A stretch of 64,000 nt of DNA from Podarcis melisellensis (Eukaryota): NCBI GenBank assembly GCA_964234715.1, contig OZ174286.1. One strand, written 5' to 3'. The notes beneath the pieces are model-generated. The model saw only the letters and a list, made by a program, of their open reading frames with translations, made no database searches and was not told the DNA's origin. Both the position numbers and the translations under genes were made by a program. Shown here one piece after another: positions 1 through 64,000 of the stretch (position 1 is the first letter of the stretch; every line of letters begins with the position of its first letter).

Positions 1-580
1 AATATTCACATCTCTCAACTCCCCAAAATAATGGGGATAATGTTGCAGCAAAAGCTGACAGACAGCATATAGCATTTTGGGAATGTTTACATCACATCAT
101 TTACATTGTATCAGCCAGCTTGAGGCCAGAATGATATTACTCCCGTGTTGCAGACTGGAGGTGAGTGGTGTTAGGAAGGTGAGAGACAGTAGCTTCTCTA
201 TGGCCACCTCATTAGTTAATTGTTAATATTTGAATCCAGGACTCCCATGCTCATGATCTTAAAGGTAAGTGACATGTAATCTTGGAGGTCCATGACTGAC
301 TTCTTGACTTTTAAGCCATGGCAGGGGGTGGGGTAATAATTTGTTTGGAGTGGAGGCATACCTAGGCTCTCTTGCACCCTTGGCTGTATCGGTGCCTCTG
401 AAGCCAGGAGAGGCCACAAACCAGAAGCTCAAAAGGTTTGCTTCCTTTTACGTTCCACCAGTGACTTCCTCTATGGCCGTCGGGGTTGGGTCTGCTCTGC
501 TCCACCTCCCCTCCTCTTTCAATCCATCCAACTATCTGCCTTCCTTCCCCCTCCCTCCACTCAATGCTTTCCCCTCAGCC

Positions 581-654
581 TCCTTCCTTCCTTCCTTCCT
601 TCCTTCCTTCCTTCCTTCCTTCCTTCCTTCCTTCCTTCCTTCCTTCCTTCCTTC
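581..654. repeat. (CCTT)n microsatellite
   Basis: About 18 perfect units read directly. Confidence 0.95.
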
Positions 655-2826
655 TGCTTCCTCCTGCAACTCTCACCTGTTCTTTCCATCTTTCTTCCCT
701 CCAAGCTCCCCTGGGCACTCCACTCACACTTCTAATAGCCAACTGGGAAGCCGGCCCCACAGGGCTGCTGCCATGGCCAATGGCAGTGACACCCAGATTC
801 CTCTGCTAAGGCACCCAAAGGAGCCTGCATGCCTGGCCTGGCCTCCTAGAGCACAACTCTAAGCCAGAATGAAGAGGTGTAATTTTTGCCGGGGGGCCTG
901 CACCTTTGTTGGAGACCAACCTGCCCAATCCCAAGGTACACCCCTGGTTTGGAGCAGTGTGCATGTATGTGGGGCGAGAGGAAGGAAATAAGACTGTGGA
1001 ATCTATAAATTACCATAGACGTCTCTAGTCGATCACGGTATGGAGCAGGATGCTGGACTAGAGAGGTCTTTGGTCTAAGCCAGCAGGGCTCTTCTTATTT
1101 TCTAACAAACTCTGTTCAGGGCAATAATGGGGGGCAGCTTTGTAGATCAGCATTTCAAGAAGGAGAAAAACACATCGATTCCCCCATGTTACATTTTTAA
1201 ATAGAAACCACTCCTGCAACTTACAAATGTAAACTGGAAAGCCACCTTGGGTAAGGTGGCAAGTGGCAAGACCACCACCACTCCCATAGTTCTCCCATTC
1301 ATGGCGGCCAGGGAGAAGATTGGAGGGAGTGCAGTAAGTTCAGTGCGCCAACCAGGATCTGGTGTGCTCCCTGTGCCAGTGATCCCAAGCCTGACTCAGC
1401 CCTACTGCCGCTCTCCCTTGCAATGCCCCATTTGGGGTTTCCCCACTGGTAACTGCTGGCAAAGGTCTTGTCAGCAGCCAGCCCACCCACATGATTGGCA
1501 CATGGAAGTGGGAGGTCAGTGCCAACAAAATGATGCTTCCATTGCTCCGGCAGCATCAGCCAGCAAGGTGCTGGCTTAACTGGGAGACCTGGGCATTCCA
1601 ACTGCAACAACCCCAGCCAGGTGTAAGGAAAAATTGGATTGTTGTGCCCAGTAACCTTATTTTGCAAAGAATATTTCACAGCAAGCTTTCAGCTTTTCAC
1701 TGGTGTGTGAGCAGAGTTAAACTGCCTGCTTAATAGGGAGCATAACTGCATACAAAAATGTTAATGGTAGCTTTATCACTCCACGCAGATGAAAAGAATC
1801 TCTCATTCTTAATGCTGGATATCTAAATATAGTTATTGCAATAAGACACAAAATGACCCTACATTCCAAATCCAAACTCCAGAATGTGCTTAGATCCAAA
1901 CTTCGCAAATGAATCCTCCGTCTTATCCTGATATAGTTCCTAAGTGAGTATATATGTGGGCGGATATTGGCAATTGAAATAAGATTTGCTCAGGGTGTGT
2001 CAGCAAGAGAATAAACGATCTGTGGTGTGTCAGTGAATGACTAAGACAGGGAATGAAACAGATTATGCACACTGGAGCCAAAGAGATATTGTGAGTGTGT
2101 GAGAGAAAAGGCTTGATATATCCAATATCCTGGTCCTACACACATTGGATATTATCCAGAAAAGGGCACAATGAGTGCATATAGCATGTTCTCAGGCTTC
2201 TTTTCTAGTTTGCAGTTCACAAATCAGAAAATTGCATTTTTTATCTTTTAAAATGTGGAGCAATTCTGGACACTATAAAGAATTGGGAAATGCAGTTCAT
2301 AGGGGCTTCTGCATCTGTTTTTGTGCTTCAGAAGGAATGTCCAAGAGGCAACTCATGCATCTCTTTCAGGGAGAGATACCTGGGTTATACCAGCCATCCT
2401 TGACCTGGTGTCCTCTGGATGTTTTGAACTACAACTCCCATCATCCCTGATCATTGGCTGTGCTGGCTGGGACTGATGTCAGTTGCGGTGCAAAACACCA
2501 GTATGTTGGGGGGGGGGAGGCTGGCAATTCCAATGCCAATTCCACTATGGCAGAGAATTGTACATTCATTCTCCTTACTATTATTTAATGTACAAATCTG
2601 CTCTAAGCGGTGTATTTTAAAACAATTTGATAAGCCATTTGAGGACAAGTTCTGCATTTATACCAGGCTCATGCAGCAGGGCTGGTACCGTAAGCATTAA
2701 TGGTTACACAACACTGCCCCTTGCAGACAATTGCAGTGGCTGGAAACAGTCAGGTCTGCATTGGTGGGCTTCTACATCAGAAATACAATGGACCTCCAGA
2801 ACGAAATAAGTTCTCAACATGAGGTA

Positions 2827-3398
2827 NNNNNNNNNNNNNNNNNNNNNNNNNNNNNNNNNNNNNNNNNNNNNNNNNNNNNNNNNNNNNNNNNNNNNNNNNN
2901 NNNNNNNNNNNNNNNNNNNNNNNNNNNNNNNNNNNNNNNNNNNNNNNNNNNNNNNNNNNNNNNNNNNNNNNNNNNNNNNNNNNNNNNNNNNNNNNNNNNN
3001 NNNNNNNNNNNNNNNNNNNNNNNNNNNNNNNNNNNNNNNNNNNNNNNNNNNNNNNNNNNNNNNNNNNNNNNNNNNNNNNNNNNNNNNNNNNNNNNNNNNN
3101 NNNNNNNNNNNNNNNNNNNNNNNNNNNNNNNNNNNNNNNNNNNNNNNNNNNNNNNNNNNNNNNNNNNNNNNNNNNNNNNNNNNNNNNNNNNNNNNNNNNN
3201 NNNNNNNNNNNNNNNNNNNNNNNNNNNNNNNNNNNNNNNNNNNNNNNNNNNNNNNNNNNNNNNNNNNNNNNNNNNNNNNNNNNNNNNNNNNNNNNNNNNN
3301 NNNNNNNNNNNNNNNNNNNNNNNNNNNNNNNNNNNNNNNNNNNNNNNNNNNNNNNNNNNNNNNNNNNNNNNNNNNNNNNNNNNNNNNNNNNNNNNNNN
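2827..3398. other. Assembly gap (N run); other gaps at 4894-5026, 24418-24581, 24658-24837 and 43156-43296
   Basis: Runs of N in the sequence. Confidence 1.
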
Positions 3399-4528
3399 CC
3401 TGCTCTTATATAATCTGTAGTAGTAGAATGCCAATTCCTCACATAAATCCTATATTTTTGTCAAATGCCTTCAGGACTTTCTGCAAATGTGCCCATAATA
3501 CAGCCCTCTGGCTTTGCTGCCCAGAAATGAACCCCCTGGGGTGAAAGTGCAGAGGTAGCAGCCTACAAAGAACTCTACTGGATTGCAAATTGTGGAGTTT
3601 GGATGCTCTTCTACGTTGCTGAAGGATATCGAGAATATTGGAAGACAAACTTCGGAAAGCAAGATTCCAGCCAGAATGGAAAAGAACAAGCCATTCCTCA
3701 TCGGGACAATCGCACTGCACTCCATCAAGTAGAATTACACTGCTTCCTGTCGCCCAACATTTTGCCTAATGCAACCTGGGCTGCTACCCAGGAAATGCTA
3801 GCCCCAGAAGCAACTGAAGTCAAATATTCTGCATTGTGCTTGAGATACGTAATCCACTTGCTTAAAATCAGGATAAGCCGATAGAAATAAAGCATTTCAG
3901 ATTATTAATGAGCCAATGCATGTTTTTATTTAAAAAAGGATCAACAATTTTGGGGTCTCCCTAAAAGAAGCTCAACGACTTTTGGGGTGTCCTGGTTTTG
4001 ACTTTTGAAATATGGCAACTTTAGTATCAAATCAAGTAGCAGCTGTTGGGTCTTGCTGGATGAAATGCTGGATGCTTGATTTATGGTAGCACACAACCCT
4101 GGATCTTATGCTTAATTATGAATTATTATTATTATTAATTATTATTTATACCCCACCCGTCTTGCTGGGTTTCCCCAGCCACTCTGGGCAGCTTACAGCA
4201 TATAAAAAACATTGTAAAAGCATTAGACAAAAAATTTTTCCAGATGCAGGGCTGTTTAGCCCCCCAATGCATAGGTGCCAACTCCCTGGGGCCCTGAGTG
4301 CCTGAGCACCCACAAAATTCCCATGAAGGGATCAGGCACCCACAAATTTTGGAGCCAGGGCCATGCAAGCTGCATGGCACCCATGGCCCCGGGCACCCAT
4401 GGTCACGGGGACAAATTGGTGCTCCTGCTCCAATGTATGAAACTGTATATTTGTGAATTTTACCGGTCTATCCTGCTAAAGAAGAGCAAACCTCATGTTT
4501 GCTGCCACCACAAGGATACATAGATACT

Positions 4529-4830
4529 TGTCTTGTGCTGATACACAAAGCTCTGAACAACTTGGGTCTGGTATACCTTAAGGACCGCCGAAGCCCTTAT
4601 TTCCCAACTCAAGTCACTGAGATAATCAGGACTGCTGTTAGTTGTCCCCTGTGTTACAAAGGCCTGACCAGTCCGAAGTAGACATCAGGTATTTAATGTT
4701 GATGGTCCCCTGCTGTGGAATACCTTTCCAGCAGAGATTTAGCAGGCACCCTCGCTATCAATTATTTTTTGAAGACCTTTTAATACTGACAGACCTATGC
4801 AGCTCTTAAAAACCATTTTTGATTAGCCAG
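4529..4830 (+). mobile_element. L2-type LINE 3' fragment
   Basis: LVLIHKALNNLGLVYLKDR and a downstream GP.LWN.-like stretch typical of L2 ORF2 ends. Boundaries are approximate. Confidence 0.6.
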
Positions 4831-6438
4831 TCATTTTAATGGTTATTTCATATTGCTTTGAATGGGACTTTATTTTTTATTATATCCCATCCTNNNNNNN
4901 NNNNNNNNNNNNNNNNNNNNNNNNNNNNNNNNNNNNNNNNNNNNNNNNNNNNNNNNNNNNNNNNNNNNNNNNNNNNNNNNNNNNNNNNNNNNNNNNNNNN
5001 NNNNNNNNNNNNNNNNNNNNNNNNNNAGAGGAACCTACAAATAAGCTTTTGCAGAACAAGGAGAAAAGCATTTTACAGAAATGCAATTTATTGTAACCCA
5101 GAACCCTTTGGGCATGTGGTACACTTCCATGGTTGCTTTTAATATCCCCCTTGCATATTGAGGCAGGTTTGCTGTTTGGTAAAAATCATACTTGCCTGTC
5201 AAGCCACACCACAGCACACTTTTGAATGTTTCATTTTATTCCATGCGTGGAATAAAATGCATGAGGAACTAAGAAGCCAGGATCCGGTGTTCAAACGTAT
5301 TGTGACAACTACCTATTTTATTATTGTACTTCTTGGGGGAGGAGAGTGGAGTGATCTTTTGCCACGGCACCAACATCAGAGTTAGATCAAACAAAATAAA
5401 GGAATTTAGAAAGAAGAAAGAAAGAGAACAAATCCAACAAGCGAGCAACCAAACCTCCACATCTTTAAAGGAGCTGATTTCGTAAGACGCAATTCTGGGG
5501 AAAATATGAGAGCTAAAACAGCACATTTATTTAGCTTTAATTTTTGTGCTGTCATACTTCAGTGCTGGAGCCCTGATTTAGAACACATGCCATTTTCCTT
5601 TGATGTTTGGGGCTGCTTTTTTAAACAATGGCAAGAAAGATAGAAAGGAATTAAACTGCAACCCAAATCATAAAACTGGGCTTTTGTGCTCTTAATTTAC
5701 ATAAGGCTATTTTGGTTTTGGAAAGGCATTTGAGTCCCCAGAGCCTCGGAAAAGAAAAAGAAACCATTTCCATCAAACCATTATTTCTGGGGGTGCAATG
5801 AGGCTGTTATGTAAGGTCAGTTCCTCCCTACCCCCCTCCAATTGGTATTTAGTTTTCTCCTGGCCATTCTTCCCCAGCTCCTGCTGCCCACCTCCCTTTG
5901 TCAGCCCAACCCATTTCTCTGTAGGGGGTGTGTAAGGGGGGGGGAAAGGTCTCTCCTTATTCGCCTTTCCAATCCTACATTTTCATTATTAAAATCTTCA
6001 TTTGTTTTGCAGTTCATTCTTGAGAGCCCTGCTGAATCTTATGGGAGTTCTGATTGTTCCTCTCTTGAGGGTTTGAGAATATATATATATATATATATGC
6101 ATGCTAGCAGTGTGGAGGGCCCTATTTCTCAGCACTAGAGGGTGTAGGTGTTGGCTGCTCCTGCAGCCACTCAGTTAAATTTTGCACAGTCACAGTGATC
6201 TGGATACCACCTTGCACCAGACCCTCACAGGTGGCAAAAGGAAACCAGTTAATGGAACATTTATCTTCTGTGAACACTGTACTCAGAATTCTGAGTTTTT
6301 TTAAAAAGCCATTTTAAAATGAGCCAAAGAAAAGAGGATCAGAGGCAGTTTTAGGGTACTGCCATAGGGGGCGCCACAACAACGATGTAGAACAGAGTGT
6401 GAGAGGCACGGGGCACCAATTTTTAGTGTTGCACAGGG

Positions 6439-6629
6439 CAGAGGCGGAGCTAGCTGCTCTGGCACCCGGAGTAGTGCACATGCTGTGCACCCGGGGGAGG
6501 CGTGAGCATCTGGGGGGGTGGGGGGTGATGTCACCCCCCCAGGGATGACACCCGGGTCAGGCCACACCCACTGCACCCTCCTTCCTCCACCAGTGACTCT
6601 GAAATCCGAGAACCCAAAGTCAGCCACTG
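6439..6629. mobile_element. GC-rich TIR element related to 15167-15499
   Basis: CAGAGGCGGAGCTAGCTGCTC start matches the reverse complement of the 15499 end; imperfect TIR. Confidence 0.55.
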
Positions 6630-7927
6630 AGGGGATTTCTTTACAATCAGGAAATTCAACTGAGGATACTTTGCTCGAGGTTTATTTTCCTGAAATGTGT
6701 TCCATCTGCAAACAGCATGCACATAGCCTCCAACATTTCTCTGACGAAAATAGGGACATCTTATTCCATACCCTCCAACATTTCCCCGAAGAAAATAGGG
6801 ACGTCCCAAGGAAAAGTGGGACATTCTGGGATCAAGTCAGAAACTGGGACGGCTTCTTTAAAACTGGGACTGTCCCTGGAGAATAGAGACACTTGGAAGG
6901 CCTGCATGCTAGGCACTGAGAAAAGTCGAAAATAGCTTTCTGGTGCAGTATGATCAATGGGAAGGCTGGTTCCTGCCTAAACCAGGACAGCCTCATACTG
7001 AAGTCAATTTTGATCACGGAGTTATTGACATGAGCTTGGTACAAGACAAATCGTAAGCACAGATGAACTGCAGTTTCCTAAAGACAAAGTAAACCAACAA
7101 GCCTATGCTAATACAAAGGCTTTTTACAGAAGGTCATATCAGGGACTGAATATATGAACCCACTTTTTTTTCAGTATTCACTGCATATCCCACTTAGACC
7201 TTGAATAACGAAGGAAGGTTGACATGCTAGCTTTTTGTGCTTAGGTTACACATTAGTGCGTTCCAAGGCCATACTTGAAAGTCCCTATTTATAGCACTTC
7301 ATTTCCTGATTTATAGTCCAAAATATTGTCAGAAAGGCACAAAAAGCCAGAATAATTTGCCGCAAGGGGAACATTTCTTTTCCGGTCCCTCTCAACCCAG
7401 AAATAACAACAAAATCTGCCCTAGTTGGCTTTCTACAACTACACTTTTCTGTTTTGTTTCTTTGATCACTGGTGTTACCTTCAGGCCACTGGCATTATTA
7501 TAAGTGTTTGGAATTGGAATGTGAAGGACTCACAGTACACCCCTCAGTTTGTGCAATGTAATTTAATATTGCACTAGGACTGTATACACACAGCACTTTT
7601 AAAGCATATTCAAAGCACATCATTTTCCTCAAAGGATTCTGGGTACTGCTGTTTGCTATGAATTGTTGGAAACTCTAACTCAATGGAGATGAGAGCTGGT
7701 CTATGAATTGCACTTGTGAGGCTGTCGCCACAGCTATGTCCTGCTGTGACACCATTCTTTGCTTCATTGGGGGTAAGGAACCTGTGGCCCTCCATACAGG
7801 GATGGCCCAAGACATTTTGGCACCTGGGACGAACCACAAAATGGCAGCCCCACCCCGTCAGGAAAGGAAGGGTGAGTGAAGACCTACATCAGGAACAAGG
7901 GGGTGAATACAGATCTACATTGGGAGC

Positions 7928-8306
7928 AGGACGCTGGTGGCGCTGTGGTCTAAACCACCGAGCCTCTTGGGACTGCCAATCAGAAGGTCAGCAGTTCAAA
8001 TCCCCATGACAGGGTGAGCTCCCATTGCTCTGTCCCAGCTCCTGCCAACCTAGCAGTTTGAAAGCATGCCAGTGCAAGTAGATAAATAGGTACCGCTGTG
8101 GTGGGAAGGTAAATGGTGTTTCCGTGTGCTCTGGATTCTGTCACCATGTTCTGTTGTGCCAGAAGCGGTATAGTCATTCTGGCCACATGACCTGGAAAGC
8201 TGTCTTTGGACAAACGATGGCTCCCTCGGCCTGAAAGCGAGATAAGTGCCACAACCCCACAGTCATGTTTGACTGGACTTAATCGACTAGGGGCCTTTAC
8301 CTTTAC
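7928..8306 (+). mobile_element. Sauria SINE (Squam1)
   Basis: tRNA-like head GGTGGCGCTGTGG, body GCAAGTAGATAAATAGGTACCGC and (ACCTTT)n tail. Flanked by TACATTGGGA repeats. Confidence 0.85.
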
Positions 8307-9424
8307 ATTGGGAACAAGTAGGGAGTGAAGATCTGTATCGTGAGTGGGAGCGTGGGGGTTGAATCAAAGGCTGCAACAGGGGAGGAGGAAGGGATCTGCT
8401 CTGAATCACGCCAGGTGGCTGCAGAGCTCCAGCCGTCCTTTACTCCTAATAGCTTGAAAAATTCAGTACACAGAATGTGCTGTTTGCTTAAAAACAACAA
8501 CAACTTGGGCATTTGCTTGAGATAAAGAGAAATGTATTGGTGGACTAATGAAGGGAAGATCCCAAATACTGAAGCTAGTTTTTTAAAAATAATATATGTG
8601 TGTGTCAGTTGGGGAGTGTAGAAAAGGTGCAGACCATGAAACAAATGGCCTTTAATTGCTTGATGGGGTTAAAGCACCACAGCAGACTTTTTAGAGACTC
8701 CTTAACTTGTCTGTCCCTACCAGGATGGCCTCTCTGTCAGATTAAAGGTTATTGCCTCTCTGGCTTTCCCTGTGCTCAGCTTTTGAAGTCCATGGCCAAG
8801 GGGCCAGGGAGAGAATATTGCCTCAGATAAGAGGTGTTTGCTTTGTAAAATACTTGAGGTAACAATCCGTGGAGCCCTTAACAGTCCAGCAGGGACCTAT
8901 GAGCTCAAGCTAATGTCTCCCGGTTCCCTGTTGGTTTCAGGGCCACTCTCCATAAATAAATAAACGCCGTCGCTATTTACTTGCTGATCTCATGTATAAA
9001 GATCCATTGAAATTATGTCACAGACTTGCTATACTTTAATTTTAAAAAATGATTCTCCACTGCCCTGCATCTAAAGATTCCAGGGCGTTTTACCAAAGCG
9101 TGGTTAAACCACTTCACGCAACTCATCTTAAATACAATTTTAAAACATAACGAAAGGTAAACACTACAAAATGCAAGAAAGCAAATGAGCAAATAAAAAC
9201 CCTAAAGTGGAAGTGCAGATCAGGTCAAAGTTCCAAAAGTAATCCCAAAAGCCTGTGCAAATAAGAAGATATTTGCCTTGTGCCAAAAAACAACAAAAAA
9301 CTTCTAAATATTAGGGGCATCAAACATTCCTTTTAAGTCTGCCTTGAATAGCAAGGGGGTGAAATTCTGATAAATAAAGATCTGAGAAAATCTCAAAAAT
9401 TCTTAGGAATAAAGTCCTGAGAAT

Positions 9425-9628
9425 GCAGTGTGATATAGTGGCTATAGGGCTGGACTAAGACATGGCAGACAAAGTCCCACTCAGCCATGAAGTTCACTGG
9501 GTGACCTTGGACAACTCACTAATTATTAGGCAAGTCTGCTTTGCAGGCTTGTTAGGAGGATAATAAGGAGCAGTGTACACACACACCTGAGCTCCTTAGA
9601 GGAAAATTGGGATATGATGCAATAATAA
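9425..9628 (+). mobile_element. Old CORE-SINE (MIR/Ther1-like)
   Basis: CAGTGTGATATAGTGG head, CTCAGCCATGAAG.TCACTGGGTGACCTTGG core and an AT-rich tail. A similar copy lies at about 40225-40435. Confidence 0.6.
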
Positions 9629-9631
9629 TTA

Positions 9632-9851
9632 CAGTGGTACCTCAGGTTAAGAACTTAATTAGTTCTGGAGGTCCATTCTTAACCTGAAACTGTTCTTAAC
9701 CTGAGGTACCACTTTAGCTAATGGGGCCTCCCGCTGCCACTGTTCTCATTCTGAGGTAAAGTTCTTAACCTGAGGTACTATTTCTGGGTTAGCGGAGTCT
9801 GTAACCTGAAGCATCTGTATCCTGAAGCGTCTGTAACCCAAGGTATCACTG
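9632..9851. mobile_element. Tc1/mariner-type MITE (CAGTGGTACCTC TIR, TA TSD)
   Basis: TA|CAGTGGTACCTC...AGGTATCACTG|TA. Same family as 35312-35553 in the opposite orientation. Confidence 0.8.
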
Positions 9852-10198
9852 TACTCATATGGTAGTTACAACGGGGCACAAATGGTTTTGTGAAATTTCC
9901 CACCCTATTTCAGGGTAGAGGAATGGGAAGTAGGAGCACATTCCACGCAATTGCTTCAGGGACAGTGTCTTTGGGGTTGGACTCTCAATTAGTACTGGCA
10001 GTAGACCAACTTATTTTTTCTTCCCCTGAGGTGTCTGCAACTGTGTTGGTAGCCTGGGCAACGTTCTGCATTTTCCACAATGCCCCAGACCTAACATCAC
10101 TCTGGGGCATTAGAAACAATAGAATCATAGAGTTGGAAGGGACCCAAAGGTCTTGTGAAATGCCCTAGGATCTGCAGGTATAGGGTAGTCTATAAATG

Positions 10199-10228
10199 TA
10201 ATTAATTAATTAATTAATTAATTAATTA
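10199..10228. repeat. (TTAA)n microsatellite
   Basis: Read directly. Confidence 0.9.
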
Positions 10229-11262
10229 AAAATAAAAATCTGGTCGAACACCCCCCATGCAAATGCAGGAATCAACAAAAACATATTTAATATACAGTCC
10301 TCAAATAAAGGACATATTTGATATTAAATGGTAAGAACCGATACTACACTTGATTAATGACAGGCCTTGCTGGAGGAAAAATTGTGGAGACATATTCAGA
10401 GAAATATTGTGAAACAGAGTGACTTCTGGGGCGGGAAAATTTAAAAAATCTCAGCAATTTTCTCTGAAATGTAATTTCACCTCTTCAAAACATGGACAAA
10501 TCTCTACACACAGAGAGGAACAGGAGTTTGGCATAGTTTGCCAGTACTGCATATACTTGAAAATTCATTTTATCATGCCATACTGTAAACATTAGGGACT
10601 CCAATAATTGGGCTCAGCAGCAAGTAGATATCCAATCTCACATTGACTGATGTGCCTTCTAAATATATGATTTGAGGGCATCTTTTGTTAAACTACTGCT
10701 AATTGTCATTCCACTTTGCCCCATGGTGCCAAATGTTTTCTTTGAGATAACAGAGAAGAAGCAAGAGTCAAGTTCTAGGAAGTCACTAAGTCCGGCCTTT
10801 CTGGGAAAGGCAGAAGCTCCCCTTACCCCTCTCTCCCCATGAAAAAAGTCACCCAGCGCTTTGTTTGACACTTTACTGTTTACTATCTTTGAGATAGTTC
10901 CCATTTAATGGTTCAATTACTGCACCGGGTGATAAGGCAGTATCAAGAACTTTAGGCACAACATTTTTCTCCCCAAGCATTTTATGATAAAGCAAATACA
11001 AAGGGCACAAACCAGCTAAGGTTAAGTGTTTTCTGTTTTTGTTTTCACATCCCACCAGTTTCTGTGGGAGACACTTAAGCACATGCTTAAGCTACTCCTT
11101 TAAATCAACGGGGTTTAAAACTGCTTTCTTTGAGCTGGATCACAGTGAAAATATTTTGCATATAGTTCTTTATTCAAGGCAAATACGAAGAGAATGTTTT
11201 TTCCCCTATTATTATTAAAATTACAAGATGCACACAGAGAAAAAACTTTAAAGTATAGAAAT

Positions 11263-11291
11263 ATGATGATGATGATGATGATGATGATGAT
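11263..11291. repeat. (ATG)n microsatellite
   Basis: Read directly; it produces the poly-Met/poly-Ser ORFs in the track. Confidence 0.9.
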
Positions 11292-11574
11292 ATATTATTT
11301 ATACCCCGCCCATCTAGCTGGGTTTCCCCAGACACTCTGGGAGGCTCCCAACAGAATATTAATAAATATGAATTAAGGAAGAACATATCATTTCTTCATG
11401 GATGCAATGGCAAATGCACGTCTGGTCTTGCACACCACTTAGGAGGTTGGAGTATTGGATCTCGGTTACTCACCAGCTCACAGAATTTTTATGCGGGCAA
11501 AAATGAGGAATTGTCATATATTCTGCCCTGAGTTTCTTGGAGTATGGCTGGGATATAAATGCAATTTATAGAGA

Positions 11575-11641
11575 TGGTGGTTGGTTGGTTGGTTGGTTGG
11601 TTGGTTGGTTGGTTGGATGGATGGATGAAGGAATGGATGGA
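11575..11641. repeat. (GGTT)n(GGAT)n compound microsatellite
   Basis: Read directly. Confidence 0.9.
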
Positions 11642-12084
11642 CATTTTGGGTACAATACTATGGTCACTGCGAGGGCCTCCTGGGAGACATAGGATACTGT
11701 GGAGCTTTCCTTCCTCAGAGAGGAAGTGGCAGCTCCTCTGCCATGAACTCTCCCCACCTTGACCTCCATGGGGTTGCTCCTTCCATTATTACTGTTTTTT
11801 ATTTACAAAAATGTACAATCCCCAGTCAAAAGATCCTCAAACCAGAGAACCACAAATCAAAGCAAGAACAGTAACACAATGACGTAACATGAAAATAAAA
11901 ACTCATCAACAGACGTCAACATAGCACCACAGGTAACTAAATCTACTCAGGGTTAAAAAGTCTGCCTGAAAACAATCAAACAATAGTACAGCATGAGAAT
12001 TTGGTTTAATTTAATGTGTAGGGATGAAACTGTAATGCAGAAATACAGAACATACCAACCATATGCTCTCTGTTGCCCATAGAC

Positions 12085-12338
12085 CATGGGTAGGCAACCT
12101 AAGGCCCGGGGGCCGGATCTGGCCCAATTGCCTTCTAAATCTGGCCTGCGGACAGCCCAGGAATCAGCATGTTTTTACATGAGTAGAATGTGTGCTTTTA
12201 TTTAAAATGCATCTCTGAGTTATTTGTGTGGCATAGGAATTCGTTCATCCCACCGCAAAAAAATAAATAAAAAATAGTCCAGCCTCCCACAAGGGACAGT
12301 GGACCTGCCCGCTGCTGAAAAAAGTTTGCTGACCCCTG
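12085..12338. mobile_element. hAT-type non-autonomous DNA transposon
   Basis: Imperfect TIR CATGGGTAGGCAA / TTGCTGACCCCTG and an 8-bp TSD CCATAGAC / CCATAGAT. Confidence 0.8.
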
Positions 12339-13049
12339 CCATAGATCAAGCCCATATATGGAGTCCTTGCATAAGCAGACCCTTCCTTTCAGAGGACGAA
12401 GTTTCGCATGTCCAATGGAATGCACAGGTATCATTTTTCTGTCCATTAAAGTGAATGGGTGGAGGAGCTCTATGTATGCATGAGAGCACCTACCCCCTGG
12501 CATATCCCTGCTGGATGGGAAGCCATTGGGCATTATCATGGCAATCTTTTAATATTTCACTGTTGATATGGCTCTCCTCCTTTTCTCCTTTATCTTTTTA
12601 TACAATGAATATTCATAATGCATTGTGAGCCATGCTGATATTACAGGTTGTCTTATTAAAAATTTAATAACATTTTAGCAGTGGAAAGGAAATGCTGAAA
12701 TTATTGAGCGGGGCTATAATATGGCAAAGGGGAATATCTGGATCTTGAGCTGCACCAAACATTTCCATTGACATCAACAACTGCTGCGTATGAAGATCAA
12801 AGACAGTATATATGGTCTTAATCTGGGGCCTTTGGGAGACCCTTTATGGGGTGTTGCACTAAAAGTCAATATAGGATCTGAAGCAGCAACATATGATCCA
12901 GTTTATGCACCATTATGAAACGAGAAAAAAGTTTGTGTGTGTGTGATGGCTTTTCTTTCTTTCCAAGTATAGCAATATCCAGCTGAGTTTACTTACTTAG
13001 ACAAGGCAGAAAAACAGGGTGAGCTCCCCAGAACAATTGTGCTAATGTA

Positions 13050-13402
13050 GTAAAGGTAAAGGGACCCCTGACCGTTAAGTCCAGTTGTGGACAAGTCTGG
13101 GGTTGCGGCACTCATCTCGCTTTACTGGCTGAGGGAGCTGGCGTAGAGCTTCTGGGTCATGTGGCCAGCATGACTAAGCCACTTCTGGCGAACCAGAGCA
13201 GCACATGGAAATGCCGTTTACCTTCCTGCCGGAGCGGTACCTATTTATCTACTTGCACTTTGACACTGCTTTTGAACTGCTAGGTTGGTAGGATCAGGAA
13301 CCGAACAATGGGAGATCACCCCATTGCAGTGATTCGAACCGCCAACCTTCTGATTGGCAAGCCCTAGGCTCTGTGGTTTAGACCACAGCGCCACCCGCGT
13401 CC
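13050..13402 (-). mobile_element. Sauria SINE (Squam1)
   Basis: Begins GTAAAGGTAAAGGGACCCCTG and is the reverse complement of the same family. TSD TGCTAATGT at 13040-13048 and 13404-13412. Confidence 0.88.
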
Positions 13403-13770
13403 ATGCTAATGTTGTTGGGCCCTTAACTGGACCTTTGCGTCAAACCCTTAGTAGTGAGTCTCCCCAAGGAGCAAAGACTATTCCTGCTATGATCTCTGAC
13501 TGCCAGACTCAAAAACAAAAACAAAGCAGGTCAAATGAACACCCCCCCCCCACAAAACTTATGTGGTGCTACAATAGCCAGAATGTTGCTTATGCCCTCG
13601 TCATGGGATGTGTGAATATCAGACACTACTGCCTGTCAACTCGCGCGTTGACTTCGTACCTTGCTAACTGCTGCAAAATGGTTACAGGAGCATATCAGGC
13701 AAAATTTTGGCACCACCTAGAATAATTTCCTTGGGGGAGAGACAAAGACTTTTTAAAAATGTGTACGTAC

Positions 13771-13889
13771 ATTTAGCTGTCAGTTTGTACCCGCCCAGAG
13801 GAGGGTCGTGGCCTTCCACGGCATCAAAGCCAGCCGATACTAAGACAAAGTCGGGCTCGAACTCAGAGGCGATGGGCATAATCACAGTC
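13771..13889 (-). CDS. HDAC9: HDAC9 coding exon (119 bp; [40 protein letters not shown]), Zn-binding GFD motif
   Basis: Lies within ORF 13682..13924. Minus strand reads ...gtcttcag|GACTGTGATT...GCTAAAT|gtacgt. SAGFDA..GH..PLGGY is the class IIa signature. Confidence 0.93.
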
Positions 13890-15166
13890 CTGAAGACAAA
13901 GAATAGGCAAAGGGTTATGAACAAGAGGCTTCATTTAAAACGCACTGATTAGCATGATACCATAATTAGCTGCCATCTAGCTCATCTCCCTCGAAGTTTA
14001 CTTCCATGTTCATTTTCTCTCTCCCTACTTTCTGCAGATTTTTAATATTATTATTATAAAAAGACCCCCATAATTTGCAGGTACATGCGAGAGCTTCTAA
14101 CGTTACACCCACATCTGGGCCTGTTTTACCCTTCTGCCTATAAAGGCTGACTCTTCGAGGGAAGTGACTAATGGATTACAAAGAGAACTCTGAGGTCTCA
14201 GTGGAAACCTGCATTGCTCCAGTGAGTGAGAACTTGATGTAAATTTGAACTATAAATTTCTTTGGGGGGAAATGTTTGCTTTTTAAACTTATCCCCATCC
14301 TCTTAACATTTTAAAATGTTTGCCAAGATGGGGGGGGGGGTAACTCTTGTAGAAAGGGTGGGGTGAGGACACATACAAATTCCCATAATCAAATTCAGGC
14401 CCCGCTCTCAGGCATTTTCTGAGGTCATGCCTGGTAGGAATTTGGCTACCACAAATCAGGAAAAGCACCCCCTGCTGGTTTCAGGAAGAAACTTCGAGGC
14501 TTTTCGATTCTCAACTTATTAACTCCTTCTTATCCAGTGTTTTAGATCAGCCTCTTCGTTTCGGGCCAGCCCTACAAGGGTTAGGTGAAGCAGTTCACTT
14601 TGGGCAGTGGAATTAAGGGGAAACTGATTTCTGAATGGGGAGACAAGCCTATTTTTTAAGTGTTGGCCATCGCAAAGGGGAAGAGGTGTCCTTTGGCAGC
14701 AAAACGTCTTAGGTTGGCAAGAATTTGGAATCAGTTTGTCAGTGTCAAGGTGAAGGCCTGTCTAAACCAGAAATCTTCACATTGGTATTTCAAGAGTCTA
14801 GCCCTCAGTGACTTGAAAATTCAATGACATATTTAGTAATTCAGCAGGGTGGTCACTTACAAGTCACCCAAAAAAGAGGGATGCCTCAGCAGCAACAAAA
14901 AAGGACACATATTTGCAGAAAATGTGCACATGTTGATTCATGTATAAATGCAATTTTTTACATAATTACTATTCTTAAATAGAAATACTCTATAAGGTCG
15001 CACTATAGCGGAAACACTGTGGCCAAGCAGCCTGTAAGACTCAGTCTGCTATAACTGTTGATGGGCTGCCTCAAGGCTCTGGCTCTCCATTCCCAGGACT
15101 TGGACCAGACAGCCCTTCAAACAGAGGACTGTCAGCACCATACTTCAATTAGAGGACTGTCCTATG

Positions 15167-15499
15167 CAGGGGCGTATGAAGGGGGATGCAGGGGTTGCGG
15201 TCCACCCCAGGTGTCATCCTTGAGGGGGGTGACAAAATGGCACACCACCGGGGGGGGGGGGCTGGCTGTGGGGCCTGGCCTGCAGTGCGCCTGAGCCACG
15301 CATTTCTCCTGGGAGTGACACGGTGGCTCGGGGCCCAGCGCTGTCTGACATGGCAGCATGGGGCTTGTGTCTGCCAGGTGGACTCTGTGGGCAGCTTGCA
15401 GTGCCACCCACCTGGACAAATCACTGCGCCACCCCCTGAGCGGATTGCCGCACCACGCCCCCACTGGTCTGGGTCTCGGAGCAGCTAGCTATGCCCCTG
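15167..15499. mobile_element. GC-rich TIR element (MITE, possibly PIF/Harbinger-like)
   Basis: CAGGGGCGTA...TATGCCCCTG inverted ends. Shares the AGCTAGCTGCTC end and a TGTCA..TGACA hairpin with 6439-6629. Superfamily uncertain. Confidence 0.65.
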
Positions 15500-16048
15500 G
15501 ACAAATTCAGATTGCACCTGCATGGAACTGACTGCAGAACGCCAGCTCCACAGCCTAAGAAGCCACATAGGACAGGACTGTCTGAATCCAAGATCTTCTG
15601 GTGGCACTAATGATGCAGGGAAGTAGCCCCATACTCCTGAGCATCCTTATGAGACTGATATATTTCAGATGTTATTTAAACACCATTTCTAATCAACAAA
15701 CAGCTACAAACCAATTCTGGATCATGGAGTTTCACCAAAGAGACAAAATCTAGGACCTTAGGGAAATATAGTGAGCAAGACCAGGCAGTAAGGCAATATT
15801 GTGAACAGCAGGTGCAAGGGCAATGTGATAATACTCAAGGTAGCACATCAGAAAGTCATGTCCACAAATTAAATGAGTAAAACTTATTTATGCAGTGTCA
15901 TCTTTGGAAGTTCCTTTTGCAAAATCTTTGTCCCCCACCCCACTCTTGTGGCTTCCAAACGGACCGTGAAAACTTTTTTAAAAAATCATCAAGACTTAAC
16001 TGCATTTTAATTTGATGATGTTGTTCTAATGCATTATTTTGATTTATT

Positions 16049-16299
16049 GAGAGCCAGTGTGGTGTAGTGGTTAAGAGTGGTAGTCTCATAATCTGGGGAA
16101 CCGGGTTCGTGTCTCCGCTCCTCCACAATCAGCTGCTGGGTGACTTTGGGCCAGTCACACTTCCGTGAAGTCTCTCAGCCCCACTCACCTCACAGAGTGT
16201 TTGTTGTGGGGGAGGAAGGGAAAGGAGAATGTTCGCCGCTTTGAGACTCCTTAAAGGGAGTGAAAGGTGGGATATCAAATCCAAACTCCTCCTCCTCTT
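16049..16299 (+). mobile_element. tRNA-derived Squam3-like SINE
   Basis: GAGAGCCAGTGTGGTGTAGTGGTTAAG head (Pol III A box), GGTTCG B box, CORE-like body and ATATCAAATCCAAACTCCTCC tail. The family name is from recall. Confidence 0.85.
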
Positions 16300-17169
16300 A
16301 TTGTACTATTTTAATGCTGGTTCTTATTTCACCCTATTTTGCTTGGCCTTAAAAGAGGTGGGAGATAAAAATAAAATAATCATAAATGGAAATCATTTAT
16401 GCAAATGACCATTTATGCAAATGTCAGTTTCTCTCTTCTGCTAAGCATCTTCTTTGAAACATATAAAGCAAAGACTGTGGTTCATTCTTCTAACAAGCCA
16501 AGGTATTAACCTGTCGCTCTCCAAAAATTGCTCACATCAGCCCCAGCTAGCACAGCTATTGATAAAGGATAATAGGAGTTGTAGTCCAATGATGTCCGAA
16601 GGACCGTAAGTTCCCCATCCTTGCCATATAGTTGCATAGGCCTTCTGGAACAGTTTCCTCCTTTCCAAGCAAAGTATCTCTTCCTGTATTCCAAACTTCT
16701 TGCTCAACAACATGTTCTTGGGAGTCTGGAGAGATTCACAAAAGAAACTTTCCCCTGAGTCCTAATACATTCAGTCTGGTGCGTTCTGCTGCCTGTAAAG
16801 AAGTCACAGGATGGTTTCCAGCCATTGTTAAACCATCTAGCACGCGATCCTTGCTTCTAACACTATGAATGTCAGATGCAAGTCATTCAGGCAGCGAGAG
16901 AGGGTTATAAACAAAAACCCAACAACCTTGGAACTTCCCTCACCACTCTGAATTAATCTCATTTATCTTGTATGGGTTTTACAGCACATGGAGCAGAGAT
17001 GCCTGTGAACTGAAAATCGGGGTGATGCTGCCCCAATTTCAGTGAACATGCATAGAGGGGGACACAGCCATGAGGAGGAGATAGGTCTTCATGGAAGGTG
17101 AGGGAGAGGCTATTTACAGCTAGTTCCTGGCTCCCACCCCTCCCTTGGCCAGGTTCCTGGTTGCTCATC

Positions 17170-18240
17170 CACCAGTCTATGAATGCTGTTGTTTAATGCC
17201 AAATCAGTATGCAATAAGATTTCACTCATCTGTGATTTGATTTTGGATGAGGGTGTTGATCTGGTGTGTATTACTGAGACCTGGGTGGGCAAACTGGGAG
17301 GAAATAATCTGACCCAGCTGTGCTCGCCCAGATACTTGGTACAGGCTGCAGAGATGGAGGGGGATTTGCTGTGGTTCATCTCCTTCACCTGGAAACCCCT
17401 CTGTTTTGAAGCTGGCTGCCAAGTAAACTAGGCTTGTTGCTGGTGTACCATCCAACCTGCTTCCCAGCAGCCCAGTTGGCTGGCCTCAGGTCTGGTGTTG
17501 GGGGAAACCAGAATGAGAATGACGTCAACATCTGTGTTGAGGACTTCATTGCCTCCATGAGGCTGTCTCAAGTTGTGTCAGCTGGCCTGACACACAGGTC
17601 AAGGCTTGGTGTTTGCTCTAGATGGAGGAAGGAGTGACCTGCAAATGGGCAGGCAAGATGAGGGGCAAAAAACTGGCCTTGACCCCAGCAAAACTGGGGT
17701 GTTGTGCCAAGGCTCAACAATTGGATGGGGTCATGCTCCTACTTAAGGAGCAAGTTCATTGTCTGGGGGTGCTCCTGGATCCATCTTGGTCACTAGATTC
17801 CCAGGTGACCTCAGTGGCTAGGAGTGTTTTTACCAGCTTCAACAATGGCTGTTTCTGGATGGGGTTAACCTGACCACTGTCATCCATGTGCTGGTAGCCT
17901 TCAGATAGGATTACAGTAATGTGCTCTATGTGGGGCTGCCCCTGAGGTTGATCCAGCAACTGCAGCTAGTGCAGAATGCCAAGACTTGACTGATCACTGG
18001 ACCAGAAGATCACCATCATATTATGGTGCTGTTGAAACATTTGCGCTGGCTATCAATTAGCTACTGAACTAAGTTCAAGGTGCTGGTACTAGTCTACAGA
18101 GCCCTGTGCAGCTCGGGGCCAGGATACTTAAAGCAGCAGCTTGCCCTTTATATACCCAACTGATTACTGTGCTCTTCAGGATGCCATCTCATAAAGAGGT
18201 CCCTTCTGCACAATGTTGGAAATGGGTCTTTGATGCTCGT
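17170..18240 (+). mobile_element. Degenerate, internally deleted L2-type LINE
   Basis: Endonuclease-like LFNAKSVCNK...CITETW (ORF 17183..17431), then LGVLLDPS and a decayed DY.N.LY.GLP...LQLVQNA...L.WL...FKVL.LVYRAL C-terminus, with many frameshifts. Confidence 0.75.
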
Positions 18241-20329
18241 CTTCCTTCTTGTGTTTCTCACTATTGATAATTTGGTGTCAGCTTCTTGTGAAAGAAGCAT
18301 GTCTTTTGTTTATGTAACTCCATAAAGCAGCATGTACACGAATCATCTACATATTAATTTCAGTGGAAGAATAATCCACAATATATGACTTCAGTTCGGA
18401 AAATGGGGGGGGGGGGAGAAACTGAATCACAGTTTATGCCTGATGGACCAAAGCAAATTAGCCAAACCTGGAATTAAAGTTTTGCCAAGCTGAATAATGC
18501 ATATCTGTTTGAAAGGGGAAAGACAATGGGATGATCTGATCATGCATTTTAGTTTGGCATTGAGATACACGTTTTTCAGAACAGAAGAAACTTAATGGTT
18601 ATAGTACTGAATCCATTTCCATGGCAATAAGTTCACTTCAAAAATTATTCTCTCTTATAGTTCATGTCTTCTAACTTAATATTATTTTACTCACAAAACT
18701 AGTATACCAGCTTGCTATATTAGACAGTCTATTCTGCAAAATTACTTCCAGCATTAACCAAAAGAAATGTAACTTGGCTGGACAAAAACAATATTGTTTA
18801 AGCTTCAGCTCTCTTCTTCTCTATACCTTAGATGCTGAAATCTTGCCTTTGGGATATTTGAGTTGTCCGCACACCTTATCAGAGCTCACCAATCTCAAAG
18901 GCAGAGTTGAAATGAGTTTCTAAAAGTATCTTTGGTTGTTCATTTGACCGCCTGGCTTTTAACCATTCTCACTGCAGAGCTTTCATAACTAGTCTTTCCC
19001 ATTGCTCAATAATCTTTCAACTGGAAAGAATTTGAAAGTTGCGTCATGGATTGATTCCTTCTACGAATCAATGTTTTGTGGCTGTCCTTTTTCTTCTGGA
19101 AAAGGCTAAGTAGAAAAATGAAGAAGCTGAAAATAATGACATGGAAATTTCTTTCCATTTATAAAGGAATCTCTCTGATCTAAGTCAGGAAGATGTTGAC
19201 ATTAGAGATGGCAGCAGCATCCAGAACTGTTGGCCCTCCTGAGTCTCCGCAGAGCTGTGAACTTCTCACTGAAACGATGACACATTTTTCCCAAGACAAA
19301 AACATTAAATTGGTACATTCTTTTCAAAACATCTATTTAAAAGGGCCAGCAGGACTTTAGACACTAGTTAAGAACAGACCACAGACAATGTGAATTTCAT
19401 AATACTCCAAGTGCCAGTAGAACTGATGTGCTGAATTCGTCAGGGTATTATAAAGAGATACAGCAGTGGTTCCAGGCTTCAATCTTTCGGGAACTCTGGG
19501 ATAACTCTAGACATTATATGTGTCTTTTTAGTATAACTGAAACTTGCTTTCATTGAGACCCTTGTGACAAAATTAATTAATTAATCATCAAGGTAATGCC
19601 TGAAACGAAAAGTTCAAATTGTATGTGTGCAAAGATTTGTATGTACAACCAGGACCTTGCAATATCCTAAATGAACACACAAACAAACAAATAAACATAA
19701 GAGACTCTTTTAGATCCTAGAGGGAGTTCTGGATGGAACTGCAGCCTTAGTTTCAAAAGCTGCCTACCTTCTGACTGGCTGAGCATCCTCAATATTACAA
19801 GTTAGTTATGATCTTCATCCAAAGATCACAGGGTGATTCACAACATAAAAATGCAAAATGAGAACACAAAATACACAATGTATAGTTGACTAAAGTAATT
19901 TGGAGGCTTGATTCAGCTTCATGTGCTCTGATATATTGTGTGTGTTTACTCTGGACAGCTCCTGCTTATATAGAAAATTCCCTTGTCATTGATAGGAAGC
20001 TCCAGGACATTTCACTGTTAGTAAAGGAACCTTTCTCATGCTTGTGAGACATCACAGTAGGGCAAAGAGAACCACCCTGAAAAATTGCCTGGGCCAGGAA
20101 CAACATAATATGTAGGCCAGCCCTTTGTCCCAGAAGTTCCTCCAAAGCTAGAACACCTGATGTCCAAGAGACCTTTTCTATGTGGAAATATAAAACAAGG
20201 TGATTTTGCACAAATAATACAATGTCAAGATTTTGCACAGCCTCGGAGATGGTTCAAAACATTCTGGAATCCAAGGCAGAAACATCCAAAATGGTTCTTC
20301 CAATGATGATAAACCTTATCCACACGAAA

Positions 20330-20703
20330 AGCTCTCCCTATACAAGGGGCAGTAGTATCCATGACAGATGGCCACCCGACCTCTGCTTAGAAACCTCCAG
20401 TGAAGGACTGTCTACCACCTTCCGTGGGAGCCCGTTCCACTGTCAAAACAGCTCTTTCTGTCAGACAGTTCTTTCTGATGTTTAGTTGGAATCTTTATTG
20501 TAACTGGAAGCCATTCCATGTGACAGCCCTTTAGATATTTGAAGATGGCTGTCACAGCTCCTCTCAGTCTCCTCTTATCCAGGCTAAACATACCCAGCTC
20601 TCTCAACTGTTCCTCATAAGGGTTGGTTTCTAGATCCTTGATAATCTTGGTTGCCCTCCTCTGCGCATGTTCCAGCTTGCCCATATCCCTCTTAAATTGT
20701 TGC
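20330..20703 (-). mobile_element. CR1 LINE 3' fragment
   Basis: [17 protein letters not shown]...[20 protein letters not shown]...FKYLKG is the CR1 ORF2 C-terminal signature. Confidence 0.85.
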
Positions 20704-20857
20704 TCTAAAATGACTCCCATGCTGTGCACCTGGTCCTTTAGGGGCACATTTACCTCATTCAGGACCAGGGAATCCCCCACACCTGTCCACCCCCTTTCCT
20801 CCAGAAACAGTCCTCCTGTCTTTTGGGGATTCAACCTCAATCCGCTGACCACCATCC
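20704..20857 (-). mobile_element. L2-type LINE RT fragment abutting the CR1 piece
   Basis: LRLNPQKT...[13 protein letters not shown] resembles the L2 stretch at 17670-17790. Confidence 0.6.
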
Positions 20858-23282
20858 AAAGAACGCTTTGGATATTTTGGGGAGGAGATTTCAGAACAGC
20901 CCTAACAATGTCAGTGAATGTTCTGCAGTGCTTGCGTGACTTTAGTCTTTGTATCTTTTACTTCACTCTTTTCTTGTGTGCAATCATTTAATTTATAAGG
21001 AATCTGCGGTGCCTGTTTTAATCTTGATTACAGAATTTTTTTGGGGGGGGGAGGTGAGTTCTTTACTAGGTGCGTATATAATATAAGAAAGGAAAAAAGA
21101 AAGGAAGAAATTATTCCTTCCCAATTGTCATATAAAGTATGCAAGCAATATCCTACCCGGTTTTATTTCATATTTGGTTCTGAATCTTACTTTCCCTAAC
21201 TCCCCCTTTGATTTTCATGCTCCCCCCACCTTCTGCTTGCTTTCATCCTTGCTCTTACTATGAAATCACATCCATATGATTTAAATTAGAACAGTTCAGT
21301 TTCACAGGAACAAAGCTGCAACTAGGAGCATGATGTGCCATAGAAGATCGCTCCCCTTACTGGTAGTTTTGACCTTGTTAACAAGTATGTGTGCGTCTTC
21401 ACACGGAAAGCCAAATAAAGAAAGACGTGTGCTAGGGCCAGTTCTGCTTCTATTAGCTATTTTGCCTTTGAGCCACATTAGCTACCATTTGTTTTCTGAG
21501 AGGTTCCTCCTTAACCCCTTTTTGCTCTTTCATGCTCATTTCAATCAGGACAGCAAAAATGATAATAAATACTTTTCTTTTATCTCCTCTGTCACCCCCC
21601 CGCACACACACCTCTAGTAATCTTTGAGAGTTCAGTCTATGAATGATTTTCTTTTTTAATCCCAATACTTCCAAATTATTGTTTTACTAGGAGATCCTAT
21701 GTTCAGCTTTTCAGAAATGAAATGTTCTCTATCTGCTAATGCTGAATGAATTCCAGAGTGGAAAAAGACTAATGCTACATTTGCACCATACATTTAAAGC
21801 ACATTTCGAGTACACCCCCCCTGCAAAGAATGCTGGGAACTGTTGTTTGTGGATGGTGCTGGAAATTTTAGCTCTGCGAAGGGTAAGCTTCAGTCCTCAG
21901 GGTTCTTTGGTGGATTGTGCTTTCAATCTATGGTATATAGGCAGCCTAATTTAATCTACCTTCTTTGAGAGAACCTCGTTTCGTGGTTCCCTCATTTTCT
22001 TCTTGATCTTGAACAGGCTGATCCCGAGATTGGCTGCAGAAACAAAAAAATGCCAGCCCTTACCCGCAGCGAGGGAGGCATGCTAAACCCCCTTGCATAC
22101 CACAGTGTTTCCAAGCCACAATATCCTGACAGCTGTCCAACAAGCTGAAGCCAAAATGTGCCACAGAAACCTCTAATGCCATAGGAGTTGCGGCTGCAGA
22201 ATATTGTAGGAGAAATTATGATCTCCTTGCCTAGAAAGGGGCTCTCTGGATCACAACCTAGATACCGGTACCCATATTTATAAGTGGCTCTTTTGCCTGC
22301 ACCCTATCCAGGAGATTCACTGTGGAGTTGGGGATCCAGTTCACGCAACAAGCCTCGTGACTTGCAAGTGCCCCCCTTTTGCCTACTTCCGCAAAGGAAA
22401 CAACTTTTCACATGCACAACACTTTCAACACCCATAGAGCTTTTCCCTTGGCTGAAAAGAGCAGCACACATATGAAGATGTACAGTTTGTGCCCTGGAAG
22501 CCATATAGTGCCTCAGATCAACTCAAATGTGTGCAATCCAATATCTTATATGTCGCCTTTTGGCAGGTGATTTCCTCTGTAATAGCAAGTACCGGGAGTG
22601 TTCTATTTCCACCCATTCCAGCTGAATGGCTGGATCATGGGCAATGTGTTTAAGGTTGGTGTGGCCATGTCTTCATTTCCATAAGCTGCCACAGAAGCAT
22701 CTTTTATGCTGGATGCACACTACAAATAAATATTTACTTATGCGGGTAAGTGTAAGTCCTTAGTGAGGCAAAAGAGAGGGATGGATTAACCAGAGGAGCA
22801 TGGGATGCAATGACTCTCAATGGTGCAAAAGACCCAATGAAACTGAGATTTCTTCAGCGGCAAGTAAAACGACTCCCTGAAAAGAATGGCTCAGAGGTTT
22901 CATACCTATTTCATTTGTTGATTGGTGAGCAAACAATCGCAAGCAGTTCCATGCCGTCATCAACCATTGAACATTTATTCTGGAAAAGCTAAGCTTTGTT
23001 CGCTCACTTTTAAAGAGGCAGCTGCATGACGCCATGAGAAAACCGTCTTCCTTCCCATGTGTTCCCCCCTCCAGTGTGTTTCACGCCCTCCCCCTAAGCT
23101 TAGAAGAAGAAAAATCTGACTTCTTAAAAACACAATGGAAAAGCTGTGCAATCTCTGCAGGTGTAGATGAGCCATCCCACACAGGTGTTCAATAGCTTTC
23201 TCAGATGATCATGGCTGGTACAGATGCCTCTAGTCCCTTCCTTATGATCTGTCCCTCCTCTCTAGATATATTTTGCTTAAAC

Positions 23283-23427
23283 CAGGCATGGCCAAACTCG
23301 GCAACTCCCATCATCCCTACAACTACAAACTACAATTCCCAGCATCCCCAGCTAACAGGACCAGTGGTCAGGGATGATGGGAATTGTAGTCCCAAAACAT
23401 CTGGAGGGCCAAGTTTGGCCATGCCTG
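23283..23427. mobile_element. hAT-type MITE
   Basis: TIR CAGGCATGGCCAAACT / AGTTTGGCCATGCCTG with a perfect 8-bp TSD GCTTAAAC (23275-23282, 23428-23435). Confidence 0.9.
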
Positions 23428-26400
23428 GCTTAAACCTTCACTTTTGCAAAAAAAAAAAACCCAACAAAATAAAACCCAACAACTTTAAGCTTCAGCCACA
23501 GGGAGAGGAGCACAATCGTGACTCAAACTGCAGTGAGGGGTGAGGGCGTGTTTAACCCTATCCTGCCATGCCATGGTGCTGCCAAACACTCCAATCTTAG
23601 CCTACGTTTGAGTCTGGGAAAGGGGGGATGTCCTCCTTGTTAGTGAGAACCATTTGGATTCTAGAGCCCTGGAAGCAGAGTTGCTGTTTTGTTTTCAGCT
23701 TGAAGCAGAATGATTAGAACAGCTAAATTGCCACGACTGGTGACACCCCCAGTGTTCGTTCCCCAAGGAAAAGTCTTATAAATGTCAGTATTTCTTATGC
23801 ACCTTTGAGATTTCCCCACTCCTTTGTTTGCAAATGCTTATTAAAGCAAAAGTGGAAGCGGAAGTAGCAGTTGGCACATTATAAAGCCAACCGGTTTCAG
23901 AACTAAAACACAGTAATGCTTGTTTGGTGGACACGGCACAATAATCCACTTTTTAGAAGTAGGGTAGATATAATCTACCTCCACTGCAGGGACTCCTCAC
24001 AGGAACTCCTCCTATGTTTCCAGAACACCTTGCATTCACTCATATTTTCCTAAACTAAGATATTAAACCAGATATAGGAGAACCAACGCTTTAGGGCATT
24101 AGGCCTCACTCTAAGGGTTTCCTCTTTAATTTGCACTTCAAAGAAGCATTAAGAATCCATTCTATCTGCAACGCACCTTAAACTTTGGTATCTTTCCCTT
24201 CCAAGGTGATTAAATAGCCCTTTTTTGTGAGAATCCCAACCTCAAAAAAAATATGGAAAGGCTTCCTTCACAAATCAAGCACAAACAAAATGTTTTGAAA
24301 ACTAATCACTCAGGGTTTTTTTGTGGGAGGGTTTTTAAAAAATGTTTTTTAAAGTAGAAATCTGACTTCTGTGTTGTAAGGAATGTCCACACATAGCACA
24401 GTGAAATTCAACACTGGNNNNNNNNNNNNNNNNNNNNNNNNNNNNNNNNNNNNNNNNNNNNNNNNNNNNNNNNNNNNNNNNNNNNNNNNNNNNNNNNNNN
24501 NNNNNNNNNNNNNNNNNNNNNNNNNNNNNNNNNNNNNNNNNNNNNNNNNNNNNNNNNNNNNNNNNNNNNNNNNNNNNNNNNGAGGCCCGGCCCAGCAGGC
24601 CAGTGGTGTGGCGAACACTTTTAGAACTTCAAACAATATCAAAGTCATTGAGAAATGNNNNNNNNNNNNNNNNNNNNNNNNNNNNNNNNNNNNNNNNNNN
24701 NNNNNNNNNNNNNNNNNNNNNNNNNNNNNNNNNNNNNNNNNNNNNNNNNNNNNNNNNNNNNNNNNNNNNNNNNNNNNNNNNNNNNNNNNNNNNNNNNNNN
24801 NNNNNNNNNNNNNNNNNNNNNNNNNNNNNNNNNNNNNAAGCCTCCAGCCAGCCAATGGCCTAAGGTACTGATAATTAAAACATTGTTGCCCCCTGCCTCT
24901 TGTGATTAAATATTTTCAAGCTTTTGTAAATAATTTTCCCATTCTTTGCCCCAAGCCTCAAAGGTCCAATACACCCAGCAATTTACTGAGCTTGTCAAGA
25001 AAATACCGCTGGAAATAAGGCTATAATAGAAAGGGAGGGGAAAGGAGAAACACACACACACAGAGCAACGTTTGGATTGTACTTCTGAAAGTGTTGTTTG
25101 ACGCATTAGCAAAATGTGCATAGGAAGTCTGGTATAGTTTTCTTCCCCCCACGCCCCCAATAATATTTTTATTTTGAAATCAGGCCAAGGATTCCATATC
25201 TATGAGGTCACTGGAGGAAATGTGCCGTGTGAATGTAACAAATAAATAAAATAATAAAGAAATATGCAGGGTATCTTAATTAAACAACAGGAAAGGAGTA
25301 GATCAATAGTATTTTAAATAAACAAACAAGCAACCTACATCAGATTGATTATTTTATGTTCTCCAAAACTGATAAATAAATGAGGGGTGACTATTTTATT
25401 TATTTACATTCTCCAGATAAAAAGAGAAAGGAGCATGGAAAAGAAAAACCAGGGAAGGAAGGGGTGGGGCAGGGAAGGAAGGAAAATATTAATCAGATTG
25501 TTTCTATCACAACATGTAACAAAACTGTGTTCTGGACCTTATCACTCCAATAATGGACAAACAAGCTCCACTTCTGCATAAATGAGTCATTTTGCTGTGT
25601 CCCTTCTCTTACTCTCTTAATATTAGCAAGCTTAATCATATAAAACCAATCGTCAGTGGTTGACAGATTCATCAGTAAATGTGCAGCTATTTCCCTATAA
25701 CCGAAGGTTTGGCACTTCCACATAGCCCAGAGATCCACAGGCAGCTCATAGCCAGGGATAATTTCATTTACTATCAAAACCCAATCGTTTCTTAGCTGGG
25801 GATAGGACCTTATATGAAATAAGATAGCACAAGCTGCAGCCCATGTCTAACAGCTGACTTTCCCGTTGACGTATATCCATCTTAATCTCTGTGGTATTAA
25901 ACACCACCAGAAAATCAACTTCTTTTTATCTCTGTAGAATGTTGGAAATGTTTCCATTTCCATCTTGTTTGTGAGATGATGGTATCCATCTCATTTTCTC
26001 ATTATCCCAGTATCTTATAGTATCTAGATAAGCTAGAATTTTATATAGTTGACTCAATATTCCTTTAACTGGCTTACCAGTCAGTATCATGTCAATTATG
26101 TGCAGTCCCTCAATGAACTATGCTTAGCCATTATGGAAGACACTACGTAAATACTGGGGAAATGGCATATGGGAAATGCATATTTCACCATCACCAATAA
26201 TTTGCCTGCAGATCTTTGTTAAACCATTTTCCAATAAATTTCTGGTCTCAATTAGACTGTAATCTCCCCAAATTTGTAAATTTCCTAATACCCATTTATC
26301 TGCCAGTTCCTTATTGTAATGAATATCTGATGTCATTTTAAGTTTGAATTGATTTATTGCATAATAGTTTCCATGAACTTATTTAATGCTGTGAATTTCC

Positions 26401-26604
26401 AACATAACCAAGCTCTGGAGAGTAATGAAATCATACCAGCTCTAGAATGGATTCTAAATTATATGTGCTTTAATCTTATGTCGTTGAGGGATGTGGCATC
26501 AAAGGAAACATGTTTTGGGAAGTACTTGTTCAAGGAGAAAAAAATTCAGGGCAACACCATGAGGTCTGGAAACCAAAGAATTGTGTGTAAAGGTGAAAGC
26601 AAAG

Positions 26605-27371
26605 TGTCAGGGTTTCTGGGAGAGAGGAGGAGATGACAGAGGAGACGGAGAGCGAGTGGGAGGAGGGGCAGAAGGATGAGGAAGAAGATGACGGAATTCT
26701 GAGGGAATCCACGAGTCTGAGCAGCGAGTCAGAGGATTCTCAAAAGGGGGTTACCTTAATCAAGCAAAAGGGAGGAGAAGGGAGAAGCGGAGAGGAGCCC
26801 AGTGGAAGACAGACGCAGCAAGAGGCGTCTCAGCCGGAACGGAGTAAAGGGGGTGGAGTCGTCAGCCTCTCGGAGGGAGCAGGATTAGGAGAGAACAGAG
26901 AAAGGGGGTTGGAGCAAGGTGTTCAGCCGGAAAGGGTGGAGAGCAGAACAAGGGGTGGTGTAGCGGTCGAAAGAAAGGTCAGCAGCAACGTACGCGCGCC
27001 AAGTTCAAACGTAGAGGCGCGCGGAAGTGGAGAGAGCTCAGGGGAGGAGCCCGGCCCTAAAGCCAGAAGGAGGGGGGAAGAGGCGGCAGAGGATTCAGCC
27101 TCAGGCGAGTCGCGGAGAGAGGGAACCCAGGGGGGCAGGAAGACCCTGCGGAAAAGAAAGGAGAGGAAGAGGTGGTCTAGAGCCAGGCTATTAAGTTGGT
27201 GTGGAAGAGGGGAGGAGTCAGAGGGGACTTCAGCGGTCTAACGTGACAGACGTACGGCCACGATGCTGAACTGTACGAGAAGCAGAAATCTTCAATAAAC
27301 TTTTCCTGTAAATAAACTGCAACGGAGTGAGGTCTCTTGTGAGCTGGGACCCGTCCTGGGTGGCCGTGACA
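26605..27371 (+). repeat. 5' LTR (767 bp)
   Basis: TG...CA termini. No difference from 32333-33099 seen by eye. TATTAA at 27189-27194; AATAAA at 27294-27299 and 27311-27316. Confidence 0.97.
27189..27230 (+). promoter_or_regulatory. Predicted LTR core promoter (TATA-like TATTAA, initiator TCA+1G; predicted TSS 27220)
   Basis: TATTAA lies 31 nt upstream of the A in TCAG. The predicted +1 coincides with the start of the 11-mer complementary to the PBS. Confidence 0.7.
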
Positions 27372-27373
27372 GT

Positions 27374-27384
27374 AAGTCCCCTCT
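27374..27384 (+). promoter_or_regulatory. Self-priming primer-binding site (AAGTCCCCTCT)
   Basis: Starts at the third nucleotide after the 5' LTR and is the exact reverse complement of AGAGGGGACTT (27220-27230). There is no TGG tRNA-type PBS. Confidence 0.85.
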
Positions 27385-27431
27385 CAGAAAGCAAAAAATT
27401 TTTTTTGCGAAGCTCACGAACGGGAGCAGCC

Positions 27432-28508
27432 ATGAGCGCTGAGGAGCAGCTGGTTGCACTGCGGGATCAGGTTACCGCTCTCACATCGGCAGTCATTGCT
27501 TCGCAGAAGAAGAATGACGACTTGGAGAAGACGTGCCAGGATTTGCAGGCAAGGTGGGAACACGCGGACAGGGCGGGGGCCCCAGGTTCCAGAGCGGAGG
27601 GCATTGCGCTTGGACGGAGGGGGGGTGCCCTGGTTCCGCATTTTAATGGCAACTTGCAAGACTATCCCAATTTCAGAGCGGACGTCGTATATGCACTGCA
27701 TTTACTCCGTCACGATTTTAAAGATGAGGAGGAGAAAGTGGGGTTCATTGTTTCGCACCTGCATGGGGAGGCCAGGGCTTGGCTACGCAATCTGTGGCGC
27801 GAAGATGGACCGGCCCGTCGCAATTCAACTGCGTTCATCAAAGCGATGGATTCTTGTTTTCAATCCTCTGTGGATGTGGACATTGCGCGCCGTCAAATGC
27901 ACGGGCTGAGGCAGGGGAAAGCGACTGTGCGCCAATACCACTCTAAATTTTTTGCATTGCTCACCGCCTTAGATTGGCCAAAGGACAGTAAGCCGGTCAG
28001 AGATCTTTTTTGGGAGGGATTGAGCCCCCCCATCAAGGATGAGATCGCTAGGGGGGACAGACCCCAGACCCTAGAAGACGTGGTGCAACGGGCTTTAGCT
28101 ATTGGAATTCGACATGAGGGACGTCCGTGGCACGAGGAGGACGGGCCCCAAGCGCGTGCGCAAGCGAGGACTCTCCCTTTTGTGCACAGGGATTTCAGCC
28201 GTGCGCACCCCTCGCCAATGGGGAAGGACAGCGAGGAGCCGATGGAGATTGGTGGTGCTAGGGCTCAGAAGCCGTCCCAGAGCCCTGTCCCTGGTGCAGC
28301 CAAAGCGAAGCCTCCTAGAGGAACCAGGAAGTGTTACATCTGTGACAGTGCGCACCATATGGCGAAAGAGTGCCCCCAGAGGCTCCAGAAGCACACTGCA
28401 GCACTGGCAACTGTAACAGCAGAGGTGCAACCAGGGGAGCAGCTTCAGGGAAACGACAGTGCCTGGCTGGAAGCAGAGCTACTGGGGCTCAGCCAGGCGG
28501 ATCTGTAG
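27432..28508 (+). CDS. gag: Gag (358 aa): N-terminal coiled coil, retrotransposon capsid, PMEIG motif, CCHC zinc knuckle
   Basis: ATG in GCAGCCATGA context within ORF 27327..28508. Contains LRQGKATVRQY (major-homology-like), EEPMEIG and CYICDSAHHMAKEC (C-X2-C-X4-H-X4-C). Confidence 0.93.
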   Translation: MSAEEQLVALRDQVTALTSAVIASQKKNDDLEKTCQDLQARWEHADRAGAPGSRAEGIALGRRGGALVPHFNGNLQDYPNFRADVVYALHLLRHDFKDEEEKVGFIVSHLHGEARAWLRNLWREDGPARRNSTAFIKAMDSCFQSSVDVDIARRQMHGLRQGKATVRQYHSKFFALLTALDWPKDSKPVRDLFWEGLSPPIKDEIARGDRPQTLEDVVQRALAIGIRHEGRPWHEEDGPQARAQARTLPFVHRDFSRAHPSPMGKDSEEPMEIGGARAQKPSQSPVPGAAKAKPPRGTRKCYICDSAHHMAKECPQRLQKHTAALATVTAEVQPGEQLQGNDSAWLEAELLGLSQADL

Positions 28509-28520
28509 ACAAGCCCCCAG
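28448..28520 (+). promoter_or_regulatory. -1 programmed ribosomal frameshift signal (G GGA AAC plus predicted H-type pseudoknot)
   Basis: The heptamer 28448-28454 is in the gag frame and pol is in the -1 frame. After a 6-nt spacer, stem 1 is GCCTGGCTG (28461-28469) / CAGCCAGGC (28490-28498). Loop GGGGCT (28484-28489) can pair with AGCCCC (28512-28517). Confidence 0.88.
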
Positions 28521-31426
28521 CATCACTGCAGAGCGTGGACCCTTTGCCTCCCAGACCGGCAGTTCTGCTCACAGCAACACTCCAGTTGCCTGATGGGAGA
28601 CTCCTCGAGGTTCCAATAACGATCGATTCGGGAAGCAACGCCGACTTCGTGGGACTGCAGTTCGTTAAGCAGCACAACATGGCGCTCCTGCCTGCAACGA
28701 CGCCTCTAAACGTGGTCACGGTAGACGGCAGGAAGTTGCTGGGGGGGCAAGTGGTGCAGCAAACCCCTCCCATGATGATGCAGATTGGCAACCATCGAGA
28801 ACTTATTAGTTTCAATGTCACCCACTTATCGGACACACCCATCGTGTTAGGCATGAGTTGGCTGGAGAGGCACAGTCCCGCGGTTGCGTGGTACCAGCGG
28901 CAGATCACCTTTTGTTCATCGTATTGTGCTCAGCATTGCTTTCAGACCGATCAGGGAGGAGAAGCCGAGCAGCAGTTGCATCTGGGTATGGTGCAAACAG
29001 TGCCTCACAAGTACCAGGACTTCTTGGAGGTTTTCTGTGAGAAGGAAGCTGACAAGTTGCCGCCTCACAGACCTTACGACTGCGCGATTGATTTAGTGCC
29101 AGGGGCGCAACTGCCTGCTGCCAAGCTGTACTCCATGTCGGAAGACGAGATGCAAGAGCTTCGGGAGTTCATAGACCATAACCTCAAGCGAGGTTTCATC
29201 CAGGAATCTAAAGCAGCGGGTGGCAGCCCTGTGTTCTTTGTGAAGAAGAAAAACACGCCCCAAAAAAGGCTTATAGTGGATTACAGGTTCATAAACAGCT
29301 TGACTAAGCCCAAAGCTTTCCCCATGCCCAAGATTGACGACCTTTTAGCGACCGTCAGGAGGGGCAAGATTTTCACCAAGCTGGACCTACGTGGAGCTTA
29401 CAATCTCATCCGCATCCGGAAAGGAGATGAGTGGAAGACCGCCATGTTCACCCCTCTGGGCACATACGAATACAGAGTCATGCCTTTCGGTCTCCAAAAT
29501 GGCAGCCACGTTTTTCAAGCATTTATGCACCACGTGCTAGCAGGTCTCCTCTACAAGAAGTGTGTCTGCTTTCTCGACGATATCCTGATTTTCTCGGAAT
29601 CGCCGGAGGATCACGATAAGGACGTGAGGGAGGTCCTGCAGAGGCTGAAGGACCACAGGCTGTACGCCAAGTTGGAAAAATGCCAGTTTGATGTCAGAGA
29701 GGTTGATTTCCTTGGCTACAAGTTGTCCGACGAGGGACTGGCCATGGACAGGGCTAAGGTTCAAGCGCTGTTGGACTGGAAAAGCCCTCGAAATCGGAAA
29801 GAGGTCCAGAGGTTCATCGGCTTTGCCAATTTTTACCGCAAGTTTATTAAAGGTTTTGCGAACGCGACGGCGGCTATCACTGACACCCTCAGTTCCAAGA
29901 AGAAGAAGTTCGTCTGGACCGAACAAGCGGAGCGGTCCTTCCGGACGCTTAAAGGTCTTTTCGCCTCCGAAGAGCAGCTGCTCCACGTGAATCCCGGCAG
30001 ACCCATGCGGGTAGAGACCGATGCGTCAGACAGAGCGGTTGGGGCCGTTCTTTTGCAAGAGGATTCACAAGGCAACTGGAGACCGGGTGCGTTCTACTCC
30101 CGGAAGCTCAGCAAGACGGAGCGCAATTATACCATATGGGACAGGGAGTTGTTGGCCATTCATGCAGCTTTCAAAGCGTGGCGACACTTCTTACTAGGAG
30201 CCAAGCACACGGTGCAAGTCCGCACGGATCACAAGAACTTAGAGTATTGGCGGACGGCTAAGTTACAGACCCAGCGACACATGCGCTGGGCGGAGTTCTT
30301 TGCGGATTTCGACTTCAAAATAGAATACATCCCAGGAGACTCCAATGTTATTGCAGACGCGCTGTCCCGAAAGCCGCAATACTTGGAGGAAGCAGCTCCA
30401 ATCGCAGCAAAGCACATTTTCGCACCGCAGGCGTGGACGTGCGCTACCATCGCAGTCGACCTGGACGCGGTGCGACGCGCGTTGCAAAGGGATCAGTTTG
30501 CACAGTCCAAGATGGAGGAGCTACGCGGAGGGTCGCGAGACAACGATGAGTTCCAATTGCAAGATGGACTTTTGACTCGTAAGGGTGCCCTTTACGTGCC
30601 CACCGACGATCTTCGAGCCAAGGTTCTGCAACAATTGCATGACGCCCCTAGTGCAGGCCATTTCGGCAAAGAGAAGACGATGGAGTTGGTGGCTAGAGAC
30701 TTTTGGTGGCCCCAGATGAGAGGAGAGGTGGCGGACTACGTCGCCAGGTGTGATATCTGCCAGAGGTCCAAACCAGTGCACCAGAAGCAGGCGGGATTGC
30801 TAGAACCGCTGGAGACACCGCAGCAACCGTGGGAGAGGGTAGCGTTGGACTTTGTTACGGACCTGCCCAGCTCCAGAGGTAAGACGGCGGTGTTAGTGGT
30901 GGTGGACTTGTTCACCAAGATGGCGCATTTCATCCCTTGTGCCAAGGTGGCGACGGCAGAACAGACCGCAAAGCTCTTCATCGATCACGTCTTCAGAGTG
31001 CATGGACTTCCGCAGTCCGTCTTGTCCGACAGGGGGCGCCAGTTTGTTTCCACTTTCTGGCGAAAGCTTCTGGGCATCTTGCACGTCAAAATCAACCTGA
31101 CATCGGCGAGACATCCACAAACCAACGGTCAAGCGGAGAGGGTCAACGCGATCATGCAGCAGTACCTGCGGTGCTACGCCAACCAGCGACCTGCGGCGTG
31201 GGTGGACTATCTGCCGATGGCTGAATTCGCCTACAACAACACGAAACACGCATCCACCGGGGTGACGCCTTTCTTCGCGAACAATGGCCGTCATCCCAGA
31301 ACCTTCCCGAGATTTGCGGCACCAGGAGGGGGGGGGGCCTCAAGATGCCGACCAGTTTGCAGCGGAGTTGCAAGAGGTGCACGAGGAGCTGCGGAGACAT
31401 TTGGAGCTGGCAAAACAGGCGTATAA
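28454..31426 (+). CDS. pol: Pol, part 1: aspartic protease, reverse transcriptase, RNase H, integrase HHCC and DDE core
   Basis: ORF 28370..31426 has IDSG (protease); KLDLRGAY, MPFGL and FLDD (RT); ETDAS, RELLA, TDHKNL and ADALSR (RNase H); H-X6-H...C-X2-C, LDF, SDRG and GQAERVN (integrase). Homology appears to shift frame near 31328-31337. Confidence 0.93.
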   Translation, partial: RQCLAGSRATGAQPGGSVDKPPASLQSVDPLPPRPAVLLTATLQLPDGRLLEVPITIDSGSNADFVGLQFVKQHNMALLPATTPLNVVTVDGRKLLGGQVVQQTPPMMMQIGNHRELISFNVTHLSDTPIVLGMSWLERHSPAVAWYQRQITFCSSYCAQHCFQTDQGGEAEQQLHLGMVQTVPHKYQDFLEVFCEKEADKLPPHRPYDCAIDLVPGAQLPAAKLYSMSEDEMQELREFIDHNLKRGFIQESKAAGGSPVFFVKKKNTPQKRLIVDYRFINSLTKPKAFPMPKIDDLLATVRRGKIFTKLDLRGAYNLIRIRKGDEWKTAMFTPLGTYEYRVMPFGLQNGSHVFQAFMHHVLAGLLYKKCVCFLDDILIFSESPEDHDKDVREVLQRLKDHRLYAKLEKCQFDVREVDFLGYKLSDEGLAMDRAKVQALLDWKSPRNRKEVQRFIGFANFYRKFIKGFANATAAITDTLSSKKKKFVWTEQAERSFRTLKGLFASEEQLLHVNPGRPMRVETDASDRAVGAVLLQEDSQGNWRPGAFYSRKLSKTERNYTIWDRELLAIHAAFKAWRHFLLGAKHTVQVRTDHKNLEYWRTAKLQTQRHMRWAEFFADFDFKIEYIPGDSNVIADALSRKPQYLEEAAPIAAKHIFAPQAWTCATIAVDLDAVRRALQRDQFAQSKMEELRGGSRDNDEFQLQDGLLTRKGALYVPTDDLRAKVLQQLHDAPSAGHFGKEKTMELVARDFWWPQMRGEVADYVARCDICQRSKPVHQKQAGLLEPLETPQQPWERVALDFVTDLPSSRGKTAVLVVVDLFTKMAHFIPCAKVATAEQTAKLFIDHVFRVHGLPQSVLSDRGRQFVSTFWRKLLGILHVKINLTSARHPQTNGQAERVNAIMQQYLRCYANQRPAAWVDYLPMAEFAYNNTKHASTGVTPFFANNGRHPRTFPRFAAPGGGGASRCRPVCSGVARGARGAAETFGAGKTGV

Positions 31427-32969
31427 GGTGCAGGCCGATAAGCACAGGAGGGCGGGAGAGGACATCCAGATTGGGGACTGGGTGTGGTTAGCAGCCCACG
31501 CGATGCCGGCCAGGTCATTGGCCAAGAAGAAGTTAGGACACAGGCAGCTAGGGCCATATCAAGTTGAGGCTAAGATCAATCCGGTGGCTTTTCGTCTAGC
31601 CCTTCCGGAGGGTTCCAGGGTGCACCCGGTCTTTCATAGGTCGGTGCTCACTCCCTACAAAACCCCACACAGGTTTCAAGAGTCAGGAGCACTCCCAGAG
31701 CCACGTAGGAGGGCGCCTGAGGGGGGGGAATCGCCAAGACCAGAACCTCTTAACGAGGTCACAGAGATACTGGACTCGAGATGGGGGGAGGAGGGAGTTG
31801 AATATTTTCTAGCCAGGGAAGGCACTCCGGCCTCTGCCAATAGCTGGGTGCCGGGTTACGCGTTGGACGAACCCCTGTTGAAGGAGGAGTTCCATGCACT
31901 TTTTCCGCACAAGCCCATGCCCGAGGAGTATTTTGATGATTGGCTTTTCACGCCCACTTTGTCAGACAGCACGTTCGAGGGTTTCTCCTCACCCGAGGGC
32001 CATACGCCCGAAACAAGCCCGACCAGGGATCCGAGACTGGGGGGGGAGGAGACAGGCCCTTGTTGGTGGGTGGATCAGCCAAGGGAGGCATGGAGTCAGA
32101 GATGGATGGTAGGTCCTTGGCAGGCAGCGCCAGGAGAAGCAGTGATGGAGGAAGAGACTGTGAGGTCTGTGGGTGGGGAACCCGAGTTCGAACACACATA
32201 TACGGAGATGACAGAGGAGAACGTTGAAGTGGACAACTTGTATCCTGAACCGACCCCGGAAGAACCACGTTTTCCTCAACCTGCACCCGGCGAGCGGGAG
32301 GGGGGAAGGGGGGGCTTCGAGGGGGGGATGGATGTCAGGGTTTCTGGGAGAGAGGAGGAGATGACAGAGGAGACGGAGAGCGAGTGGGAGGAGGGGCAGA
32401 AGGATGAGGAAGAAGATGACGGAATTCTGAGGGAATCCACGAGTCTGAGCAGCGAGTCAGAGGATTCTCAAAAGGGGGTTACCTTAATCAAGCAAAAGGG
32501 AGGAGAAGGGAGAAGCGGAGAGGAGCCCAGTGGAAGACAGACGCAGCAAGAGGCGTCTCAGCCGGAACGGAGTAAAGGGGGTGGAGTCGTCAGCCTCTCG
32601 GAGGGAGCAGGATTAGGAGAGAACAGAGAAAGGGGGTTGGAGCAAGGTGTTCAGCCGGAAAGGGTGGAGAGCAGAACAAGGGGTGGTGTAGCGGTCGAAA
32701 GAAAGGTCAGCAGCAACGTACGCGCGCCAAGTTCAAACGTAGAGGCGCGCGGAAGTGGAGAGAGCTCAGGGGAGGAGCCCGGCCCTAAAGCCAGAAGGAG
32801 GGGGGAAGAGGCGGCAGAGGATTCAGCCTCAGGCGAGTCGCGGAGAGAGGGAACCCAGGGGGGCAGGAAGACCCTGCGGAAAAGAAAGGAGAGGAAGAGG
32901 TGGTCTAGAGCCAGGCTATTAAGTTGGTGTGGAAGAGGGGAGGAGTCAGAGGGGACTTCAGCGGTCTAA
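31338..32969 (+). CDS. pol: Pol, part 2: integrase C-terminus (GPY/F), degenerate chromodomain, long acidic/basic tail extending through U3 of the 3' LTR
   Basis: ORF 31284..32969 is in the +1 frame relative to part 1. It has YKVQADKHRR, GDWVWL, LGPYQV (31551-31559), VHPVFHRSVL and the chromodomain-like EVTEILDSR...NSWVP...EFH (31752-31916). The TAA stop at 32967-32969 lies inside the 3' LTR. Confidence 0.85.
   Translation, partial: PQDADQFAAELQEVHEELRRHLELAKQAYKVQADKHRRAGEDIQIGDWVWLAAHAMPARSLAKKKLGHRQLGPYQVEAKINPVAFRLALPEGSRVHPVFHRSVLTPYKTPHRFQESGALPEPRRRAPEGGESPRPEPLNEVTEILDSRWGEEGVEYFLAREGTPASANSWVPGYALDEPLLKEEFHALFPHKPMPEEYFDDWLFTPTLSDSTFEGFSSPEGHTPETSPTRDPRLGGEETGPCWWVDQPREAWSQRWMVGPWQAAPGEAVMEEETVRSVGGEPEFEHTYTEMTEENVEVDNLYPEPTPEEPRFPQPAPGEREGGRGGFEGGMDVRVSGREEEMTEETESEWEEGQKDEEEDDGILRESTSLSSESEDSQKGVTLIKQKGGEGRSGEEPSGRQTQQEASQPERSKGGGVVSLSEGAGLGENRERGLEQGVQPERVESRTRGGVAVERKVSSNVRAPSSNVEARGSGESSGEEPGPKARRRGEEAAEDSASGESRREGTQGGRKTLRKRKERKRWSRARLLSWCGRGEESEGTSAV
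32319..32332 (+). promoter_or_regulatory. Polypurine tract of the Gypsy element
   Basis: GAGGGGGGGATGGA directly before the 3' LTR TG, with further G/A runs just upstream. Confidence 0.85.
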
Positions 32970-33099
32970 CGTGACAGACGTACGGCCACGATGCTGAACT
33001 GTACGAGAAGCAGAAATCTTCAATAAACTTTTCCTGTAAATAAACTGCAACGGAGTGAGGTCTCTTGTGAGCTGGGACCCGTCCTGGGTGGCCGTGACA
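32333..33099 (+). repeat. 3' LTR (767 bp)
   Basis: Direct repeat of 26605-27371, preceded by a polypurine tract and followed by the TSD CAAAG. Confidence 0.97.
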
Positions 33100-34741
33100 C
33101 AAAGCCTCAAAATGAAATTATTGTGAAATATTAGTGAAATATTCAATTGTTTTGTCTTACACAGTTGCTTGAAAGAACAAACCAAATGAAGTACCACAGT
33201 AATAGGACGCAGCTATACAGCTGCAAATAAAACATTTTGAATATGTTGTAAAGTGCAATATACAATTGTGACACTAGACAGAGACTGTGAGCTATAGCAA
33301 ATTCAATGCATTTTTCAAAAAAAAATTATATATATATAAAAAAACATTTTCACAACATTTTTAACATGTATGTAGATTCCACCTAAGTGGAACAAAATCC
33401 CTTTACCACTGAAGAAGGCAAAACAACTTAATTCATAATCTGTTTTAAGCATCACATGAAGTTTTCCTTTTTATGGTTTTGCTTCAAGAATTTGAGAAAC
33501 GTCATGGGAGGGACATTTTAGGACTAAGGTGAAACTGCGAAGCTCCCTTGTTATTTTTGCTGTTGGATGCTGCATGTTGTTTAAGAAATTTTGTGATATT
33601 TAAAATATGGAAATGTGGTTTATGGATGTTATTCTGTCTTTGTTTTGCTGTGTTCTTATAAAATGGTTACTATCTTGTTGTTTGACTATGCCACTATGAA
33701 ATCGATAGTACGTCATTGTTTTGCTACATTATTATGAAACTCTTTTCGTAGTGTTTGTTTGAAATGTGTCCCTGTTTCTTTGTTGCAAGTTGCTTTGAGC
33801 ATGGTTTTAGTGTGTGGAAAAGCCTCATGCAAATAAAATGAATGAATAAGTTCCCCAATAATTTTCCATGCAGCTGTGTAAAACTGTGCCACCTATTTGG
33901 TATCACATATGGAACTCATGTTAGACGGCACAGTGTTTTGTTCCTCCTCCAACCCCCCTTAATTTTGTCATTTAAAGAAGTGCGCTGATCCCATTGGTTT
34001 GGCTTCAGACAGGGTAGCCAATGGAGTACCTTCCAGAAGTTTTTTTATTTCATTTATTAATTGCTTCCCAGAAAACATATTGAAGCAATTTAACTATTAA
34101 AACATCAACAATGAAAACAATGTCATGAATAAAAACAATTTGAAATCCAACACAGATACAGACTGAGTTAAAACTAGAGGTCTCATCAGCCAATGATCAG
34201 TGATGGTGGAAGCTGGGATCCAGCAACTATGTTGGCTTCTCCTAATTTAGGATTAGCCAGTTCAATGGTAGCTCTCTTAAACTTGTTTTGTTTAAACCTC
34301 TTCTAGTGTTCCACACATTTATGATTATGAATTTATTTATCCATTTATATTCTACCTTTTCTGCCAAGCACTGGCGGAGGAAGAGGCGTGCAAGGGGAGC
34401 ACACCGCCCCCAGCAGTGTAATCCCGGTGGGGTGCTATGGCAGTTGCCCCTCCACCTGGGCTGGGTGCCAAGTCCCCTCAGGTGGCATGCCATGCCCCCA
34501 GGATGCGTGCCATGCCCCCCACGGGTGGCGCACCACGCCCCCAGGACGCGTGTCACACCCTTATGGGCAGTGTGCCACGCCTTAATCCAACACAGTAGCT
34601 ATAATTTGAACTGAGGTTTGAAAAGAGATTGCCTTCCCAAGGGGAGGCTGAATATTCAGAGGACGTTGGAGAAGAAGGGGGAGTTCTGAGGCAGGTAAGG
34701 AGGGAAAGTGAAAAACCAAGGTGCTGTAAGGTTAGAAACTT

Positions 34742-34997
34742 AGGTAAAAAGTTCAAGGACCCCTGGATGGTTAGGTCCAGTCAAAGGTGACTATGGAGTT
34801 GCAGTGCTCATCTCGCTTTCAGGCCGAGGGAGCTGGCGTTTGTCCACAGACTGCTTTCCGGGTCATGTGGCCAGCATGACTAAACCGCTTCTGGCGCAAC
34901 GGGACACTGTCATTGTTGCGGGGATTTGAACCACTGGCCTTCCGATTGGCAAGCCCAAGAAGCCCAGTGGTTTAAACCACAGCGCCACGCGTGTCCC
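34742..34997 (-). mobile_element. Sauria SINE (Squam1), internally deleted
   Basis: Same family ends as 13050-13402 but lacks the central part. TSD TTAGAAAC at 34732-34739 and 35000-35007. Confidence 0.8.
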
Positions 34998-35311
34998 TTT
35001 TAGAAACATATGAATGCTGCCTTGTGCTGAGTCAGACCAATGGCCCTGCAGTGCGAGAAGCACTATGCACTCTGCTGCTGCTGCAAATTACAAGTAGGGT
35101 GAGTGCTATTGCGCTCATGTCCTGCTTTTGGGCTTCACGGAAGAATCTGCTTAGCTAAATGGGTGTAAAACAGCCAGGCTGTTCTTAGGATCTTACACAT
35201 CATATATGCTGACTAGCAGCAGCTGTCCGTCATTTCAGAAAGGAGTGTTTCTGAGCCCTACCTGGTCAAGCACTGAGTCACTGACCAGGCTACTCGACCC
35301 TCTTCTAGTTA

Positions 35312-35553
35312 CAGTGGTACCTCGAGTTACATACGCTTCAGGTTACATACGCTTCAGGTTACAGACTCCACTAACCCAGAAATAGTGCTTCAGGTTAAGA
35401 ACTTTGCTTCAGCATGAGAACAGAAATCGTGCTCTGGCGGCATGGCAACAGCAGGAGGCCCCATTAGCTAAAGTGGTGCTTCAGGTTAAGAACAGTTTCA
35501 AGTTAAGTACGGACCTCCGGAATGAATTAAGTACTTAACCTGAGGTACCACTG
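35312..35553. mobile_element. Tc1/mariner-type MITE (CAGTGGTACCTC TIR, TA TSD)
   Basis: TA|CAGTGGTACCTC...GAGGTACCACTG|TA, a perfect 12-bp TIR. Confidence 0.85.
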
Positions 35554-38500
35554 TACTGTGTGGGATTCAAGGGCAGCTGCCTGGGCACCTGAAAATTTAA
35601 GATGAGCATTATCTCTTCCTAAACAGTCTGCAGCCACAGGCAGGCAGGCAGACCTGCTAACAGGACCTCTACTTTGTCCAGATAGGGTGTGCTTACATAT
35701 TAATAGGCAGAAACACATTTATACAGCTGCATCCACACTGTGACATTTTAAAATTTTTATTTTAAGAAAACAAACAAAAAGAATAGGCAGAGGTGGTCTC
35801 ATTAGCTAAGCTACATAAAACAGATATTTAAAAGAAGCATGTGGCTAACCTGGTTTCTGCTACTTTGGAAATGACCCTTCCTTCTCATTCTGGAAAATGA
35901 GACCTTAATAAAATATCCACCAAAGGAAAGCAGTTAAACAATACATATAAAGCACCAGGGTGCAAATGCTGTAATGATGTTAACTTCTAGAAGGGTTGCA
36001 TCAAAGACCCAAATGCTTACACAATTTTACATTGGAACTGGGCTGGACAACTAAAACATACTGGGCACTGGCACAGGAAAGTGTGCCAATTCTAGATATT
36101 ATTTTCAGCAACCCCAGTACAGATAATCAAGAGTTTCAGTCTGATTCTATACACTGACGAATTTCTCCAACTAAACTGTCCATTTCAGCTTCTCTCAACC
36201 TGTCATTTTTACAACCTTAAGTTTACTTCTCCACTTTTATTCTTATTAATAATATTTTTTTATTTGTACCCTGCCCATTGACTGGGCTGTCCCAATAACT
36301 CAGGGCAGCTTCCAACATAAATAAAAACATCAGTCTGAAATTTTATACTATTTTTAAGCCCTCACCAAAGTGTGTCAGGACTTTACTGTGGATTTCACCA
36401 AACATGCCCATGTTTGCATGTGATTTTGTCTAATTGACACATTTCTACAAGCAGTTCCCCATAGCAGAATGCATTTTGAACTTTATGTTCATTAATTTGT
36501 GCATTTTAAGCACCATATACCGATTCATGTATACATTTTTTTGGGGTTGAGGAACTGTATCACAAATTCGGAAAAAGTGCAAATTTCAAAGGTGGCCTGC
36601 ATTTTGGTTCACGTATTGTTTCAGGAAGTGATAATCAGGTCAAAACAATCAGAATTTGCCCCCCATTACTATTGCAAACCCGTCATTCTACAAGCCCCTA
36701 CTAGCCATAGTTGTGTCAGGATGTTTCAGGGTCAATCAGTGAATTATATTGCTCCTTCTAACTAACCTGGAAACAGCTTTGGTTAGCTACAGCTTGCATG
36801 TATCCATACAATTCAATGTATGGGCAGAATATTGATGAATGCACCCACAGAAACTTGGGGTTCCACCCTGAGACCTCCAGGTATAGGGAGGTATATAAAT
36901 TCAATAAATAAAAATTATAATAATTTTATTTTCTTTTTTCCAAGGATCTTGCAGATGATTTTTCTCATTTCATTGCCAGTTTATATAGAACATTTGTATA
37001 TAGAATGGGGAACATGATTTATCACCCATACGCTTGCAATATTTCATTTCACCATTTTTTGTAAGTATTAGAAACACTTATGATAAAGCCTGAACCATTC
37101 TTGGAAAATATCTAGAGGCTAGGACTTTAATCAGTTTTCAACTCAAATCACATAAAAGTGGATGCATGCACTGTTTATTATTCTCTCTCTTGCCTGCCCC
37201 CTATGCAGATGTGCCAATAAAAGGAATTGTGCATCCGTAAGAAAGTTGAGTTGCAGTAATTAATTTGTGCAATGAAAAGGTTTTGTTCTGGCTCTCCAGT
37301 GGATTAAATGAGCTTCATCTGCTGTTTTCAAAAGCTGGTTTCAGGGGGAATAGCAAAGGGAGTCAGAGGTGTTTTGGCGAGAAGAAGTTGGAGTTCCCAA
37401 ATAAAAAAAGGAAAAGAAAGACAGAAAAAAGGAGATTGTGTGTCACAAAATAAAAGCAGGGTTGCTGGTATAGCTTTATTGTAAACTTTGAAGTATAACA
37501 AGCCAGTCAGAAGACCTCTAGGTGTTGCATTTTCTCTCTCTCGTTCCCCTAACAAACCTTTTTCCATTCCTTCCTCCAAACAATGTCCCTTGGACATTGA
37601 CATTAAAGATGCCAAGAATTAAGGCATAGTGTGCAACAACTCAGACTGTCAAGAAAATCAACTCTTGCTCAGCAGAATTAAATAAACCAATAATTATTAT
37701 GGAACTGCCACATAAATCCTTGTACTTTTCTGGGGAAAATTAATTTTTATCAAGGACCCCTTCTTAGAGTTTCTCACCATTTCCCTACAAAAGCAGCTGG
37801 TGCTCCTCAGACAAGCTGCAAGACTAGACTGTTCTCGGAAGTGAAAATGCAAGAGGCAATTCCCGCCGCCCCTTCAGGAGTCCACCTAACATTTATTGCT
37901 TTGTGGTGCCATGTAAGGTCAACCCTCTCTGCAAGTTGCTTTTAAAAAAATTAAAAAACGGTGACACTACAGACCTTAACTCAGGCAAACCAAACATATA
38001 ACAGGAATAAAGTGGAAAGCAAGTGAGCCCACGGATAGTGAGTTTTATCTCGCCTCATCACTTTTCACCCTGATTACACCATATGAGAACAAACTTGGAA
38101 ACAAGAACAAACTTGGAGAGAATGTGATGATTGTGGAGCTCTGGGAAATGTTTTCTGGCAATTCCTGAGTTCTGTTCATTTTCAAGCACAGTATGCAGCT
38201 CTCATATAGTTCTCTCCCCACCCCGCCCCCACCCCGGTCAATGCTTTCTTTCTCGCTATTGTCACTCTAGCCATGAAGACACCAGTTAGTCTATTTCTCG
38301 CTTGTCATCCTGAAAATATTCCCGTTTCACTATTGAACAAGGTGCTGTAGTGATTACCTCCACCTTCAGAAAATGTTCTTTGCTTTACCTTAAAAAAAAA
38401 ATCCTTCTGAAATCATGTCCACCTCTTTCTCAAGGAATAATGGTGGTTTAGAGCCAGTGTGGCCCACTGTTTTAGACAAACTATACACTATAGACTTGCG

Positions 38501-38793
38501 TAGCTGTAGCCCCATTGGCCCCTGAAATGTGGAAGAGCTGGTTCCCAAGGGGGTGAACGGGAGCAGAGGAGCACTTAAGCCTTTCACAGACTGTTCTTTT
38601 CCCTGCAGCTTTCCCGCCTACCGCCCCCACCACCATAAGATGTTAAATGTGGAGAAACATGTGTGAGTCTCAGAAGGGTAGAAGCCAGAGGTCTGAATCT
38701 CCAAGAACAGGCCCTGTGAGAAATCTAGGAAGCAGTCAGTCAGTCAGTTTGACTGTGTGGCCTACTTTACAGAGTACAATCCTCCAATTGATG

Positions 38794-40040
38794 GAAGAAG
38801 AAGAAGAAGAAGTTTGGATTTGATATCCCGCCTTTCACTCCCTTTAAGGAGTCTCAAAGCGGCTAACATTCTCCTTTCCCTTCCTCCCCCACAACAAACA
38901 CTCTGGGAGGTGAGTGGGGCTGAGAGACTTCAAAGAAGTGTGACTGTGGAATACACAGGATGAGACAGTTAAATCCTCCATGATAAAGCGGGCGCAGGAT
39001 CTGGGGCATAACATTATGTTTGAAGACTGGGAAAGGTTATGGAACACCGGAATGAAATTTACGGCATGTAGTGCCTTGAAGGAAAACATTATGAAAATGA
39101 TATACCGGTGGTACATGACCCCAGTCAAGCTTGCAAAGATATACCACCTGTCGGACAACAAATGTTGGAAATGTAAGGAGGAGGAAGGGACATTCTTACA
39201 CCTCTGGTGGACCTGCCCGAAAGTGAAGGCCTTCTGGGAGATGATACATAATGAATTAAAAAAGGTACTCAGATTTACCTTACCTAAGAAACCGGAGGCC
39301 TTCCTCCTGGGCATGGTAGACCAGAGAGTGGTCAAGAAAGATAGAATTTTCTTTATGTACGCTACCACAGCAGCAAGGATCCTGATTGCAAAGTATTGGA
39401 AGACACAAGATCTACCCACGCTGGAAGAATGGCAGACGCAGTTGATGGACTATATGGAATTGGCCGAAATGACTGGCAGAATCCGAGAGTTGGGAGAAGA
39501 AACAACGGAGGAAGTCTGGGAAAAATTTAAGGACTATTTGAAAAAGCACTATAAGCTGTATGAATGTTAAAAAATGCTCTTTTTTGGAAACTATAGCTTC
39601 AGCATTTGTAAATTATTGAAATGGAAAATAAGGTAGAAGAAACTAGAGGTGGTGCAATGAAATAACTTTATTGTGTTGAAACTAAAAGTTTAAGGACTTG
39701 GGTTACAACGTTTTAGAGATTAGATATCACGATAAAATGAAAGATACATTATTGGGTTTGAAATAAGTTAACAAATTGCTGATGTTTTGAATTTACAGAG
39801 AATGCAGGGTTCGGAAGATGGGGGAAGTCCACTAGATCTATTGAAATTTGTAATTTGAAGTTGGATTTTGCATTTTATAAACTTAATAAAAATTATATTA
39901 AAAAAAAAACTAAAAAAAAACCAAAAAAGTGTGACTGGCCCAAGGTCACCCAGCAGCTGAATGTGGAGGAGCAGAGACGCGAACCCGGTTCCCCAGATTA
40001 TGAGACTACCGCTCTTAACCACTACACCACACTGGCTCTC
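38794..40040 (-). mobile_element. tRNA-derived Squam3-like SINE split by the L1 insertion (pieces 38794-38946 and 39927-40040)
   Basis: The two pieces rejoin into the reverse complement of the intact copy at 16049-16299, with a (CTT)n tail on minus. Confidence 0.88.
38947..39926 (+). mobile_element. 5'-truncated L1-type LINE (ORF2 C-terminus with CCHC zinc finger, 3' UTR, poly-A tail) inserted into a SINE
   Basis: ORF 38980..39570 contains CWKCKEEEGTFLHLWWTC. AATAAA near 39885 and an A-rich tail at about 39900-39926. TSD AAGTGTGACTG at 38936-38946 and 39927-39937. Confidence 0.9.
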
Positions 40041-40224
40041 AGTGTGACTCCCACTGGAGTCCTCTTCTTGAAAAGCTGTCCAGCCCAAGTCCAGTTTAAA
40101 CCACAATCAGAGACAGCAAAGGTATTGAAGTTGCCTATCAACTCGACAGCAGACCGAGCAGCCACAAGCGGCACCTGGTCACAGTCTTCCCCACTATGTT
40201 TGGTCTTTCTGCTTCAATTACAAG

Positions 40225-40435
40225 TGTGTTGTCATGGTCAAGAGTGTTGGGTTTGGCCTGAGAGACCAGGATTTCAAATCTCTACTCAGCCATGAAGCTC
40301 ACTGGGTGAAATTGGGCCTACCACTGTCTCTCAACCTCACAGGGTAGTTGTGAGGATAAAATGGGGAGCAGAAAACCAAGGGCATCACCCTGTGATCCTT
40401 GGAGGGAAAGGCTGAATATAAATGTAATTAATAAA
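40225..40435 (+). mobile_element. Old CORE-SINE (MIR/Ther1-like)
   Basis: CTCAGCCATGAAGCTCACTGGGTG and CTCACAGGGTAGTTGTGAGGATAAAATG core motifs. Confidence 0.6.
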
Positions 40436-41083
40436 TGCATAAATTGTTATTTATAAATTTGCATCTATGTGTAGAAATAGCCCAAGCACATTTTATGCAA
40501 GTTGGTGTCTTCCTCTTTTGGGGGGTAGAAGTAGTGGTGTATTTGCTATTTTCTTGGATGCTGCAGAAGTGGCCCCCTATAACCACTTCTGGAGGGGTGC
40601 AGTGAGCAAGGTGTTGTTGGGGAGAGCTAGGCATCCTACACTGCTCTTCTTAACCTAGCCTGCTCCTCTCGAGTGTGATGCACAATGTTGTCCCATCACA
40701 TATACTGAAGATTCAGCTGTCAGCCCAGTTGGTTTTGAATAGGTATCACCATTGTATCCTTCACATCAGGCTCTGCTGACCCCTATTTGCCCAACTGCAA
40801 AATGGGAAGAATAGTAACAGGCTTTGTTGGATTGCTTGATGGCTGAACCAAAGAACTGAAAACAAGCTGCAGGTTCTGAAAGACCTACATGTCCTAAAAT
40901 CAGGGTGATTTTTCTAGAAAAAGAGGTTCCAGAACTCACCACAAACACCTTTCCTGTTCTCTCACAATGGCAATGGTGCCCACCTGAGAGGTGCCAGAAC
41001 TGAGTTGTGGCTGAAAAAAAGCCCTGGCTAAAATAACTAAATAAGTCAAACTTTTCTCTTTTTTAAAAAAGCATCCATGAATA

Positions 41084-41462
41084 TGTTGGGATACTGCCAG
41101 GGAGACAAAGGCCATCATGCCCCCCACGCTGTCTCCGGACGATCATCGATCTCCCGTAGAAACGCAGTATTAGTCAATTAGTGACACAAGCCTCAGAAAT
41201 AGCATGCCACATTCCAAGACTAGTGCACTCCCTTTCAGCAGAGTTCCACAATGAAAGATGCACTCAGGAGAGCATTATTTACAACTTTATTCAGCGTTGG
41301 TCAGAACAAAGAAAAAACATGACTGCCTGTCTGCGTGTCCAGGCACAGAGAGAAAAACAACAGCTATATACAAAAGAGAAACTTCCTGTGAGCCGGAAGT
41401 ACGCAGACACTGTGACTCATAAAGCCTGCTCCCTTTTAAGGTGGAACGGAAATATCCTAACA
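41084..41462 (-). repeat. Copia 3' LTR (379 bp)
   Basis: Minus strand begins TGTTAGGATA and ends TATCCCAACA. A TATATA box lies near 41365-41370 and AATAAA at 41286-41291 on minus. Confidence 0.85.
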
Positions 41463-41499
41463 TCCTCCCCCTTTTCGTGTAACCTGTAGTACCTGTGGT

Positions 41500-42276
41500 T
41501 CAACCCAATTGCAACCTCTGTACATAAACCTTAAGTTGTTCTCTGTTAACAACCTTAGACAACAGATCAGCAGGAATTTCATTTCCTGGCATGTAGGACA
41601 CCTGAATGAGTCCTTTCTGAATACACTCTCTTGCACGATGTAGCTTAATCTGCAAGTAATTGGTTCTTTGCTTGCAACTCTCTGAGTTCAGCAAAGCCAA
41701 ACAGGATCTATTGTCTTGATACACTTGTATAGGACATTTCACAGAAACTCTGATGTCCTGAAACAGTTGCATCAACCATTCACAATCCATGAGTGAAAAT
41801 GATAGAGCATTGAGTTCTGCTTCACAGGAACTTAGGCTTACTGTCGTTTGCTTCTTGCACAGCCAGTCAAACAGACAGTGGTTATACATGTAGCATACTC
41901 CAGAGGTGCTTGTACCATCCGTGGTGTCACTTCCAAAACTAGCATCTGCAAAGATTTCAAGACCTCCAGTCTTCTGACTGGTGAACTTCAGCCTGTAGTG
42001 CAAAGTCCCTTTCAAATAGCGGGGTATGCGCTTCAGAGCCTTCCAATCCTGAACAGTAGGATTGTTGGCATGTCTGCTAAGCAGGTTAGTGCTTACAGCT
42101 ATGTCAGGTCTTGAGCATCTAGCAATGAAATTCAACTTGCCTAGAATGCATCTGTACAGCGTAGTGTTAGAAAACACTTCAGCAGTACTATCAACCTGGT
42201 AACCTGTCACCATCGGTGTGTCTGCTGGGTTTGCTTCAACCAAATTCAACCTGGTTAATACATCAGCAATGTACAA
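41500..42276 (-). pseudogene. Copia pol C-terminal fragment (RT thumb/connection and RNase HI), 258 open codons
   Basis: Motifs TPM, YRCILGKL, SRPDIA, LKRIPRYLKGT, FADASFG, STSG, LSSCEAE, YQDN and ADLLSK match Ty1/Copia RT-RNase H. The start is a breakpoint, not a true initiation site. Confidence 0.88.
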
Positions 42277-44400
42277 TCAGACCAACCCTACAACACAACC
42301 TTCACAACCATACCATGAGCAGCTAAAAACGCCCTACGAACATGAAATGTAGAAACACTGAGGTTTGAAATGTGGAATCATTGAGGTTTTGCATAATTGC
42401 TGCAAGAAACCTTAAAGGCAAGTACAAAGGTAGGGAATGAATTTGGCTCCTTTGCTTTTAAATAAATAGCCCTTGGGATACTCTTGCTGGAGCTATCACT
42501 TCGGAGCTCCCTGCTGACTCCAAACTAGCAGGCCTGGAACTTTTATCTCACACAGGAGAAGGCTGTGGTTGTAAAAGTAGCACTCAGCTTCAGTTCCCTC
42601 CACTGGCAATCTACTCAAGGGTATTCTGTTACATATCTACAAGAAAATGGGCTCTTTTGGAGGCCCCTACAAGGATGAAACAATCCCTGGGAAAACTTGT
42701 TTCCCCCAGAATGAAACATGGCACAAAACACACACACCCCTAATCTGTGCATCATTCTTGTGTACATAGAGAGCAAAAGAGAAGAACATGAGCCATTCAC
42801 TTAAGCAATAGAAAACGCCCCCTTTGAGAAGCAGGGGAACATATGGGGAACACAGGCCAATCCTGGAGGAAATCGGTAGACACTGTTCACCTACACATTT
42901 TTGGAGTTATAAAAATGTTAGTCTTTGCTAAAATGATGCTAAAACGACAGGTGTTCAACCATCCCAAGCTGCTTTTCAGATAAACCTTATGGGACAGTGT
43001 TCATGCTAGTTTTTAAAATGGCCCAATTTAAAAAGGGGAAAAGTTTTTGGCATTATCATCACTTAAGGTTCAGCCACTACTAAAACTTCCCAACCAGTAA
43101 AATTGCATTTTGATAGGTAAAGAATATTAGATTATGAAAAGTCAGCTAACGTCAANNNNNNNNNNNNNNNNNNNNNNNNNNNNNNNNNNNNNNNNNNNNN
43201 NNNNNNNNNNNNNNNNNNNNNNNNNNNNNNNNNNNNNNNNNNNNNNNNNNNNNNNNNNNNNNNNNNNNNNNNNNNNNNNNNNNNNNNNNNNNNNNNTTAC
43301 CCCCCCCCCTCCAATTCATTCCCATCAGACATGTAAGATTTTGTCCTGAGTTTCCTTTATCTTTGAACTGCAGGATTCTGTTAGGCAGGGAGCATTCAAG
43401 AGCTTTTGTTCAAATACTTGAGTGAGATTGCTTGTGTTTACCCTGATCTTACAACCTTCCTCCACTTCTGCCGCCTTCTCTCTCCCCACTCCCAAGACCA
43501 AGAACTTATTTTAGGATCCTGCAAAAGGAAAGTCATGGTAGCAGAGGGTATGGCTGGGGCTATTTGTGTCCATTTGTCCTCTCTGAGCTGTGCAAGCTGA
43601 TCAACTGACTGTCAGTCCTTGCAAAAACTTCACATGGTGTGCATTGGCCCTTGCAGGTGCCACCAGTTCCCTTCCTCCATTTATCTTAGCCTTCTCTCCA
43701 CACAATGCCATAGATGATGCTAGGTGCAGAGCAGGTGGGTGTGGCCAAAACAGCCTCATGGGCCAAATGGGGAGGCCTGCACTGAGCACTCAGGCCAAAG
43801 CACTTCTCAGGCCAAACTATGCAAGGCCTGTGAATCTTGATTGCCTGTAATCAACTATTTTCTACTGAGCTCCTTTTCTGACCTGTCAGGTTCTCCACTG
43901 GCTCCATTTTTAATTCACCAGTTTCCATTCTGGCTCCCCTGCCTCCATTCCTATGCCCCATCTTGGGAAGGCAGCGTCTGAAAATCAAATGTTTGCAGCT
44001 GTCATCCTTGCCGGACCCCTAAAAAGAATGCCTGCCCCATTCATTTTCTTTTGTAAAGTGAGCTTGAAGGAGGAGATGTCTCTTGCATTTGTTTTGCTTT
44101 GTTTTCTTTGTGCATTTAGAGGGTTTAAATGAGGGGTGTGTGTGAAGCCCACTAAAGGAATAAATTCCATTGGTAATTCTGTTTTCCTGCCTCCCCCAGA
44201 CAGATATATGCAGAAAATCCATTGCCCAAAGCAAAATTCCACTTGGGTCTCCGTCCTTCACTGCTTTTGCAATTGTTCTTTCTAATTCAGACCCACAGAT
44301 ATTTCAGCATGAGCATTTTAGCTCACAGCCACACTGGAAAGATTCAGACACAACTCTAAAACCCATGACAATGAATTACAAGAGCAAGGAGGCTGTGTCA

Positions 44401-44522
44401 TAGAATCTTCAAATCTTAGAACTGTGGAGTTGGAAGGGACCATGATTGTCATCTAGGCCAACTTCCTGCAATACAGGAATCTTTTGCCCAACATGGAACT
44501 CGAACCCACGACCGTGAGATGA
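44401..44522 (-). mobile_element. tRNA-head / CR1-tail SINE fragment
   Basis: GAGTTGGAAGGGACC...CATCTAG.CCAAC...GAACTCGAACCCACGACC, the reverse complement of the family at 48153-48272. Confidence 0.6.
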
Positions 44523-47500
44523 GCATGGTTTTGTTCCTCACTGTATGCTCCCTGCTCTCCTTTCACCATCTATCTTCCTTGTGCACTGGCCCCTCAAACA
44601 AGATGTATTCTGATGAGTATGTTTATATGTTTACGCATCTTTAAGGCTACATAATGCTAAACCATTAGCCATCCTCATTAACACGTACCAAGCCTGTGGT
44701 GCTATTGCAAAGCAAAGGTTGTAGCAGCAAACCATAATTCAAGAAAACTGGGGAATAAACTTTCCCAGTTTGAAAAGGAACTCGGCTAAAAGAAGTTGCC
44801 TTTGTAAATCTTAAAAAAGTGGTTTGGTATGGAAAGAGTTAGAATTCTGCAAGAAGGAAGAGATTTCAAGAATCCAACCTGAAAATAACAAGCTTTCCTT
44901 GGATAAAGAGGTGGCAGATTTGAAACAACAGCAATTCAGATTTTGATGGGGGTTTTTTGCCAATGTTTTGAGACATTTTCTATTTCGACAGAGCCACCAT
45001 TTTTGTTTTGCATTGCATTTTTGTTCATTTTCAAAGTAACTAGTTTAAATTATCCCCCCAAGTCTAGGTGTGCCCCCATTTTTTGCATCCCAATCACTGG
45101 GCATTTCCTCCTCTGCCCTACCTAGCCAAAACCAGTGTCTTAACTCTTCCTTTAATCTATCTGGATAAAAAATGATTTCATATCAGTAAGAGTTTTGACC
45201 ACTTACAGTCAAATCACTTTTTCTGTTTCCTTGCTTGCACGGTACCCCCTGTGTTCTGTCCTGTAATTCAGGAGTCCACTTCCTTTGAATTCCCTTCTCT
45301 ACATTTTAGGACATGGGCACAGCAACTGTAAAAATTATGGAGAGCGTATGTAACAGAAAATCCCTGACCCATAAAGAAAAATAGAAAGAAAGAGGATGTG
45401 GGAGCTAATCCATTAGAGTGAAATGAGCACTGTTCAGTCTGCCACCAGCCAGCTACCACCTGGTTGCCTTTTCACTTACAACAAGTCTGGGATGGTCCTT
45501 CTCCTCCTTAGTCTCAGTGTTGCCTCAGCATAATCCTAGCTGGGGAAAAGATGGGGACAAAGCTAGAATAAATTGGCTCTGGCTGTCATTGGCTCTGGCG
45601 CCACATACTGCTGGTCTTCCTACCTTCTGCCCATCCGGTCCCTAAGGACACCAGTCATCACTGAGTGTGGGGGTGTGGGGAGACCATGACTACGATAGTC
45701 AAGAAGGCATAGCAGCCATGGAGTAGGATGTTCAGTTAATGTCCCACACAGGGCTAGGCCTCTTATTTTGCTACAAGGGCATTCAGCCCAGGCTATCCGC
45801 CTAAGTAAACTGTTCAGTTAAATGGGCTAAATTGCTCTTTCATACACGAAAGGAAACGAAATCAAAGCATGTGGATATGGCAAGGCAGCCGCTTTCCTTG
45901 ACCACAAGCAAACCTCCACAGCATCAGAAGCCATTTGGAGAGCAGGAGCATGGCATAATTCTGAATGAAAAGACTGGGTTAATTTCAATGACGGACACAT
46001 GTGCTAAATTACCTCAGGGTGCATTGCCTCTGCCCTTTCAGATGAGATACCACCGGTCCAACTGTAGTAATTTTTCTGATAGCCATGTGGTTGAACTAAA
46101 CACCAAATGTGCTTGGCTCAGCTTCTAGTATTCTACCCTTATTCACTAACTGGGATTGAATGTGAACCAAGCTTTTAGGAGGTGATTGAAGCTGAACTCC
46201 AGCACCGAACCCTTGTGCCATCTAAACACTCTATTTCCCCCCAACTTTTTGATTGACCTCAGCAAAAGATTAATAAAAATATAGAAGTGGGTACCATTTG
46301 AGGTTGACCAGCTTAGACGGCGTACCTTAAAAGTAATTGAATCTTTGACAAGGCGTTTTCCACGATAGGCAAATTATGTATATGAAATCAAAACCCATTT
46401 CACAGAAACAGTGTGAGGCTGTGATTTTATGTTGCTTGTGTGTTTGGGGTCGATGTCAGGTGTGTTATGTCTGAATATAAAACCACCTCAACGCTGTGCT
46501 TTCCTGGACCACCCAAGAGTCCTGGGGGGTAGAGGAAAAGCAGGTTTTATAGATTTTGTGGTATATTTGCAGTGCAACGAAGGTATGCAGCAGATATAAC
46601 ATTTGCAATTATAAGTTCTGACATTGGTCAGAGCAGAAATTAGTGGTTTCGTTGTCAGCTGGTAAAGTTCTGAACTAGCTTTTTGCAAACTTGACCTGGC
46701 ATTCTTGACCCAATGCCAACTGTTTGCCCAGTCCTGACATGCATTACTTCATCAAGCAATTTCACCGTAAGAGGGAGGAGGAAAAAAAAGAGCTGTGCAG
46801 CTGCAATAGCAGAAAACTGGACATGAAAGTACTTTTGCGTATGCGGTAGCCCCTGGGTAGAGTACACAATACACTACACATTAAACTGTCTGAAACACCT
46901 AGGCTAAAATATAAGGAGAAATCTTTAGCATTGGCTGCTACAGTCAGTGACATGGATAAGATTAAATATCTGTTGTCCGGTTCATACAAGTTTGTAATGC
47001 TTAATATAGCTAAACTCACAGTAAAGGCTGCTCAGCATAGACTAGTTAGATGAGATTTAAGATTCTGCTCTTCATGCGAGTTTTATTTATTGCATAGATC
47101 ATGGTGTTGTTGTTTTTTATATGTATAATTCTTAGCTACATTTTAAATTTATATGCTACTGTTTGGCAACAACCTGTATTTGGCTGCCTTATTAATACAT
47201 ATGAATTTGGATGTGAAAGGCAGGTTTGATATCTTAAAGCAGCAGATCGGCGAGAGATACCACATTTATTTGATGAATTGGTTAAACTGTGGTGTCAATA
47301 GCCAGGAACCAAGAGGTTGTGTGGCTGTATCCAAAGGGCTGTTTCAGTGTGTTGGCATCTTTGCTATCCCCGAACCTGTGAATCCAACAGCAGTAACTTC
47401 TGCCCACTCCCTCCAGAAGAAACAGAATGGAACCTGGAATATGATGACACCAGCTGTCAGGGACAAGAAAAATCTACTGAGCACACTTCTATGGGTAGGG

Positions 47501-48152
47501 AACTGGATGCAACAAAGAGCTGGATCCAAGACTGGCCAAGCCTCCATGAGCCGCTTCGACATGTTGGTTGGGCTGCCTACCTATCAATCACTGAATGTGT
47601 CACATGGTTTCAGGTGGTTTTTAACTTCCTTCTACTGGTACAAAGGAAAAATGGGGAGTGCACTCTAAGGCCACATCCCACCATACATTTAGAGCACTTT
47701 GATAAGTCATGACTTCCCCCAAAGAATCCTGGGAGATGTAGTTTATGCTTTACAGAGCTACAATTTCCAGCACTCTTAAAAAAACTATGGTTCCCAGGAT
47801 TCTTTGGGGAAAGCCAGGCACTCTATATGTAAAGGTGTGGATGTGACCCAGCTGCACTTCCCCATTTTCCCCTTTGAATTCAAGCTGAGGCTGCAAAGGA
47901 AGTTTCTTCAGGCTCAGTTCAAATTTGGTGCTTTTTCTCAAGATGAGGTGCTGTGCAGGATGATATAAAAAGGTATCAAATTTTAAAAGCACAAAATTCA
48001 AGCTACAGCAGGAAAGGAAGAATCAGGAGCATTCTTCCTTTTGAATTTGGTACATCCACAAGTTAGCCTATCCCACCAGGTCAATGTGCCTTGACTGAAA
48101 TGACCTTGTTGGCCAAATGACGATGCTGGGGTAGGGGGGCTAATTAGCCCCA

Positions 48153-48272
48153 CAGGCTGGATAGCTCAGTCCCTAGACCATGAGACTCTTAATCTCAGGG
48201 TTCGAGCCCCACATGGGGTGAAAGATTCCTGCATTGCAGGGAGTTGGACTAGATGACTCTTGTGGTCCTTTT
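48153..48272 (+). mobile_element. tRNA-head / CR1-tail SINE fragment
   Basis: GGATAGCTCAGT...GACTCTTAATCTCAGGGTTCGAGCCCCAC head followed by the CR1-like tail GTTGGACTAGATGAC. A reverse copy lies at about 44401-44522. Confidence 0.65.
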
Positions 48273-49767
48273 GACTATATTCTGCCTTTTGACTATTTTA
48301 ATTGCAATGCAGGGTGTGAATAATACACAGCAAACAAACAATTGACCAACTAAAAATATTGCAATTTGCTAAAGAATGCCACCAATCTGGCAGCAGATTC
48401 TCCCTCCGTTATTTTAAATCTAAAAACTTGCAAAAATTGTAGCCATCCAAGAAGAGGCACTCCCCCCTTTTCCCAAACTCTTCTAGGATGGTGACACACA
48501 TAGGACACAGTACACACATAGTATAAAAACAAAGCATACTTTTTCTCTCTGCAGAAATAACATTTAACCATATGAAAATCTATGTACATATAATTAATTA
48601 ATTGGCTGAAATGGTCAACTAATAACCCAATCCTGTGTGGATCTACTCAGAAATAAGCCCCGCTGAATCAATGAGGCATACTCCCAGCTAAATATTTCAG
48701 TCTAACTTTTCTTTAAGAGGTGAAAACTCTACTTTTCTCTCTCTTTCAATGAATATTCATTTGTTGACCACAATACACATGTGCAACCCCCCTTGTGTAG
48801 CTCAGCTGGCTGGGGAACAACCGAGAGTGGTGTAAAGGAGGTTGAACATTAGAAGAAAGTTAATATTTTTCTGGAGTCCTCTTGGCTTGAATGGTATGTT
48901 GTGGGCTATTTAAGATTAGGCCATGGTCCAGAAGCAGCCTGGAAGGGGCTCACATTTCTGAATGAGACGCAGAAAGAATAAGGCATATTTCATGGAGATT
49001 GTGCATACTGACCAGAGATTGTGCATACTGCCCAGAGAATGTACAAAATTCAGCCATGATAGGCACATCCCCCAAAGTCTGCTATATTGACTCGGGAAGA
49101 TGCACAATTCCCTCTTCACGAATGGATTGTGTCCATATTCTCCATGATGCCAGGGGAATGTGCACAATGGCTGGTTGTGATGCCCATTAACCACTCAACT
49201 TGCATTCCCATTAATTGACACCCCCATTCTTAAACATCTTACATGGAAGATCACAAATGTCATTGCCAACAGTAGGTCTTAGTTCTGTATATGTTTGATC
49301 AGGGTGTAACGGTGAGTTTCCATATACCAGGAAGCAAGTTCCAGGGAATGAATGGGAACTGAGCATTATCCTGGTTAGATCATGATGCCAACACCTTACT
49401 CAGGATTGTCATTATATTCCTTACCTTTGAAAAGGCTTTTAACTGGTTAAGTTTACAGGGTGGGGGCAAAAAACCCAAACAATCCAGCAATCTAGGCTAC
49501 TTCACGATTGCTTCAGGCATGAAGTGGTGTGCGTGTTTCTCTCGTGGGTGGCCAGCAATATTAACATTGACTCTTTATGAAATTCAGCGAAGTCTCCAAA
49601 CACTACATAATAACAGATCTTTCTTTCTTCTTTTTTTTCAAAAACTTGAAGCCAGGTTCCACCATGGGTCACGTTTATGGCTTTCAAGATTGCTGCAATT
49701 CTAACTCTTGTACGTTTCAAGCTCGGTTACTTCTGTTTGGCACTTTCAGAAGGAAACAAGAACCAAC

Positions 49768-49865
49768 CTGTAGGCTGTGAGGTACTCTGCGTCTCCCATG
49801 GGGGGATCCAAGCCACCTGTCCAAGCAATATTTATATTATAACCTTCGCCAGGGCCACTTCCAAC
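49768..49865 (-). CDS. HDAC9: HDAC9 coding exon (98 bp; [33 protein letters not shown])
   Basis: Minus strand reads ...cctttcag|GTTGGAAGT...GCCTACAG|gttggt. The phase-2 end joins exon 13771-13889 as AG|G (Arg). Confidence 0.95.
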
Positions 49866-50200
49866 CTGAAAGGAGAAGTGGGAGAGGGGGGAGAAGTGCC
49901 AGAGGAAGGGGGGTGGGAGAGAGGAAAGGCCAGGAGTGAATCAAAATAAGAAAACATCCAAAAAACGTCCTTTTGAAACAAACATCAAACGGCATGTCAA
50001 ATCAACCTGGCCCCCATTTGACAAGGACTGTTCTGGGTTATGCACTTGTTCTGCGCTGGTCCCTTGGCCCCAGTGGACTATTTGGTAATCTAGTGCAATT
50101 TAAAGCACCAGTCGAGGATGAGAAAATTAGGGGTAATCATGCAACGCAATTACCCGAAAAGATACAAATAAAATTGGGGCTCTAAAGAAATAAACCTAAC

Positions 50201-50320
50201 CTCATTTGGGTCTCCGCTGCCAGGGAAGAAGTTGCCTTCATCATAGCGATGGAGAGAGACATACAGGATGCTGGGGTCAGCATAAAAAGCCTGCTGTGTA
50301 CCGTTGCCATGGTGAACATC
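50201..50320 (-). CDS. HDAC9: HDAC9 coding exon (120 bp; [40 protein letters not shown]), Zn-binding DVH motif
   Basis: Minus strand reads ...cccctttag|GATGTTCAC...CCAAATGAG|gttagg. It is a phase 0-0 exon of 40 codons. Confidence 0.95.
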
Positions 50321-53300
50321 CTAAAGGGGAAAGAAAACAGATGACAAACACAATCATGTCCAAGCCAGTGTGCCGAGAGCCCTTTTGCTTTCTCTTCTCC
50401 TCCTCTTTTTTCTCTCCTTCTCTTTGTGTTTCTCCCTCTTTCTTTTTCCTTCCTTCCTCTTCTCTCTCTCTCTCTCTCCCTCCTTTCCACCCGCCCTTCA
50501 CCACCCCAAACTTCCTGAACTTTCAGGCAAATTACTCTTTAATACACTCATTTTTTAAACCGGCTTCTAAAAATCAGGAAACCACAGTGAGCATGCCCTT
50601 GAGACTCCAGATGAGCAGTCATTGAGAAATCCCAGTCCTTTTGTACAATTAGATATTATACACCGGCTCTTTGTACTCCTTGTCTCAGTGATGGAATCTA
50701 GCATCCTGTTTTATGGAGGAATTTTATGACTTATTAACTGCCAACAGTTCATAACCCCTCAGGCTTAATTAACTAGTCTCATTGGCCCAAAAAAGAAAGA
50801 AGAAGAAAGACTAATGTTTAAAATACAAACTAGAATTCTGCAGGAGGATCTACGGGCTATGGAGCATTTTTGCAATTCTTGAAAGAGCACTAAATATTCG
50901 GGTATTCGTTGATTTGCCAAGTTCCACTATTGAGGTCAAAGGGTTTGCAACCAGCTGAGTAAATTGGCTTCCTTGAAATGTTCAGTTCAGTTAGCAGTCC
51001 CTCCGCAGCGAGATCCACATCAAAAGGGAACCCAGATGCAGAAAGGACTTCATACTTTATGTTCATAAAATCATGACGGCTGCAGTTGACGATGTAAGAA
51101 TATGATCTCATTAGCTTGGAGCAGCCTGATCCTCAAAAGGCCACAAGTGCCATTCATCCTCTACGCTATTTGCTGGCAGGCCACTTTGAAGAATGAATTG
51201 CAAATCCTCTGACAAAGGACAGCATAAAAGATCTGCCTATTCCATCAATACAATGCAGCTACAAGCATACGAATCATTGGTAGCAATAACTTACTAGCAA
51301 CAATTATTCGCAGCTATGATCATATTTTAAGCTGCAGTGCTAAACACACATGCTTGGAAATAATTGACACTGAAAATCCATGGAACTTGCTTCCAAGGAA
51401 ATACACTGAGGATGTTGGTGTGCAAAATAGCTTTCCGAGACGGAATTTGTTCACAGCCACAACAGTCTTGTGAGGGCTGCTTCCATAAAGTTTGTGTATT
51501 GACATAGATCATTACTGTCCATTCCCACTGGGCAGAGGAAATTACAAGGAGAGCAGCCAAACGAATAACAGCCACCCAGATCAGATTTGCCAACCTGGTG
51601 CCCTCCAGGTGTTTTGGACCACAGTGCCCATCAGCTGAATGGAATTGTCATCCATAGCATCTGAAAGACATCAAGTTGGTGAAGTCTGAGCCAGAGGAAG
51701 GCATGTGACCCTTTTAAGAAGGGCTGAGGCCAAGCTAGGAGCACTCTTTTGGTCAGAGCAACAAAGGGAGAGAGTCACCTGCCCAGCCACCCTATGCCAA
51801 TTCCTAAGCAACCTTTCACAAGCGTCTTCCATAACCTTGCATCTTAGATCACACTATATCATATCATCTATCACTGAATTAGCAGGTACCTGGTGGTTAG
51901 CTAATGAAGAATGCAGTCCATGCATCTTGTAAGGGACTGTAAGGAACTGAAATGTACCTATTGGGTGCATGGAGCCCAAGTGGGAAAGCCAGGAGGAGTG
52001 GGTAAAATATGTCTGTGTACTAGGGCAGCGAACTTGGTGTGAGACTGGTTAGAAAAGCCTATGTGCCCATTTTGGTTTTTTTTTGGGGGGGGGGTTCTTT
52101 TTTAAATTTGTTGAATGCATTAGGAGAACTGTCCAGTCTCACAAAGTTTCTGTTAAACTGCTACAAGCATCGCTGTTTGCCATTTCATACTGGTGAAAAA
52201 GTTGATTGTTTAAACTGAGAATATTCCTGTTTCCTGACTTGGCAGTGAGATGCAATTACAGGACTGGCAGTCATAAGGAAAGACTTACGATTGCTTAGGT
52301 CAGTAGTTCTCACGCCGTGGAACTGTTCCCTTTTGGGGGTATGGAAGATTTGGCGGGGGGGGGGGCATGAAGTTTCAGAGAAGGTTAGGATCCTGAGGCA
52401 GATGCTGCCTTCTTCTCCAACAGTCTCATGGTTCAAATGCTCCTCTGATGAGGAACCTACAAAAAGTTTTTGTTTCTTTGGATTTCTGTGTATGTACCCA
52501 ATCATCTCAATGTGATTTAGGAAGAAAGGGCCTCTGCTATTTTGTTCTTATGAGGTTTCCTTGTGCATGGTTTTAGGGAATGGAATGAAAAAGCCAGCCT
52601 ACAGATCTTTGCAGATCAGCTTGTATCTATCCACAAGTGTCCACTTTTGTCCACTCTTCTGTGGAACAGATTATTGATGCTGGCTTTGACCTGGAGGGGT
52701 CCAAGCTGAAACTGATAGAGGAACACCGGTTAAAGTGTTTAAATTACAACGTGACAAATAAGGAAGAACACATGCCAGACGTATTGGAACTTGGTCTCAG
52801 GGTAGATTCTACAGCCAGCATACAAAAGCAAATATGGTCTGGCTAGCCATGGAAGGGAGACTCTATGGAAATTCCATATGCACAACATGGTGCTCTATGG
52901 TGGGAGGCGGGATAAACGAAGGCGGGATAAAAATGCACTAAATAAACAAGTCAGTCAATTCTGTGCTCTAGATAATTTCCCCAAACTGAAGCATAGAACT
53001 ACAATTTAATTAGGTTGCTGAACAACCTATTTGTGCTTCTCTTTTGCACTTGGCTCTGTGACCACTATGGATTTCACAAGGCCACACAACAAGTAAAAAA
53101 GGAGAGTGGGTGACCTACAAATCTTGGATCTGCCTCTCCGTGTCATTAAATGCATTCAGCACCAGTGGGGATACGAATGTTCCAAAATAATGAAATTTGA
53201 GCATACTGGCTATCTATTCTCTATGTAAGCTGAGGTTTAGTTTCAGTTATTTTGGGGTAATGCAGAGTTGGAGTTACACAGTAATCCTGCAGGATGTTTT

Positions 53301-53666
53301 ATGAATCCATAATATTATTAAGCTATTATTGATACATTCAAATTAATGCTGAAATGGGATTGTGTTATTTCATTAAGGAAAATAGCTCCTGGGGAAATGA
53401 AAACCGCAAAACATAGTTTAAGGAATTTTAAAATTCATGGTGAGCTCATTAGTATGTTCAGCAAAACCTGTTCCCAAGGAGCCGTGATGGCTTGTTGTGC
53501 AGGTAATCATCGCAATATATCACAGCACACCATTCAAAGATTTCCAAGTATAATGAAGCCAAATGTAGTCTAGTTGCAGTTGCTGCTAAAGACATGTGTG
53601 TTGCCAACTCTTTAAAATGTCAGTTCTAAGTAAGACTCGACCAAAATTCCTTCACAGTTTCCTATT

Positions 53667-53669
<3 letters not shown>

Positions 53670-53724
<55 letters not shown>
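53670..53724. repeat. (TAA)n microsatellite
   Basis: About 18 units read directly. Confidence 0.95.
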
Positions 53725-53725
<1 letters not shown>

Positions 53726-54183
53726 GGCAGTGATTTTCTGCTGCTTTCTTGGCGCAGAGAAAAACATCTCAGAAATGGTTGAGCTTGCAGAGTGCCTTGG
53801 AAGTAAGACAATACGACGTGATGTGGCATCAGTCCTAGTACATTCCTGGGGGAAGAGCCCTGCGCCACTGTCAATATTGCAGGGCACTTTTGAGTAGCAC
53901 AAGAACTATTGCTTAAAACCAAACAAAGAGGGATGGGTGGTGGTGGTGATGGGAAACATGACCAACTTGTAAGATTAGGTAATGCAAGCAGGAACCTCCT
54001 TCTGCTCCTTCTGAAAAACTGAGAGAAATTCTTCCTTTCCCATCATCTTTCAGGAGGGTTTCATTGAAAAACATTTCATTGGCATTTTCACCTCAGCTCT
54101 AGTTATTAACATTTAGACGCAATTTCTAAGCTACATAGGCCCAGAAAGTCTTTCAATAATCCTAGAACATCAGCCTAAAGGGC

Positions 54184-54512
54184 GTAAAGGTAAAGGGACC
54201 CCTGACCATTAGGTCCATTTGTGACCAACTCTGGGGTTGCGGCGCTCATCTCGCTTTATTGGCCGAGGGAGCCAGCGTACAGCTTCCGGGTCATGTGGCC
54301 AGCATGACTAAGCTGCTTCTGGCAAACCAGAGCAGCACACAGAAATGCTGTTTACCTTCCCGCCGGAGCGGTACCTATTTATCTACTTGTACTTTGACAT
54401 GCTTTCGAACTGCTAGGTTGGCAGGAGTTGCAGGAGCAACGGGAGCTCACCCTGTCGTGGGGATTCAGCAAGTCCTAGGCTCTGTGGTTTAACCCACAGC
54501 GCCACCCGCATC
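54184..54512 (-). mobile_element. Sauria SINE (Squam1)
   Basis: GTAAAGGTAAAGGGACCCCTGACCATTAGG...CACAGCGCCACCCG, closely similar to 13050-13402. Confidence 0.85.
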
Positions 54513-57308
54513 ACAATCTTGCAGAACACAATATAATGGTGGCTCAGGGCTGCAACAGAAATGACCTAGATGCCACTTAACAGTAACACTACTCACTAGT
54601 TTAGCTCTTGAGAACTTTCCCCAGCTTCAGGCACTTTCCTACTACTCTTGCTATGCTTTTCTTAGGTGTCTCCTAATGGAGATAGAGCGATTGCTTTAAC
54701 CTCCAGGGAAAGCTCGATCATCGAGAGGCTATTGGGGAGAGCACAAGGACACTGTGCACCCCAAAAGAAATCCAAAAGGGAATTTGGGGTGCAGAGCGTC
54801 GGCAGCGCGATTTGCAGGCTCTCCTGCCCTCCCCACCATGGCAAAAGGTCTCTTTCTGCCAATGTATGAGCCCAAGATATGAGCTTGTGAGCCACCAGAG
54901 ATAACTTCTATAATAATACATGCCATTCGAGTTCTCAGCACTGATGCGCTCTTCAGAATATGCATTCCTAATTTGATATTTCTGCGACGTACAATGACAT
55001 TTATTTTCTCTCTGGAAACTAAAGGGCAGGGCAGGGAAGGCTGTGGCTCCGTTGTACATCACATTTTGCATTAAAACTTTGACATCTCCAAGCAGTGCTA
55101 GCAGAGACCATGAAGAGCCACTGCAGTCAATGTGTAGAAAATACTGAGTTAGACCAGTGGTCTAACTTATATGATATTGTAAACATTGTTTTCACAGTAT
55201 ATGGCTGTTACTCTTCCATTTATCTGTCCAAATAAACTATTGCTGAGACAGCAAAACATGGGCGGTAAGCCTCTTGTGCAGGCTATTTTTTCTGCATACG
55301 TTAACTTTGTGTATGCTATTTCTAATATTGCCACAAAGGCTACACTGCTATACATACTTGTCTGGAAACAAATCCTATGGAAGACAATGAGGCTTTCTTC
55401 TGAGTAGACATGTGTAAGCCAAATATATTATTTGTTCCTTGGAAACTGATGCTGCCATAAAGGGTGTTGGATAATTCCATCAGAAACAGAAACGGGAGTG
55501 GAAACTGTGACAATTTGCACGTTTGTCTGAGGCCAGGAATGAAAATCATGAAAGCAAATATGAGTGGTATTCTCTATCTCTGTTGTTGTTGTTTTTTAGA
55601 TTACAAACACTGCATAAATGACATTATAATGTCATTATTGTTCTCATTGTTTTCCTTCCATTGAAACACACTGAAGTTAATTATGTGATTAATTATATTA
55701 GTTTCAGCCATATCAGATAGCGAGATGAACAATGTATGTTTCAACAGAAGCTGAACTGTAGTGGAACAGAAATGATGCTGAATGCAGCAAACACAGGGCA
55801 GATTGGAAATTTTTGCCTGCTTGCATCTACAGCTGGCACAATTAATTTTAACAAATTGTTGTAAATACTGGTGCATTTTCTCCCTATATGTGTGGGATAA
55901 AAATGGAATACACATTATTTTTCAACATAACATGAGTAGTAGCGCTGAAAGACAAAGAAAGAGGGCAAGTCATTTTTTTGTCTGATAAATGGTTACCTCA
56001 ACAGAAATAAAGGAAATAGTTCCAGCATAGTTGCTGATAGCAGGATAAATGGGGACATTTTTCTTGCACAGTGCATAGTTGAAACACCAAACCTTTGGGT
56101 TCCATGCACAATTTTATCCAAGGGCAAAGCTAAAGAAATGATAATATTTTTGATACTTTTTCTAACATCCATTCTGCATTTTTGTGGGGTGCTTCCACAA
56201 ATTATTTCCGACACGTAGTAATGATACTTCTCTTCCCACCAAGGAGAACCTTCTCAGATCCAACATAGGCAATGATGTGGAAGTTACTGTCTCAAACTAC
56301 CAGTGCACAAAAATTGGTTTTAGGTTCTGATTAAAAAAAATATGGAAAAATGTTTAGAGGTCTGTTGGATACTTGATTCCCTTGAGAAAAAGGAGGCAGC
56401 ATGAAAGAAGATGGGTATCTTCAGACCTGATGGCAAGCAGTATGTTTATTTTGATCCAGCCAAACCTTGTAGATTCAGGGTGGATACACAAAACTCTCCT
56501 GCCTTTTTGTTTTTGGATTTTTTAAAGCATTTACTGATTCACTGCAATGGAGGGAGCAGATATTTCATATAAATGGATGGAGCTGGCTTCTGCTGAATGT
56601 ATAGGAACTTGGTGTGAACATGCAGTATACATAAAGTGTTGAATGGGGATGGTGGTATTATTTTCTGTTAAGTAAAGAAGATGGAGATAATATATTATAC
56701 AGCCTCATGAACTTCACACAAAAGCAGGGCAGTCCCATTTAGGGCATTTGGTTCGGGAGCTGTGTTCCACACATGGGACAGTCTCCTTCAAGAACTAATC
56801 AGTAACTATGAGAAAATTCTTCCTATGCCATTCCTATTTTTCAGCATGTAAACACTGAAAATCCTTTCAGGATTGCAGATTTAAATCTTTAAAAGGAATG
56901 GTAAAAGCTCCAAGGATCAGAAAGAGGGAAGTTAGTTGAAACAATCTGGCTTCATTAGATTTTTTTCAATGCACATAATCCCCAAATCCAGGAGAAAAGC
57001 AGTTTCCAGGGCTGAGTCAAATGTTTAATATGTGTTGGCAGAAATTTCAGATAGAAAAATACTGTAGCGTGAGCGCAACACATCCACCAGCTGCAGCTTG
57101 GCACCTGCCACCTTTCTTTCAATGTGTATATTGCAGGGAACTAATTGATGCAAATTACCCACTGCCATATAATTCATTATACCTTTCTGAAGTCACCCTC
57201 TGTGTCAAAAATAAGTTATCCCTTTTTTGAGCTACTCTCTGTTTGTTCTGGACCTGCACCTCAGTCCATGATTTACAGAATGTGGGATTCTGAGCATGCA
57301 CACATGCA

Positions 57309-57532
57309 CAGTGGTACCTCAGTTTACGAACTTAATCTGTTCTGGAAGTCCGTTCTTAAACCCAGGTGTGCTTTTCCTAATGAGGCCTTCCGCCGATGGT
57401 GCCCTTCCACCATTTGGCTTCTGTACTTAGACCGAGGTAAATTTCTCAAACCGGGACACTACTTCCGGTTTTGTGGAGTTCGTAAACCGAATAGTTCGTA
57501 AACCGGGCTGTTCTTAAACCGAGGTACCACTG
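57309..57532. mobile_element. Tc1/mariner-type MITE
   Basis: CAGTGGTACCTC...GAGGTACCACTG|TA. Confidence 0.8.
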
Positions 57533-58154
57533 TACTTTACTTAGTCCTGCCAAAGGAGATATCCTAAAGGGAGGCAGACTTGTGGAACTGCCAATTTATG
57601 GATAAAGTGGGAATCCTGATCTGTGTTTGATCATCCGAGCACACAAACAAATGATCACCATTTTTCCATAGCCCCATTCACTTGAAGGAGCATCACACAT
57701 AAAAAGAGGCTTCTACGCTGGATCCAGGTATGCTGCTCCCTATTTTAAACACAATCTTTAACATCATTGCATACAGGGTGGCTGGGCTGATACAAAGCAT
57801 GGAACAAACATGCAAGGCTCACTGTGAAGCGAGTCTTCTCAGAACCCGGATTTAGAACTCAGATACAAACACTCATCAGGGATCCCTGATGCAGGTAAAT
57901 CGTAGAATTGTAGGGTTGGAAGAGTCCTCTAGTCCATTTCCCTGTAATCACAGCTAAATAATCCCTGATAGATGGCCATCCAACCTCTGTTTAACACTGC
58001 CCAATGAAGGAGAGTCCAAATCAGGGAGGGGAATTCCCATACCTCCAGGTGGAACACCCAAAGAACATCTATCACTGCTGTTGACCACCTCCAGCGTACA
58101 GGGTATTCAAACATAGTAGCCAGAGAAAGCATCCCCCTCCTCTCTATGAAACCA

Positions 58155-58394
58155 TGTACCTTGAAGTCAAACGGAATCAGTTCTGGAAGGCCGTTTGACT
58201 TCCAAAATGTTCAAAAACCAAAGCACGGCTTCTGATTGGCTGCAGGAAACTCCTACAGCCAGTTGGAAGCTGCAGAAGCCCCATCGGACATTCAGCTTCC
58301 AAAAATAGTTCACAAACCGGAACAGTCACTTTTGCAGCGTTTGGAAGCCAAAATGTTCAGGAACCAAGCTGTTCAAAAACCAAGGTACGACTGT
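58155..58394. mobile_element. Degenerate Tc1/mariner-type MITE
   Basis: Ends GTACCTTG...CAAGGTACGACTG resemble the TIRs of the other MITEs. Boundaries are approximate. Confidence 0.55.
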
Positions 58395-60562
58395 GTTAGC
58401 TAGGTTAAAGGCCCTCCATTCCTTCACAGACTGCAGCGGTATCTCCTAAATGGTAGAATACATGGTAAGTTTGCAGAAATGGAGCTTCTGTTTGCCGCAG
58501 ACTCCCAAATGCAAGTAAGCTCTTGGTGGCAACAATGGGATGCACAGGTACTTTTGTCAATGAGACCAAACCTGCTATTGCATTGATTCTCAATGCTTGC
58601 CAAGCATTCATAATTTTATCCTAAAACAAAGACATCACTGGCATATTGGGGAGCTGGGCCAGATATGTGGAATGAAAGAGCAGCAGATATTCTCAATGTA
58701 TGAACACCCAGTCACCGGTTCCAGTTGCTCTGCTCCCCTTTACCTATCACATTTGTCATATTTTTTTCTGTTTCTATAAGGCAATGCTTAACGTCAACTC
58801 TTAAACAGCTGCAAAGGAAACCAGAGCTTGTTTGTGACTGCAAAAAACAAACAAACACAAAAACCCAGGCATGGTGGGTAGGGGAGAAAATCCCTAATGC
58901 ACACATCTTTGAATGCAATTTTTGTCTAACGCTCACATTTTTGCAAAGCATTTTCTGTAATATAATGGATTTTGGTATCTTATTTTTACTCATATGTATT
59001 TTTGTGAACACCTTGTCCCATTCTGTGCATTTTTGTACACATTATGTAGCATGAGACCGGCATTGCAGAATTTGGAGAGGTGCAAATTTCAAAGGATACA
59101 CTTCGCACATTGTTACAGAAAGTTCGTATTAGGTGGGCTGAATCAAATTTCCGGCCCATCCGTAGTGACAAGAAGTGCTTGTTCCGCCATGTCTATATGC
59201 TAATTGTTGCCTTTCCCTGTGCAGCTAATGTGGGAGTGTTGATAGCAAGCTTCTTCCTGGTTGGTTAGCAATGGCAGGGTTACTGCTGTGGGCGCATTTT
59301 GTTGTGCTGCTGCTATTCTTGTGGCGCAATATCTGCTGCTGATTTAGCATAGGACTGCAGCCGTAGAGGCTTCTGAGTAGAACAGGACTCTTCCTGTCAC
59401 TTGCCCAGAAGTATACAGAACCATCTCCATTGCTTTTCCTGCTTAATTGTGCATTTTGTATCACATGATTAAATATATTGGAAAACAACTGTTGTTCATA
59501 ACTAAACCACAAACCCTGTTTTCTTTGCACCATCCTCCACTGGGGCAACGTCACAAGGAGATTTAATTATGAGCGCTGATATGAATAAGATTTAAACTAT
59601 TAATTCCATAGCTTGGGGGGTGGAATCTTTAACGCATTTTGTCTTTAAATCTTTTATCACCTGCAAAAATTAATTAAATGCAGATGTAACAGGTTAGGTT
59701 TGGATGCCAGGGTTCATTTCCTGTCTATGCTTTTTCAGACAACTTATTACACCTCCTCCCAAAGTGTAGGCAAAACAAAAATGGTGCTCATAAATCAACC
59801 CCCCGGCTTTTCCTCCAGGCTATGCATGAAGTTGGTCCTTAAGTAGGAGGCAAAGCTCAATTCATTATTCACAAGCAGAATGGATAGAAAACTTACCCAG
59901 TGACAACCGCATTTGAACTAACCATTTGTTTAAAACTGTACTATGCAGCAAAAGATTAATCTAAGCCACAAAGGCTGGCTCTTTGTTGTTATTAAATTAG
60001 ATTTCCTGCATGGAAGGCATCCCATACTGGCACACGTGATTTGGAACCAGGCGAGGGTGGGCTGGGGAAAGACAAAGGCCTTGTTCCTTTGTTTCAATAA
60101 TGTTCGCATTGCACAACTAAGCTGAGCTATTGTCAGCTTAAGGAAGGAAGCCAAACTGCTTACCAAACCAAAGCCACGCAATTTAACTATTTCAAATTTA
60201 TATTCTGCAGGGAAAAGTAAACGTTGGTACTTGTTGGGTCATTTTAACAGTGGAAGTATCAATTCATTTAAGGACCATAAAAGTCACCCTGATCTGCGCC
60301 TTCTTCTCATTAAAATTGCAGTTAACACCATTAAAGTGAAACATACATGTTTATGGTTTCAGTCCTGCCATCCTGGATTTAATGAGTTCCCAAATTCAGA
60401 GGAAAAACACACACCTTTATTACTCCTAAGTATTAAAGGCAGGAAAGCCTAACATATAAAAGAAAAACACAAACCCCTTCCCCCCCCCCTTTCCTTCCAC
60501 CCCTCCCCGAACCATTTTTATCTGGATCCACCCAAATGATGGTGCTTGCCAAGAATACATAC

Positions 60563-60650
60563 CAGATCTACAATCAATATCTTGCCTATATTTAGCTTGT
60601 CTCTCAAGTATTTGGCAGTAATTGCAACCGAATTAAAAAAGCAGAACCCC
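60563..60650 (-). CDS. HDAC9: HDAC9 coding exon (88 bp; GFCFFNSVAITAKYLRDKLNIGKILIVDL)
   Basis: Minus strand reads ...tattccacag|GGGGTTCTGC...GTAGATCTG|gtatgt. The AITAKYLRD...LNI.KILIVDL stretch is HDAC9-type rather than HDAC4/5/7. Confidence 0.95.
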
Positions 60651-60918
60651 CTGTGGAATAGAGAAGAACAGAAATTTTACAAAGCACATCAGTCAGGAAA
60701 ACAGTTATAAATAATGTTCAGGGCATGCGTGTGTGTATGTGTGTGTTTTAAAAAAACCCCACTATATGATCTCTAAGACCATAAATCTGCTTCTGTGAGT
60801 ACCTCAAAAACCTTTTCGGTCATCTGCTAACAATTAGAGTTCCCCAGAGACATGCACAATGCAGGTGATTGCCAGTAACCCTAGCACTCCAAGATGGGCA
60901 ATATTCCCTGGTACTTAC

Positions 60919-60974
60919 ATGGCTGTTGATTCTTCAGCATGATGGCCTGGGGGCCTTACAACAGCAAAACCATT
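60919..60974 (-). CDS. HDAC9: HDAC9 coding exon (56 bp; NGFAVVRPPGHHAEESTA-M), catalytic GHH motif
   Basis: Minus strand reads ...ttcttacag|AATGGTTTTGCT...ACAGCCAT|gtaagt. The RPPGHH motif is the HDAC active-site His pair. The phase-2 end joins the next exon as AT|G. Confidence 0.95.
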
Positions 60975-61377
60975 CTGTAAGAACAAGATAGGTTTTCAAT
61001 TACCAGATTTTAAAAGAAGAAGGGGAGTGATCTCTTCTCTTCTCTGTGGAGCAAAGAGCAGCAAGTAAACAGGTTTGGAATGTATTAAAAGCTACTAAAC
61101 ACATCCCCACCCCAGCACTCATTCCCCTTTCATAGAATAAGTGGGGCAAATGCAAAGGATCTCAGCTGAGTGGTTTTTAAAAAACAGGTCGTGTGTTTCC
61201 AGGATTCCAGGCTAGCTAGATAGCTCACCCCAGAAGCTGACAAGCAGGGCATGTTAACATATGCTCCAACATATCTCATACCAAGATAATTTTTCCAAGC
61301 AGCGAGCAATAAAACCATGCAAATCAGTATAAAAATTCAAAACATTGAGAACGATTCAGCAGTTAAGTAAACTACTA

Positions 61378-61609
61378 CAGTGGTACCTCGTGTTACGTAC
61401 TGCCCTGCTTACGAATGCTGTGGGTTACCCGGAAGTAGATGCCCTTTGTTGCGACCTTTGCCCCGGGATGCAAGTGGAAGTCGCACTCCGGTGGCACGGC
61501 AGAAGCGGGAGGTGTCATTAGAGAAAGCGTGCCTCATGTTACAAGTGGTTTCCTGTTACGAACGGACTTCCGGAATGGATTAAGTAACACGTAACACAAG
61601 GTACCACTG
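61378..61609. mobile_element. Tc1/mariner-type MITE
   Basis: TA|CAGTGGTACCTCGTGTTACG...CGTAACACAAGGTACCACTG|TA, a ~20-bp TIR with one mismatch. Confidence 0.85.
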
Positions 61610-64000
61610 TAATGCAAAAGCTAGTCGTGCTGCAGGGGCAGCCTGGCTCAAGAAGAACATTTTGAGTAAGTGCAAAGGATAAAACAGAGAGAGCTTACTT
61701 AACAAGCTATTTCTGAACATAGAGCTTCCACTTTGCCTCATGACATGTGGCCATTGGATAGACTGATTCTGCAACCAAAAATTCTGCATGATTACTATGT
61801 GGATGCAGAAGTGCACCAGCAGAGGTTGCCCATTCTTTTTCATGTCAGGGATGTGTTTGGACTGAGACTGACCCAGCAATCCAAACTCTCTGCTGCTGGA
61901 GTTCTACTGTTGCTTCCACAGCCTGGCCACTCACGGTGGCTGCAGTAATAGAAGTGGGAGCAGGCAGATCAACCCCAGTCCTTGTGCCAGCTCCAGGCTG
62001 GTGCAGAGATCAGGCCCAGATTGAGCCCAATGTCCATCTGCCCCAGTTGTGAGACTCTATCTCCAGCAGATTCTGGGCTGTCTCTGCCCCTCCCCATCCT
62101 CAAAAGGCCTCATTTGGGGGAGTTCCACCCATGAGGATACCACCAGTGGTCCTTCTGCCTGTTTAGTGGGCGGAAGGGGAAGGTCTGCAAGGCAGAGGCA
62201 GGGGGCTGGTGGAGCTGACAGAAGCCAGCAGAGGGATACCACCTAGCATAAATGTGGCTTGGAACTGGATTGCAGCCTAAGTCATACTTGAAATCAATAG
62301 GACTTGGACATGGCTAACCTAAGTCCCAATGATTTCAGTGGGCCTACTGCAAGCATGACTAAGCTGTATCCAACACAATGTGCATTTGTTGCCACATTGG
62401 GTGAGAATTAGGGGCGTCAGAGGCCTCAATTGCGCTGCTGAGTCTCCACTGTGTTGCTCAGTGCAGCCGATTTAATATTTTCTGCCAACCTCCAAGTGTT
62501 GTTCATACCACAAGATAACCCTCCTTTGTTTTTGTGCACCTTTACTCTTAGTTGCTTACAGCTGTTTGCACTGTCTCCTTCTACCCGTTGATCCCTTATA
62601 GAATAAATATTTTCTCTTTTCCTTCTGTCTAGCTTTGGTTATGCTAGAGTATAAGAGATGTCTTTTGGCAGGGCTGGAAACATTCATTTATGTTCTCCAG
62701 TTATGCACTGATCATGGAAGAGGAGAGAAAAATAATAAACTGCATAGAAAATATGCTCAAATGGGCATACATAACAGGAAAATGGCATACCATCAACTGC
62801 CAAAGAAAAACCGGGACATCCTGTTTTTTCCATTGAGAGTATGGCAGCCATTTTGGGCACCTTGCTCTCTCATGATTTTGGGCTGAGATCTCCCCCCTCC
62901 CCCCCAAAAACCCCCACTTTTTTAGGTCTGTGATCTCGTGCTGGATTTTGGACCCAGAAGATAGAGTCCCAGATTTGGGTTGTGTCGTGTAGGAGGGTAT
63001 GAAATGGGGCAAGTGTCTTGGTGGCAGAGCCCCAGATATAATGTGAGATTTTGGTCAGCGTTGAGTTTCTTGTGCTAGAAGGAAAATGGTATGAGTCAAC
63101 CATTGTTCAATCCACCAAGGCTATGTCAGCATGGAAGCCCTGTGGTTTCACTGATTCCTAGCTGTGCCCATGCAGAAACTGCAGGCAACATTAATGGAAG
63201 AAACACATTAATTCAAGGTAAGCCATGCATTGCAAGGGAGCAGCACAAACAACCTGTTATATCCAGAAGGCACATATGACTAGGTTAGAAAAACCACAGA
63301 ACCATATTGAATTAGTGATGTGCCAAAATGTGTTGTCTAATTCAATTTAAAGTTTTTTTTCTCTGAGCAAGCGGTTCACATTTGTCTGCCTTATCCTTGG
63401 GGCACTTTACAATTTCAGCAGGTGTGGGGCTGAGCTTACCTTATTGTTGCAATGTAACTAAGGGGTGTTTGCCTGGGAGCTTCCCCCACCCTACCCTCTG
63501 CCCCACTGAACATTTCTCCAGTGCTCTGCAACCTTCCTGACTGACTGCACTTCCTGATCTGGAAAGTCCCCATTATAGGAGTCACCTCATGAAGTATTCC
63601 CCCAGGCTTTAATTGAAGCACAGCTACACAGGGAGGCTGCAAAACACAGACCACTGTGAGAGAATTTGTAGACTGAAGGGAGGGGTACTTAGCAACACCT
63701 TTTGGTCACCTTAAAAAGGAAGTTCATCACATCCAAAGCCCTGCACCTCGCCCATGAGAATTTCACTCATTTTCTCTCTCTCCCTTCTTCAAATGCACTT
63801 TCTTTTCATATTAATCAATTAAGAATGGTTGTGTTGGGGGGACCCACAGGAGAAATTTTCCACGCAGCACTACATTTAAAACAAAATTACGGGAAATGCA
63901 AATTGCTCAACATACAAACCAATTCAAAACTATTTTAACTCATTTTCGTTTACATCAAATTGCTTCAAAAATGCTGATTTTTTTCTTTTTGTGTGACCAG

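Follow-up and report, generated by a model that had tools for sequence, protein, structure and literature searches.

Chromoviruses of the Tf1/sushi group (the GyDB V-clade, with Sushi-ichi and Amn) carry gag, a pol gene in the order protease (PR), reverse transcriptase (RT), RNase H (RH) and integrase (IN), a GPY/F domain with a chromodomain, and a self-priming primer binding site (PBS) in place of a tRNA site (PMC6317226). Their long terminal repeats (LTRs) are described for the Sushi group as having TGT...TNACA termini, an AATAAA near the LTR end and a T-rich U3 (PMC3601003). A pol frame that extends into the 3' LTR is described for the plant CRM group A and for the beet elements Beetle and Bingo (PMC3059260, PMC3605345); as far as the available text of these sources goes, a CR motif replaces the chromodomain in group A. 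Long open reading frames inside U3 are represented by HIV nef and MMTV sag (PMC2664473), of which nef takes up about half of U3. Both are separate accessory genes. In the yeast copia element Ty1, integrase is described as having an extensive disordered tail that includes an NLS and a short motif for targeting through a host protein (PMC8487063, PMC7459421); this tail lies between IN and RT, is not coded by the LTR and has Pol III AC40 as its partner.

The lizard element analyzed here shares the gene order, domains and self-priming PBS of the Tf1/sushi group and the LTR termini and AATAAA of Sushi elements. It departs from the Sushi LTR model in a U3 that is G/A-rich (42% G, 12% T) and coding, and from the Tf1/sushi group in a tail of 350 codons past the chromodomain. 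As in CRM group A, the polyprotein frame enters the 3' LTR, but the lizard element belongs to a different lineage, is self-priming while the plant CRM elements are primed by tRNA-Met, has its chromodomain upstream of the polypurine tract (PPT), and has a frame that covers all of U3, a TATA-like box and the start site. Since pol of the plant CRM elements already runs into the 3' LTR, the lizard case is a variant of a known arrangement, and an earlier note on this DNA, in which U3-overlapping frames were held to be mainly retroviral, overlooked these CRM-clade chromoviruses (PMC3059260, PMC3605345). The frame resembles nef and sag in being long and inside U3 and differs from them in being continuous with pol. 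A literature search, with most subscription journals, Repbase notes and supplements outside its scope, returned no coding U3 in a vertebrate gypsy element.

The element and its reading frame

The window, meaning the whole stretch of 64,000 nucleotides from Podarcis melisellensis, contains at 26605-33099 a very young gypsy chromovirus of the Tf1/sushi type. The assignment is based on the LTRs and target site duplication, Pfam domains, the self-priming PBS and a match to SH3_Tf2-1. A CAAAG duplication lies directly outside both LTRs, and gag and a pol gene in the order PR-RT-RH-IN were found between them:

26605..27371, + strand: 5' LTR, 767 nt, TG...CA, no differences from the 3' LTR
27432..28508, + strand: gag with Ty3 capsid, Retrotrans_gag and zinc knuckle (Pfam)
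28346..31426, + strand: pol core frame with PR, RT, RNase H, integrase zinc finger and core (Pfam and open reading frame)
31473..31658, + strand: GPY/F (SH3_Tf2-1) domain of integrase (Pfam E 3e-16)
31755..31904, + strand: degenerate chromodomain, below the Pfam cut-off
31917..32332, + strand: internal part of the integrase tail, acidic
32319..32332, + strand: PPT, in frame with the tail
32333..33099, + strand: 3' LTR, 767 nt
32333..32969, + strand: LTR-coded part of the tail, 211 codons, comprising the entire U3 (615 nt) plus 22 nt of R
33022..33027, + strand: AATAAA poly(A) signal, kept in subfamilies A-D

A DNA search of the genome with the element gave 521 candidates, 40 of which were scored and all rounded to 100% identity; these nearly identical copies and the identical LTRs indicate that the family (A) is very young. 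The nearest named proteins are from Podarcis wall lizards, the only genus among the named relatives. Automatic UniRef models of Podarcis already include the tail without comment, and proteins of Podarcis muralis carry the same terminal motifs. The element is flanked on either side by minus-strand exons of a histone deacetylase-domain gene (13742-13897, 50198-50320 and 60563-60652), which makes it intronic and antisense to the host gene; this is one insertion and makes no statement on insertion bias. A short low-complexity repeat at 11492-11802 on the minus strand gave weak Pfam PT matches below cut-off.

The frame carrying the tail is open for 567 codons (31266-32969, + strand) and runs through the GPY/F-SH3 domain, the weak chromodomain and the PPT to a TAA at 32967-32969. 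This confirms the earlier description of a frame that stays open for about 350 codons past the chromodomain, over the PPT and U3, with its stop about 20 nt into R, the exact distance being 22 nt. The earlier estimate of about 13 stop triplets in U3, all outside the pol frame, was likewise accurate: the LTR part holds 13, distributed as 8 and 5 over the other two frames, and the entire tail holds 21, none of them in frame. When 32333-32966 was shuffled, a given frame was open in 0 of 3000 mononucleotide-preserving, 0.17% of dinucleotide-preserving and 0.47% of trinucleotide-preserving sequences; for the whole tail it was open in at most 1 of 3000. Open frames are thus rare at this composition.

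In the window copy a frameshift within a G run near 31330, upstream of the tail, disconnects the tail from the RT/integrase core, a defect of that copy. The claim that the pol frame runs on therefore fails for the window copy and stands for its family, as an unbroken frame of 1540 codons, in phase with integrase, passes through the PPT and all 615 nt of U3 in 82 of the 102 best protein matches to the tail in the same genome. Full copies chosen by LTR DNA match gave a similar picture, with a single 1540-codon frame in 13 of 16, the window's break in one and breaks in G runs further down in two. Searches for homologous tails with three queries led to three further subfamilies (B, C and D) in the same genome, whose integrases are 84-95% identical to that of family A. 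Each of the subfamilies A-D has copies that carry the frame through U3. It was open in 30/30 DNA matches to the LTR of family A and at full length in 27/29 (B), 27/28 (C) and 20/27 (D) LTR matches, the counts for B-D being biased because the LTR matches there were best protein matches. Of 20 elements retrieved on the basis of their long frames, 19 are open through U3 to the homologous stop and one stops early in U3.

The boundary between U3 and R was placed with the aid of the following features:

27374..27384, + strand: self-priming PBS, 11 nt, pairing with LTR position 616 onward
27220..27230, + strand: putative start of R and self-primer, 11 nt complementary to the PBS, with compensatory changes in subfamilies C and D
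32917..32922, + strand: TATA-like box inside the reading frame, 31 nt before the presumed start site

By inspection the PBS pairs with the element's own LTR and not with a tRNA. The pairing spans 9-12 nt in A-D with compensatory changes, and a self-priming PBS is also present in 4 of the 7 copies with an LTR pair in the more distant family E. Pairing with LTR position 616 would put the RNA start at 27220/32948 and gives independent support to the U3 length of 615 nt proposed earlier. It follows that in a 5' or solo LTR the U3 open reading frame precedes the presumed start and would not be transcribed from that LTR's own promoter. The ATG of this frame is missing in P0001, P0003, P0004 and families E and F and is displaced downstream by 4 codons in subfamilies B and D, so that the conserved start codon of its own that characterizes a nef/sag-type gene is absent. 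A separate U3 protein made from solo or 5' LTRs, one of the two readings offered in the earlier note, is thus unlikely. Behind the PBS (27384-27410), an A run is followed by a T run that differs in length between copies and might form a hairpin in the 5' leader.

Selection on the LTR-coded tail

In an effort to evaluate constraint on the tail, a protein-guided codon alignment was built from 16 natural copies picked for long open frames. In the LTR part, dN/dS by the NG86 method was 0.20-0.34 in 8/8 pairs, with dS between subfamilies of 0.7-1.6, similar to the pol core. Maximum likelihood (GY+F3X4) gave 0.31 (profile about 0.26-0.38) across A-D and rejected neutrality (2dL 145 against dN/dS of 1). 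The corresponding estimates were 0.40 for the internal tail and 0.07 for the integrase core, and the RT partition gave 0.04-0.08 by NG86. The two shifted sense frames yielded 2.3 and 1.4, and the antisense frame that shares third positions yielded 0.43 and contains stops, which is the expected shadow. By quarters, the LTR part gave 0.28, 0.75, 0.24 and 0.23. Some of the conservation near the tail end may act at the DNA level, as the LL/W residues there overlap the TATA-like box. Avoidance of nonsense-mediated decay was set aside as a cause because it would not lower dN/dS.

Alignments made blind to the frame agree with these estimates. Differences within U3 at codon positions 1/2/3 numbered 39/37/73 between A and C and 27/37/71 between B and D, and past the stop 11/11/7 and 7/8/7, without an excess at the third position. 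About 9-27 stop gains would be expected at these distances without selection. As to whether indels come in multiples of three, alignable pairs showed in U3 one 21-nt gap (A-C), a net change of 3 (B-D) and no gaps in three within-family pairs, two of which have 1-nt gaps past the stop, whereas in deep pairs 6 of 66 U3 gaps over 9 pairs were multiples of three in DNA alignments that break into noise there and are uninformative. The indel test is a weak one. Within family A, 14 copies of the same length have no LTR differences, and their internal tails hold 12 non-synonymous and 7 synonymous variants; the family is too young for a selection test.

A wider protein search gave 10 matches to distant relatives, and through two of these, families E and F were identified in this genome, with integrases 57% and 55% identical to that of the window's family. 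LTRs of family E measure 412-435 nt, and its frame covers the PPT and 310-331 nt of the LTR, with the stop about 24 nt beyond the self-primer. The LTR part has a dN/dS of 0.36 (2dL 51, 9 copies), so that purifying selection on the U3 frame, for which a test was proposed earlier, is found in A-D and in E. In family F, two of the three copies retrieved have about 310 nt coding in an LTR some 420 nt long. A comparison of the LTR-coded stretches in families A, E and F showed a common layout, acidic at the start and basic at the end, and no significant sequence similarity. On the evidence of sequence comparison, the U3-overlapping frame is real, is under selection as protein and is common to at least six families (A-F), and the tail is very probably a selected coding part of Gag-Pol.

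LTRs are usually taken as non-coding control DNA, while here a selected frame overlaps the promoter, the TATA-like box, the PPT and the self-primer. Several such families at high copy number form a natural test case for dual constraint on DNA and protein, and LTR-based dating and solo-LTR evolution in them are shaped by coding selection during replication.

Tail anatomy and a candidate host-binding motif

The chromodomain at the head of the tail is weak, with a Pfam E of 0.024, under the cut-off, and matches to HP1/CBX at E 0.14-0.33. Group I chromodomains are defined by a YWY cage in the text available from PMC3605345; in the alignment with HP1/CBX, the lizard domain has R and T at two cage positions, those of W and Y in HP1. 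The relatives P0013 and P0015 bear chromo-domain protein names. The U3 open reading frame, or LTR part, matched no Pfam family, and a search of the ESM Atlas with the tail gave no usable match, while the P0014 part gave chromodomain clusters only, under 0.9. Net charge changes along the tail from strongly acidic to basic at the end, a gradient kept in A-D. An AlphaFold model, built on a weak alignment of 9 sequences, is confident only within the chromodomain, with pLDDT below 50 in 323 of 404 residues, a coil-like course beyond, and a helix over the basic end. Purifying selection, the low-confidence coil-like model and the charge gradient together support the other earlier reading, a long disordered acidic/basic tail, and the tail is likely a disordered, acidic-then-basic integrase extension of about 350 residues, as far as the model can be trusted. 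Two parts of it stand out:

31923..31985, + strand: putative helix, 8-residue S/T-rich linker and FxGF, the most constrained part of the tail
32865..32915, + strand: basic NLS-like stretch in a predicted helix (dN/dS 0.16 over the last 34 codon columns)

The basic end is probably used for nuclear import. The piece right past the chromodomain (28 codons) has a dN/dS of 0.09 against 0.54 for the remaining internal tail. All 11 tails examined follow one pattern, a putative aromatic helix, a linker of 8-9 residues and FxGF; FxGF is kept in all 11, with synonymous codon changes, and occurs twice in family E. This arrangement resembles the TND-interacting motifs (TIMs) of JPO2, KMT2A and IWS1, which have a helix, an acidic or S/T linker of 8-9 residues and FxGF (PMC9987994), and by its sequence the lizard motif is a candidate TIM. 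As defined in the available text of that source, a TIM comprises a helix with F/V/L/I anchors, an acidic linker of 8-16 residues with D/E and S/T, and FxGF, which is described as essential for LEDGF and HRP2 binding; phosphorylation is described for host TIMs (PMC9987994). The aromatic/aliphatic pattern of helix anchors is present in the lizard tail, where the model has just a short low-confidence helix (residues 58-61). In contrast to host TIMs, the linker is weakly acidic in the window's family, with 0-1 D/E and 5 S/T in A, B and D and 3-7 D/E in E, F and P0016. Being S/T-rich with few D/E, the linker of A, B and D would need phosphorylation.

The TIM reading was set down before the PDB was searched with the motifs. 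The family F motif found the LEDGF-JPO2 chimera 5yi9 as the second of 2 matches (E 1) and a profile of 11 motifs found the KMT2A peptide 2msr as the third of 4 (E 0.94), neither of them significant, and the searches also gave better-scoring unrelated matches (MCM6, citrate synthase). PDB searches with the motif of the window copy itself and with one from family E gave no match. F.GF arises in 1-5% of shuffled tails, and the RT region contains one further instance. In this genome the LEDGF-type domains of the host are divided between exons; a complex prediction that paired the window motif with a host TND coded by a single exon (L191, judged TCEANC-like and not the expected partner) scored 0.02 and is uninformative. 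Docking of the motif on a TND may be entertained as a nearly balanced proposal, slightly on the doubtful side. In the available text of PMC9987994, lentiviral integrases are listed as LEDGF users and transposons are not mentioned. No FxGF motif in a retrotransposon was returned by our literature search, within the same scope as above; one of two works mentioning both terms concerns, in its available text, the host protein JIL-1 (10.1101/624023).

Proposed mechanism and competing explanations

Expression of the tail would begin with a genomic RNA that starts at R and so holds U3 only at its 3' end. The gag/pol overlap contains a putative slippage site:

28448..28454, + strand: GGGAAAC heptamer in the -1 slippage phase, with a predicted hairpin (-31 kcal/mol) behind it

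The heptamer and hairpin are present in 12/12 copies reported from subfamilies A-D. Ribosomes would slip by -1 at GGGAAAC and produce a Gag-Pol that reads on through the PPT and U3 to the stop just inside R. The tail might then remain attached to integrase or be cut off by the protease. At its basic end it would likely serve as a nuclear localisation or DNA-binding patch, and the helix-linker-FxGF start, likely a mimic of host TIMs, would link the integration complex to readers of the LEDGF/HRP2 type, next to a chromodomain without its methyl-lysine cage. With a docking motif at one end and an import signal at the other, such a tail would follow the same logic as that of Ty1 integrase. The account as a whole, a pol frame through the PPT and U3 that is conserved as protein and adds a disordered integrase tail of 350 residues for import and possible docking on chromatin readers, is in our judgement the probable one. 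A bolder version, which we put forward only tentatively, would have a clade of lizard chromoviruses turn the whole of U3 into coding sequence, with a true TIM mimic through which the integration complex is tethered to LEDGF/HRP2 at gene bodies carrying H3K36 methylation. If docking is true, a retrotransposon reaches HIV's host tether through short-motif mimicry. Insertion-site choice of vertebrate gypsy elements is little studied, and a candidate LEDGF/HRP2-type motif beside a cage-less chromodomain offers a direct entry.

Three other explanations were weighed. The tail could be a selected part of Gag-Pol that acts mainly by charge, as an acidic region resembling a histone or nucleic-acid chaperone or as an aid to particle assembly, with FxGF binding something other than a TND. 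The strong acidic-to-basic gradient kept in A-D, the few D/E in the A, B and D linker and the likeness of A, E and F in layout alone would all suit such a role; the far stronger constraint on the FxGF segment than on the rest of the internal tail, and the retention and duplication of FxGF with TIM-like spacing at 55-57% integrase identity, argue the other way and leave this explanation unlikely, if the strongest of the three. Far less credible is an open frame without selection on the protein, arising as a side effect of promoter sequence rich in purines and poor in T. Low T, high G and a TATA-like box and self-primer inside the frame are what such a promoter would offer, but composition-preserving shuffles stay open in just 0.2-0.5%, dN/dS is 0.31 and 0.36 in two separate family groups, and the excess of third-position changes is gone past the stop, so that we consider this by-product highly improbable.

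A spliced or internally initiated RNA might also yield the tail as a free-standing protein, an accessory factor comparable to nef and sag, which are expressed from spliced mRNAs. Just past the 5' LTR, GTAAGT at 27372-27377 resembles a splice donor, and GTAAG is kept in A-D; its conservation is explained by overlap with the self-priming PBS, and in a crude scan the only two strong acceptors lay in the gag/pro region, with none close to the tail. Internal initiation could use an in-frame Met that directly precedes the FxGF motif and does not vary in A-D, but families E and F have no Met at the PMP position and the start codon in U3 is not conserved. In a listing selected for this property, many copies with upstream breaks still have an open tail. 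Four contig sets contained the element without a spliced joint and are silent either way on expression. On balance a separately made tail appears improbable, and a tail read as the end of Gag-Pol is preferred.

Some features of the copies were noted in passing. The top matches of families B, C, D and E lie in many cases on contig C19 and near contig ends, unlike the family A copies among the best 102. The family A copy L031 has a dense patch of differences from the window over 29953-31111 in the RNase H region, possibly from recombination with another subfamily. Copies of subfamilies B (L167-L174) and D (L184, L186) have extra sense-strand open frames of 228-400 codons that overlap pol in another phase.
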